DNA of 63,210 nucleotides, filler included, from Craspedostauros australis (GCA_030167865.1; 21 parts of 21 records of this genome joined end to end with filler, not necessarily neighbours in it), one strand, 5' to 3'; shown: positions 1-63,210, counted from the whole stretch's first letter. Notes: generated from the letters alone by a model not told the origin. Numbers and translations: made by a program.

Positions 1-414
1 ATATCTTCGAGTTGCGTCCTGTCATCCTCCGCTGTCATCATACCATCCAATCGCCAGCAATATCCCATTTCATTCTTGCCGCCTTTGCTCGAATCTGGAT
101 CTGCATGAAGCTGGATAGTGTCTCATGTGTTTCGCAGCACTTCAATTTTGATCTTGTGTGATAGTCTCGTCGACAGTATTGCACATGAACAACATCGCAC
201 AGAAATCGCAATACTCAGGCTGGTGATTTGGTTTGGATGCCATGCAAAAGCGCGCAGCCATCCAAGGATCCTTCTTCCGTTCAAGTTTGGTGGGAAATAG
301 GGTTCGAAGCCAGCATTGGTCCCATCATCAGCTTTTGATTTGATGGGCAAGCAAGCCACACTGGGAACTTGCATGAAGCCGAGGTGGAACCTAGCTGATG
401 ATGAGCTCCTTGCT

Positions 415-501
415 CAACACAGAGCATCAACACAGAGCATCAACACAGAGCTTCAACACAGAGCATCAACACAGAGCATCAACACAGAGCATCAACACAG
501 A
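415..501. repeat. 13-bp tandem repeat (CAACACAGAGCAT) x~6.7
   Basis: Direct head-to-tail copies with one variant (GCTT) and no spacers. Confidence 0.95.
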
Positions 502-563
502 AAACAGCGACGATTCGACTTGTGGCATCAGAACGAACAGGTATCATCACATAATCTTCTTGG

Positions 564-1223
564 ATGATGCAAACCATCGACAATACTAAAAATCAACGTA
601 AGTCTTTGAGTCGGAGCATCGCACTTGCTGTCGAACGTACAGGCAAAAGGAGGAACGCAATCAGATTTGCCAGAGAGGTCTGTGACAAGAACACACCAGT
701 GTTTGGTCTGCCAGGAAGTCAACTTCGTGTCCAAAGCAGCCGACAGTTCTCCACATTGAAGAGACGAAGCATCACAAGCTACATGTCATTCTTGGAAAAG
801 GCTCACATCCAGCCAGGTGGGGGGACCCTCGCCGAGCTTGCGGATGATGGCAGCGATGACTTCGGCTGTGATGACATCAGTGACCTTGTTGACAGCCTCA
901 CCGACGCACTTGACTCCATCTCGCTGCACTCATCTACTGCTTCGTCGTCTGCAGCTTCTTCATCAGCTACTTCTTTGCCTGTGCGTGCATCCACAAAACC
1001 TGCTCTGTCAGCCAAAGACGCCACCCCCGCGCAAGCACAGCAATCCAACGCCACCACGATGAATGCCAATTCTCTTTCTACCCCGTGCAAGACGGTGATC
1101 ATCGAAAGCAAGCAATCAGAGACACCACAGCGTGTCCAAGTTGCTGAAGCAGCCTTCGCTTCCCCGGTTCCAGCGTTCTCTTCGCCGGTTCCAATCTTCG
1201 CGTCACCTGTCTTGACCCCGCAT
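564..1223 (+). CDS. Hypothetical protein, 3' truncated by spacer; basic N-terminus, Ser/Ala/Pro-rich tail with (F)ASPVP repeats
   Basis: The ORF is open for 220 codons up to the contig end. No recognisable domain. Confidence 0.4.
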
Positions 1224-1323
1224 NNNNNNNNNNNNNNNNNNNNNNNNNNNNNNNNNNNNNNNNNNNNTTAATTAATTAANNNNNNNNNNNNNNNNNNNNN
1301 NNNNNNNNNNNNNNNNNNNNNNN
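1224..1323. other. Artificial contig spacer N44-TTAATTAATTAA-N44 (first of 20; the others start at 4929, 10354, 12252, 13700, 18638, 23162, 26041, 27798, 29956, 31713, 33131, 34676, 40900, 47697, 49975, 52895, 56680, 59442, 61383)
   Basis: The same 100-bp N-padded linker, with stops in all six frames, recurs throughout the window. Confidence 0.98.
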
Positions 1324-2906
1324 ATCAGTTGATGCTGTAGAATTAGCTTGCTGAAATCTGGATGAGCGAACATATCTTTCTCACTTTCAGCTGCCATCCT
1401 CATTGCTACATCCTTCAACATCACACAGTTGTGTTGATCGGCGAATATCAACACATCTATCATGCTGTCTTCTGTGAGATGCTTGTGGGCTAACTCCGCT
1501 TCAAGAACAAGCTTGAGTCACCAGAAGCCGAACTCGTTGGCCACAAGGATCAGCTGTTGCAGATCATGCTGTCCAGTGAGGATAGGAGTTGGCTGGTTTG
1601 CGTCATCGTCGCCAGTGTTGTCATGAGTGTTGTTGTTGAAGGATATCTCACCTCTGTAGATACATTGGAGGACGTATCGGACGTGTTTTGGTTGAAGGTT
1701 GGGAAGAGGGATGGTTACTTGCATGGGGGGCGCGCCGTCTTCGGTGCCATCATTCGCGTGCTGATGTTGGATCCCTTTGTTGATCAGTGTCTCGATGGAT
1801 AGGATGGTGATGATGAGGACTTCAGACTTTGCTTTGATTGGTTGCTACTCGTCGCCCTGTCCGCACAAGAAGATGGTGTCTGTCCTGTTCTCGGTTTGGA
1901 AGGATTTGAGTCGGTCTTCTCCAATGCTGATGTTGGTCCTCTTGTGGCTACTGTGCTTGTGTTCATTCTCTTGCTTCTTCCGCTTCAACTGGTGTCTCGG
2001 CTGTTCTTGTGATGGTTCATTCTCGTGTTCGTGTTCGTTTTGTTGTACGCGTTGCTGCAGTTGTTGCAGTTGTGGGTGAGTTGAAGGCGAAAGTCCTCTA
2101 ATGAGGGACTCGATACACTCCAGGTTTCCATTGCGGCATGCCTTGTGAAGGGGAGTGTAACCATAGTTGTTTTGGCTGTTGATGTTTGCTCCACATGATT
2201 CGGTGAGGTACTTCACACACTCCAGGTGGTTGTATATGCATGCAAAATGAAGGGGAGTGTCACCATCGCTGTCTTGGCAGTTGACGTTCGCCCCACCTGA
2301 TTCGATGAGGTACTCGATACACTCCAGTTGGTCATGGAAGCATGCCCAATGAAGGGGAGCCCAACCATCGTCTGTTTTGCAGTTGATGTTCGCCTCACAT
2401 GATTCGATGAGGCACTTCATACACTCCAGCTCGCCCCAGTGGCATACCTTATGAAGGGGAGTTTCACCATCGTCTGTTTTGCAGTTGATGTTCGCCCCAC
2501 ATGATTTGATGAGGTGCTTCACACACTCCAGGCGGCCATTGTAGCATGCCCAATGAAGAGGAGTCCAATCATCTTCGGTTTTGCAGTTGATGTTTGCCCC
2601 ACATGATTCGATGAGGAAGTTGGCACACTCCAGGTGGCCATTGGCGCATGCGTGATGAAGGAGAGTCCAGCCATCGTTGTCTTCGCAGTTGATGTTCGCC
2701 CCACATGATTCGATGAGGTATTTGGCACACTCCAGCTTGCCATACATGCATGCATAATGAAGGGGAGTCCGACCTCTCCCGTCTGTAACCTTGTTAACAT
2801 CAACTCCTTCATTCTGCGTCTTGTTCTGCTTCTTCCATTCCTTCAACACCGACAAGTTGCCTGCCTCGGCAGCATCAAGGAGTTGTTCGTTCGTAACATT
2901 CGGCAT
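1324..2906 (-). pseudogene. Ankyrin-repeat + BTB/POZ-BACK-like protein with two in-frame stops (TAG 1845-1847, TGA 1518-1520), 3' truncated
   Basis: About 7 regular 34-aa ankyrin repeats (TPLHxACxxGxLECxKYLIESCGANINC). ORFs 1845..3158, 1518..1724 and 1272..1463 share one frame and read as BTB (TDTIFLCG...LPNLQPKHVRYVLQCIYRG) followed by BACK-like (VLIFADQHNCVMLKDVAM). Likely start is MPNVTNEQLL. Confidence 0.8.
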
Positions 2907-3616
2907 GTTGAGAGGATGGTCGATGGTTGCTGGATGATTGATGTTGGACGATTGGCGTTGGATTGGCTGTCGAGAAAGTGTGTTGTCTGAGCTATCTACT
3001 ATGAGGCAGAGATATCGATGGTGGTGTCTGCACTGGCTTGTATTCGTACGAGTACTCGTATCATGCACTGTGTGATGAATGTGAGAGGCAATCCGATGTC
3101 TGTTGTTGATGTGCTCGAGTATGGGGTTGAGTGGTGTGTGCTGTTGTCTTGTTCGCACAGTTCTCTTTCTTTGCGCACAAGCGTCTCTGGTTTGTCTGCG
3201 AAATACGAAACCGATGAAACACGACTAGGCTGAATCATGGATGACGATTGTTCCATTTGGGTTGCCTGTTTGACTAAATCGAGTACTTCTATACGCGTGG
3301 AAGAACGTCAGATGACGTCTTTGAATTCAAATCAAGACGAATCCTGATGAAGAAAAGGTGACAGTACCCAAGAGGTGAAAGTAATCAAGCCTCGACAATA
3401 GTAATCGAGAATAGTGCATCAAAGGCCATCGTTGGTTCCGTTCCGGAGCAACTAATAGCTGTGCCATTCATGCTCGTCTGGGACGCACAATGCTGCTACA
3501 AACAAACTGGAGTACATTTTATTGATTCATTACTTTATTGTGCAAGTACACATATGCGTTGGCACGAGACGTATGAGTGTGGTGCACATCCCCACGACAC
3601 TGCACCACACTGCATG

Positions 3617-3641
3617 CTCTCTCTCTCTCTCTCTCTCTCTC
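3617..3641. repeat. (CT)n microsatellite
   Basis: Seen directly. A similar tract lies at ~27185-27207. Confidence 0.95.
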
Positions 3642-3665
3642 TTACACACACTCCACATCATCGAT

Positions 3666-4382
3666 TCACAGCCGCCTCTTCATCTTGTACTCCTGTTGTT
3701 GCGTCTCCAACACGACGGTGAATCGTCGGATCTTCAACACGCTCAATCCAACGCGCACATCATCCTCATGCGGAACCTGAATCGCCTGTGCGTTGGGCTG
3801 CGTCGATTTGCGGCGAAAGCGATCCATCAGCTTGACCTTGTTATGGCGCGGATTGCTGCCAGCGAACATGGGCAGGGTGGGCGGGTGTTCGTCGACGCCG
3901 TGCGGTGCGCAGGCACGGTGCATGCCGTACTGCGGCGGCGGCACGAAGAAGATCTCATCGTCGTGCATCTTGGATTTGGGTTGGATCAAGGGACAGTAGA
4001 GGAAGGTGGAGTCGTTGCGGTGGTAACCCAAAGGCGTGCGGCAGCACTTGCTGTACATGCGTAGGATGGGGCTTTCGTCGAAGATCTTGTGGAAAGCGAT
4101 ATGTTTGGATCCCTTGACGACGTGGATGTGTGAGTCGTCGTATTCGACGTAGTGCACGGACTGCGTCGCAAAATCGACGACGTTCGTGAAGGTGTCGGGG
4201 CTCGTGTCTCGCACGGATCCCCACAGCGTGTCGACGAACTTCATGCAATCGCGGCAGTGGCAGATGAAGCTCTTCTGCTTCGTCGAGGACTTGTGCGCAA
4301 CGTGCAGATCGAGGCCGATCTGGCCGCAGCCGCAGCTGACTTGGGCCACGCGGGCGGCTTTGGATTTGGAGTTGGAGACCAT
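3666..4382 (-). CDS. GFA/CENP-V (Mss4-like) Zn-binding protein, DUF6151-like
   Basis: Motifs SCGCGQ, ICHCRDC and RMYSKCCRTPLG. Likely ATG at 4382 (MVSNSKSK). Confidence 0.7.
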   Translation of the reverse strand: MVSNSKSKAARVAQVSCGCGQIGLDLHVAHKSSTKQKSFICHCRDCMKFVDTLWGSVRDTSPDTFTNVVDFATQSVHYVEYDDSHIHVVKGSKHIAFHKIFDESPILRMYSKCCRTPLGYHRNDSTFLYCPLIQPKSKMHDDEIFFVPPPQYGMHRACAPHGVDEHPPTLPMFAGSNPRHNKVKLMDRFRRKSTQPNAQAIQVPHEDDVRVGLSVLKIRRFTVVLETQQQEYKMKRRL

Positions 4383-5028
4383 GGTGTTGGATATGGCAAT
4401 CTGGATTGATGATGGTGTGGATGCGTGTGTTAGGCTGGGGTGGCGAATGAGATGATTGACTCTCCTCTGTGAGCTTATGAGAAGACAACAGTTCTGCTGG
4501 ATGAGGAAGAAGAAAAGCGCAAGAGTGATGAGGAAGAAAATGAACGTTGGCATCGCCGCACGTGTTGGTCGTGAGCGAAGATCGTGTGTGAGCGCTGTGT
4601 CCACCCGTGAAAAGATTCTGTTGTTTGTTGGGGCGTGAAGGAAACAGACGACACGACGATCCGAGTCACAGAGACGCGAAGGGGGCACTAATCTTCGGCA
4701 ACAGTTATTCTCCTATCTGTCGCATTGTTGTCGCTACGACATGTATAAATATGCAATCGCATGTCAACGCCATGTCTCGGTCCAATTGGATGTGACTGGA
4801 GGAACAACTGCGTTGGTATGCCCTTGTGCGATGTCACGTGGAGATATGGCCCCATTCAGCGAAGTCGAGTATTATTCTGCGGATTTGAGATACTGAAACG
4901 TGATATTTTTAGACATCAATTTTTCGTCNNNNNNNNNNNNNNNNNNNNNNNNNNNNNNNNNNNNNNNNNNNNTTAATTAATTAANNNNNNNNNNNNNNNN
5001 NNNNNNNNNNNNNNNNNNNNNNNNNNNN

Positions 5029-6123
5029 AACAAGGACAACAAGGACAACAAGGACAACAAGGACAAGGGTAGCAAGAACAAGGACGACAAGAAGGTCGAC
5101 AAGAAGGAAGCCGACAACAATCCACCAGCCACTGAGGCTGCACCCGTCGAAAGTGCACCACTCCCAGTCGAAGAGGACGACACCAACGCCGACCAACCAC
5201 AGCCAACTGAACCAGCTCAGCCTCAAGAACCAGTCGACATCCCACCTATCGTCGATGAGGAAGCTGAAATCAACGACGCACTCGATGAGGCTATCGATGA
5301 GGCCATCGATGAAGACATGGAGGAGGACATGGAGGAAGAGACCGAGGAACCATCCACCAGCGCACCAACAACGCCCGCTCCATCCACACCCGCACCAACC
5401 AACCTGTCACCCACAGCATTCCCCACCACCTCACCCACCTTCAAACCAACGGCCTCCTTCGCACCAACATGGATGCCCACATCAAGACCAAGCGCTCCAA
5501 CCAGCCACCCAACACGATCGCCCAGCGTCATGCCGACATCCATGCCAACCACCACACCCACCATCACACCGAGCACCAACCCATCGTCGACCCCATCCGC
5601 CGCTCCACTGCGATCCACGTGCTACATCGGAACATACAAGGATGTGTACGAGTGGTGTGACAACGAGGGCATGAACTGCTGCTCCAACGGAGCATACAGC
5701 TGCTGGTGGGAGGGCGTCGCCACCGTGTGCGAAGGATCGTGCAACGGCATGTCCGCATGCTACAGCATCAACGAGGGAGCTCTGATTGAGGAGAAGTCGT
5801 GCACAGGATACTCGGCATGCAAGTACCTCGGCGAAGGCGCCGACGTCGGCATGGACTCCTGCAACGGTCGTCACGCCTGCATGCTGGCCAACGGAAGCAT
5901 CGGCGATGGCTCTTGCAACGGCGGATACCCAGCAGGATCCAACTGTTACCAGGCCGACGAGGCCATCGGCGACAACTCCTGCAACTTCTACGAGAATCCT
6001 CGCAACTATCCGGGTGGATCGTACGCATGTCTGTATGCCGATGATGAGATCGGCAACAACCAGTGCAACGTGTTCTTCAGAGACTCGACGTGTGTTGGTA
6101 CACCGAGACCAAGTGGTGAATAG
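5029..6123 (+). CDS. Extracellular PT-rich protein with C-terminal Cys-rich SCxGxxAC repeat domain, 5' truncated
   Basis: The frame is open from the contig start: (NKD)4, an acidic stretch, PTxx repeats, then CCSNGAYSCWWEGVATVCEGSCNG... It is a paralogue of 7342..9432. Confidence 0.85.
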   Translation, partial: NKDNKDNKDNKDKGSKNKDDKKVDKKEADNNPPATEAAPVESAPLPVEEDDTNADQPQPTEPAQPQEPVDIPPIVDEEAEINDALDEAIDEAIDEDMEEDMEEETEEPSTSAPTTPAPSTPAPTNLSPTAFPTTSPTFKPTASFAPTWMPTSRPSAPTSHPTRSPSVMPTSMPTTTPTITPSTNPSSTPSAAPLRSTCYIGTYKDVYEWCDNEGMNCCSNGAYSCWWEGVATVCEGSCNGMSACYSINEGALIEEKSCTGYSACKYLGEGADVGMDSCNGRHACMLANGSIGDGSCNGGYPAGSNCYQADEAIGDNSCNFYENPRNYPGGSYACLYADDEIGNNQCNVFFRDSTCVGTPRPSGE

Positions 6124-6881
6124 ATGCATTGTGTTGCATCACACATTGACAATAGGCTGCACGTTGATACGCTGCACTTGGATGCGCCGCACAAATAGCG
6201 CCGCCAATGTCATCACCATGATCATCAGGATTTCATCCTGCACACCACACGCATCATGCGCATCATGCGCATCCGACATCCATAGCTAGGCATCTGTACT
6301 TTAGAATACACCACCAGTATCATATCTCTTTTGTCGTGTTTCTCATATCATCTTTGCCGTCATCGTCAGCATCATCGTCAGCATCATCGTCATCACCATC
6401 ACCATCATCATCACCAGCATCTTCATCATCCTCGTTCGATCGCCCGATCGCCTGATCATCGCATTCTTTGGTCGGATCCCTCCCAGCTTCATCTTGTTCG
6501 TTCATTGGTTTGGTGCCATTTCTGTGAGTGTTTGACATTCTTCTGTTCGTGAGTATGGTAGTGACTGAATCAACCCATCCAGTCATGGTTTGTCATCTCG
6601 AACAACTCAAACAACTCAGACGTTAAAGACGTTAAACATGACACATACGACTCGTTGGAGTACTTAGAAGTACTCTACATCAGACTAATTCGTTGTACTT
6701 CGGTGGGCTTCGACAGGTTTCGGAACGGTTTCGGAACGGTTTCCCTCTTCCTTCCTTTCTTCTTTCTCCCTTGTGACCGTTTGAGACACAATTTTGGCCG
6801 AGTCGCGCCAGCCGGGTATCCGTGACATCATGTTTTGTCCCGAATTGTGGAAGTTGTGTTGTTGGTTTGGTGGAAAGATGA

Positions 6882-7121
6882 GATGTCAACGGTCGGGAGA
6901 TGGGTATTTTTGGTCGTTTGTTGGAGGCCGAAATTGTCGATGTGTGGATGTGTGGATGCATGAATGTGGGTGGATACGTGGATGGATGAAATGTTGACGA
7001 TCAACGAATGGCGGGGAGGTTTGCGTCGTCATCATGGACGGTTGCGTTGTTGATTTTGGGATGGTGGGTGTTGGATGTTGGTCTTCTGCGTCGTTGGATG
7101 GTGGTTGGAATTGAAAGTGGC
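6882..7121 (+). repeat. Left copy of ~240-bp inverted repeat (partner 10031..10271)
   Basis: Near-identical reverse complement of 10031..10271. Confidence 0.95.
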
Positions 7122-7341
7122 AATGAAGGAGCGGGGACTGGGATTGTCCGCCCACAATACAAAAGCTCTCTCAGTCGACAGTCACTGTATGCATAAACAC
7201 CATTCTACAACGCTTCCGAACACAAACACATTCCCACTACAAACCACGCTCATTCAACCTCACTACCATTCTTCCCAGGTCAACAAGTCCGCACGCCAAC
7301 ATCGTCGCACGGCACGTCGTCAACCAAACAGGTGAACCATC

Positions 7342-9432
7342 ATGAACCTCAAATTCCAACCAAGCCTCCTCACAGTCCTGCTGACGAACACAGCGGTGAT
7401 CGCCATTGCGAATGGCCTCGAGGATGGTCGGCAACGTCAAGGTTTGTCAGCTGAAGTCGATTCCGACACACCAAACCGACAACTGCGAGTCGCTAATGAT
7501 GGCAGCGACAGAACCATCCATGTTCGCGGAGGAAGCGACGTGGATTCATCCATCACTGCCAATGCAGCAAGACTTCTCGGTGGCGACGGGCCACGACGAC
7601 TAGTGAAGAAGCACGATCAGTGGACAAGAAAGTTGGCCAAGTCCAGCAAGTCTCCCAAAGCATCGAAGGCATTCAAGAAGCCCAACGTCACATGTGACGA
7701 AACCCAGATGACCGCCGAAGAGCTGACGGAATGTCTAAAGAGCACGGAAGATGACATCAAGCGTGGCGATACCTCAAATACGTCAGATGAAGACACAACT
7801 CCTACGACGGAAAGTGCGACGATGACCATGTCACCAACTGAATCACCAAGTGCGACACCAGGCACACCATCTAATTCAACACCAACCTCGGAACCGACAT
7901 CTGTACCAAGTGCTTTGCCAACTGGTCCCGTAGCGGAACCAATGGATGAAGCAGCAGACATACCGCTCCCGAATGAGAGCGCTGAATCAGTCGATGATCC
8001 GGTGGACGAATCTGCACAGATCGACGATCCATCTGTCAGCACCTCAACAGAAAACCCAACGGCAGCTCCCTCAGCCACCGTCAAGACCAGCTTCCCGACC
8101 AACAGCCCAACCGTAGCACCAACAAGTGCTCCAACCAGACGGGCGACTGCGTTCCCAACTTCCTTCCCAACCGCAAGTCCAACCGCAAGTCCAACCGCAA
8201 GCCCAACCTCGCGCCCAACCACTCAGCCAACAGCAGCGCCAACCAACGCAAGAGCAACATCTTTCCCAACAGCGTCTCCAACACGGTCGCCAACTCCGTC
8301 ACCCACTGGATCACCCATTGGATGGCCGACTGCATCACCTTCCACGGTCCGATCAGCACCACCAACATCATTCCCAACCGTGTCACCTACGAAGGTGATG
8401 AGTACAGGAAAGCCAACGTCGGTCCCGACAGCGAGCCCAACTGGATTCTCTACCTCATTCCCCACTGCATCTCCAACATCGCGAGCTACGAGGCGACCGA
8501 CGACCTATCCAACAGTCCAGCCAACGGCACACCCAACGGCACACCCAACTGTGCATCCAACGGTACACCCAACGGTACACCCAACTGTGCATCCAACGGC
8601 GCACCCTACAGTCCAGCCAACCGTCCACCCAACGGTACACCCAACTGCGCATCCAACAGTGCGCCCAACATCTTTGCCAACGTCGAAGCCATCCACAGGC
8701 CCAACGTCGTATCCAACAGTTCCTCCAACAGGAGCGCCAACATCCGACCAAACGGGGGGATCTACGGGTGAAGCTGATTTGACCGAGGATGTCGTGATCA
8801 CAACTGATGGAACAGCATACGTGGCGACGGACAAACCGACATACGGACCAACTGCCGCACCCACAGATACGGGTCTTCTCGCCAACAACCAAACTGTCGT
8901 GGAAACCCCACCGACCCATCACGACTCCATGATCTGCTACACTGGAACGTTTGAGAGCGTTGCGCAGTGGTGCGCTGACGAAGAGAAGGGCTGCTGCAGC
9001 GAAGGCCAAAACAGTTGCTATTGGAAGGGTATCGCCACTGTCTGCCAAGGATCTTGCAATGGTGTCTACGGATGCTACGCACTGTACCCAGGAGTGGTGG
9101 TCGAAGAGAACAGCTGCAATGGGTTCGCAGCCTGCCCATACGTCGGCGAGAACCGAAAGGTTGGCCCATCCAGCTGCAACGGACGCTTCGCGTGCACATA
9201 CGCAAAGGGTAACATCGGAACAAATTCCTGCAATGGTGATGACCCAGCCGGATCCAACTGCTACGAGGTCGCTTACGACGTCGGAAGTGGCTCTTGCAAC
9301 TACTTCACAAACCCAAAGCCAGAGGAATACGAGAATGGATCGTATGCCTGTGCCTACGCTGACCGCCCCATCGGCGATGGTGTGTGCAACGTTTTCGGTC
9401 AGAACTCCACTTGTGCTGGTGAATCCAGGTAG
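7342..9432 (+). CDS. Secreted mucin-like PT-rich protein with RXL sites, KxxK cluster and C-terminal Cys-rich SCxGxxAC domain (696 aa)
   Basis: Hydrophobic N-terminal signal (LLTVLLTNTAVIAIA), RQL/RLL/RRL motifs, KSSKSPKASKAFKK, long PTxx and PTxH repeats, and a Cys domain homologous to that of 5029..6123. Confidence 0.9.
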   Translation: MNLKFQPSLLTVLLTNTAVIAIANGLEDGRQRQGLSAEVDSDTPNRQLRVANDGSDRTIHVRGGSDVDSSITANAARLLGGDGPRRLVKKHDQWTRKLAKSSKSPKASKAFKKPNVTCDETQMTAEELTECLKSTEDDIKRGDTSNTSDEDTTPTTESATMTMSPTESPSATPGTPSNSTPTSEPTSVPSALPTGPVAEPMDEAADIPLPNESAESVDDPVDESAQIDDPSVSTSTENPTAAPSATVKTSFPTNSPTVAPTSAPTRRATAFPTSFPTASPTASPTASPTSRPTTQPTAAPTNARATSFPTASPTRSPTPSPTGSPIGWPTASPSTVRSAPPTSFPTVSPTKVMSTGKPTSVPTASPTGFSTSFPTASPTSRATRRPTTYPTVQPTAHPTAHPTVHPTVHPTVHPTVHPTAHPTVQPTVHPTVHPTAHPTVRPTSLPTSKPSTGPTSYPTVPPTGAPTSDQTGGSTGEADLTEDVVITTDGTAYVATDKPTYGPTAAPTDTGLLANNQTVVETPPTHHDSMICYTGTFESVAQWCADEEKGCCSEGQNSCYWKGIATVCQGSCNGVYGCYALYPGVVVEENSCNGFAACPYVGENRKVGPSSCNGRFACTYAKGNIGTNSCNGDDPAGSNCYEVAYDVGSGSCNYFTNPKPEEYENGSYACAYADRPIGDGVCNVFGQNSTCAGESR

Positions 9433-10030
9433 AGTGACCAGGTGATACGAACAAATCAAACAAGCCCGGTACCATACCACCTACTCTACTGCTCTTTGCA
9501 ATCGCAGAAGCAACGCCTCTGAATGAGTCCTTCTCGTGTGGATCATCGAGCAAGGCCTTGCGTGGCCAAGGCTGATACAAGAGATACCGGATAGCGCTGT
9601 CAGAAGCACATAGAGTGCTCTCCGTTTTCTCCGGCCACCATTCGTTCGTCAACACCACTCTACATGCATTCCTTTTCTCCGATGATGGCGACCGACATCA
9701 ACTACTGTAACACTAGACACAACAACCATACCACTCCACTATTGTTTGTCGCGATCCTACGCCGATGTAGGACCTTCTCTGGGCTGCACTAGTAGCCTGT
9801 GGCAGCAGCTCAAAACGCTCGTCATGTGCTTGACGTCTTCACCTTCTTCCACCTGTCTCGCGCTGAAGATGACACAGCGAGTAGAGTAGACTGGACGTCC
9901 GGTTATACAAGCGCAACCTAGCAAAAGCGTCAAGAAAACAACATGGACGCCGCTGACCGCCAATCCAACGACAAACCGAGTCATGCCACAAGGGCGATGT
10001 CCGAAACCCTGCATCGCGCAACCGTACAGC

Positions 10031-10271
10031 GCCACTTTCGATCCCAACCACCAACCAGCGACGCTGAAGACCAACATCCAACACCCACCATCCCAAAATC
10101 AACAACGCAACCGTCCATGATGACGACGCAAACCTCCCCGCCATTCGTTGATCGTCAACATTTCATCCATCCACGTATCCACCCACATTCATGCATCCAC
10201 ACATCCACACGTCCGACAATTTCGGCCTCCAACAAACGACCAAAAATACCCATCTCCCGACCGTTGACATC
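10031..10271 (-). repeat. Right copy of ~240-bp inverted repeat
   Basis: Reverse complement of 6882..7121. Confidence 0.95.
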
Positions 10272-10799
10272 AGTTGAGATTCAATGAGGGACAGACTAGT
10301 ACCGAACACGGTATCAACCCGATGGGAGAAATTCCTGTTTTGGCGCGAAATCTNNNNNNNNNNNNNNNNNNNNNNNNNNNNNNNNNNNNNNNNNNNNTTA
10401 ATTAATTAANNNNNNNNNNNNNNNNNNNNNNNNNNNNNNNNNNNNNNNNNNNNTCTCTGGCTGCTGGCTGTTGTTCATCTGCTCTCCTCTCGGCTTGTTA
10501 TTTTGGTGTCAATGAATCTGGAAGCACACGAATCACAACACGAGAAACAACATGGAAAACAACAACACTGCCACCAGTCTCTTTCCGCACCATGCCAACA
10601 GCTCAGCAGATGACCTCGGCATCCCCTGTCCAATGGAAGCAAAGAAGGTTGCACAGGACTTTGTACTCACAAACTAAGCTTAGTGTGAAATAATGCTATA
10701 TTTTGCATACTANAGAATGTCCCATGGCTCTTCCACAGTTGATGACGTACGTAGGACCAGTATGAAAATTCTCATGTAGAACCTGTAGAATCAGTACTA

Positions 10800-12251
10800 C
10801 AACAAAAAATTTGACAATGGTGCGCACAGGCGCAAAAAACGGCTCTGGCAAAGTCAACCAGAGCGCTCGATCGACGCCGACCATGGCACAAGGATGTCCA
10901 GGACAAGGAGGCCGAAGTGGCAAGCGACTATCCAGGCAAAAAGATGCCAAAAACAACCCACTGAAAACAAGAACCATTGGACTTGGAGTCATCAGCACGA
11001 GAGAAGTTGGGGTGACAACCTCTGCAAGAGGAACCTGATGACATGGGGCTTGGAACCTTTCCAAGCTGCATCTGGGGAAGAGGGCACATTTGACGAGCCC
11101 ATTGCCTTTGTAAAGGAGATGAGGGACGATCTGGCGGACGGAGTATCCTTCGAACAGTGGAAGCAGCTGTTCAGCAATGCGGACGACAACAAACTAACCA
11201 CAGAATCCAACCTGCTGATGTTGCAAATCATGGTGCAACTGTTGGCAACATCCAACATCTTCTCCTCTTCAATGTGGAAATTGGACAGATCCTATCCACA
11301 CATGTGACAGCTGCATGGATTGCAGCAAGGACGGTATTCATGGAGGTCAAGGGCACCCATCTCGACAAAATGAAGATGAAGAAGCTCCACAGGCCAACTC
11401 TCCAAACCCCACATCCAAAAAGAAGTTGTGCAAGCCAGAAAAAACAAAGTAATGGTGTACCCAAGGAAGAACCCACAAGCTTGAGAACTGGTGAGCATCA
11501 ATGATGTCCTCAGCAACATCCACAAGAGCTTCTTTGATGTGTGTCTGCCAATGTCAAGGGACGGCAGTGAAACTCTGTTGGTGCAAGTCATCGCAGGATT
11601 GAACGCGTTACGCGCATTCATTTTCCGCACTGACTCCAAGACGAAAATCCTGGCATGGCAGAGAAGCAAAAAGCTATGACCCTGGATGGCCGCGGACGTT
11701 GCATGGACCAGCTGTGAGATGCTGAAGCAATTCGTAGAGATTCTCTATGCAAGAACAGGATTCATAACCTACATGTGCATTTGGGTTGGCCACAAACAGG
11801 ACCTTGACACTTTTGAGGATGATGGAACACTAGTAACAGCTGCGATGGCTTTCAGGAAGTCTGACATGCAGAAAAACAACATTGTGGCAGCAGGTTGGCT
11901 GTTCGGCAGCCACAGCACCATGAATATGGAGGATTTGGCAGAAGTAATCAATGAGCATGAGGTTGTGAAGAACCAATGCATAGTTCAACTTCACATCCAT
12001 AAGATTCAACTGGTGAAGAAGAGAGGACAACAATCAGAATTGGATGGCTACCACAACTGGCCAAGGGCCACCCACATCATGTGCAGCAAGTCAAAGCCCA
12101 GATCCTGCCATGTCGTGATGAAAGACATGGTCAACAACTGTGCAGACACGGTACTCCTTCTCGGAAAACAGATGAGGTTCATGCTGGACGCTCTTGACCA
12201 ACAGTTCTATCACCCACGCTTGGAACTCGCGAACTTGAGTTTGATGGTAGC
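10800..12251 (+). pseudogene. Degenerate ORF, probably ORF1 of a diatom non-LTR retrotransposon (Ambal-like)
   Basis: A chain of broken ORFs with motifs AGWLFGSH...ATHIMC...LGKQMRF that recall diatom LINE ORF1 proteins. Visibly CpG-poor. No RT in the contig. Confidence 0.4.
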
Positions 12252-12351
12252 NNNNNNNNNNNNNNNNNNNNNNNNNNNNNNNNNNNNNNNNNNNNTTAAT
12301 TAATTAANNNNNNNNNNNNNNNNNNNNNNNNNNNNNNNNNNNNNNNNNNNN

Positions 12352-13229
12352 GCCAACTTCTTCTCCACTGGCGACGCGTCTGCGAATGCGGCGACAATAT
12401 CCTTCTTTGAAATCAAGTGTCCAGCATGGTCAGACCGAAATGTTTTCTCAAAGGCAGCTAGAGGAGTGAAGTTTCGACGCTGCATCGTTGCGTTGACGAT
12501 GATATTGGCACCATGGTCCTTCCGTTTCTTTCGCTCCACCAATCCACTTGATTGGAACTTCTTCAAATGGCGATACAGTGTGCTCGGATCCACATCCCAT
12601 GCATGTGCGATGAGCTTCCTTGCGCGCTGGGACGAGTCTAAATTGATACAGAGCACCATATAGTTGGTCCTGTCCTTCAACGTCAACTGCTTCTTCCGAC
12701 AGTCTCCCAGAGGTCTGTGTGTGTCCGCATCCGACCGCAGCCATCCCAAAGAAGCTTGACCTTTCTTCATTCCTTGTTCAAGCTCTGCAAGTACCGCATC
12801 CTTGTCCTCTGTCGCACGTTGTATGAGGCACTCAACCTTGGCTTGTTGCGCGTCCAGTGTTCTCTTGCATGTGGGTGTGCTGGATGTCTCCTTTGCTGCT
12901 GCAATCGCAATGAGCGAGTTGTGCTGCGGTGATAGGAGAGATGGTCTTTCAACATTGATGTTGGGACGTCTCCTGGCCTTGGTGGCAAGAAAATGGGGAG
13001 CACACACTGACTCTGGGACGAGGTATACGTGCTTCCTCCCAATCACTGGCGATACTTGAAGCATCAGCTCATCTCCGGATGCAGGAGACTGGCCGTCGTT
13101 TCGATCGACAATGCTGCCATCAGCTCTCTTTGTCTTCAAGCTTTGGACATAGTACTGGCCTTTGGGTAGCAGCTTTCGATTCACTGTGACAGCAGTGGTC
13201 AAAGCAATCAAATCCCCGACACGAACCAT
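12352..13229 (-). mobile_element. N-terminal part of a Tc1/mariner/IS630-like transposase (HTH), 3' truncated
   Basis: HTH followed by a basic linker: IAHAWDVDPSTLYRHLKKFQSSGLVERKKRKDHG. The catalytic domain is not in the contig. Confidence 0.6.
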
Positions 13230-13394
13230 GGGCAGAGGGCAATGAGGGTTGTTGTATTCGTATCAATTGTGATGGTTGATGTTTGCTGTTGCTTGCAGTA
13301 CTNNNNNNNNNNNNNNNNNNNNNNNNNNNNNNNNNNNNNNNNNNNNNNNNNNNNNNNNNNNNNNNNNNNNNNNNNNNNNNNNNNNNNNNNNNNN

Positions 13395-13605
13395 GATGAT
13401 GATGATGATGATGATGGTGTGATCCAATTGGGATCATGAGCGTCGATGCCGCCCCTGTGTTTGTTTTTGTTGCTGTTGATGTCAGTGGCTGACCTGTCCT
13501 CACTGGTCATCCTCTGTGTTTCCTGTGCTCTCGTACCTCCTGTGCTAATCGTGATATCTTTGACTTGTTTGACTCGATGTCTCTTTTCGCTTATGCTCCA
13601 ATTCT
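13395..13605 (-). repeat. Diverged dispersed repeat, homologous (inverted) to 18326..18530
   Basis: Aligns by eye (ttggagcataagcgaaaagagacatcgag vs ttggagcgtgagcgaaaatggacatcgaa) with many transitions. Confidence 0.75.
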
Positions 13606-13799
13606 CACACTCCTGCAACAAGTTTGGGAATCATCACACAGCAGCACATAGCAGGCAGCAGACAGCCGACAGCACAGCCAACAAGTCGAATTCAAGGTTN
13701 NNNNNNNNNNNNNNNNNNNNNNNNNNNNNNNNNNNNNNNNNNNTTAATTAATTAANNNNNNNNNNNNNNNNNNNNNNNNNNNNNNNNNNNNNNNNNNNN

Positions 13800-16700
13800 C
13801 TCACCCAAACATCCATCAACATGCTCCGCGCTGCCGATCGCGCCAATCCGGCGTCCAAGAGCCGCTCCTTGTGGCCGAGCGGGATCAAGTACAAAGTCAC
13901 CGATCGCATTATCCGTCACGATCCGTTCATCGCCAACAAGACCAACGGCAAGAACAAGCAAGCCAAGAATGGCTTCCTTTCCAGCCTCATGTCCGGCCGC
14001 TCATCGTCGTCGCCACCTTCATTCGATGAACCCAACATCAAAGGTTCGGACCTCGCCTTCCTCCAGTATACATCTGGAAGCACGGGCGACCCCAAGGGCG
14101 TGATGGTGACCCACAACGCACTGAGAGCCAACATCGAGCTCGTGCAGAGCTACTGGTTCGAGTCATTCAAAGACCAGCTGGGTGGCGCAAGCCAAGTCCC
14201 GGAGCGCATCGCGACATGCTCCTGGCTTCCCCAGTACCACGACATGGGTCTCATCGAGATGGGCATTGCGCCATTGGCAGGTGCCTACCGTTCTCATATG
14301 ATTTCGCCGGTTGCTTTCATCCGCAACCCATTGCTCTGGGTTGATCTCATGTCGCAGCACAAGTGCCATATCAGCGCCGCCCCTGACTTCGGTTATCGGC
14401 TGGTCACCCGCAAGTACAACGAGGCCCTGGAGAGCCCCAAAGGGCAGACTAATCCCATCCCCAAGCTGGACCTCTCGAGCGTGCTTCATCTCCAGAACGC
14501 CGCTGAACCAATCCGGCTTGACACCGAGAAGAACTTCGCCGATGCATTCTGTCAGTACAACTTGCGCGAGGACTGGTTCCTCGCAGCGTACGGACTGGCG
14601 GAGAACGTGGTTGGCGTCAGCTACAACCATGGCTTCCATCTCTCAACCATGAGACCAGATGAAGATCTCCAACCATTCGTCGCCATCGCCCAGCGCAGCA
14701 ATCTGCACAGCTCGGTCGACATCATCATCGTTGACCCGGACATTTGTGTGCAACGTCCAGACAACGTCACTGGGGAGATCTGGGTCGCAGGAGCGTCCGT
14801 TACTGCTGGATACTACAATCAGCCACAGCTCAGCAAGGAGGCCTTCCAAGCCACAATGCGAGTGGAGGGTGATTCATCGTCCGATGCCAATGCCAGTGCC
14901 GATGGCAAGATGTACTTGCGCACAGGTGACTACGGATTCTATCAAGACGACTACCTCTACATCTGCGGCCGCAAGAAGGACATCGTCATCGTCAACGGTG
15001 TCAACTACTATCCCCAAGACATCGAACACGCCGTCGAGGAGGCATCGTCCGCTGTCCGTTCAGGTTGCGTGGCCGCCTTCTCGTCCGACGATTCAGGCAA
15101 CGATGGACAGCTGGAGATCGTCTTTGAGATCCGAGCTAGCCATGTGAAGGATGCCAAGACGGTCTGCCAACAAGTCAGGAGGAACGTCATCTCACAGATC
15201 GGATTGACACCGGCAACAGTCGCAGCTGTGGAAGAGCGATCCATCTCCAAAACGACGAGCGGAAAGATCCAGAGACGCCAAAGTCGTCACCGTCTGCACG
15301 CCGGGTCGCAAAAGATGGTGTTCGAATCGAAGGGAGCGCTTGACATCACGGGCAAGCAGAAGGACATTGAAAGTCAGTTGACAGATGAGACTCTCTCGGT
15401 GGACAGCACCATCGGCCAACGTTCTGGGTTTGGCGCGATGGGCTTGTGTGAGATCGTGAAGAGCTGCACAGGATCCAACACCAAGCCCGACGATGAATGG
15501 AAGGATATCGGACTATCCTCCATGATGGAGCTGGAGCTCCGCCAGTCCCTTTCTCAGCGATACAACACGGAACTTCCCGCAAACGTCTTCCAACTCTTCC
15601 CGAAAGTTCTGGATCTCAATACTTTCCTCGAGGCATCAAAGGGAGAGCCCCTGCCAACCAATCTCCCAACCCTCAAGAGGATCGTTACCATCCCAAACGA
15701 AAAGCCTCTGTCGCAAACATCCGTCGCAATCATCCAGGCCATCGGTGTGCTCGTCGTGGTCCTCATCTTCTCGTTCCCCACCGTCCCAGTGTACGAAGTT
15801 GGAAAGGCCATTGCCGACTCCGACGTTCTCTCCGGTCATGAATGGGTGCTGCTCCCATTGATCGTTCCAGTCTGGGCCATTACGCTCACCTTCGTGATCA
15901 TCCTCTCGAAGTGGATCGTCATTGGCAGATACACAGAGGGGTATGCCAATCAAACCAGCATCTATTTCATCCGATGGTGGTTCGTTGACCGGTTGGTCGA
16001 TATCTGGGAACGATTCGTCGGCCGCATCATCGCTGGCACACCTTTGATGATGCTTTTCTACTATCTGATGGGTGCCGACATCCATCGCTCGGCCAGCGTG
16101 AACGGGACCGTCCGGGAGTTTGACCTGGTCAAGGTCGATGCAAACGCCATGGTCAACACGAACATCCGATGCCGGGTCTTCGGCCCATGGAAGGATGAGC
16201 AGCAGGGTCCCAGCGTGAAGTTCCGCAAGACTCAAGTTGGATCCAATGCTGCGGTCAATGGCGTCTTGCTTGCTGGGGTCAGCGTCGGCTCTGGCTGCCA
16301 AGTGCAGCGTGTGACCGTGTTGGTGGAGGGATCTCAAGCACCACCAAACACCTCAATCAGAGGCAACCCAGCATTTGTCGAGGCTCCTTCGTCGACTCTC
16401 AAGGGCGATGATGAAGAATCCGCAACCGCAACAGCGACTGGGGATACGACATCCACTACATGCACCAGTCCATGGATCGTGCTGGGAATGATGAAGCTTC
16501 TTTGGCTGCTCGTCGAGCTGTGCTTCGCCTTCGCATGCTTCGTGGGTGCTGATCAGTTGGTCGGAGATGGGCTTCCAGATTGGAGGTACTCCTCCATCAT
16601 TTATTGGATCGCCCTCTTTGGCCTCACGTCCGTCTGTTTCTTGATCACCAGCATCATCCTCAAGTGGGTGCTGATCGGAAAGAAGCAATCCGGTCCGGCG

Positions 16701-17837
16701 CGAACAGGAACGTTCTCCAGGTTCGCTGACTGGGCTTGTGACTTCCATTTCTACATCGGGACAACTGTATTCCTCGACTTGACATTGTTCTCCCAGTTTT
16801 GGAACCTCGTTCTCATGGCGCACGGCATGGACATAGACATGCGATCGAGGGCGATGACAGTCCTGTTCCCCCCATCCAAGCTGGATCTCATCACGGTCAG
16901 GCGATCTTTCGTGTCCTTTTGCGACCTCGATGTCCAAGAGGGCGACCAGTACAAAGCAATCACTATTGAAGATAGCAGTATCGGCATGTCACTGACTTGC
17001 GGCCCTGGTGTGACCATCCGCAAAGCCATGGTGACTCCCTGCACCCACGTAACCAGCGATATGATCAATATTGACCATCATCCTAACAATGTGCCTCTCT
17101 CCACATTGGAATTCTTGATCCTCAACATCAACAACACCCTGCTGCATATCATCATCCTTGCGGCAGTGACAGCCAGCCTCGTCCCATCATATGAGCTGTT
17201 GGCGGTCGCACTCAAACCAGACACGACAACGGCGCTGGTTCCGATCTTCATCTCTGCATCCACCATCATCCAGACCATCATCTGGCTCGTTCTCTTGCGG
17301 GTAATTGAGACCATCTCCATCGCGGGAAGTACCACGCGTGGAGGACCATGGTGCATTTCATTGCATATGGTCTACTACACTTGCTGCCAGTTCTTCCAGG
17401 CTTGGTCCTTCGAGTCGGTTGTTTGGGGCACACCAATCATGAACGCCCTGTTGCGATTCCGAGGAGCGACCATCCAGGGAAAGATGCTGTACTTTGGATT
17501 CCGCATCTATGAAGCTCCGCTGTTGACTTTTGCTGATAGGGCAGTGATGGATGACGCGATCATCTGCGGTCATTACGGTGTATTTTCCACGCTGTCGTTG
17601 GGAACATCCTACATCGATGGTCTGATGCACCAGATGTCGTTTGCGCTCATGAGGAAGGGCTCAGCAACGAAGGGCGCCGCCTTGGTGGAGCACGCCCCAT
17701 GGAAGATGGTCAGCGACATGCAAGCATCAGACAAAAGGAAATCACTGCCATCGTCCGACACCTTGCTATCCGAAGAGGGGGAAGGACGCAAGGACTCTCA
17801 GGATCCAGCGGATGATACCCGCGTACCTGATGTCTAA
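13800..17837 (+). CDS. NRPS-like fatty acyl-AMP ligase - acyl carrier - Pls/TIGR02353-type membrane C-terminal domain protein, 5' truncated
   Basis: FAAL motifs AFLQYTSGSTGDPKG, SWLPQYHDMGLI, YGLAE, GEIWV, LRTGD, GRKKD..NYYPQDIE and KTTSGKIQR. Carrier motif IGLSSM (Ser 15519-15521). Three pairs of TM helices are each followed by a KWxxIG and/or GTP..MGAxI/hexapeptide-like segment. Confidence 0.9.
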   Translation, partial: LTQTSINMLRAADRANPASKSRSLWPSGIKYKVTDRIIRHDPFIANKTNGKNKQAKNGFLSSLMSGRSSSSPPSFDEPNIKGSDLAFLQYTSGSTGDPKGVMVTHNALRANIELVQSYWFESFKDQLGGASQVPERIATCSWLPQYHDMGLIEMGIAPLAGAYRSHMISPVAFIRNPLLWVDLMSQHKCHISAAPDFGYRLVTRKYNEALESPKGQTNPIPKLDLSSVLHLQNAAEPIRLDTEKNFADAFCQYNLREDWFLAAYGLAENVVGVSYNHGFHLSTMRPDEDLQPFVAIAQRSNLHSSVDIIIVDPDICVQRPDNVTGEIWVAGASVTAGYYNQPQLSKEAFQATMRVEGDSSSDANASADGKMYLRTGDYGFYQDDYLYICGRKKDIVIVNGVNYYPQDIEHAVEEASSAVRSGCVAAFSSDDSGNDGQLEIVFEIRASHVKDAKTVCQQVRRNVISQIGLTPATVAAVEERSISKTTSGKIQRRQSRHRLHAGSQKMVFESKGALDITGKQKDIESQLTDETLSVDSTIGQRSGFGAMGLCEIVKSCTGSNTKPDDEWKDIGLSSMMELELRQSLSQRYNTELPANVFQLFPKVLDLNTFLEASKGEPLPTNLPTLKRIVTIPNEKPLSQTSVAIIQAIGVLVVVLIFSFPTVPVYEVGKAIADSDVLSGHEWVLLPLIVPVWAITLTFVIILSKWIVIGRYTEGYANQTSIYFIRWWFVDRLVDIWERFVGRIIAGTPLMMLFYYLMGADIHRSASVNGTVREFDLVKVDANAMVNTNIRCRVFGPWKDEQQGPSVKFRKTQVGSNAAVNGVLLAGVSVGSGCQVQRVTVLVEGSQAPPNTSIRGNPAFVEAPSSTLKGDDEESATATATGDTTSTTCTSPWIVLGMMKLLWLLVELCFAFACFVGADQLVGDGLPDWRYSSIIYWIALFGLTSVCFLITSIILKWVLIGKKQSGPARTGTFSRFADWACDFHFYIGTTVFLDLTLFSQFWNLVLMAHGMDIDMRSRAMTVLFPPSKLDLITVRRSFVSFCDLDVQEGDQYKAITIEDSSIGMSLTCGPGVTIRKAMVTPCTHVTSDMINIDHHPNNVPLSTLEFLILNINNTLLHIIILAAVTASLVPSYELLAVALKPDTTTALVPIFISASTIIQTIIWLVLLRVIETISIAGSTTRGGPWCISLHMVYYTCCQFFQAWSFESVVWGTPIMNALLRFRGATIQGKMLYFGFRIYEAPLLTFADRAVMDDAIICGHYGVFSTLSLGTSYIDGLMHQMSFALMRKGSATKGAALVEHAPWKMVSDMQASDKRKSLPSSDTLLSEEGEGRKDSQDPADDTRVPDV

Positions 17838-18325
17838 TCGCCGATCTATTCTCTACATTGGCCGGTATCGTCTGAAGAGGATGATCAATCTCATGCGATC
17901 AACACGATAGAGAAGGCAAAGGAGGTGCATACCATTGTGAAGCGAAGTGAAGTGTTCTGCTCCAAGTCGATTCTATCCACATAGTTGTGCGAGCAGCAGA
18001 GAGAGTAGAGCCTAGCAGAACAGTCTACACATTCTGTGATGTCAGCATTGCTGATCTATCTAAACGGACATAATTTATCGTACACAGACACACCCGAACG
18101 GGCCGATCGGACACGCTCTGTGAGGTCATTTCTTGTCTGTCGTTGTAGTTCATGTCCGATCGAAAACTCGAACGAACAGCTTGTTCACCATCCGCACGTC
18201 TCGCTTGTTTGGGTTAACTGATGATCGCGACGCAAGGAGATGAAAGGAGACGTCGGATTGGCATTGGAATCTTTCGAGAAAACTGACGAATGTTCTTGGG
18301 GTTGGGTGTGCTCCGTTCCAGGTAC

Positions 18326-18530
18326 TATTGGAGCGTGAGCGAAAATGGACATCGAATCAAACAGGTCGAAGATGTCACGCTGAGCACAGAAAGCGCGAGA
18401 GCACAAGCAACACAGAGGATGACCGATGAGAACGGGTCAGCCGCTGTCATCAACAAGAACATCAACAAAGACAAGAGCAACAGCAGAAAAGCTCATAATC
18501 CCAATTAGGTTACACCATCAACATCATCAT
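18326..18530 (+). repeat. Second copy of the diverged repeat at 13395..13605
   Basis: Alignment by eye, roughly three quarters identical. Confidence 0.75.
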
Positions 18531-18737
18531 CTGTATCACCACATTCCGTTAGTTTATCCCTTCATGACCTAGGGGATTACTTCGATCCAATATAAATTTC
18601 ATTGTCACTCCATTCCGTTTTTGACCGCAACTTTTACNNNNNNNNNNNNNNNNNNNNNNNNNNNNNNNNNNNNNNNNNNNNTTAATTAATTAANNNNNNN
18701 NNNNNNNNNNNNNNNNNNNNNNNNNNNNNNNNNNNNN

Positions 18738-19520
18738 ATGTCATGCAGCATGTACTCCATGTACATCTCATCTTGCAGTATTGGTTCATCTCATCATGCA
18801 TCTCATCATGCATCTCATCATACATCTCAGATATTCCATCTCCTGCCCTCTACCAATAGTTTCGTTAGCGTAGACATCACTGAGTCGTAGGCATCACACA
18901 AATCGGCTCATTCGATCAGATCAGGGTTTCCCATTCGTCACGGGAACACCTTGGTTGGGAGCTCATTCAGCTCCTCGACCATCCCACATCTCCGATCGAC
19001 TCCGATCGTTTCTCTCCAATCGTTTCTCTCCGATCGTTTCTCTCCAATCGTTTCTCTCCGATCGTTTCTCTCCAATCGTTTCTCTCCGATCGTTTCTCTC
19101 TCATCGTTTCTCCCTTTACCTTGCCGATCACTTCACCGGCTTCCTGGATGTTCCTCATACCAGGTTCGTTCACCGGTTGTCTCACACTTCATGATGTCGG
19201 CCTTCCTCCAGTACTCTTTTTCATTGGTTGCGACATGGGGGCCGTAGTCGCTCGTGTCGTGATGTTGGTCACGATTCCAACATCCCCGCCCCCTGCGACA
19301 TACACGTGTGATTCGCATTCCTGCATTGGAGTCATGAACGTCAGGCATGGTTCGCATTCGGCACGTGGTGTTCTCCACCGCGTGTTACGTGCAGCTCACA
19401 TTTTTCTGTGTCACAATGATCAAACGTGGGAGTTGCGGTAATGTAGAATATCCCCACGTTCGGCTCCTTACTCTTGGGAGGTGCGGCAATATGATGTTTC
19501 AGAACACCCGATTCCTGACA
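18738..19520. mobile_element. LTR-like repeat family E (ends ...CCCGATTCCTGACA) with internal 14-bp tandem array at 19001..19113
   Basis: Homologous to 26141..26572, and the similarity stops exactly at the shared CA terminus. Confidence 0.75.
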
Positions 19521-19601
19521 CGGGGTGTCGTACATTAACTGCACACTAATATGTATTCGTACTAATCTGATATAATGCATTGCGGTGAGACGAGGTGGCA
19601 A

Positions 19602-22247
19602 TCACCTTGCGTCGGCGCTGGATGTGCGAAGCTCAACATCTTCCACCACCGGGAGGCCTTGGACCCATCTTCCTTGATGCTCGATCGTACCATCTTCGTT
19701 GAAGTGCGTTCCGAACCCATCCATCTGACCATTCTTCCAGTCGCCATTGTAGTGGCTGCCATCCGACCACTGCATGCGACCACGACCGTCGACTTGATCA
19801 TTCTCCCATTGCCCTTCGTAGTACATGCGTTTGCTTGCATCGAAGAAGTATGTGCCGAAGCCGTTACGCTTGTGATTGGCAAAGAGGCCAACGTACTTGG
19901 TGCCATCAGTGAATTCCATGGTGCCATCCTTCATGGCGTCGTCTTGGAATTGACCATCGAAGACACGGCCATCGTGAAAGCGGTATGTGCCGGTGCCCTG
20001 CTTACGGCCGTTGAGGAATGCCCCGGTGTATTGATCACCGGAGGTGAGTACGAGAATGCCGTGACCATGGAATTCGCCATGATGCCACTGCCCCGTGTAT
20101 GATTCGCACTTTGTGCAGTCCCGAGGAGGTTGGGCATTGTGTTGGTACAGAATGGTGCCGGAGCCTTCGGGGAGCTGCGAGATGCGGCACAGCGTTCCAG
20201 CGTACCATCCCTTGCGGCCGTCAGCGTCGCGCAGAGGTCTGTCTTGGACTTGTTTCAAGCTCGGCGTATTGCCTTGGCTGGCCGAATTCTGCGGATGTTG
20301 CAATGGCGTGAGCTCATCGCTGTTGTTCACGTTGTTGTCACCATCGCCTGGTTCTCTCCACGATAATTCAATGTCCGCGCTTGTGCTTGTGCTTGTTCTT
20401 GCCTGAGATTCTTCCAGCTTCACCAAGGAAGCTTCTCTTGGGAAGTTGACGAACCTCTTGGAAGTGACGCGGAGATTCCTTCGGTTTGTGCTGACTGCCA
20501 CGCTTTCGTTGTTGTTGGTGCTTGCAGGAGCGGCATCATGCACTTTCATGTCCGGGAAGCGGGTTGGAGGCTGAACAACGGGGACGGTGGTAGTTGGTTG
20601 CTCGACGACGGGATGGTAGACGGATGGGCGGTGCACGTTGGGCGAGCCAGCATCAGAATCAGGACGGAAATTGCCATACGATGTTGTTCTATTTCCGCTG
20701 TTTCGCTTTGGGCGGCGCTGATTTGTTTGTTGGAATGGGGCGGTTTCGATGGTCTGAGGACCCTTGTCTTCCCGCGGAATCTGGGGAAAGGGTGGTAGAT
20801 AGACCTCACGGCCGAAGCTATGCGCCGAGGCATCCATGGTTTGGGAGGATACTTCGGCATGTAGCGGCGCTGGCGGACGGTATTGGTGCTTGCGTTGACG
20901 AGTCCTTGGCGTAGACAATAGCAGCGCAACGTTTGTGGTTGCATCCTTGTGTGTGGCGTTTGCACGGCTTCGCCTGCCGCTGCTGCGAACGACCGGGTTG
21001 ATCGTTCCGTTGCGAGAAAACGGTGCGATCGGATCCATCGAGGAGAAACTTGCTTGGGGCAGCAGCATCTTTCTTGACGTGAAATGCACCTTTGCTGTAG
21101 TAGCCGCGGGTCCATCAGGCTTCGTCTGATCCTCGTCTGCACTGATGCCTTCGGCACTGGTTCTATCATTCACATTGTCGGCACTGGCGTTGGCGTCGTC
21201 GCTGCCATTGCCATCATCATCATCGACAACGGCTTCGTCGGAATCGAATGAATTCGTCGACAGCCTCTGCAGTGCCGACGCAAGCGTGAGACTGGATATG
21301 AGGCGCGCACCATGAAGAGCATGCTGATGGACATCGATGGTGGTACCAACGGGGACACGCGAAAGATCATCCGCACAACACACGTCGGCTGCTGAGGCGG
21401 ACCGGGGCACCCTCTTGCTCGGGACAGCTGAGGTCGAAAGATTCCTGAGGTCGTTTGATGCTGGCAGAGATGAGGTGGTGGTGACCCTGCGCGCCGTTTC
21501 CTGCGGTGGAGAAGGATCGTCATCTCCACCGCCGCGACGATTGTTGCGAGTGTCGGCTGGCATGCTTTCGTCTCTCGCGCCATGCAAGCAGAGTTGTGTA
21601 TCAACGTTGGATTGGTGGCGGCAGTTGTTCACGCGCTGGATCATTCGACCGTTGATGGGTTCCACCGTATCAACCGCACTGTCGGCATCGTCGCCTTCTT
21701 CCCCTTTCTTCGTGCTCTCATCGATCTGAAGCAGGTCATGCTCATCTGCTGGAGTACTAGCAGGAGGGACCTTGACATCAGAACCAGCATTATCAACGTC
21801 AACAACATCGGCATCGTTTTCGATTCGTGGCGTTGAACTTTCGGGCGGCTTTGCTGCTGCTGCTGCCGAGCCCAGAGTTTGGATGATCCCTTGGCCGACG
21901 TTGAACACAAACTGGCAATTTGGACAGCGCATGTTCGCGCGCGCTGAACCTGGTGACGTGTTTGCGGCCGCATGCTCATGATCATCCTGGTGCTGAGCTC
22001 GCTCTTGCTGCGGCGCTCTCTTTTGCGACTGCTGGAGCTCCGCTTGGAGATGCTCAATGTAATTCTCCTTGCGGCGAAGCTCCTGCCTCAGCGTGGCCAG
22101 CGAGATGACGGAGATTGGCGAAGAGTCCGAACCAATGGATGGCGATGGGGACGAGTGTTGCGACACGTGCGCATGGGGCGAGGATGAAGCGACGAGGCCT
22201 TCCTCCGTCCTTTGAGACGTACTCGTGATGACGGAGGTTGTGGACAT
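19602..22247 (-). CDS. MORN-repeat protein with N-terminal coiled coil and long disordered region
   Basis: About 7 C-terminal YxGxWxxxxxxGxG repeats (YTGQWHHGEFHGHG, YEGQWENDQVDGRG). First ATG at 22247. Confidence 0.9.
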   Translation of the reverse strand: MSTTSVITSTSQRTEEGLVASSSPHAHVSQHSSPSPSIGSDSSPISVISLATLRQELRRKENYIEHLQAELQQSQKRAPQQERAQHQDDHEHAAANTSPGSARANMRCPNCQFVFNVGQGIIQTLGSAAAAAKPPESSTPRIENDADVVDVDNAGSDVKVPPASTPADEHDLLQIDESTKKGEEGDDADSAVDTVEPINGRMIQRVNNCRHQSNVDTQLCLHGARDESMPADTRNNRRGGGDDDPSPPQETARRVTTTSSLPASNDLRNLSTSAVPSKRVPRSASAADVCCADDLSRVPVGTTIDVHQHALHGARLISSLTLASALQRLSTNSFDSDEAVVDDDDGNGSDDANASADNVNDRTSAEGISADEDQTKPDGPAATTAKVHFTSRKMLLPQASFSSMDPIAPFSRNGTINPVVRSSGRRSRANATHKDATTNVALLLSTPRTRQRKHQYRPPAPLHAEVSSQTMDASAHSFGREVYLPPFPQIPREDKGPQTIETAPFQQTNQRRPKRNSGNRTTSYGNFRPDSDAGSPNVHRPSVYHPVVEQPTTTVPVVQPPTRFPDMKVHDAAPASTNNNESVAVSTNRRNLRVTSKRFVNFPREASLVKLEESQARTSTSTSADIELSWREPGDGDNNVNNSDELTPLQHPQNSASQGNTPSLKQVQDRPLRDADGRKGWYAGTLCRISQLPEGSGTILYQHNAQPPRDCTKCESYTGQWHHGEFHGHGILVLTSGDQYTGAFLNGRKQGTGTYRFHDGRVFDGQFQDDAMKDGTMEFTDGTKYVGLFANHKRNGFGTYFFDASKRMYYEGQWENDQVDGRGRMQWSDGSHYNGDWKNGQMDGFGTHFNEDGTIEHQGRWVQGLPVVEDVELRTSSADAR

Positions 22248-22634
22248 GGTTGAGTTGGTTTGGGTCGATGTTTTCACAACGGATATGTGATGGCGTGGGT
22301 AGCGATGGTGATGGCGATAGCGATGATGGCGATAGCGATGATGGCGGTGGCAAGGAGGTGGGGGAAGGTATCAGTGTTGGTTTCAGTCCGGTTATAGCTG
22401 TGGGCACGTGCTTTGATGCAACTGCCCGAAAGGAAAGATGGAATAAATGAGATGAAAGTGTCCATGACTCAAATGGTGCTATCCACTGTGTCGATGTCGC
22501 TGATTGTGCTCACGATGATGGTGACGATGGAGAAGTGCCGTGTTGGCGCGCGATTGACGCGCCCCGACCCTTATCTGTGCCCTGTTGGCAGGTCGTTTTG
22601 CGTTTGTGCCACCGCTTCCTTCGATTTGGTCTTC

Positions 22635-22688
22635 GGGTGCGACCTTGGGGTGCGACCTTGGGGTGCGACCTTGGGGTGCGATCTTGGG
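22635..22688. repeat. 13-bp tandem repeat (GGGGTGCGACCTT) x4, upstream of the MORN gene
   Basis: Seen directly. Confidence 0.9.
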
Positions 22689-23261
22689 AACGCTCACGCT
22701 CCCTTTGTTGGTGCAGGGACACCCGGCAAATGCATTGAAACGTGTGTCGTTTGACTCGTTTGACTCGTTTGACCATAAGACCCACTCGAGTGAACGAAGG
22801 TGCAGTCGTGCCTGATCGTGACTTAAACTTTAACAAAATAAGTACATATTCGGAATCTACGTAAAATTTTGTCGAGGGACATTTGATTTAAACATCGGGA
22901 GAGTTGTGGATCAAAAGTTATAGACCTTGCAATAGTTTTGGTCTTCGGCCGTTGTAGACCTTCCTTAGACTTCGCTGGGTATCGCCAAAACTCGCTGATG
23001 ATGTCACACCTGTTCCCATTTTGAATTATTTTTCGCTTGCTATCTGGTTCTGACACGATTCACAATTTCCCACGTCTCATTTTCCTTCAATGTTTCCGCA
23101 CTTTCGACTGCTTGTTTTGCCGCATGTGGATGCAAATCATCATGGATTTACTGCAACATTTNNNNNNNNNNNNNNNNNNNNNNNNNNNNNNNNNNNNNNN
23201 NNNNNTTAATTAATTAANNNNNNNNNNNNNNNNNNNNNNNNNNNNNNNNNNNNNNNNNNNN

Positions 23262-25777
23262 AGGTCGTGATCGACGAAGATTGAGTAACAGTCGTTCAAC
23301 CACGATGAGACCTCTTCGTCAGAACAATCCGCCAGCGAACGCGAACCCAATCCTCTGTTTTCCGTTGGGAAAGTCACCCACATATTGCGAAATACAGGAT
23401 TCAAGGCTTTTACAGTAGCATCCTTCACGCGGCCCGCGGCTTTCTCAGCAGCAAGAGCATCTTTGGCGCGCTGCAAGGCTTCTTTAGTAGAATCCATGAT
23501 GCGCTGCTTGTCCATGCCGCTCTCGACGCAAGTCATCATCGACTTGTGGAAGTACACCCGAGAAATTCCGAGATCCCCTGGAAGCTGTGCCGGGTGGGTA
23601 CCCTTGAGAGACCAAAAGAGATGGCCGGGGCCGTCTTCCACAGATTTCTCTCCACCGATCGTTTTGCATGTGTAGTGGGTTGGCTGGGTGTCATCCGGGT
23701 GTGGTTTGATTTTCATCCCGACCTTGCTCAGAGCAGCAATGATGTCTGCTTCCTGCTGCTGAATCGTGTCAGAATTGGGACCATTGGCGGGAGCAGCAAC
23801 GACGCGCCCGTGTGTATCCTTCTTCACGACGGAGGACGCAGCGATGGCGGCCCCGGCCAGCAACGCAGTGAGAGTCTCAAAGCTGGTCGAGGTTGTTCCG
23901 AGAAACGATTTCTCAGCCGCAGTTGCTTCACCGCCTTGGATGAGCCAAAGGCAAAGGAGCTGCATGGCACCGGTGAGCGCGAATGGACTTGCCTGCGGCT
24001 TGCTCTCATCCTCAACCGTGAGTGGCCTTGCGGTGACTAAGCCATAATCGACGACCAACCGACGCATGATGGAACCGCCCAGGTCACCCTTGAAGCGTTG
24101 GAAGGTGATCCCGTAGTCCATGTTGTTCAGTTGAGTATCGGTGAGCGGTTTGCTGAAAGCTTCATTCTGTTGGAAAAGAAGAGCCGCCAAAGCCCGGGAT
24201 GCTGTGAGCCGCGCAAGGTACGGATTGTGCACCAGAGCTTTCATGCCATTGCTTTCCATGAAGATGGCGAAGGTTTTGGAAAGGATGGCATTCTGCTCGT
24301 ATTCATTCTCACTTGACTTCTTTCGCTGGCCACGGTTGATGTTTTCTTGACTTGTTGACACCCGCATGTAGATTGAGATCATCCGCGCGTTGGAATCAAC
24401 GATGGCCTTGAGAAGAGGGGAATGCTCAAGCTGTGCGTACTCTGGTATGATGGTATTCGTGACATCTTCCACGTATTCGCGGCGAAGAACGTGGTAGACG
24501 TGTGCGACATTCTCCTTTGCAGAAATCTTGCGGTGATCGAAGTTCTTGTGGTTTGATCCCACCCGTGCTTGGTCGGCACCGGTGCCTGCCACAGAGAATA
24601 GGACTTCGATGTCAATGTGCTTGAGAAAACGGGGGAGTTTGTTTGCATTTGAGGAGCCTTGTGGTGCTCCCGCTGCAAAGGGATTGACTTGCTTCATGGC
24701 CTCTCCGGCGCACATGTGCAGGATGAACTTCCCCAGATCCGTTCCAAAGTCTTTGTGGCTGTCGATGATAGCCCGGACGAAATTTGGGGACTTGCTTGCT
24801 TCGTCAATCCCAACGACGATGAAAAGTGTGGTCTTCTTTTGCATATCCTTATCCAACGCTTTGAGAAAGTTGGCAAGCCTGCCGAGACTTTTTTTGTCTC
24901 GCGTGAGGACCGATTCGACTTCACCCTTGAGTCGCGCCCAGGATTGGCCCCTTCGGTCTCTCTTGACCTCACGAACATCCGGTGAATCGAGAAGTTTCAC
25001 ATCGTCGGTGTCGAGCATGATGGTGAACAGAGCGTCTCTGGTGAATGCGCTCGCCGCAAGCTCCACGGTCTTGCCGCTACCACTCTCTTCGTAGTACACA
25101 TGAACCAGCTTGTGCGTGCGGATGTCTGGTGGGGTGGGCGCCGCAATGAAGACTGTTTCGGGGGCCATTTCGCTATTGCCTCCATGTCGAAAGTTGGACT
25201 TGCCGATGTAGTGTGCGTGGCCAGTAGCTTCATCGCTGATGGTGTGCGAGGTGTACTGTAGACCACGAAAGCCATTGGGGTCTTTACCGCGGATCTTCGC
25301 CAACAGCTTGAGAACTGATCGGCGTGGGTTCTTAGGATCGGCGAGTGTGTGATCGTCGTTGGGTTTCCACAAAGCGTTGCGGATGCACTCGGGGATTTCT
25401 TGATGGAGAAGCCGAGATGAGAGCCATTGTTTGGTCAAGATTGGAGGAAGCTCGTTGACGGATGAAAGGAGGTCTTCCAAACTTTGGATGTCGCCACTCT
25501 TGTCGACCTGCTCAAGAATGCTACTCCTCCAAAATGCTTCTCCCGAAAGTTGGTATTTCACTTCAACGTCTGTTGGGGGCTTGTCTCCCTTTCGCAGGTG
25601 TTTTACGATGTTTTCCTCCAGACGTTGCTTCAATTCTTTGGGTACTTCGCTCCACTCGCCGGCCCAGAAGAGCACATTGCCGAAGACTGAGTCAAGATCG
25701 ATAGGTGTTGCTTGATCATCTTCAGCCGTTGGCGCTTGAGTGCCGTCGAGTGTCGTCAGCAGTGACGTGTTGTTCAT
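23262..25777 (-). CDS. Large P-loop NTPase-like protein, Crinkler/RHS (CR)-effector-like, 3' truncated
   Basis: The ORF exceeds 830 aa, with Walker A-like EESGSGKT, Walker B IVVGIDEA and downstream FSVAGTG. Confidence 0.6.
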
Positions 25778-26140
25778 CTTGCTGTTGACAGCCGTTCGGC
25801 AGAAGTGATTGGAGGCGAAAGGGCGACAGCAACAAGAAACCGTGGAGTTCTGATGTTGGTGTGAGTGATATTATGAGTGTTGGTGTCATCAATAGCGACG
25901 ACAATGTTTGATTCTGCTCACCTGGTCTTGTCTTGTTCTGCCTTCGTGAGAACTGTAGCCAGGCTCCGTTCAGCTTTGATTCCTTCGGTTGCCTTCGAAC
26001 CGCCTTAGATCGTATGCTGTCGTATGCTATCGTGTGCTATNNNNNNNNNNNNNNNNNNNNNNNNNNNNNNNNNNNNNNNNNNNNTTAATTAATTAANNNN
26101 NNNNNNNNNNNNNNNNNNNNNNNNNNNNNNNNNNNNNNNN

Positions 26141-26572
26141 GGTCGACTCCGATCGTTTCTGATTGTTTCTTCGCCGATCACTTCACCGGCTTCCTGGAAG
26201 TTCCTCATACCAGGTTCGTTCACAAGCCATCTCACACTTCGTGATGTTGGCCTTCCTCCAGTCCTCGTTTCTCATTGGTTGCGACATGGGGGCCGTAGTC
26301 GCTCGTGTCGTGATGTTGGTCACGGTTCCAACATCCCCGCCCCCTGCGACATACACGTGTGATTCGCATTCCTGCATTGGAGTCATGAACGTCAGGGCAT
26401 GGTTCGCATTCGGCACGTGTCGTTCTCCACCGCATGAAACGTGCAGCTCACATTTTTCTGTGTCACAACGATCAAACGTGGGAGATGCGGTAATGTAGAA
26501 TATCCCGATGTTCGGCTCCTTACTCTTGGGAGGTGCGGCAATTTGGTGTTTCAGAACACCCGATTCCTGACA
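26141..26572. mobile_element. LTR-like repeat family E, second copy
   Basis: Matches ~18993..19520 and ends ...GATTCCTGACA, abutting the piggyBac fragment. Confidence 0.75.
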
Positions 26573-26972
26573 CATTCTTCTGGGAAATCTGCACGCCACC
26601 TGCAACCTGTGGGGCCAGGGGCAACAGGAGGGGTTCCTGCAGACTACGAACATCTTGAACTACATGTCCAAAGGACGCTTCCGCCAACTCCGAGAGATTC
26701 TGATGCCAATGATATTTGCGGATGAATCAAGGAGGGGCGAGGATCCATGGTGGCAGATTCAGGCAGGCGTTGAGGCATTCAACCGCTGCTGCTCCGAAGT
26801 CGTCATACCAAGTCATATCAAAGTACTTGATGAATCGATGAGTGCTTTTCAGCCTCAAGAAAAGAAAAATGGGAACCTGCCACACCTGACATTCGTCAGT
26901 CGCAAGCGAGAGCCCTTAGGTACCGAGTTCAAGTTGGTGACTGATGGTGCAACTGGCATCATGCTGCACCTG
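26573..26972 (+). mobile_element. piggyBac transposase fragment
   Basis: MSKGRFRQL...DPWWQI...VLDESMSAF...LPHLTFVSRKREPLGTEFK, with the first catalytic Asp in DESM. Cut on both sides by LTR-like elements. Confidence 0.88.
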
Positions 26973-27787
26973 TGTTGGCAAGTTCCGTGATTTGAAGCCT
27001 ACAATTGTGGAAGACGGTGTTGATTGATAGTTGTTCTGTTTGCTATTTCATTACGTTGGCACTCCGATCCTCTTGGTGTCTCCGTTCTCTTGCCCAATGC
27101 TCTCAGCGTGTTTGTCTGTTTTGTAGATTCGATCGTCTGCCTATGAGTCGGCATGTGAGATGCTCTCTGGTTACTCTTCGTATTCTCTCTCTCTCTCTCT
27201 CTCTCTCAATATCATGTACTCGTGCTACATGATACTCCGTGTTCAATGCGTACTCCGCATTCGATACTCCGCTTGTTCACTACTGGTTCCTACTCCATGA
27301 GTACTTACCATTTGAAGTTCATCTCCCGTATCCATGATCTTGATGTCCTTCAGTCATCGGATCTTCGCCTCCTGCTCTGACCTGGAAACAGATGTCGATG
27401 TGGTGACATGATGACATCCTGTTGACATCAGTAGGCGCCCTTCTGCTCTCCAGATGTCACGTTCCATTGGTGATGCAGCAGTCTGTCAGATGATATCGTC
27501 ATCTGAGGTTTAGTTGGGAAGTACCTCGAGTTTCGCTTGATACCATACGTTTCCATTGATGGATGGACGGACGATCTTCCAATTCTCTCAGAAATCGTCG
27601 ATTGCTAATTCCCTCCAGAAATTCTGCCCCTTTTCGTGTGTTCCGTTTCCCCTGTGATTCTGACGAATCACAGCATACTATCGACACGAATGTAGTTATA
27701 CCGTCCAAGTGCATATGAGAGAATAACGGGTGAACGATGCACATATACTCGTACATCTTGACATATACTCACATGTACATCTCGACA
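26973..27787. mobile_element. LTR-like element family D (TGTTGG...TCGACA, 815 bp)
   Basis: TG...CA ends, and it interrupts the piggyBac ORF. Its 3' end recurs inverted at 31531..31712. Confidence 0.7.
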
Positions 27788-27897
27788 CCCTTCCTGTNNN
27801 NNNNNNNNNNNNNNNNNNNNNNNNNNNNNNNNNNNNNNNNNTTAATTAATTAANNNNNNNNNNNNNNNNNNNNNNNNNNNNNNNNNNNNNNNNNNNN

Positions 27898-27951
<54 letters not shown>
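27898..27951. repeat. (CA)n microsatellite
   Basis: Seen directly at the contig start. Confidence 0.95.
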
Positions 27952-27954
<3 letters not shown>

Positions 27955-28171
27955 CACACGGTACAACCAGCCACAACACACGACAACACGTGAGACCGTG
28001 ATGCAACAGTCAACATACAATGAACAAACGATAAAACAGGAAACAGTGTACCTACCACCAAACGAGTTGCACAGGAGTGCAATAATCATGCTTCAACACG
28101 GTTTCCACACATATCAGTCTACAGTGATTGAATCTAGATGTACTGAAACCATGCATAACTTCCAGTTTTGT

Positions 28172-29955
28172 TAAACCCTAACCCTAACCCTAACTGGGGT
28201 TTGAGTGTCCGCAGGTGCAACCAATCAAACCCTAATGTACGAGGAATTAACACGGTGACGTACGACGGTCAGACCGAAGTTTGGGTCGATTGACGGACGA
28301 CGTACAGACGTTTGTATGGGCACGCAATACACACGGTCGACGTACGGACGTTTTTGTATGGAAAATATTCATGTTCCGCAACTCCCTGAAAGTGCGGACG
28401 AATGTTCAACATCCGCAACTCCCAAACAACACGAGATACTACGAGCCACACGATACACCGTGTTAAACATGTAGAGCACTCTACACCATGATGAACACAA
28501 GTTCACGTGCATCTGTGTGTACACACACACGCACCACGTCCATACACACACATCACCACTTCTACCATCTTCAATGGACCTCTACAACATGAGATATTGA
28601 TGATCAAAGTACTCAACATCAACCAGTACTCGCAATACACAGTGTCATGTACATGTAAGCACACACACATGTCGACCATGCCCGTACGCACGTGTGACAA
28701 CAAGAACCACACTCTGAATCAACTTGGTGATGGAGATAGTGATGCATGAGTACAACACAAACAACATGTGATAACACGTGCAACCGTGGTAATGTGAGAT
28801 GAACATCGTCAATGGCGGATGAACATCGTCAATGGCGGATGAACATTGTCAATGGCAAATGAACTATCTGTCAACATCAAATGAACTATTGTTAATATCA
28901 TTCCAACTACAGGAGGATGGCACAAGTCCCATGAAATGGCNNNNNNNNNNNNNNNNNNNNNNNNNNNNNNNNNNNNNNNNNNNNNNNNNNNNNNNNNNNN
29001 NNNNNNNGGAGGATGGCACAAGTCCCATGAAATGGCTGACTTGTGGGGGAGGAGGGGGAAGTCAACACCATCAACTGTGATACTCACACATCCACGTGCT
29101 CACACACACACTGCCACACCACAACACACACGATATCACACAGTATGCCACACGTGACTATGACACTGCACACCATGACACATAATATCACATGACAATC
29201 CAGGACACAACTCGTTCAATGGTGACACATGACAGTGCATGGATACAGATCAGGAGCTGTGATCACCAGTCTTCCATTGTGTTGAAATGTCACTTTTTGA
29301 AATAACACGGGGTTGCAATTAAGCTTACAGGTTACTGTAAACCCTAACCCGGATTTTAGCGTCCGCGGGTGCAATCAATCAAACCCTAACTTACGAGGAT
29401 TTAACACGGTGACGTACGACGGCCAGACCGAAGTTTGGGTCGATTGACGGACGACGTACAGACGTTTGTATGGGCACGCAATACACACGGTCGACGTACG
29501 GACGTTTTTGTATGGAAAATGTCGATGAGCCGCAACTCCCGGAAAGTGCGGACGAATGTTCAACATCCGCAACTCCCAAATAACACGAGATACTACGAGC
29601 CACGCGATACACCGTGTTAATCATGTACAGCACGCTACACCATGATGAACACATGTTCACGTGCATCTGTGTGTACACACACATGCAGCGTGTCCATACG
29701 TACATGTCAACACTTCTACCATCTTCAACGGACTTCTACAACGTGAGATATTGATGCTCAAAGTACTCAACATCAACCAGTACTTGCAATACACAGTGTC
29801 GTGTACATGTAAGCACACACACGTGTTCACCATGCTCGTACACACGTGTGACAACAAGAACCACACTCTGGATCAACTTGGTGATGGAGATAGTGATGCA
29901 TGAGTACAACACAAACAACATGTGATAACACGTGCAACCACGTTAATGTGAGATG
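28172..29955. repeat. Direct duplication (~630-bp conserved units ~1.15 kb apart), each headed by CCCTAA telomere-type repeats
   Basis: 28172..28802 resembles 29338..29955. AAACCCTAACCCTAACCCTAAC heads copy 1 and AAACCCTAACCC heads copy 2. Confidence 0.9.
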
Positions 29956-30055
29956 NNNNNNNNNNNNNNNNNNNNNNNNNNNNNNNNNNNNNNNNNNNNT
30001 TAATTAATTAANNNNNNNNNNNNNNNNNNNNNNNNNNNNNNNNNNNNNNNNNNNN

Positions 30056-31530
30056 CCCTCCGGCGACGAAGCCAATGATGAGACAGGTGTCACCCCTCCG
30101 AATACACCAGCGAGGTCTACACATGACACACCATCCAGATCTCCACCAAACAAACCAAACAAGCGTGACATAGCTAGAAAGGAGAGGATCCGACGTCACG
30201 AAGCACGAGGCAGGAAGGGAGAAGCTAATCCCAAGTCAACTGCAGGGAAGAGTATTCCCAGAGCTCTGCGCGAGCTCGCAGACTTCAACGAACGAGGTCG
30301 AAAGGAAGAAGGCTATGAGAGCGAACCATCATCCGATGAGGCGAATGACGAACTCAGCGACGAGACGATCGATGATTCCAACAACGAAACTACAGATGAC
30401 GAAGAAATTGCAGATGAAGGAGAGATCGAGGTCACTCATCATAGCACAACAGGACTGTACGGAATGAATGCAATCATTACCGAATCACCAGCGATCGACA
30501 TCGGATTGTCGATGCAGGACGAGAACAAAGAACCAGAGAAGCACATCGAACCAACGACATTCAATGGAGCCTTCAATCATCCAGATCCCATCCATCAAAA
30601 GGGATATCGAGCAGCCATCAAGAAGGAGTTCGACTCCATGGATACACGCAAGGTGTACAGCAAAATCAAACGAGACGCCATCCCACGCGGCCGCAGATGC
30701 TGCAAATGCAAATGGGTCTTCAAGCTGAAGCGTGACGGCACATATCGAGCGCGGCTCGTTGCATGTGGCTATTCACAAATCGCAGGAGTGGACTTCCAAG
30801 AGCATTACTCACCCGTCATCCACGACGTGACCTATCGGGTCATGATGGTGATCATGCTGATCAAGAAGATGGACTGCGCACTCGTCGATGTCGTAACGGC
30901 ATTCCTACACGGAGACCTCGACGAGGAGATCTACATGAACTGTCCTAACGGGATGGATCATCAACCAGACGAAGCCCTGACCCTACACAAGCCAATCTAC
31001 GGACTTGTGCAGAGCGCCAGGCAATGGTTCAAGATGTTGGTATCGACCCTCAAGAATATCAACTTTGAACAGAGCGCAGCAGACCCGTGCCTGTTCTACA
31101 GGAAGACGAACGAAGGAAGCATGATCGTGGCCATCTACGTGGACGATTGCTTCTGTTGCGGAGACTCCAAGGCACTGGAGACATTCCTGAAGGATATCCA
31201 AGGCAACAAGTTCAAGGTAACAATCGAGCGCGGACTCGGAGATTACCTCAGCTGCAACATCGAACTGAACCACGACAAGACTAGAGCGACACTGCGTCAA
31301 CCACATCTCATCCGACACCTCATCGAAGAGTTCAGAACCAAGGTTGAGAAGATGCAACGCTATGGGACACCGGGAACCCCGGGTCAAATCATTGTACGAC
31401 CATCCGAAGATAACGGATTGCAGAAGGTCGGACCGGAAGAACATGCCAAATACCGCCGAGGCGTTGGTATGCTACTCTTCCTCATCAAGCACTCGCGACC
31501 AGATATCGCAAACCCTGTGAGGGAACTCTC
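30056..31530 (+). mobile_element. Ty1/Copia pol fragment (reverse transcriptase, RVT_2)
   Basis: KWVFKLKRDGTYRARLVACGYSQ, VDVVTAFLHG, IYGLVQSARQW, YVDD, SRPDIA. The frame is open from the contig start and is interrupted at 31531. Confidence 0.97.
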
Positions 31531-31712
31531 TGTCGAGATGTACATGTGAGTATACGTCAAGATGTACGTGTATATGTGCATCGTTCATCCGCTATTCTCT
31601 CATACGCACTTGGACGGTATAACTACACTCGTGTCAATAGTATACTGTGATTCGTCAGAATTACAGGGGAAATGGAACACACGAAAAGGGGCAAGATTTC
31701 TGGAGGAAATTT
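31531..31712. mobile_element. End of a family D LTR-like element inserted in the Copia RT
   Basis: Begins TGTCGAGATG and is the reverse complement of ~27605..27787. Confidence 0.85.
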
Positions 31713-33230
31713 NNNNNNNNNNNNNNNNNNNNNNNNNNNNNNNNNNNNNNNNNNNNTTAATTAATTAANNNNNNNNNNNNNNNNNNNNNNNNNNNNNNNN
31801 NNNNNNNNNNNNAAATTATAATCGTAGATGTCCTCCCTTGTCTGTTGTAGTGAGTTCGTGTTTGGTGTCCTGGTTTGAAAAAACGCGAGCACAGCATCAC
31901 ACTGACTGGTTCATCGTGTAAGTGCTATGCTTTACTGTGGGGAACACTATTTGTCAAAAAATGCATCTCGGACCCACTGACAGTGCAGTGTGGAGAACGG
32001 GTAAGGACGTTCGTCCCCATGGGGCGACATGCTTCCTGGATGAAAAGAGGATGGACTAGGCAACCAGACACTGTTGCTTGCGCAAAACAATCCGAGTGTG
32101 TCCTAATGAAACGAACGAAATCACCAGAGAAACATCTGGACTGTGCAATCACACGCACGTTCAGCGGAGGGGTGGGAGGATGTTCACAGCAACANNNNNN
32201 NNNNNNNNNNNNNNNNNNNNNNNNNNNNNNNNNNNNNNNNNNNNNNNNNNNNNNNNNNNNNNNNNNNNNNNNNNNNNNNNNNNNNNNNNNNNNNNNNNNN
32301 NNNNNNNNNNNNNNNNNNNNNNNNNNNNNNNNNNNNNNNNNNNNNNNNNNNNNNNNNNNNNNNNNACACTGGGCAAGAGTATGATGAGACAATGCATGTT
32401 TGTTGGAGTGCTGCGCAGCAATGAATTGTGGCGCGAAAAAAAAAACACCCCCACGGGAACCGCGGTAAATACGTTTTCGGCGTCGTTTTCGGATGGGACT
32501 GCCTTAGTAGTCCATTTAGTCCGTGCTCTTGGCATCACAAAACGCAAAGGTACTACTGTAGACGTGTGATCGACGTCTCGTGGGCGAGGCTATGAACACT
32601 AGGAGCTACTTCAGTTGCCATTGATTGCCCAGTGCAGGACAGCTCGACGGGGCTTAGNCAGCGTCTGCGCCATCAATTTTTGGCTGGATGTCTTTGGACA
32701 TGTTGCCACCANCNGTGTNGAGGCCAATCGCCCAGGTACGCGCTTTCTGGGCTTGATCTTCGTTGTGCAGTCTTGCTTCAACAGCGGAAACAGTGAGCGC
32801 AACCACGAACGCAGGTAGAGGGCAAAGCCTCGCGCGTACTCTGTGGTACAGGAAGCACATCTGTCCTGACCAGAATAGCCTCCGAGTGCGAGCAGACACA
32901 TCCCGCTCGCCGAATGTGACACGACACGTTCCGTTTGCAAACTGAGGCAAGGGCGATAGAAAGAGAAGGTGGATGGAGTTGCGTGAACTTCGAAGCGGTA
33001 TTCGCCAGTACGATGATTGATGCACGGGGCTGCTTGGCTGTCCAAATGTCCGAAAGCAATTTCTTCATCTTGATGAGAACGAGTGCTTTGTCCTACAGCA
33101 ACAGGAGATGGCGGAACAACTATGCCTTCTNNNNNNNNNNNNNNNNNNNNNNNNNNNNNNNNNNNNNNNNNNNNTTAATTAATTAANNNNNNNNNNNNNN
33201 NNNNNNNNNNNNNNNNNNNNNNNNNNNNNN

Positions 33231-34675
33231 AATTGCTTCTGCGCTCTGGGATGTGTTGCTCCCAAAAGAAGCGACACCAACTGGCCAGATGCATGAGGTG
33301 GTGCAATTTGTCCGAGCAGGGCAAGCACTGCCACCACTGATGCTTGCACCAAATTTGTACCGCATATGTGTTGGAGGGAGCAAACTGATGCACCTCTGCG
33401 CGAGAGCCGTTCTCGCAGAGTCTGCCTCTCCAAAAGCATGCACAGATATTCTCACTGGGTACACCAATGGATTGCCGGAGGAAGAACGCGTGCATGTACA
33501 TAGCAATCGACAAACCATCACTAAAAGCCAACAGAAGACATTGCAGCNNNNNNNNGACATGTTGAGTGATGGGGAGACCATTCCGCCCAAAATTCTCCAA
33601 TACCGTGTGACTGCGTGTGCTTTGTCTGGTGTGGTGTCGTTTCTCTGCACTACGACCACATACAAGGCTGGCTTGTGCCACGCAGTGGAGTGGGAAGGAG
33701 TCGTATTCGAGAAAGTTCCGGTCTTCGATCGTGGAGGCAAAAGCATCAAGGCGCTATTCGACATGTACAAGACTACCACCACCAACCCAGTAGGCGAACC
33801 AGCATTTAAAGAGATGATGAAGCTACTAACACGACGTGGCAAAGTGAACACAGGGCTGTCTTCCTTCGAAAGCCACTTTTTGTTGGCAATGCTAACTCTC
33901 AAACGCACGATCTCGCACCTCGTCACACTTTTGAAGGCTAAGTATCCCACAACAAACGGCGCTGAGGACGAGAATGACGTGATTTCCCGGCATCTGCGCA
34001 CAGCAGAGTCTCTGTTGTACTCATTGGAGCTTCTTGTTGGCTTCGTCAAATGGGAATTCACTGCCTCTCACATGCAGATGGAGTGTGATGACTCAATGCA
34101 CTCAGCTCAATTTGCGCTCACGCCCAACCAGAAGAAGAAGACAACGACAAACAATCCCAATCAACCAGAACGCGTACCAACAAGCACAAGCTCAGGAAGA
34201 AGATCACTCAAACCAATGACATTGCTTCTGCCACCAACGACACTCCAACCATCACAATTGATATTCCTGACATCACTTGTGTGACACATGCTGCTGCCAA
34301 TGACACCACCACTGACAATAATGAACAGCCTTGCGCCACCACAGACAAACAACACACTGGAGTATGTAACCGTTGTGCAGGGGTGATGTGTTTTGTGGAC
34401 GACCAATATGTCCCTTTCGTGACATCGCTTATGGAAGATCACCTTGCGGAACATGCGACAGAATTGGAGTCGATGCTCAATGCCGCACCNNNNNNNNNNN
34501 NNNNNNNNNNNNNNNNNNNNNAAATACTGTGGTACATGGCACACAAAGTGCGCAGCAAGGTTCAATTTGGACAAATTGAGCAGTACCTCCGAAGTATCAA
34601 CAACCGAGAGGATCGCGCACATGTGGTGCTGGACCACAAACAGAAAATTCTTCCGACTGGCCAAGGCGAAGCTCA
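33231..34675 (+). mobile_element. Degenerate DDE transposase fragment, Sola3-like
   Basis: Motif order GKVNTGLS...FVKWEF..H...HSAQFAL...HTGVCNRC...YMAHKVRSKVQ...VLDHKQKILP..GEA resembles the DxxxKxLP family. Frame break near 34280. Confidence 0.5.
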
Positions 34676-34775
34676 NNNNNNNNNNNNNNNNNNNNNNNNN
34701 NNNNNNNNNNNNNNNNNNNTTAATTAATTAANNNNNNNNNNNNNNNNNNNNNNNNNNNNNNNNNNNNNNNNNNNN

Positions 34776-35063
34776 TGCACCCACCACCTGACAGACAGCA
34801 AGCCAAAACGACATTAAAAATAAAGTTCATACAAATTTAACTAAGATATTCAGAATAAACGATAGCCAAGCGTCCGAATGAACTGTCTAGTTTTAATTTT
34901 AAATGGTGCGTTGTTGAGATATAACATCATAAGCAGTTGTTTGGATGGTTTTGGGTGTGCTCTAATTTAGTCTACTTTATCACGACTCATCACGAGTAAA
35001 ACTCAAAAAACACTCCACAACTAGTGTTATCGTGAGTGCATCAACTGCGACCTGGAGGTCGTA
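34776..35063. mobile_element. 288-bp AT-rich element end, identical to 41000..41287, terminating CGACCTGGAGGTCG-TA
   Basis: Two contigs start with the same 288 bp and diverge right after TA. Confidence 0.8.
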
Positions 35064-35642
35064 CGTCTTCCACAATTCACTCTGCGATCAATCCTCGATA
35101 ATCATGGTACGCAACCTTCGTGCTCGCTTCGACCGTCGCAACGGCATCGACGGACCTTCCTCACGGCATCAGCACCCCCGCTGCTCAGTCGTCGCGTTCC
35201 AGCCAACAGAATGGTCGTTGCGTCCAAAATGGACGACGTCGCCGCAGCAACGGCAGAGGAAGAAGTCTCCGCACCCACCTCGGTCCCCCATCTGCACCGG
35301 ATGGATTTGTTGAAGTTCGATGGCGAACCAATCTTCGGCGTGATCGCCAGCATACGGCAGCACGCCAATGAACCAGGAGAAAAGAACTTCGACGTCGCAG
35401 AGATCTAAGATGCATACAACCGTTCCGACTAAATCTCCTGCGGCCCCATCTTCGGACCCATCAACGTGAAGGACTAAGGCAGCACTCACGCCAGGCTCAA
35501 CCTTTCGGAAGCGTTCCCCGAGTATCCCATACATTTCCGTTCGGTTTTGAATTCCGGAAGGGGGGATGGCGAGGAGCAGATTAATACCATACATTCCAGT
35601 TCATGTAACACGCTATGATATGATACGGCGGATCGTGTGCCT

Positions 35643-37451
35643 TCAGCAGCCGGTCGCAACAGCGCCAGAGAGCGTTGTCGGTTGCGAATCGTTGATGATG
35701 GATGATTGATCTGCCTTCATTTGTTGAATCTCGTCGGATTCTTCTCTTTGTTGTACGGACACGACAACCGTGCTTTCGTCGATGACACACGTCGCATTCA
35801 GCACACCATGAACCCCTGTGTCAATGATGTTGTTATCGTTGGTGTTGTTGCTGCTGCCGTACTCATCCGTGAACGTCATGTTGTAGTGCCACAGCGCTTC
35901 GCCTTCGTCGGTCTCCACGCAACGGTCTTCAAATCGATATTGCTCGGCCGCTTGATTTCGTGTTTCGTCTGTTTCTGCTTCAGCGCCCATCTTGGTTGCA
36001 ACGGCGAGCTCATCGTACACCACCTGAGTGATCAGCACTTCACCAACTTCGGCCGTATCTTCTCCCAGAGTGCAGCAATCCTCCCACGCCTCGCCGATGA
36101 TGTCATGGTTAATGATGCAGACGGTGCCGTGGGCGACGCCCAGCTTGATGCGGATCTGATAGTCCGTCTCCTTATCCTGGTTGTACCGACGGATGCCGGT
36201 CTTGATGTGCCGAACCGTGCTGATGCAGTCTGTTGGAGTCTCGAAACGCACGATGACGTTGTCCCCGTCGTACTTGACGATCTTGCCGTCGCAACCACTC
36301 TCTCGGATGGCATCCCGGAATATCTTGCGGCAGTTGGCCACGAGGAGGAGGAAATGGTAGATGCCGTAGCGCTGCGTCAGACGGGTGAATCCGCTGAGAT
36401 CCGATTGCAGCATTGTGCACGTGTACTGGCAATTTGCTTCCAGCTGCTGGGCCGCATGCTGTCGCTGATTTCCGTCCGTGCTGGAGAGCTGCAGGCAGGA
36501 CAGGCGGATATCGTGGACGTTGGTGCCGTCGTTATCTTCTGAGGTTGCCGATTGCGACGCTTCATATTTAGCGGGATTGTTCTGCGCAGGATTTACGATC
36601 GTTTCATGAGATGGCAGGTCGGAGGGCAAGAATTTTTGGACGTTGTCCGATGATACGGCAATGGATTTGTAGACGATATCCACCTTTGAAATCTTGACAA
36701 ATCCATCCTCCACTGAGACATCGGAGAATATGCTGTCTGCTTCATTATGTTGCTCTTTCAAAATCATGCGGTAGCAACCATCGGAGATCAAGATCTCGCC
36801 ATCTTTGGCGTGATCTTCACCCAGCTTCGATGCGATGTTGACGGCGTTGCCGTAGTAGTCGCCGACCAGCAGGACCAGCGGCCCGTGATCCAAACCGCAC
36901 GACACATCGATCTCGCAAGCGAATCGCTTTTTGCATTCGTCCACGATGCACTTGGTGCGCAAGGCACCGCGCAGAGCGGCAGCAGGCGATCGGTGCACGC
37001 AGAATGCTCGCTCGTCGTCGTACTTGACGAGATGCGGTCGATCGCGCTTGTCTGACAACGTGGCAGCGTCGTTTTTGTTGTCGCTATTGCTGTTGCTCCT
37101 GCCGCTGTCCAACACGCAAGCCTCCAGCAAGGAACGCAAATACATGGTGATGGAGAGCTTCTGATGGGACGACTCTGCATGATGGATGTGAAATTTGATG
37201 ATGAGAACACATCCTGGACGCTCGAACCGATCCTTGGCGCGCCGGAATTTCTCGTCCCTGGTGCTGTCCGGCTCAAGCAGGATGTCTTCCATGTCCGAGT
37301 TGAAGCTGGACCAGAGGTTGGCTGCAGGGGATGGCGCCGCCGATACCGCCGCTGCTGCTCGTGCTTTGGCGATAGCAGCCGACGCTGCCGTCTTTAGGTC
37401 TGTCTCGCTGGATCTGGAGGTGTCATTGTTGGGCATGCTGGTGGATGCCAT
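35643..37451 (-). CDS. Soluble tandem class III nucleotide (probably adenylate) cyclase, 602 aa
   Basis: Domain 1: LVKYDDE, GLDHG, GDYYGNAVNIASKLGED. Domain 2: QSDLSGFT, IVKYDGDN, LGVAHG, DIIGEAWEDCCTLGED. Confidence 0.88.
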   Translation of the reverse strand: MASTSMPNNDTSRSSETDLKTAASAAIAKARAAAAVSAAPSPAANLWSSFNSDMEDILLEPDSTRDEKFRRAKDRFERPGCVLIIKFHIHHAESSHQKLSITMYLRSLLEACVLDSGRSNSNSDNKNDAATLSDKRDRPHLVKYDDERAFCVHRSPAAALRGALRTKCIVDECKKRFACEIDVSCGLDHGPLVLLVGDYYGNAVNIASKLGEDHAKDGEILISDGCYRMILKEQHNEADSIFSDVSVEDGFVKISKVDIVYKSIAVSSDNVQKFLPSDLPSHETIVNPAQNNPAKYEASQSATSEDNDGTNVHDIRLSCLQLSSTDGNQRQHAAQQLEANCQYTCTMLQSDLSGFTRLTQRYGIYHFLLLVANCRKIFRDAIRESGCDGKIVKYDGDNVIVRFETPTDCISTVRHIKTGIRRYNQDKETDYQIRIKLGVAHGTVCIINHDIIGEAWEDCCTLGEDTAEVGEVLITQVVYDELAVATKMGAEAETDETRNQAAEQYRFEDRCVETDEGEALWHYNMTFTDEYGSSNNTNDNNIIDTGVHGVLNATCVIDESTVVVSVQQREESDEIQQMKADQSSIINDSQPTTLSGAVATGC

Positions 37452-38381
37452 GGTCGCTGCTGCTGCTTGCTGTTTGCTGAAGATGGTGGTTATCTCTTAA
37501 CGTGAATGCTCCAGAGTATGCCGGTGGCTGCTACTATAGCTATCGCTATTGCTGTATGGTACAAGCTGAACCCGGAACCGTCTTCTTGGATGTTTGCGAT
37601 TGTGATGCCACCTGCGCAGCTCTCGGTCACTGACGTTGCGATCTATGTTCCCTTGTCGTTGCAGTCGATGCTGGGTTATTGTGATGACAGTGGTGGTTGT
37701 GTTGAGGTGCTCGTTGGCTTCTCAGAGGGTCACCGTTTTGCCCCTGCCGTCAAAGGGGCGAAACTGTCCCTTCGTTTCCTCTCGCTTCGTGCCCTTTTGT
37801 GCTTTGTTGCTGTCCGTCTGCGTGAAGAATCCGAATCTGTCACGTCCCAGGCGCAAAGACGGTGGAAGAGCTGTTGTTCTGCACGGTTCCAAGGTTGACA
37901 TCATCACATGCACAATCAAGCCTTGGCCAAGAGTTCTCGACTACCGGAACCAACAAAATTCGTCTCTCTTTCGCAGTGTTCGCAAACCGCACAAGGCAGC
38001 CATTTCGCTTCGACAGACTTTGTGTGCGTTTGCGATGATGATTGTGCGACAACGTCGGCGTCGTTATTTATGGTACGCAGAATTGCAGAAATGACCCGCG
38101 TGCTTCACTCCACGACCACGTCGCATGCTCACACACGAATCGTTTCTTCCACTCTTGACTAAAATCGCCAAACAAACAATTGACGGGACTCGAACGAGAT
38201 GATTCTCCCTTTTCACTTTTTCCCTTGCAATTCGAGCGTTTTCCTGTTCCCAAATCAATTCATCGAAAAGAAAGAAGCCAGCTGATCGTTCTGCCTGGAC
38301 GTACAGGAACTAGAATGGATAAAATAATAGATCCCACGAATATGTTTGTGTTTACAGTGTCCTACTCTGCAGTGGATTGAA

Positions 38382-38431
38382 ATAGAGAACAGTCGAGCAG
38401 AGAACAGCCGAGTAGAGAACAGTCGAGTAGA
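38382..38431. repeat. 15-bp tandem repeat (YAGAGAACAGYCGAG) x3
   Basis: Seen directly, just downstream of the 38470..39723 gene. Confidence 0.85.
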
Positions 38432-38469
38432 GCAGAGCAGCTCTCACTCTTGCGTTGCATTCATCGGCT

Positions 38470-39723
38470 CTACAGCCCATGTTGCGAGATGAAGGCGTCG
38501 ATGGCTGGCATATCGCACTTAAATGCGAATGGAAAGTCCATCGCTTGCGTTGCGATGAGTTGCAAAAGTCCGTGCATCAGGAACGCGTAGAATGAAAGTC
38601 GCAGCCCCTTGCTGGCGTTCCTCGTGCTGATGGACATTTCGGATGCCGATGTTGCAACAGCCTCGCCGTGCTGCCTCATGCTCTTTGGAATCGTCATGTA
38701 GATGAGGGTCGCGACCATCAACAGCATGCAGGCACCGTGAGTGGTCGCCAGGTGCTGAATGCGGATGCTGATGATGTCATGATGATGAGCAGGACACTCC
38801 GTCATACGGAACGCGATGCGAAAGCCCCATCGCGAGAATCCCGTGCCGCAGATGGTCGTCATGAGCAAGGTCATGTACGTGATGTGGAGTCGGAAACGCA
38901 CGGCGCGGCTGGGAATGCGCTTGGTGTCGTGCAGGCTGGAGCGGCTCAACCACCAGAACATGGCGATCATGGTCGGCGTGAGCAGTGCTGCGGCGAATGG
39001 CAGGGAGTAAAGGGCGGTCTGCCACATGGTTGGGTCGACGGCGTCCGCCAACAGATGTCCTTGTGCCAATGCGGCCGATTTGGTGGACACGAAGACCCAG
39101 GAAGCGTTCGTGTGGAGTTCGACGATGATGGCTGGGAGGAGCACGTCCAAAGCGAACCAACCCAAGATGGAATGCAGTCTGTAGGCCTTGAAGATGGCGG
39201 TGAGAACCTGCGCGGTGGATACGACAGCCCAAAGAGACATGAGGATGAGGTGGAGGTGATCGATGAGGTACCGCTGCAGCTCGGGGAGGTCGCCGCCACT
39301 CCACGAGTTCTTCGTGACGACGTAGATGAGGAAAGGGATCATCGCTGTCATGCACATTGCGAGGTTGATCATGGCCAGCGTTCTTGACGTGATCTTGGGA
39401 ATGTGCCAATGACGGTAGGCGTGGAGGCAGATGGCGATGGTGAAGATTGTGCTGACCATCCAGTATGACGATGACATGGTCTCGGTGAAGATGGGAGCCT
39501 GGTCGTCATGGGTACGCGTACTCGTACTCGTGCTGTTGGTCGCATTGATGTTGATGATGGCATTGCCAACGGGTGGTACCGCCGATAGTAGTACGTCAGC
39601 GGACAAAATGTTGCTGAGGTTGGCTCCGCTGGATGGGATGGCGAGCCTGGCCATGAAAAATGCTTCATGGCATGGCGCGACTGCGACTGCGACTGCAATG
39701 GATTCGGAGGTGGAGATGCTCAT
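38470..39723 (-). CDS. Polytopic membrane protein (~8 TM), DUF2306-like
   Basis: 417-aa ORF with many hydrophobic helices and His motifs HLHLILM, RLHSILGW and RLHITYM. Confidence 0.7.
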   Translation of the reverse strand: MSISTSESIAVAVAVAPCHEAFFMARLAIPSSGANLSNILSADVLLSAVPPVGNAIININATNSTSTSTRTHDDQAPIFTETMSSSYWMVSTIFTIAICLHAYRHWHIPKITSRTLAMINLAMCMTAMIPFLIYVVTKNSWSGGDLPELQRYLIDHLHLILMSLWAVVSTAQVLTAIFKAYRLHSILGWFALDVLLPAIIVELHTNASWVFVSTKSAALAQGHLLADAVDPTMWQTALYSLPFAAALLTPTMIAMFWWLSRSSLHDTKRIPSRAVRFRLHITYMTLLMTTICGTGFSRWGFRIAFRMTECPAHHHDIISIRIQHLATTHGACMLLMVATLIYMTIPKSMRQHGEAVATSASEMSISTRNASKGLRLSFYAFLMHGLLQLIATQAMDFPFAFKCDMPAIDAFISQHGL

Positions 39724-40999
39724 GATGTTGAGATGTGGCTTACGTTGCTGTTGTGTTGCTTTGTAACTTGGTGGTTTGTCTTTTTGCTGTGGGCTGTTGT
39801 GATTTTATGTTTGGTTTGTGCGGTTGCGTTTGTGCTCGTGGCGGTATTGTGAGCTGCGGATTGACAAGACGGAGGGAAGAACGTGATGGGAAACCATCGG
39901 CGACAGGATGAAGAACGAAGTACGCATGCAAGAGCATCTGGTGCGCGGAATCTGTTCACAGCGTGCGTGATCAGACGACTTTCGCAAACATAGCAGCGCG
40001 ACTTCGCATCTCTCCGTCTTATTCTCGTTCAAGCACTGCATCATACGCAGATGTGTGTTAAATGTAACATGTTGTTCGTCGCCTTGTTGTCTTGTTGCAT
40101 TTTTGGAAGCCTTGACACGAAGAGTCGGATGGTTGGGTATCCGCGCTTCTGGTTGGCGATTGCTCTGTGCGTTCGGGGGAGTACTCGCAGTCGCAAGAAG
40201 ACGGAAGGTGGACATCATGTGCAGCCATCCACTCTCGAGATTTCCTGATGGATGGGTGCTCCACTCGTGGCTCGCATCAATTTGGAGCTTTCCTCCAATG
40301 CGTGTTACACTCATCCACACCCACACACACATCTGTGAAGAGCAGAGACCAGAGAGTATCAAAATGTGAACGTATTCGTACTGGTATGCAATTGTATGTT
40401 TGGATGTCCCTTGTCGGTTCGAGTGTTCAATAAATCTCAAGCTCTTTGGCTACCGTGTCCATCCCCGAATCGCCGTCCCGTTCATTCATCCCGTTCATTC
40501 ATCCCGAAGCACGTCGCAGGCCACCTCGGCAAGTGGGATGGTCGTTCCCTCAGGTCCTCAGGCGTTGCTTCATGTGATCGTTGGCGTGTTGGGGGCTGTT
40601 TTGTTGAAGGAGCATGAACAAAGGAATGATCATGACCGTTCATGATGTAATACCCATAAGATGATGCCACAGCGTGAAGCGACTGCAAATGCGTTCGTGA
40701 TGGTGGATACCTTGCGGAGAAATGTGAGACAGAACGAGTGTCATCACAATGAGGCTCCCTCGTTGAACAATCACCCAAGCGATAGCTTTGACTTTGCGCG
40801 AGCTTAACTCTTCACAGAAGTCGATGCCGGAGCTAAAATACGCGAAGAGAAGCAGAAGTGCGTGAACCGTCTTCAGCATAAATGTGTTCGATCTGTGATN
40901 NNNNNNNNNNNNNNNNNNNNNNNNNNNNNNNNNNNNNNNNNNNTTAATTAATTAANNNNNNNNNNNNNNNNNNNNNNNNNNNNNNNNNNNNNNNNNNNN

Positions 41000-41287
41000 T
41001 GCACCCACCACCTGACAGACAGCAAGCCAAAACGACATTAAAAATAAAGTTCATACAAATTTAACTAAGATATTCAGAATAAACGATAGCCAAGCGTCCG
41101 AATGAACTGTCTAGTTTTAATTTTAAATGGTGCGTTGTTGAGATATAACATCATAAGCAGTTGTTTGGATGGTTTTGGGTGTGCTCTAATTTAGTCTACT
41201 TTATCACGACTCATCACGAGTAAAACTCAAAAAACACTCCACAACTAGTGTTATCGTGAGTGCATCAACTGCGACCTGGAGGTCGTA
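41000..41287. mobile_element. Second copy of the 288-bp element end
   Basis: Identical to 34776..35063. Confidence 0.8.
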
Positions 41288-41825
41288 TGTGCGAGACGAA
41301 GTAACGCCTGGATAACGACCGCATCCGTTGGGCAGAGAAGGCACAGAAATGCTCCAACACACTTGTTTTTGGGGCACTTTGACGCTTTTCCGGCCTCGGT
41401 GGGCTTGGGTCAGGTTTTCTGTATTTTTCGTTCTGCAGATAGTGCAACAACGTCCGCCATTCAACCGGAATCTCAACTCTGAAGAGTACTTCGGGGAGGG
41501 TAGAAAGTCCCCTCTCTCCAGAAACTTCAGAGGGTGACGTTGTGCACCGGCACAGCAGCAATAGTGTTGACTTCCTAGATAGTTTGGTGCCGATTGATGG
41601 GATGCCAACGTGATGATCAGCCACTCCGGTCAGGGTTCGGTTGAATCTGTGGTTCATCGAAGCAGCGGAGATTGATCAATAGGAAGTACCAAAGCAGGGC
41701 GGAGCAACCTCGAAACTCGAGCGTAACAACGCCATAGCACGAATAATATTGTAGGACTGTATGTCATTCGAGGTTCGGAGCACTCAGCGTTTCTCACCAG
41801 CCACTCCAATTTGGTACTGTATGCG

Positions 41826-44800
41826 CTACAAAAGAAGAACCCATCCCAACACAATTGCTGTCGCCGACACAGCGAACGCCGCAGATGGCATTCTCCGCGA
41901 GGAAGCCGAATAGCTGGATCGAGCGATGCTGGCTGTCGGCGCTTCTAGAGACTGAGTAGATTCACTCGTCATCGTAGGAATCTCGCTTGGCATGCCACTT
42001 GATCGTACCGACGGTGATACCGTGGGTTGGTGACTCGGAGAATTTGAAGGTGACGGTGACGGCAAGGTCGATGGAGCCCAGGATGGGGACGACGTAGGGG
42101 ACGGCGATGGATCCCAGGACGGTGTAGAGGAAGGCAACTGCGATGGAGTGGCCGTTTCCGCGAAGGCTGCCGCGACCTCGTCCTCGGTGTAGCAGGTACC
42201 GAAGGCAGTATCATCGAAAACTTGGAACAGGCTAGTGCGACTCACGGTAGGTGTGCCGCACAAATCAAACACATCGCCACCCATCACGTAGGAGCAGTCC
42301 AACCGCTGTGCCGAGGTCGCGCCGTCAGGGCATTGGACGAGGGCGCATGAGGAGCAAGGCCGGACGTCAAATTCTGACAGTGCGATGGCACCCTGGCACG
42401 TGGCTTCCTTGTGGTCTATGATCGTTGCCACCAGTCCTTGTCTGCCGTTTGTGTAATTGTACAGCCGTATGGATTCGATGCGGTCGCCGTCATCGTCGAA
42501 GGAATCCACAGATGTCAGCATCATGCATGCCGATTGGTCTTGGTTGCACATGCGACCACAGGTGGTTAGGCACAGCAAACTGACCTCCTGATCCTCCCCC
42601 TCATAGCAGAAACACTCCAGGTTGCTATTCGCCTTGCCTCGTGCTTCTTCGCAAGCAATTATCCCAGCAGGAGTGGGCTGGATCATCAGGCCGAAGGTCC
42701 CGCGCTCCACGTAGGACGCGAACAGGCTGTAGCCACTGACGTAGATCATGTACTTCCGCCCTTTCTCCGCAAAGAAGTCGATGTCTTGATGACTCCATTC
42801 GCTGGTGGCAACGCATTCGAATGAATCGCAGTCACCAACGCGAACAGAAACGACGGTGGATATATCAGTCACGTCATGGTCCGTCGAAACTCGGAGCATC
42901 TCACCATCTCCCACGATGGTGTACCAGAGCCCATTCCTTCCATTTTCCTCACAGACGTCCACCTCTCCCGTCTGCACGTGCTGCGTCGAATCGATGATGA
43001 GAGTGCCATTTGCCTCGAGGGGCATTGCGTTGCTGCAAATGTCATGAACCGGTGACTTGTCGACGCAGGAACCAAACCCGTCCATTGAGAGAGCCTGGAA
43101 GAGACCATCGTTCACAACGGTCGGAGCGCAAAAGTTGAATGCGTCTGATTCACCTTCGTGGTTGCAGGACATCGACGGCTTCGTGGTGCCATCATCGCAT
43201 TCGAGGACATCGCAAGTGCAATCACGCGGAAAGGCATTGACGTAGCAAAAAGAGAACGAACCCCACGTGCTCACTGAGACGGTGAATTCATCCTCTCTGC
43301 CAACTGTGTACTCGAACAGCTGGTGCGTGTCGCGAACTGCACCAGAAGACTCGAAATCTGTGGCGTACGACTTGTCAACGCAGATGCTCTCATCTGCGTT
43401 GCAATAGTACCCGCAGGTCGTCTTGCATTCCATGCTCACGCCAGCCGTTGATTGATCGAGGCTGCACGAGCAGGCAACGTCAGCGGCCATTTCCAGCTCC
43501 TCCTTCCTCGCTTCGCATGATGCTTGCGATGAGTAGACGGTGCATACATCTGCACCTCCAACGATGAGGTTGTGTAACGCGTTGGACCACCACGCGTTGT
43601 GGCTGTCTGTGCCGATGCTCTTGGGATCGAGGACGGCGACCTTCATGGGGGCAGCTGTGTCTTCGTAGCACAAATCGATCGGCTCCAGCGTTGGGTGCAC
43701 GTTCGAGCAGTCCACGATCGGTGCGCCGTCGCAGGATGGCTGGGTTTCGCAAGCGCTGCAGGCTGTGCCATTCACCCGAACAATGCAACGCCCATTCTTG
43801 TCAACCTCAAAGGAAATGGCCTCTGCTGATCCTTCGGCGTAGATGGTTGTGTTCTTGTGTTCGACGCCACCGCTCCATAGAAAGGTTGACTCGTACTCCT
43901 TGTTGCTGCAAAGTGCCCCATTCACATTGCAGTATCTGCAATGGTCGATACAGACCAGTCGAAATGCGTAAGAGCCATCGTACTTGGAAGGCGTTACGTA
44001 CTCACAGTTGCAGTCCACACCGACGGTGGCCTCTTCGAATTTCTGCTGCGCATCGTAACAACGATCGAAGGGTGTCGGTATCTCCTCCGTGATGGTGAGC
44101 TCGAAATCTCCCGTCAGTCCGATACTTGCAGACGAGACTTGGATTAAGTAGGCCACGCCTGGTTCCGAAACCCATTCAATCGTGGGATGTTCACCAGAAT
44201 CACAGAAACTTCCGTGGGAGGAATAGTCGATGCACTGCGAAGAGTCGCATCCCTCGTTGCCATCAGACCGCAGGACGGCAAGTGATGTATGGAACGTTGT
44301 GCGATCGGAGCACGTGGAAGCGATGAATTTGTTGCCATTACCGTTGATGGAGTACCAAACCGAAGAAGAGGCGTCGTGGTACCTGCAGAATTCTTCAGCA
44401 TCGGCAAGCGCACCGCCGTTGTTGCCGTTCGTGGAGGCAACACCGTCTTTGAAGTTCAGCGCAATCGCACTGTGACAGCTGTCGTTGGCAGATTCGTTGG
44501 CAACGAGTTGTCCTACAGTCATGGTGTAACCCCCGACTCTGTCATCAAACGACGACACGGAGAGATGGTACATCGTCCCATTCGTCGAGTCCCACAACAC
44601 GGCACTTGCCTTCCCGGGGTTTGTTGCGCAGTGCTCGTAGTAGCTCGACTCAACGCATTCAAAGTTGCTTGAACTGCATCCATCGAAACCGACAAGTGCT
44701 TGTACATCCATCACCGTTTCGATTTCGCTCTCGTCCTTGGAGCAGGTGGTGGCGTACATTGCATTGCCCGTCCCCATGACGTTGTATGTATCAACGTGAT

Positions 44801-45551
44801 CACCAGACGAGTATGAGTAGCAACCAGCCGTGGTCTGGGCAACCTCGTCGTTGCGTCCAGCGATAGTGACCTTGGTCTGACCATCCGCGAACGTGACTTC
44901 CGTGGCTGTCGCGCAGATGTCCACCCCCTCGTCACTCCATTGGAGGTGACGTGAGGGTTGCGCTTGGCTCAAAGACCGCACATTCCTTCGTTCCGGGTCC
45001 TTGCGATGGTGCAGATGGCGATGTTCTCGTTCTCGTTGTTTTGCTTGGTGCTGTTGGCCAAGAACATCGTCGTTAGGACAAACGAGGTGATACTCTGCGA
45101 GCAAACTGGACGAAGCCGACGGACCGCCTGCGGTCGCCAGTACGGTGTTGGCCTCCGGTGGTGCCATGGAATGTTCACGAGATCCGCCATGGCGGAACGT
45201 TGGATGGTCCTTCAGAAATCTGGCGCAGGCCTTTTGGTTGGTCTGATATCTGCGCACCTGATGCTCGAAAGAGTGGCTTTCGGGGATCGAGGAGACCGCT
45301 GCGCCAGGCGCTGATGCCGATACGCTGTCGGCCGCTCTGCCATGGCTTGCTCCCTGCAGCTTCGCGGCAGCTTTCTCGAACGAGTCTGAAGCGGTGGCCA
45401 ACGAGCCATGCGTTGTGCTCGAATCCAATGCAATGGCAGTGGGGGAGGATGCGGAAAGAGTTGGCACGAGCAGAGCGAGCGTCGCCCAAAGGCTGACCAT
45501 CCGCCCGATCCAGCAGGGTGATTTCCTCGTCCTCTTCGTCTTCATCGTCAT
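41826..45551 (-). CDS. Secreted, probably GPI-anchored Cys-rich multidomain surface protein (1241 aa)
   Basis: Signal peptide and RSL/RHL motifs. Three (N/H)DxCxxA...WYxxxGxG PPC-like repeats and three CxC...C..CxxCN...C modules, then a PS/PT stalk and a hydrophobic C-terminus (AFAVSATAIVLGWVLLL-stop). Confidence 0.88.
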   Translation of the reverse strand: MTMKTKRTRKSPCWIGRMVSLWATLALLVPTLSASSPTAIALDSSTTHGSLATASDSFEKAAAKLQGASHGRAADSVSASAPGAAVSSIPESHSFEHQVRRYQTNQKACARFLKDHPTFRHGGSREHSMAPPEANTVLATAGGPSASSSLLAEYHLVCPNDDVLGQQHQAKQREREHRHLHHRKDPERRNVRSLSQAQPSRHLQWSDEGVDICATATEVTFADGQTKVTIAGRNDEVAQTTAGCYSYSSGDHVDTYNVMGTGNAMYATTCSKDESEIETVMDVQALVGFDGCSSSNFECVESSYYEHCATNPGKASAVLWDSTNGTMYHLSVSSFDDRVGGYTMTVGQLVANESANDSCHSAIALNFKDGVASTNGNNGGALADAEEFCRYHDASSSVWYSINGNGNKFIASTCSDRTTFHTSLAVLRSDGNEGCDSSQCIDYSSHGSFCDSGEHPTIEWVSEPGVAYLIQVSSASIGLTGDFELTITEEIPTPFDRCYDAQQKFEEATVGVDCNCEYVTPSKYDGSYAFRLVCIDHCRYCNVNGALCSNKEYESTFLWSGGVEHKNTTIYAEGSAEAISFEVDKNGRCIVRVNGTACSACETQPSCDGAPIVDCSNVHPTLEPIDLCYEDTAAPMKVAVLDPKSIGTDSHNAWWSNALHNLIVGGADVCTVYSSQASCEARKEELEMAADVACSCSLDQSTAGVSMECKTTCGYYCNADESICVDKSYATDFESSGAVRDTHQLFEYTVGREDEFTVSVSTWGSFSFCYVNAFPRDCTCDVLECDDGTTKPSMSCNHEGESDAFNFCAPTVVNDGLFQALSMDGFGSCVDKSPVHDICSNAMPLEANGTLIIDSTQHVQTGEVDVCEENGRNGLWYTIVGDGEMLRVSTDHDVTDISTVVSVRVGDCDSFECVATSEWSHQDIDFFAEKGRKYMIYVSGYSLFASYVERGTFGLMIQPTPAGIIACEEARGKANSNLECFCYEGEDQEVSLLCLTTCGRMCNQDQSACMMLTSVDSFDDDGDRIESIRLYNYTNGRQGLVATIIDHKEATCQGAIALSEFDVRPCSSCALVQCPDGATSAQRLDCSYVMGGDVFDLCGTPTVSRTSLFQVFDDTAFGTCYTEDEVAAAFAETATPSQLPSSTPSWDPSPSPTSSPSWAPSTLPSPSPSNSPSHQPTVSPSVRSSGMPSEIPTMTSESTQSLEAPTASIARSSYSASSRRMPSAAFAVSATAIVLGWVLLL

Positions 45552-46999
45552 TGTCGTCGTTGCTCTCCTTGGATGATTCGGTGCGGTGCTGTGCGTGGTT
45601 GTTTGCCGTTTGCCTCACACGACGGAGAGTGCTGATGTGGAAGAACGATCACGGCCAGATACCCTGATGTTGGTTGTTTGTGTCGGTAGTTTCGTGTGCG
45701 TTGGGTAACGCAATCCAAGTCTTCGGTTCAATTCTTGTTGATATCACTGCTGTATAGCATTGTGTCGCACTCTTGTCCTTGTCCGTGAAACCACAACGGC
45801 GTTGCTTCGGTTTCTGACGAAAGAACGACGCGGACACTACTCGGACGAAGGACTCACTTGGCCAACTGGACCAAGTGGGTCCGTACAAAGTCGAGAAGTA
45901 CCAAGCCTTCTGTCGACTCGCGCCAAACCGACTCAGTCTCCGCTGATGTTTGTCTGGGGTCAACCTGCAAGCAGTTTGTGGCTGCGTGGCTTTTACTCGA
46001 CGATCTACGATGATTTGCAAGTATATAGCAGTATTGGTTGAGACGTCATGCTCATACACCTCACAAGCACACGTACGTCGGCGGAAGTGCGTTGTCTGAT
46101 CATATCTCCAGCGTCTGTCCTCCTGGTGGTCGTACGGTGGACTGCCGAAGGCCACCAACAAACAAAACATCATAAATTCCGTCCTTCTCTTCTCCTGGAA
46201 GAATCATTACACATGCTATGCGGTGGGAGCTGTCAGTTGGCGCGACTCTCCGTTCCGCGAGCGACAATTTGTCACTGTGCATACATAGGTACATTCTGCA
46301 TCATTCACGTATAATCGTCGTGTATTCACTGGTCAATTTAGCGGAACAATCATGTGATGAATGATAATACTAGTATTATTATTGTCCAATTGGTTTTCCT
46401 CTTCTGTTCACCGTGGCTGACACTTCGTGGTTGGAGGAGAACAATCGGTTCGCGTGAACTCCGAACATAAACAGATATGAGCTACTCTACACAACTCATC
46501 TTGTCATCGGCGAAGAACTGTTGCGCCTCACAAGTCTCCAAAATGACGAACCCTTCGTCCAATGTTCCTTGGGATAACAGCATGCAAACGCGGGTTCGTA
46601 CTCCCAGTGATTGGGGACTATGTACCAACTGCAACGGGAATACTGGTGACGATCAATAGTAACCTGGCAATGCAGGGTTGGAGTGTGACCTCTGAGTGCC
46701 GAGGTGACGAACAGGAGCAGGCGAGTACTACCTACTACGCCAGCGACACGCTCGAACCTCTGTGAATCGTGAGATCACATTGGCAGACGCACGCACGCAG
46801 GCACGGGGAGACTGAGGGAAAAAGCGCAACTTGCTCGTTGTCTGTTTTCCTTTCTCCCACAAATCTACGCACGAGCCCAGGGACAACCAAGCCGTCCACA
46901 ATTTCGATTCAGCCAAGAAACAGTGCCAAAGCCAAAGCCAGGCCTCTCACTTCATCACCACCACCACCACCATAATCATCACCGTTGCCATATCCCAAC

Positions 47000-47696
47000 A
47001 TGGATGACACCAAAGATATGACAAACAGAACCATTGACCTCCAAGCCCAAGCGTCCCCACAAGCAGGCTCGAAGACTGAGGCCACCAAGCCCAACAACAT
47101 GTCCGATACCACCATGGACAACGAACACGAGATCATCCACCAATCCATCAAGGAGAAGTCTTTCATCGACCATCTCAAGTTCATCATCGAACTCAAATCC
47201 GACCTCGTCTTCTCCACTTGGTACGATGAGAAGGGAAAGGCAGTCAATAACTACACCTTCCATCAGATCTGGGATGAAGCGGGACAGTGCGCCCACCTCC
47301 TTCGCAACAAGTGGGGCGTCAACAAGGGCGATCGCGTCGTTCTCTGCTACGACTTCGGACTCCATTTCTTCGCGGTATTCTTGGGATGTCTCCGCGCAGG
47401 CGTGACTGCAGTGCTGGTCTATCCTCCGGGACCTCCGCTCGTCAAGTCACTAGCCAAGATGAACAAGGTGGTCGAGGATTGCTCGCCAGCCCTCATTCTC
47501 ACCCAGACAACCATCTCCATGTTCCGTGCCGCCGATCGAGCCAACCCAGTATCGAAGAGCCGCGCCATGTGGCCAAGCGGAGTGAAGTTTCAAGTCACCG
47601 ATCGCACCATTCACCATGATGCGTTTGCCGGACACGAGAACAGTGCGAAACGACCGCGCAGGAGCTTTCTGTCCCGTGCCATCTCCAGTCGTTCGT
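47000..47696 (+). CDS. N-terminus of a second fatty acyl-AMP ligase (paralogue of 13800..17837), 3' truncated
   Basis: KGDRVVLCYDFGLHFFAVFLGCLRAGVTAVLVYPP. The overlapping segment LTQTTISMFRAADRANPVSKSRAMWPSG is similar but not identical to the other copy. Confidence 0.9.
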
Positions 47697-47796
47697 NNNN
47701 NNNNNNNNNNNNNNNNNNNNNNNNNNNNNNNNNNNNNNNNTTAATTAATTAANNNNNNNNNNNNNNNNNNNNNNNNNNNNNNNNNNNNNNNNNNNN

Positions 47797-49974
47797 GAAG
47801 GTGTGAGTGAGACTCCACCACGAGAAGAGAAGGAAGCAGCCGCGGCTACTGTCCTATCAGGCGCATACACAAGCGCAATCGACGAGACCGAAGAAGAACG
47901 GTCTGCAAGACTACACTACGAGGAGAAGAGGATTCTCAAGGCGGCCAAGCAAGAGGAGACTGGTGTGACGAAGAGCATTCGCACAGCCAAACAGAGTGGG
48001 AAAAGTGAGACACCACCAGGAGGAGAATTTGTGANNAAANCAATCNNCGCGNAACAACANGCGAAAATCGAAAAAGTGACAACACAGAAACAAACGGAAA
48101 TCAAGGGCGCGAGCGCACCAACAACGAAACAACGAATCAACATGGCAACATCAGCCAACGTGAACAAACGACGCATCAAGGCGCCGATGTTCAGTGGTGA
48201 ACAGGAAGACTACAGCGCATGGGAGTCCCAAGCGAAGGCATACGCTCGTGCACAGAAGACGAGAGACATGATGTTGGGCAAGACCAAGATGCCAACAGTG
48301 AGTGAGATCGCTGCAGCCACCGATGAAGCCAAGGAAGCGATGGAAGAGATCTATGAGCTGGGATGCGACTGCTTCAGCGATCTGATCCTCATGATGGATG
48401 CAGAGAAAGGGAAAGGCAAGCAAGCCATCCAGTACATCAATCAATGCGTCTCCGACGATTATCCCGATGGAGATCCACACGCAGCGTGGAACGTTCTCGC
48501 GGAGAAGTTCTGACCATCCGACGCAGCAACAAAGATCAAACTCAAGCGTCAATTCAACAACGAAAAGATGAAGAAAGACTTGGATCCCGACATCTACATC
48601 ACGCAACTCGAGAGTCTACGATCGCGTCTCCACGATGTCAAGTACAAGATCACAGACGAAGAGATGATCATGCAGATCCTCAGCACGGTGAGCAACGAAT
48701 ACAGAACTCACATTGTGAACTTCCAACACCAACTCACGTTCAATCCGGAACTCGTTACCATCAATGCAATCAGAGGAGTACTCCGCACAACATACGCCAC
48801 TCATCAAGGAGGCAAGGCGTACATCGACGACTTCCAAGACAGTAACACGAAGAGCAACGACACCGGCTTCGCGAGCACCGGTAACTTCAAGGGGACCTGC
48901 CACAACTGTGGTGTGTATGGTCAAAGATCCGCCGATTGCCCAGAACGCAAGAAATCGAACAACAACAACAACAAGATGAACGGAAAGCGCAACAACAACC
49001 GCAACAAAGGAAGCGGCTTCAACGGGAAGTGCAACTACTGTGGCATCTTCGGACACTGCGAGGCGGAGTGCCGAAAGAAGAAGTTCAACGAGAAGAAGAA
49101 GGCCAACAAACAGGTCAACACAGCAACGGAAGGACACGACAAGAGCGGGCACGAGATGGTACTCTCGGCAAAAGACATGCCACTCTGCATGTTGGTGTCC
49201 AACGACTACATCAAAGACTCCTTCTTCGATAACTTCGAATACGTCGGGAGTGACGACGAAGTGCAGGACGATGAGATCGTCTCGTAGTGGCTCAGCGAGG
49301 AGCCCATCATCCACGAGGTGGGTCCAAGACGCGAAGTGAGCTACGAATGCTGCTTCAACGCAAACGACCTGATCGGTTCATACGGCGACGAAGCTGAGAT
49401 GGACAACGAGGCCATCGACATCGACATCGAAGAGGCCATGAGCGATGACGACGACGACAACGACGCCGACGAGGACGGCGCAGATGAAGACGACGAGGCA
49501 AACCGCGGCGCAGCGCCGCCTCCTCCAGCAGCGGGGAACAACAGATCGGGCATCTTCGACGAAGATGACAGCGACGAATCCGAGGACGGGAATCATCCGG
49601 ACGACAGCTTCAATCCAAACGAGTGTGTCATCTACNNNNNNNNNNNNNNNNNNNNNNNNNNNNNNNNNNNNNNNNNNNNNNNNNNNNNNNNNNNNCACAG
49701 CACCATCCCGAATGCAACAGCAACAGCATTGATAATCCAAAAGCAGCTCATCTTTGACGCCGTAATGGAAGCGGGGATGCGAATGTTCTCAGGAACCGCA
49801 CGAGGAGTGCTGAGACCAATATGGGTGAACATGATGGGATCCATCCTATCCGAGCACTTCGAATCAATCGAAGAGATCCTTATCAATGCGATCTGATAAT
49901 CAGCAATTACACACAGGACAAGAGGGGAGCACCAAACACTGCACTTACTACGCCGCCAGGGTGATCAAGCCAAG
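47797..49974 (+). mobile_element. Ty1/Copia gag region, pseudogenised
   Basis: FSGEQEDYSAW...PDGDPHAAW...DPDIYITQLE, with zinc knuckles CHNCGVYGQRSADC (H>Q) and CNYCGIFGHCEAEC. In-frame stops at 48511, 49285 and 49894 all lie in one frame. Confidence 0.9.
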
Positions 49975-50074
49975 NNNNNNNNNNNNNNNNNNNNNNNNNN
50001 NNNNNNNNNNNNNNNNNNTTAATTAATTAANNNNNNNNNNNNNNNNNNNNNNNNNNNNNNNNNNNNNNNNNNNN

Positions 50075-51509
50075 GTAGCATCACTTGGTGTCTCTGTGTT
50101 CCCAGGTGCTTCTCTCTACATTCATCATGCTCTGTTCTTGCTTCCTTATCTTGGCATCTTCGTTGTTTGCCTCTGCATGTTCATAGCCATCTACGTTTGC
50201 ATGGTAGGAATCCGCAGTCCTGTGTGCTTGTCTGTCATATAATTCGATCCTTGATTCCGTGACACCTCATCTCACAATTGGTGTCATCCTTGGTGATGTT
50301 CCAAACCTGCAGTTGTTCTGATCCTTTCTGATGTTGGCCACCTGTGGCATGTCTTGTCTGTAGGAGGGGCGCGTGCTGCTCTCCGGAGGGGGTGCGTCAC
50401 TTGCCCATTGCCCTGCTGTCTGTTCTGACTGACATCGCTGTCTGCATGGTTGCCATGATTGGTTTGATATCGGGACCTCCTGATCCACTTATGGTAGGGA
50501 GCCACATTGCCAGAGGACAGACAACCCTTCTTGTGGTAGGTCTGTGTTGGAAATCTGGGGTGATAGTAGTAGACTAATCTGGTATCAATCTGTACCGTTT
50601 TAGAACTGTGAGCACAACATGCTTATCTTCTTTCGATTCCAATTCCATAGCAAGCATGATCTGCAGTAGCAGCCCATGATCACGCTCTCGTGCATGGCTA
50701 CTTTCATCTGCATCCTCATCTTGCATTCACATTGGTTCATCGCCTGCTTTTCTTGATGTTGGTGAGCACCTACATTTGTCTGGTTCATACTCGTAGACCA
50801 GTAGGTACCTCACCCCTGGTCTCATGTCAGCTCACTGGTCCCACTTCGGTTTCATGCTATCGTGCCCTTCTTCTGGTCATCTCAATGGTTACTTTCTGCA
50901 TCTCAGGGATTTATCGTCACTTTGATTGTGGTCTTGGGCGATTAGGGATCGCCTCTGTTTGGCTTTCTCACCTACGGTTCTCAAGGACACATCGACTTGT
51001 TCAGGTATATTGGTTGTCGCACTCATTCGATTCACTCATGGGCTGATGTATTGTTGTTGACATAGATCTCTTGGTTCCCAACTGTTATTGGGACATGGCC
51101 AACTAGGCCACTGGATGAGGGTGCTTGGACGTCGCAAAAGACAGGTAAGGCCATTGGGCTGTCCAAGTGCAACTGGTCGATTGCTGTGTTGCGGTTTGTC
51201 TGGAGGATACTATTGGGAGTTGCGGTAATCATGGGTATCTTCGTACATAATACCATCGTGATTCCAGTCAGTCCCGATGGGAGCTGCGGTAATACACGGT
51301 ATCTTGGCAAAGTCGTACCCCCGATTCCTGACAGGTCTGGTGTCAATCACGCTCGTGTCCTTAATCATAGCCGTAATGACATGGTATTCAAAGGTGTGGC
51401 GAATAGTCTCCAAACATGTGACGAATAATATTCAAAGGTGTGGCAAATAATGTTGGGAGGTGTGGCAATCATGGATATTCCAACAAAGTCGTACCCTCGA
51501 TTCCTAACA
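50075..51509 (+). mobile_element. Solo-LTR-like element family A (outer copy), interrupted by family B
   Basis: After removing 50545..51333 it aligns to the reverse complement of 53695..54496. Ends GATTCCTAACA. Confidence 0.85.
50545..51333 (+). mobile_element. Solo-LTR-like element family B, 789 bp, TSD GGTCTG
   Basis: TGTTGGAAATC...GATTCCTGACA, flanked by GGTCTG at 50539-50544 and 51334-51339. Confidence 0.9.
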
Positions 51510-51920
51510 ACCCCATCTGGAGAATAAGACACGTGCCACCTGCGGACTAGAACAATTCAGAAAGAGCATCAAGCATGACACCAATCGTAAAACAGGTGTC
51601 AAGAGATCAAGGGCGAAACCTGTGACAAGTCAAGAGCATGACTGCGGAATCGTACCACATGAATGTAGATGATGATATGCATGATGATATGCATGATGAT
51701 ATGCATGATGATATGCATGATGATATGCATGATGATATGCATGATGAAAGGATCAATGAATACAAGCGAGAATGAAAAAGTATAACTTGATACTGCTGCA
51801 GAAGATGCTATAAGGGAAATGAAAGTCAAAAGAGATGAAGAGATTGAGCTCACAGTTCTAAAACTGTACAATCTAATATCAGATTAGGTTCCTACTAACT
51901 ACAACCCCGGATTTCCAACA
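51510..51920 (-). mobile_element. Partial LTR-like element family C with (GATATGCATGAT)n array
   Basis: Ends CCCCGGATTTCCAACA like family A. The counterpart ends at 55624. Confidence 0.75.
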
Positions 51921-52530
51921 TCGAACCTCAGTCTGGATTGGGTGACAATGTATCTGCTCAGCGCAGATGGGATGTTTGTGGAGCGATTAACGAGTCCGTC
52001 CATGAATGCGCTGCAACAGAGGGTGACGCTGTTCATGAAGTCCATGGACTACGACAAGCTGTGAGGCAGGGTTTTGAACGACAGTGGATCGCGGGGTTGT
52101 GCGTGTCACTAGCGTGGATGGATGATCGCACCTGCATGCGCATTTGTGCAAGCACGGTTGGTCCATTTGACTCAATCGTAGTTGCTCTCCATGTACTCTG
52201 TTGAATAGAAGCTATTTCGTTGATTGGCTGGTTGATTATCGTTGTACTAAGTATGTGTACGGTGTGTATGATCGGCATGGTGGGTATGGGAGGCGAACTA
52301 AGAGACATCGCCTTTTCCATCATGTGTATTGACATCATGTCGTCATGTATTATAGTCATGTAATGTATGTAGTGAAGTGTTGGATGTCATAAGGGGTGTG
52401 CCACCAACAAGTTCTCTTTTGTTGTGCATGGAGATGGAAGCTTCGTCAGATGCCATTGGATGCTGCACGAGTACGAATGGGCACCATGCGCCTGCCCTCC
52501 TCTTCTGCACTTGGAACAGACAGAACTGCC

Positions 52531-52894
52531 TCACTCCTTCGTCTTGAACATCTTGAGCTTGTCTTGAACTGATGCCAAGTGACGCACGATTCCCGGTGTA
52601 CACATATTGGTGCAGCCGAAGCGTCTCATGTCGGTGCACAAGATCGCAGGGTCGGTCAAGTAGTACTTGCCATTGGCCTTGACACCTTGAAGATCCGCCA
52701 CAATCAAGTACTCCTTGGAGAAGACGTACGAGAACTCCACGAAGCGAAGGTGCGACTCATCGATGTGGTTGGGATTCCAGGCTCCCGTGTTGCTGCAGTA
52801 CTTGGTGAACGGCGTTCCGGTGGTTGGCAGCACGTCTTCGCCGCAGTAGAAACCGTTTCCGTCTGCTTCATTTCTGTCGCTGACCTCCACCACG
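52531..52894 (-). CDS. Alpha-kinase (eEF2K/MHCK family) C-terminal part, 5' truncated
   Basis: FTKYCSNTG, LIVADLQG, LTDPAI, FGCTN. Confidence 0.9.
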
Positions 52895-53694
52895 NNNNNN
52901 NNNNNNNNNNNNNNNNNNNNNNNNNNNNNNNNNNNNNNTTAATTAATTAANNNNNNNNNNNNNNNNNNNNNNNNNNNNNNNNNNNNNNNNNNNNGTAGCA
53001 TCACTTGGTGTCTCTGTGTTCCCAGGTGCTTCTCTCTACATTCATCATGCTCTGTTCTTGCTTCCTTATCTTGGCATCTTCGTTGTTTGCCTCTGCATGT
53101 TCATAGCCATCTACGTTTGCATGGTAGGAATCCGCAGTCCTGTGTGCTTGTCTGTCATATAATTCGATCCTTGATTCCGTGACACCTCATCTCACAATTG
53201 GTGTCATCCTTGGTGATGTTCCAAACCTGCAGTTGTTCTGATCCTTTCTGATGTTGGCCACCTGTGGCATGTCTTGTCTGTAGGAGGGGCGCGTGCTGCT
53301 CTCCGGAGGGGGTGCGTCACTTGCCCATTGCCCTGCTGTCTGTTCTGACTGACATCGCTGTCTGCATGGTTGCCATGATTGGTTTGATATCGGGACCTCC
53401 TGATCCACTTATGGTAGGGAGCCACATTGCCAGAGGACAGACAACCCTTCTTGTGGTAGGTCTGTGTTGGAAATCTGGGGTGATAGTAGTAGACTAATCT
53501 GGTATCAATCTGTACCGTTTTAGAACTGTGAGCACAACATGCTTATCTTCTTTCGATTCCAATTCCATAGCAAGCATGATCTGCAGTAGCAGCCCATGAT
53601 CACGCTCTCGTGCATGGCTACTTTCATCTGCATCCTCATCTTGCATTCACATTGGTTCATCGCCTGCTTTGCTTGATGTTGGTGAGCACCTACA

Positions 53695-54496
53695 TGTTAG
53701 GAATCGAGGGTACAACTTTGTCGGAATATCCATGATTGCCGCACCTCCCAACATTATTCGCCACAGCTTTGAATATTATTTGTCACATGTTCGGAGACTA
53801 TTCGTCACACCTTTGAATACCATGTCATTGTGACTATGACTAAGGACACGGACGTGATTGATACCTGTACTACCGCGAGGAGGGTAGTCTGTCCTCTGGT
53901 AATGTAAGGACGACACCCATGGTGGATCAGGAGGTCCCAATACCAAACCAACCATGGCAACCATGCAGGCAACGACGTCAGTCAGAACAGCAGGTCAATA
54001 TGCAAGTGACGCACCCCCTTCAGAGGACAGCATGCGCCCCTCCTGCGGACACGAACATCCGCAGGTTTGGAACATCAGAAAGGATCAGAACATCCGCAGG
54101 TTTGGAACATCAGAAAGGATCAGAACATCCGCAGGTTTGGAACATCACCAAGGTTGACATCGATCGTGGGACGATGGTGTCATGAGATCAACAACGGAAA
54201 CATATGATAGGCAAGTGCTCAGGACTGCAGATTCCTACCATGCCAACGTAGACAGCTACGACGATGCAGAGGCAAGCAACAACGATGCCAAGATGAGGAA
54301 GCAAGAACAGAGCATGATGAGTGGGGAAAGAAACACCAAAGAACAACAGAGCGCCCCGAGTCGCCACCGCGACAGATGCCTACTATGCAAAATGAAATCG
54401 GAACAGAAAGTGAGATTGTATTCACAGTTCTAAAACGGTACAGCTTCTAACAGCAGATTAGACTACAGTACTAACTATGACCCCGGATTTCCAACA
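53695..54496 (-). mobile_element. Solo-LTR-like element family A, 802 bp, TSD CCTACA
   Basis: TGTTAGGAATC...GATTTCCAACA, flanked by CCTACA at 53689-53694 and 54497-54502. The empty site is at 50769-50774. Confidence 0.93.
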
Positions 54497-56234
54497 CCTA
54501 CATTTGTCTGGTGCATACTCGTAGACCAGTAGGTACCTCACCCCCGGTCTCATGTCAGCTCAGTGGTCCCACTTCGGTTTCATGCTATCGTGCCCTTCTT
54601 CTGGTCATCTCAATGGTTACTTTCTGCATCTCAGGGATTTATCGTCACTTTGATTGTGGTCTTGGGCGATTAGGGATCGCCTCTGTTTGGCTTTCTCACC
54701 TACGGTTCTCAAGGACACATCGACTTGTTCAGGTATATTGGTTGTCGCACTCATTCGATTCACTCATGGGCTGATGTATTGTTGTTGACATAGATCTCTT
54801 GGTTCCCAACTGTTATTGGGACATGGCCAACTAGGCCACTGGATGAGGGTGCTTGGACGTCGCAAAAGACAGGTAAGGCCATTGGGCTGTCCAAGTGCAA
54901 CTGGTCGATTGCTGTGTTGCGGTTTGTCTGGAGGATACTATTGGGAGTTGCGGCAATCATGGGTATCTTTGTACATAATACCATTGTGATTCCAGTCAGT
55001 CCCAATGGGAGCTGCGGTAATACACGGTATCTTGGCAAAGTCGTACCCCCGATTCCTGACAGGTCTGGTGTCAATCACGTTCGTGTCCTTTATCATAGTC
55101 GTAATGACATGGTATTCAAAGGTGTGACAAATAGTCTCCAAACATGTGGCGAATAATATTCAAAGGTGTGACAAATAATGTTGGGAGGTGTGGCAATCAT
55201 GGATATTCCAACAAAGTCGTACCCTCGATTCCTAACAACCCCATCTGGAGAATAAGACACGTGCCACCTGCGGACTAGAACAATTCAGAAAGAGCATCAA
55301 GCATGACACCAATCGTAAAACAGGTGTCAAGAGATCAAGGGCGAAACCTGTGACAAGTCAAGCGCATGACTGCGGAATCGTACCACATGAATGTAGATGA
55401 TGATATGCATGATGATATACATGATGATATGCATGATGATATGCATGATGAAAGGATCGATGAATACAAGCGAGAATGAAAAAGCATAACTTGATGCTGC
55501 TGCAGAAGATGCTATAAGGGAAATGAAAGTCAAAAGAGATGAAGAGATTGAGCTCACAGTTCTAAAACGGTACAATCTAATATCAGATTAGGTTCCTACT
55601 AACTGCAACCCCGGATTTCCAACATCGAACCTCAGTCTGGATTGGGTGACAATGTATCTGCTCAGCGCAGATGGGATGTTCGTGGAGCAATTAACGAGCC
55701 CGTCCATGAATGCGCTGCAACAGAGGGTGACGCTGATCATGAAGTCCATGGACTACGACAAGCTGTGAGGCAGGGTTTTGAACAACAGTGGATCGCGGGG
55801 TTGTGCGTGTCACTAGAGTGGATGGATGATCGCACCTACATGCGCATTTGTGCAAGCACGGTTGGTTCATTTGACTCAATCGCAGTTGTTCTAAATGCAC
55901 TCTGTTGAATAGAAGCTATTTCGTTGATTGGCTGGTTGATTATCGTTGTACTAAGTATGTGTACGGTGTGTATAATCGTTATGGTGGGCATGGAAGGCGA
56001 ACTAAGAGACATCGCCTTTTCCATCATGTGTATTGACGTCATGTCGTCATGTATAATAGTCATGTAATGTATGTAGTGAAGTGTTGGATGTCATAAGAGG
56101 TGTGCCACCAACGCGTTCTCTTGTGTTGTGAATGGAGATGGAAGCTTCGTTGGATGCCGTTGGATGCTGCACGAGTCCGAATGGGCACCATGCGCCTGCC
56201 CTCCTCTTCTGCACTTGGAACAGACAGAAGTGCC

Positions 56235-56679
56235 TCACTCTTTCGTCTTGAACATCTTGAGCTTGTCTTGAACTGATGCCAAGTGACGCACGATTCCCGG
56301 TGTACACATATTGGTGCAGCCGAAGCGTCTCATGTCGGTGCACAAGATCGCAGGGTCGGTCAAGTAGTACTTGCCATTGGCCTTGACACCTTGAAGATCC
56401 GCCACAATCAAGTACTCCTTGGAGAAGACGTACGAGAACTCCACGAAGCGAAGGAGCGACTCATCGATGTGATCGGGATGCCAGGCTCCCGTGTTGCTGC
56501 AGTACTTGGTGAATGGCGTTCCGGTGGTTGGCAGCACATCTTCACCACAGTAGAAACGGTTTCCGGCTGCTTCATTTCTGTCGCTGACCTCCTCCACCAC
56601 GCATGCCTGCAGAACCTTGATCATGGCACAGTGCGAAGGACGGAAGGCTGACTTGTTGTATTCGTTGGCAAGGAAGCAC
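56235..56679 (-). CDS. Alpha-kinase C-terminal part, second copy, 5' truncated
   Basis: The frame is open to the contig end (CFLANEYNK...) and carries the same catalytic motifs as 52531..52894. Confidence 0.9.
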
Positions 56680-56779
56680 NNNNNNNNNNNNNNNNNNNNN
56701 NNNNNNNNNNNNNNNNNNNNNNNTTAATTAATTAANNNNNNNNNNNNNNNNNNNNNNNNNNNNNNNNNNNNNNNNNNNN

Positions 56780-57582
56780 AAAGCAGGCGATGAACCAATG
56801 TGAATGCAAGATGAGGATGCAGATGAAAGTAGCCATGCACGAGAGCGTGATCATGGGCTGCTACTGCAGATCATGCTTGCTATGGAATTGGAATCGAAAG
56901 AAGATAAGCATGTTGTGCTCACAGTTCTAAAACGGTACAGATTGATACCAGATTAGTCTACTACTATCACCCCAGATTTCCAACACAGACCTACCACAAG
57001 AAGGGTTGTCTGTCCTCTGGCAATGTGGCTCCCTACCATAAGTGGATCAGGAGGTCCCGATATCAAACCAATCATGGCAACCATGCAGACAGCGATGTCA
57101 GTCAGAACAGACAGCAGGGCAATGGGCAAGTGACGCACCCCCTCCGGAGAGCAGCACGCGCCCCTCCTACAGACAAGACATGCCACAGGTGGCCAACATC
57201 AGAAAGGATCAGAACAACTGCAGGTTTGGAACATCACCAAGGATGACACCAATTGTGAGATGAGGTGTCACGGAATCAAGGATCGAATTATATGACAGAC
57301 AAGCACACAGGACTGCGGATTCCTACCATGCAAACGTAGATGGCTATGAACATGCAGAGGCAAACAACGAAGATGCCAAGATAAGGAAGCAAGAACAGAG
57401 CATGATGAATGTAGAGAGAAGCACCTGGGAACACAGAGACACCAAGTGATGCTACCGCAACAAATGCCTGCTATGAAAATGAAATTGGAAGAGAAAGTGA
57501 GATTGACCTCACGGTTCTAAAACGGCACAGTTTCTAACAGCAGATTAGATTAACGTACTAACTATAACTCTGCATTCCAATA
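56780..57582 (-). mobile_element. Third view of the A/B nest in reverse orientation, supplying the missing family A terminus
   Basis: 56780..57455 is the reverse complement of 50075..50750 and continues to a degenerate end, ...CATTCCAATA. Confidence 0.85.
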
Positions 57583-59542
57583 CACTCTCTGCTGCGACAC
57601 AGCACAACCCATTGAACTCAAACGAAATCTATCAAACTCCACAACACTCCACGTCTCTACACGAGCACTAGCACTAGGTGTGAGTCTGTCCTGCCACAAC
57701 GAAGGACTCCACACCAAGCCACATGCAAGATGTAAGATGCAAGATGCACTGAGGAAAGAGAGGTCCCACATCAAGGCAGCAGACAACACCACCCACAATT
57801 CTGGCATCAGCAGTTGAGACAAGATGAGCAACCAATGGCTTGTCCAAGCTTCTTTGCAGCTATTTATTCCATGGACAAAAATGGACAAATGCAATGGTAA
57901 TGGAAGTGGCACTGGCAGCAACACAGCAATGCAGAAGCAGAAACATGGCCGCACATGATGCAGAGAGAGGAAGTTGACACCACAGCTGCATGCTCTTCCA
58001 TTCGATTGAAGGAAGCTGAGGAGGGTGGCCCAACAAAGAGACCTCTCTTTTTGTCAAAGGCACATCAGAAAAAGTCAGAGCTGCAGCTTGTCCATCCTCT
58101 TTGGCATACTTTGCAGCATATGGACACGTGCATCATGGCAGGTACTTCCCACGAACTTGTCACGAAGTTGTCGCTGCCTGTCATTGCAGACTTATTCATT
58201 CATTCATCCATCCACATTCACATCACCCAGAATGGAATGCCGCTTCCAGCACACGCAGCAAACCACAAGTCTGAAGCAGTGATCTTTCCGCAGTCTCCCA
58301 TGACGTCAAGGTAAGCCATGTCCTCGTTGTTGCAATGCAATGGGATGAGATGACACGCTGCCATTGTCGCCTTGTCCGCATTTGAGGATGTCTGCATGAT
58401 GTGGTGATGTGGTGGTGATACGGTGATTTGGTATTGCCATCCTGTTCGGAACATCGCCGTGCTTTCACATTGCGCGCCAATTCTAACACAAGAATGATTG
58501 CTCCTCTTGTCTTTGAATGACACATCTCGCATCACATCATCTCATACTGCTTCACTCTATTCTCATGCAATGGGATACCGCCACCACCATTGTCACCACT
58601 CTTCCATTGCAGCAACTGTGGCAATGTAAGAATAAAATTAATTCAACCTCTACCAAGTATATCCACATCCAGTAATCACGACGACGACGCAGCGGCTGCG
58701 CCCGTCAATGTCAATGTCATTGTCACCATCTTCTCTTCGCGAATTCCACACGCATCTGATGGTTTGCAAGGAGATCACATGGCGGATGATGACAGCTGCA
58801 TGCCGCATCGCATGCCGCGCATCCGCCCAAATACAGCAATGGGATTGGCAGTAGCGGCAACATCAGGAACTGCAAGAAGAAGAGCACCAACAACAGCGGC
58901 GCGGCCCCATTAACAAGCTGCATATCACACACACAGCACAAGCAGATCGATCTACTCCTACTTTGCACATCAATCAACACCAACTGCTGTTCAGATGCCT
59001 GCGTTGATTCAAATATCATCCCAATCCATGGAATCATAGTCCTGCATCAATGGTCAACGTCAATGGTGACACTCACAATCCACTTTGTTATGCCACAGCT
59101 GCCTCCTCGCTGAGATCGAGAGCTGTGGATCTCACATTGTCTCCATCGACTTTGGCAGGTCCGTATACTCTGCCCAAATTCGAGTGGTGCACGCACATCT
59201 CTCAACTGCACCATCAAACCAGTCGTCGACAGCAGCATCAATCCCACTGGTGTGGCCGTCTTTGTAAACTGCGGCATGCAGTGGGTCGCCATCTGAAGCT
59301 CGATGTCGCCTCGCGCATCACCCCAGCAAGGCACGGGAAATCCGCTGAAACTGGCGGCTGGACGTGTTCGGTCAGTCCCCGATTCAATCGTGTTTACGAC
59401 AAAATACCTTTGGTCGGCAGGTTCAATCCCACGCTGTCGATNNNNNNNNNNNNNNNNNNNNNNNNNNNNNNNNNNNNNNNNNNNNTTAATTAATTAANNN
59501 NNNNNNNNNNNNNNNNNNNNNNNNNNNNNNNNNNNNNNNNNA

Positions 59543-60991
59543 GTACAAGGCTCTCATGGACCCCCTGTCCGAGATGTGAAGCCGCCAGCGCCAGCACCAA
59601 CCACAACAACAAAGCGCGAAGCAACAAACAACGAGAAGGGCATTGTGGATGCCATGGGGTCGTTGGGGTTGAGAACTGTTGATCGCGCCATGAGCCCCGC
59701 TCTGGACATGGTGAAGCTGGGTTCATTCACAGAGCGTGCCTTCGATCCGCTCACAGCTGCCAGTGGACATGGTCGCTATCGCGAGGGGATTCACGTGTTT
59801 GTGGTCCTTGACCCGAAAGTGGATCCAGAATCAGTGACACTCAGCACAGAAGATGAAGGATGGACACTCAAGCTCACGTACAAGGTACCAAGAATGTATT
59901 TTACAGCTGAATGCATCTATGGGGTTTATGGCTATGATGCTGGCTTCTCGACCAGCCTTGCTGCTGCCAAGAACTACTTTCAGGACCTCGCTCGCAAGGT
60001 CACTGACGAAGCAGGAGAGCTCGTCGTCACCTGCCACTTCAACCTCCCCCGCAAGATCGACAGCCTCTTCCGCAACGTCTTGACGAAGGAGCTCGAAGAC
60101 ACCAACTTCGAGGTAGTCGAGAACTACCTCGGCACGACCTCTTTGGTCACATTCTGCTTCTTCCAGGAGCATCACAACCAGCTGCAGTTCGGGACAGTCG
60201 GTCGTCGCGGCGTCAAGGGGTTGGACGGATCTGTCCGTGCCTTCTCTTCAGCCATGCCTCCAAAGCCTGCAACTGTGCCAGCAGCAGGCTTTGCCCATCC
60301 ATTTGGTGGCCCAATGCCACCTCGGCCTCATGGTGGTACAGCTGGTGGTCAGCAGCCTGCTCCATTTGGATCTCCAAGCCCCAATCATGGCGCCTTCGCG
60401 ACTCCTCCTGCCACCAACCACTTCACTGGGCAGATGGACGCCATGCGGCAGCAGATGGAACGCGAGGCTGCAGCGCGCATCGCTCAGGCCCACGAGGAAG
60501 CCCGGAAGACCCGTGCCGAATGCGAGGCTCTCCTGCGTCAAGCAAAAGAGCGCTCTCATATGGATGCCCAAGCGAAGGCGCAGTTGGAGCGCGAAGCGAC
60601 AGCGAAGTTTGCGCAAATGCGCAACGAAGTTGCTGCGCGCGAGTTTCGTGCCAACTCGCGCATGGCGGTGCTCGAGGAGCAGCTGCGCACGGCTCGGAAC
60701 TTGGAGGCCATGGCAGCTGCCAATCCTGGCCTGCGGTCTCCCAGTGGGAGCATCCCCGATGCCGCCATCAGTTCCTCCCAATCCAGCAGCCAGGAGAGTG
60801 TTGCCACGCACACCATCGAGATGGAGATGGTGGGCCTGACTGGAAGTGTGCGCCCCCGCAACGATGAAGATGCCCCACGCCGTGATGATGTGATCCGCAG
60901 CCGCGTGGGCGATTTGGGTGCAGGCGGCAGTGGAACTGGCGGATTGAGTGGCAGCGTGGTGTCCACAGATGGGCGAACAGAGCACGCATAA
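59543..60991 (+). CDS. Hypothetical protein, 5' truncated: globular beta-rich domain, Pro/Gly linker, coiled coil
   Basis: The frame is open from the contig start for ~480 codons, with heptad-like MRQQMEREAAARIAQAHEEARK. Confidence 0.7.
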   Translation, partial: VQGSHGPPVRDVKPPAPAPTTTTKREATNNEKGIVDAMGSLGLRTVDRAMSPALDMVKLGSFTERAFDPLTAASGHGRYREGIHVFVVLDPKVDPESVTLSTEDEGWTLKLTYKVPRMYFTAECIYGVYGYDAGFSTSLAAAKNYFQDLARKVTDEAGELVVTCHFNLPRKIDSLFRNVLTKELEDTNFEVVENYLGTTSLVTFCFFQEHHNQLQFGTVGRRGVKGLDGSVRAFSSAMPPKPATVPAAGFAHPFGGPMPPRPHGGTAGGQQPAPFGSPSPNHGAFATPPATNHFTGQMDAMRQQMEREAAARIAQAHEEARKTRAECEALLRQAKERSHMDAQAKAQLEREATAKFAQMRNEVAAREFRANSRMAVLEEQLRTARNLEAMAAANPGLRSPSGSIPDAAISSSQSSSQESVATHTIEMEMVGLTGSVRPRNDEDAPRRDDVIRSRVGDLGAGGSGTGGLSGSVVSTDGRTEHA

Positions 60992-61483
60992 AATGAGAGC
61001 ACACCGCACCAGCCTGGGTGCGTCAACACAAGAGAGCACGACAACAGCAACAACATCACAGAAAGCACGACAACAGCAACACAGGAAGCACAACAACAAC
61101 AACACAGGAAGCACGACAACAACAACACAAAGAGAGGAGCAACCATCCCAAACCACAACGCAGAGAGCTTTGCATTCTCCCTGGAAGAGATGGTGCCACC
61201 AACGAGAAAACAACAGAAACAGAAACAAACAAGGAGAGGGCTGATCAAGTACCTCATTAGCGATAATTCAGTAGTAGCAAAACAGCACGATGGGTGCAAG
61301 AAACTGTTCAGCTTCTTTGTTGCGTTTTAGTCTTGCCGATTCCGACAGATAAAGTTGGATTTTCTCCTTTTCCGACAACTCCNNNNNNNNNNNNNNNNNN
61401 NNNNNNNNNNNNNNNNNNNNNNNNNNTTAATTAATTAANNNNNNNNNNNNNNNNNNNNNNNNNNNNNNNNNNNNNNNNNNNNC

Positions 61484-63210
61484 GCGAGTGCATGTGAGTT
61501 GATGAATCAGAGCAAGATCAATCCCTTCATCACAGGAGTGACCTTCGTTGGTGAAGGTGCATGCACTAGCGCGCAATCCTGCAAGGGAGTGGGACGCCGT
61601 TCTCATGGTGATGTGACCATCCAGGAGGGTGCGTGTATCGGTACCGAAGCATGTACTTCAGCTGGACGCCGCGTCGCACAATCCGCACCATCCTTTCGCT
61701 ATCAAAGTCACATCCACATTGGCTCGAATGCTTGCGTTGGCAGCAATGCCTGCAGGCTTGCCCATTCCACTGTGAGTCATTTTCCTGGTGGCAAGATTGC
61801 AGGAAGCCTGACCATCGGCGATGGTGGTTGTGCTGATGAAGGCTCATGCGAGAAGCTTGGCTTGAATGACAGGATGAGGACGGATATCATCGTCCCTCCT
61901 GGTGGTTGTGGCGGTGTTCAGAGCTGCTGGGCATGCATGACGAAGACAGAGTGCAACTTTGATGAGGTGTATCTTATCAGTGATGCGGAGGAAGCCTGTC
62001 CCAAGGGAGGCAGGGACACAAACTTCCTTCCAACGGGTGACAAGGTGGAGGAGTATTGCGTTGGTAAGGACACATTGCCAACTGAGTGTCCGACGTTCTT
62101 TCCTACCCCATTTCCCACCGTGTCGGTTGAACCCACATCTGTTCCCACATCGGCCCCAACAGCGGCTCCAACGGCGGCTCCAACAGCGGCTCCGACATCG
62201 GCTCCGACATCGTCCCCGACGCCAGTTCCTACATCGGCTCCAACGCCAGCTCCCACATCGGTTCCTACTTCAGCTCCCACATCGATCCCAACTATCACCC
62301 GGGCAACCTTATCCGTAGGATGTCTCTCAACACCGGGAGATGGCATCTCAACGTTCAATGCGATTACTGGTGACGTAGTGTGCGATGGTGCAACAGGCAC
62401 ATGCGCGGACTTCGTCTCCATGGTTGATGCTCTGACTGATGAGGGGAAGAGCAAGATGGTCAAGAGCATCTTTGGATGCAACGATGAAGACCCTCCACAG
62501 CCTGTGGCGTTGCAGGTGGCGCAGAAACGCTTTGACAAGATCAAGAACGACGAAGGTGTGACCAGCGCATTGTTGGCGATAGCGAAGGAGGACACGAAGC
62601 TCTTCACTGGGAGCGGGACTGTGGTGNCGAAGGCATGCAATGGCTCATGCTGCCGTGGTGGTAGTGCTTGCACCGTTCAACCTGCTAATGGTGGTGTCAT
62701 GACAGTGAGCTCAGGTTCATGTACCGAGTCTCAGGCATGCGGACGCACACGTCCCAACGCAATCATACTTGACAGCTGCAAGGGACCATCTTCTTGCCGC
62801 GAGTTGGGCGCTTTCTCAGTTCAGCCAGCTGCTGGTGTCGAAGTCGGACACAGTGTGATTGGGCCAAGAGCTTGTGTTGGATCGCTGAGTTGTGCATTTA
62901 TGGGGGTTCATACCTTTGGCGATATACGAGTTGAAGAAGGAGCATGTGATGCATTAGAGGCATGCGCGAACCTTGCGCAGAAGGGCATCCAAGGGTCTAC
63001 AACCACGACACCGGTCGTGGTAAGCGTCTTCATTGGAAAGAATGCGTGCCAAAGGAATTCCGCTTGTCGGCGTTTACATAGCTCAAATACCAAAATTCGA
63101 GGAAGCGTGATCATCGAAGACGGTGCGTGCTCGGGTGCCAACACGTGCAGTCTTCTTGGCCTCAGCGACAGTGCAACCAATGACATCATCATCAGAGCAG
63201 GAGTCTGTAC
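61484..63210 (+). CDS. Cys-repeat (IGxxACxGxxAC)/PT-linker extracellular protein, truncated at both ends and absent from the ORF track
   Basis: Manual translation is stop-free for 575 codons: FVGEGACTSAQSC, IQEGACIGTEAC, IGSNACVGSNAC, (PTxA)n, IGPRACVGSLSC, IEDGACSGANTC. Confidence 0.9.

Follow-up and report, generated by a model that had tools for sequence, protein, structure and literature searches.

We analysed a window of 63,210 nucleotides from Craspedostauros australis (GCA_030167865.1), the whole stretch of DNA under study, in which small scaffolds are chained via N44-TTAATTAATTAA-N44 linkers; 20 linkers occur in the window, against 0 expected by chance. The N runs with the TTAATTAATTAA stop-linker finish at 13799. 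An open reading frame (ORF) on the + strand at 13821–17837, with a length of 1338 aa, was confirmed, and its frame is already open at 13800, the first base of the contig, from which it extends over 1345 codons without a stop. No ORF of at least 100 aa was found 3′ of the stop in the rest of the contig (13800–18637). The neighbours in the window lie on other scaffolds, and the genomic context of the gene is therefore unusable. The features are as follows.

13700–13799, no strand: scaffold junction, an N44-TTAATTAATTAA-N44 linker that severs the 5′ end of the gene (linker count, N runs)
13800–18637, no strand: the sole contig holding the gene, 4838 bp
13800–17837, + strand: 5′-truncated CDS, from the contig edge to the TAA stop (17835–17837)
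13800–15308, + strand: FAAL-type adenylation (A) domain lacking about 120 conserved N-terminal residues (Pfam, profile scores, alignment, PDB matches)
14067–14099, + strand: motif YTSGSTGDPKG, intact
14220–14255, + strand: motif SWLPQYHDMGLI, residues 134–145, intact
14589–14603, + strand: motif YGLAE, residues 257–261, intact
15264–15266, + strand: Lys482 codon
15444–15617, + strand: carrier (PP-binding) domain; Pfam PP-binding 20.4 bits, just below the cut-off of 20.8
15510–15521, + strand: GLSS motif of the carrier, residues 564–567
15519–15521, + strand: Ser567, predicted phosphopantetheine-attachment site (invariance in the alignment)
15705–15932, + strand: hydrophobic helix pair 1, residues 629–662 and 674–704, ending in KWIVIGRY, common with Pls
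15933–16466, + strand: soluble unit 1 (C1-like), two helices and a left-handed β-helix (LbH), carrying W720 and D768
16467–16682, + strand: hydrophobic helix pair 2, residues 883–915 and 923–954, ending in KWVLIGKK
16683–17102, + strand: soluble unit 2 (C2-like), the most diverged from Pls, with short periodic strands
17103–17333, + strand: hydrophobic helix pair 3, residues 1095–1131 and 1136–1171, KW motif lost
17334–17720, + strand: soluble unit 3 (C3-like) with the candidate catalytic His1251 (codon 17571–17573, motif CGHYGVF)
17721–17834, + strand: C-terminal tail, disordered, acidic/Ser-rich and weakly conserved (pLDDT <50, model residues 701–738)

The gene is truncated because the contig ends there, the sole cause that we assign. 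Judging from the alignment, the ATG at 13821 is an internal methionine and not a start codon: the stretch around it (LTQTSIN-M-LRAADRANP) aligns with an internal part of the homologue P0002 (LTQSIIN-M-LRLSDKANL), and upstream of this point homologues carry about 120 more conserved A-domain residues that are missing from the copy on this contig. The locus covers the 3′ 90% of the gene, which is eukaryotic and falls in the diatom clade. An intronless ORF had been described here; the ORF exists, but its 5′ end is missing, so the term describes a gene fragment only. GC3 in the frame is 0.69 and overall GC 0.55, a difference that fits selection on a coding sequence. This bias, the uninterrupted run of 1345 codons, the intactness of every invariant family residue in the portion present and a truncation point lying exactly at the contig edge all speak against a non-functional copy (whether a pseudogene, a partial duplicate or a scrap of an uncollapsed haplotype on an unplaced contig), which we regard as unlikely, even though the gene is indeed cut by the edge of an unplaced 4.8-kb contig.

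In profile searches, the A domain scored best against FAAL models (PRK05850, 264 bits; PRK12476, 262; FadD32, 247; FadD21, 242), compared with 110 bits for PRK06187, the highest-scoring long-chain acyl-CoA ligase model, and 100.6 bits for amino-acid adenylation (TIGR01733), all FAAL, FACS and TIGR01733 scores lying below their full-length cut-offs with the N-terminus missing. In true Pls-type proteins, TIGR01733 scores 386–428 bits. As regards the insertion by which FAALs block the CoA-competent conformation, the FAAL profiles align in one stretch with no large deletion (query 74–491 versus model 160–567), whereas FACS profiles align in two pieces. FAALs or FAAL-like loaders make up the top 16 PDB matches. 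Profile scores and nearest solved structures thus both group the domain with FAALs, as proposed in the initial annotation, whose quoted motifs (SWLPQYHDMGLI, YGLAE and GLSS) were all located in the ORF. Pfam AMP-binding covers only profile positions 151–384 of 384; the ANL motifs from A3 onward are present and invariant, and A1/A2 would fall past the contig edge. Among homologues, NF006386 appears as one of the weaker A-domain matches. In the carrier that follows, G564 and S567 are invariant in 13/13 aligned sequences, and the carrier serine codon lies at 15519, where it had been placed, and corresponds to Ser567.

The C-terminal half contains six hydrophobic helices in three pairs, each pair followed by a β-rich soluble unit; the predicted segments, the internal repeat and the structural model agree on this previously described arrangement. 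Comparison of the three units with hhalign gave probabilities of ~97.5% for unit 1 against unit 2 and against unit 3, and 76% for unit 2 against unit 3. The AlphaFold (AF2) model of the module has a pLDDT of 87 and a pTM of 0.88. Its best Foldseek matches are galactoside, maltose and serine O-acetyltransferases, with a probability of 1.00 and a target TM of ~0.55 against the galactoside and maltose enzymes. VIA-align returned LbH acyltransferases with Z up to 12.0 and an rmsd of 3.1–3.3 over 150–154 residues (model residues 90–280), and the acyl-ACP-dependent LpxA/LpxD with Z ~7. The module is predicted to have an LbH acyltransferase fold, with the structural matches mapping to unit 1 only; the internal repeat and the pattern of strands in the model suggest the same fold for units 2 and 3. 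The Pfam hexapeptide signature stayed sub-threshold in this protein (Hexapep_GlmU 13.5–14.7 bits, cut-off 23.3; LbH_EIF2B 13.3, cut-off 54); PF00132 does reach its threshold in more distant relatives. Pfam detected no KS, C or TE domain in the ORF.

The relation to polymer synthetases was assessed with TIGR02353, the terminal equivalog domain of epsilon-poly-L-lysine synthetase (Pls) and delta-poly-L-ornithine synthetase (PosA). The model matches the C-terminal half with an E-value of 4e-16, HMMER spanning profile positions 19–310 of 695, and together with the predicted fold this bears out the acetyltransferase likeness initially noted for the C-terminus. Its score of 58.5 bits lies far below the curated cut-off of 423.1 bits; relatives score 93–150 bits and five true members 606–686 bits, which argues that the ORF product is not a Pls/PosA equivalog. 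Profile-profile comparison nevertheless reveals a homology stronger than this lone sub-threshold match suggests. Against the five TIGR02353-passing proteins, hhalign gave a probability of 100% (E 5e-79, 860 columns), and with C-terminal modules only, the FAAL-linked family aligned with Pls/PosA at a probability of 100% (E 1.9e-67, 652 columns), covering template positions 19–719 of 723. The proposed layout of a FAAL, a carrier and a Pls-type 6TM/C1-C2-C3 module is therefore upheld by full-length module homology, with unit 2 strongly diverged from Pls and unit 3 lacking the KW motif. Taken together, sequence and model indicate that the gene encodes a single-module, membrane-anchored synthetase composed of a FAAL, an in-cis carrier and a Pls/PosA-homologous module of six helices and three LbH units.

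A search with the module matched 970 representative clusters at E ≤ 1e-3. The best 150 of these comprise 61 with a FAAL-type N-terminus, 10 with an NRPS-type A domain and 79 with neither, mostly fragments. In a module tree of 132 rows, built with FastTree only and from rows picked by similarity to the window's protein, so that the NRPS lineage is under-sampled, a single branch (SH-like support 99) puts all 81 FAAL-linked rows on one side and all 26 NRPS-linked rows on the other, and the loader label needs just one change. On this tree, the FAAL-linked modules appear as a distinct sister lineage to the bacterial and fungal Pls/PosA polymerases. Their lineage occurs in diatoms, brown algae, a pelagophyte and a choanoflagellate; P0050 and P0217, both FAAL-linked, come from Chrysophaeum taylorii. 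The module also terminates larger assembly lines, namely P0207 (FAAL-T-KS-...-T-module), P0123 and P0130.

A bacterial origin, as raised in the initial annotation, found no support: the FAAL-linked members with a taxonomic placement are all eukaryotic, with only ~22 proteins carrying an organism name, and two limited scans of prokaryote genomes returned no close relative among prokaryote species representatives. The empty scans also weigh against a bacterial contaminant contig carrying a Pls-family gene. An ORF without introns and the mainly bacterial distribution of Pls/PosA enzymes would fit such a contig, but the protein falls inside a 76-row clade (support 100) that contains every named diatom sequence, homologues reside on Mb-scale Chaetoceros contigs and the contig of a basal member has RRM, RhoGAP and MORN genes nearby, making contamination extremely improbable. 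Literature searches found no characterised orthologue, consistent with the earlier claim of an undescribed system; its components, however, are partly in print, with 16 FAALs reported in Seminavis robusta as an instance of diatom FAAL abundance (PMC12820801) and ‘atypical LbH’ domains in Chrysophaeum taylorii PKS genes (PMC10366177). In the accessible portions of both papers, neither the diatom FAALs nor the ‘atypical LbH’ domains are linked to Pls.

Conservation across the two lineages singles out a few positions in the module. H1251 in unit 3 aligns with the histidine in the Pls motif QTHLFEDR; a His occupies this position in 97% of sequences in the FAAL lineage and in 96% of those in the NRPS lineage. 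In unit 1, D768 is conserved in 99% and 100%, respectively, and W720 is conserved in both. The acidic unit-3 positions equivalent to E1231, D1233 and D1239 are near-invariant in the Pls lineage, whereas conservation at the same positions in the FAAL lineage is 57%, 47% (a different residue) and 43%; the acceptor site therefore appears to be remodelled. By conservation and by analogy with LbH enzymes, H1251 is a candidate catalytic residue.

FAALs hand acyl-AMP to holo-carrier proteins and not to CoA, LbH acyltransferases employ an interface His as general base, and in Pls the donor is carrier-bound Lys and the acceptor a free amine. In our view, the protein is probably a membrane enzyme, charging its own carrier with a fatty acid that the LbH module then passes on to an acceptor in a single transfer. 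The FAAL domain would adenylate the fatty acid and form a thioester on the phosphopantetheine of Ser567, and the carrier would present this acyl thioester to the cytoplasmic pseudo-trimeric LbH domain. A single active site around H1251, with D768 nearby in sequence register, would deprotonate an amine or hydroxyl acceptor for attack on the thioester. With an ordinary fatty acid, this would amount to one-shot N- or O-acyl transfer, and the acylated lipid or amide would leave the enzyme at or through the membrane. In this scheme, release and transfer would fall to the module instead of a TE or C domain, a role we assign because it also ends the larger assembly lines named above and because ‘atypical LbH’ domains are on record in algal PKS genes (PMC10366177). 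We infer one-shot rather than iterative transfer from substrate chemistry, since an ordinary fatty acid offers no nucleophile for chain growth.

Iteration would require a different substrate. As proposed in the initial annotation, the FAAL might activate a bifunctional amino- or hydroxy-fatty acid, the module condensing carrier-bound monomers onto a free growing chain to give a polyamide or polyester extruded at the membrane; full-length homology to proven iterative polymerases and a conserved His common to both lineages favour this, and the FAD/amine-oxidase domains of some relatives (P0123, P0130 and P0030) could functionalise an acyl chain. We nevertheless rate such a polymerase as unlikely: Pfam found no oxidase or aminotransferase domain in the window's protein, the loader fits FAAL and not amino-acid adenylation models, the acidic unit-3 positions of Pls are not conserved in the FAAL lineage, and release fits better for a module that also ends PKS-like lines (P0207). 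Similarly unlikely, though of wider reach, is the idea that the FAAL-linked eukaryotic lineage as a whole kept an iterative, membrane-extruding mechanism, producing oligomers or polymers of functionalised fatty acids, or that it acylates extracellular polycations such as the long-chain polyamines of diatoms; if it were iterative, the ~16 paralogues of Seminavis robusta would represent diversified secreted lipid polymers or signals in benthic diatoms.

The terminal position of the module, which occupies the place of a TE in all the architectures found, would also suit acceptor-free release, with the LbH module hydrolysing or cyclising the carrier-bound acyl group in a thioesterase-like manner and the helices merely serving as an anchor. 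This is distinctly unlikely, because activation of a free fatty acid followed by its hydrolysis would be a futile cycle, the LbH enzymes that match the model transfer to amine or hydroxyl acceptors, and Pls, in the accessible part of its description, uses an amine acceptor (PMC10522769). Single acyl transfer to such an acceptor remains our preferred reading, for which Ser567, His1251 and Asp768 provide concrete test points.

The family is a large, uncharacterised algal enzyme family, to which the locus at 13800–18637 alone adds little, being one more, incomplete, member. We know of no synthetases other than Pls-type enzymes that join carrier-bound monomers by a membrane-embedded pseudo-trimeric LbH and not by C/TE domains. 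A fatty-acid loader on a large, separate lineage of Pls modules widens the expected chemistry from cationic peptides to lipids, and this lineage would explain most of the unusually many FAALs counted in diatoms. Diatoms are major primary producers, and a membrane lipid-transfer family with lineage-specific expansions is therefore a plausible source of undescribed diatom lipids or signalling molecules.

Among known systems, LpxA, LpxD and the sugar N-acyltransferases QdtC, WlbB and AntD share the LbH fold (Z 7–12) and the trimeric packing logic of the module. In LpxA and LpxD, the donor is a fatty acyl thioester on a carrier, the acceptor is a hydroxyl or an amine, and His acts as general base. 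Like the sugar N-acyltransferases, these two enzymes are soluble, form homotrimers whose three sites are equivalent, and have a separate ACP; the present protein is instead one polypeptide in which three non-equivalent LbH units and six membrane helices are fused to the loader and the carrier. The Aas-type acyl-ACP synthetase/acyltransferase fusion activates a free fatty acid, tethers it and transfers it at the membrane. This activate-tether-transfer logic is common to Aas, to the FAAL loading systems and to the window's protein, and FadD32-Pks13, FadD28 and lipopeptide starters likewise place a FAAL-type domain before a carrier; the downstream catalyst here is a Pls-type LbH membrane module, as opposed to a KS, a C domain or a PlsC/LPLAT-type acyltransferase. 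The PKS genes of Chrysophaeum taylorii, as far as the accessible text of PMC10366177 goes, resemble family architectures in their adenylation-like loaders, FAD-oxidoreductase and LbH domains; membrane helices, a three-fold repeat or a relation to Pls do not figure in that text, and the window's protein, unlike these genes, lacks a KS. Closest in layout are Pls of Streptomyces albulus and PosA of Acinetobacter baumannii, which are likewise single-module A-T-(2TM+LbH)x3 proteins without C or TE, and which have KWxxIGR, RWWF, GTP...LGA and one conserved unit-3 His in common with the FAAL-linked module. The published PosA model, in its accessible description, shows six bent helices beneath three packed LbH (PMC10522769), resembling the FAAL-linked layout of six helices and three LbH. 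The two groups differ in the loader (FAAL here, an amino-acid A domain in Pls/PosA), in their separate positions on the tree, with all placed FAAL-linked members eukaryotic, and in their products, a polymer in Pls/PosA that is not expected here from a plain fatty acid.

The gene under study encodes a FAAL-type adenylation domain, a carrier domain and a C-terminal module resembling that of Pls and PosA, the bacterial polylysine and polyornithine synthetases. FAAL-linked Pls-like proteins form a real, large and uncharacterised family, of which this locus, lying on an unplaced scaffold, is one incomplete member. The window is not one contiguous chromosome piece: TTAATTAATTAA occurs 20 times (chance expectation 0), each copy flanked by 44 N on either side, and these N44-TTAATTAATTAA-N44 six-frame stop linkers tie approximately 21 short unplaced scaffolds into a pseudo-molecule spanning positions 1–63210.

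1268, 4973, 10398, 12296, 13744, 18682, 23206, 26085, 27842, 30000: linker positions in the window
31757, 33175, 34720, 40944, 47741, 50019, 52939, 56724, 59486, 61427: linker positions in the window, continued
13800–18637: scaffold bearing the study gene
13821–17837 (+): ORF of the study gene, 1338 codons, residues numbered from the ATG at 13821

Since the window consists of scaffolds joined in this way, gene-neighbourhood inference across any linker is invalid, and because the study gene's scaffold ends at a linker, the adjoining window genes are uninformative about it. No further coding sequence was found on its contig (13800–18637). Genes on the remaining scaffolds are of ordinary eukaryotic types (ankyrin, MORN, copia-type reverse transcriptase, cyclase domain). 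A 361-aa ORF at 30464–31549 (+), alone on a small scaffold, matches a copia-type reverse transcriptase (RVT_2, E 3e-43) and is a retrotransposon fragment of the kind typical among unplaced repeats. Three long ORFs, at 41826–45551 (−, 1241 aa), 23210–25777 (−, 855 aa) and 59576–60991 (+, 471 aa), gave no Pfam match at E ≤ 1e-5.

The initial annotation described an intronless ORF. The claimed plus-strand ORF is present and its frame is unbroken throughout the assembled part, with the quoted motifs in place (GLSS at residues 564–567; Ser567 codon at 15519–15521), but it covers only a fragment of the gene. The frame contains no stop from base 13800, the first base of the scaffold, and the residues preceding the methionine, LTQTSIN-M-LRAADRANP, match the interior of the closest homologue, P0002 (LTQSIIN-M-LRLSDKANL). 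In all 12 of 12 homologues, approximately 120 more conserved adenylation-domain residues lie upstream (alignment A1), and their conserved upstream block, TFATWYD...GDRVVLCYNFGL...VYPP, would fall beyond the contig edge in the study gene. Pfam AMP-binding aligns at profile positions 151–384 of 384 only. Together, the open frame, the internal methionine, the upstream homologue residues and the partial Pfam match indicate that the 5′ end of the gene is cut by the contig edge.

The assignment of the loader as FAAL-type was borne out. NCBIfam FAAL models gave the top scores for the N-terminal part (242–264 bits), compared with 110 bits for the best long-chain acyl-CoA ligase model and 100.6 bits for the amino-acid adenylation model, and the top PDB sequence matches were a PKS loading FAAL, Legionella and E. 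coli FAALs, FadD32, FadD23 and FadD28. The Pfam PP-binding match reached 20.4 bits against a cut-off of 20.8; G564 and S567 of the carrier are unchanged in 13 of 13 aligned sequences, and PF00550 is present in several homologues. As claimed, Pfam searches placed no KS, C or TE domain in the protein.

The C-terminal part contains six hydrophobic segments arranged as three pairs, each pair opening a "2 TM + soluble" repeat (units 1–3). Comparison of unit profiles yielded probabilities of 97.5% for units 1 and 2 (E 6e-12), 97.6% for units 1 and 3 (E 4e-12) and 76% for units 2 and 3 (E 2e-5). TIGR02353, the NCBIfam model of the Pls/PosA C-terminal module, matches this half of the protein with an E-value of 4e-16, at 58.5 bits against a cut-off of 423.1 and over profile positions 19–310 of 695. 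From an exhaustive search we took five Pls-type reference proteins above that cut-off (606–686 bits), with true amino-acid A domains, and matched their profile against an alignment of 42 sequences from the study protein's family. The match had a probability of 100% (E 5e-79, 860 columns); for the C-terminal modules alone, it reached E 1.9e-67 over 652 columns and template positions 19–719 of 723. As this spans nearly the entire template, the whole three-unit module is homologous to the Pls-type module. The profile-profile comparison thus supports the Pls-type layout proposed earlier, and by sequence the module reads as a diverged relative of the Pls/PosA module rather than an equivalog.

To relate modules carrying a fatty-acid loader (FAAL lineage) to those carrying an amino-acid adenylation loader (NRPS, or Pls, lineage), a tree was built from 132 of the 208 proteins matching the module HMM, those with an envelope of 560–900 residues; the 76 partial or over-long proteins were excluded. 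In this tree (FastTree only, 653 columns, midpoint rooting, rows picked by similarity to the query, several long branches flagged), one branch with SH-like support of 99 separates all 81 FAAL-linked and 23 unlabelled rows from all 26 NRPS-linked and 2 unlabelled rows, and a single change of loader label suffices. P0002 is the sister of the study protein (support 99), and both lie in a 76-row clade (support 100) that holds every named diatom sequence.

Both lineages share Q639, P656, K697, W698, G702, W720, G751, D768, L769, G848, P850, G958, W971, G1002, L1023, G1055, G1203, G1215 and H1251. H1251, the sole histidine common to both (97% and 96%), aligns with the histidine of the Pls motif QTHLFEDR. 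Three acidic unit-3 residues that are near-invariant in the Pls lineage (equivalents of E1231, D1233 and D1239) vary across the FAAL lineage, which has its own conserved set: D723, R724, W729, E730, R765, E766, R785, F787, K892, E1125 and D1244. We infer from these patterns that the FAAL lineage may have kept the catalytic core and remodelled the acceptor site.

The domain order, homologies and conserved residues of the protein are observed directly; the mechanism we propose builds on what is established for FAALs, carrier proteins, LbH acyltransferases and Pls. In it, the FAAL domain would adenylate a fatty acid and then load Ser567. Because the helices are paired, all soluble parts would lie on one side of the membrane, and the carrier would bring the thioester to a single active site centred on H1251 for attack by an amine or hydroxyl acceptor. 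The enzyme might instead polymerise bifunctional acids, which we regard as less likely than one-shot transfer, since a plain fatty acid offers no nucleophile to extend a chain.

A word-indexed search returned full-length relatives of 1300–1560 aa (35–41% identity, 95–99% coverage): 14 Seminavis robusta entries, two Chaetoceros tenuissimus entries, located on contigs of 3.3 and 4.5 Mb, and others from brown algae and Chrysophaeum taylorii. When only the module served as query, exhaustive phmmer matched 970 representative clusters at E ≤ 1e-3; 432 of them remained at E ≤ 1e-10 and 100 at E ≤ 1e-30. Typing the best 150 of the 970 with our own FAAL-type and NRPS-type A-domain HMMs, we found 61 FAAL-linked, 10 NRPS-linked and 79 with neither loader, the last mostly fragments <1000 aa. 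Further FAAL-linked members include two complete ORFs of the choanoflagellate Salpingoeca kvevrii, a second Chrysophaeum protein and two more Seminavis proteins. The 16 Seminavis entries counted in total equal the published number of FAALs in that genome (PMC12820801) and, judging by the equal number, may be the same proteins; if so, most diatom FAALs have the FAAL-Pls-like architecture. Two Seminavis entries, P0037 and P0041, lie on one contig and may be a single split gene model. Database names of family members are generic ('Putative fatty-acid--CoA ligase FadD21', 'hypothetical protein').

In the protein atlas, eukaryotic clusters (Chlorophyta, Bacillariophyta) come first, followed by bacterial Pls/PosA; most metagenome matches of the module carry no taxonomic placement. 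The basal member P0182 is eukaryotic, as RRM, RhoGAP, MORN and THOC3-like genes adjoin it on its contig. No prokaryotic FAAL-linked member was found, the single-protein prokaryote genome scans (study module, P0207), which returned no relative, being sensitive to near relatives only. Bacterial contamination as the source of the study gene was weighed and rejected. A search with the C-terminus of P0246 (1745 aa) returned, besides the protein itself, 14 weaker matches of partial extent, almost all of them to Pls-like proteins of NRPS type. For P0246 and P0196 (1776 aa), distinct FAAL-linked paralogues, the longest contig listed is 107,122 bases in each case; they may share one metagenome contig, possibly as tandem paralogues.

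The module also stands C-terminally in larger lines: P0207 (FAAL-T-KS-...-T-module), P0123, with FAD-oxidoreductase and α/β-hydrolase domains, and P0130, with two adenylation domains and an amine oxidase. That such lines end in it suggests a general release/transfer (off-loading) domain in eukaryotic PKS-like lines. P0030 is likewise a much larger protein ending in a FAAL-lineage module; these four proteins variously add KS domains, FAD/amine-oxidase domains, a second adenylation domain or a hydrolase domain. The literature already describes 'atypical LbH' and FAD domains in PKS genes of algae (PMC10366177). On L001, the eukaryotic metagenome contig bearing P0182 (1125–5276), an α/β-hydrolase gene (5573–6556, +) lies approximately 300 bp downstream; in P0123, an α/β-hydrolase is fused after the same module. 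A functional link through these hydrolases was considered and set aside, as identity between the two is only 22% (E 2e-4), leaving at most a weak lead.

The PosA paper reviews Pls-type enzymes that load amino acids, lower eukaryotes being among their sources, and never uses the word 'fatty' (PMC10522769). The FAAL survey notes FAAL abundance in diatoms; its main text contains neither 'hexapeptide' nor 'lysine' and names transmembrane regions only as a ground for leaving proteins out of expression (PMC12820801). The text supplements of FAALPred lack the strings TIGR02353, NRPS_term_dom, Seminavis and IPR012728, and the passages found in the eLife 2021 FAAL paper give other unusual architectures, the FAAL-carrier-Pls-like one not among them. 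In the open-access literature searched, we found neither a characterised orthologue nor any characterised FAAL-linked Pls-type enzyme.

By sequence, the C-terminal half matched LbH proteins in the PDB at E 0.17–2.1 only, and every match of a true Pls-type protein fell in its A-T part, including 7wew (Pls A domain); neither PDB search turned up an experimentally determined structure for a C-terminal module of Pls type. Residues 601–1338 were modelled with AlphaFold2 from the 42-sequence family alignment; in the model (mean pLDDT 87, pTM 0.88), pairs of long helices alternate with series of short, evenly spaced strands. Its top Foldseek PDB matches were hexapeptide-repeat O-acyltransferases, namely galactoside and maltose O-acetyltransferases (probability 1.00, target TM ~0.55), with serine acetyltransferases also among the best. 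VIA-align, which is independent of Foldseek, matched LbH acyltransferases (Z 12.0, rmsd 3.1–3.3 over 150–154 residues), sugar N-acyltransferases (Z 9–11) and the acyl-ACP-dependent LpxA and LpxD (Z ~7). All structural matches from both methods fall on unit 1; in units 2 and 3, an LbH fold is predicted from the repeat analysis together with the strand pattern that the model shows. The PosA model published from AlphaFold/RoseTTAFold, in which three packed LbH sit over six bent helices (PMC10522769), agrees with our model of the module.
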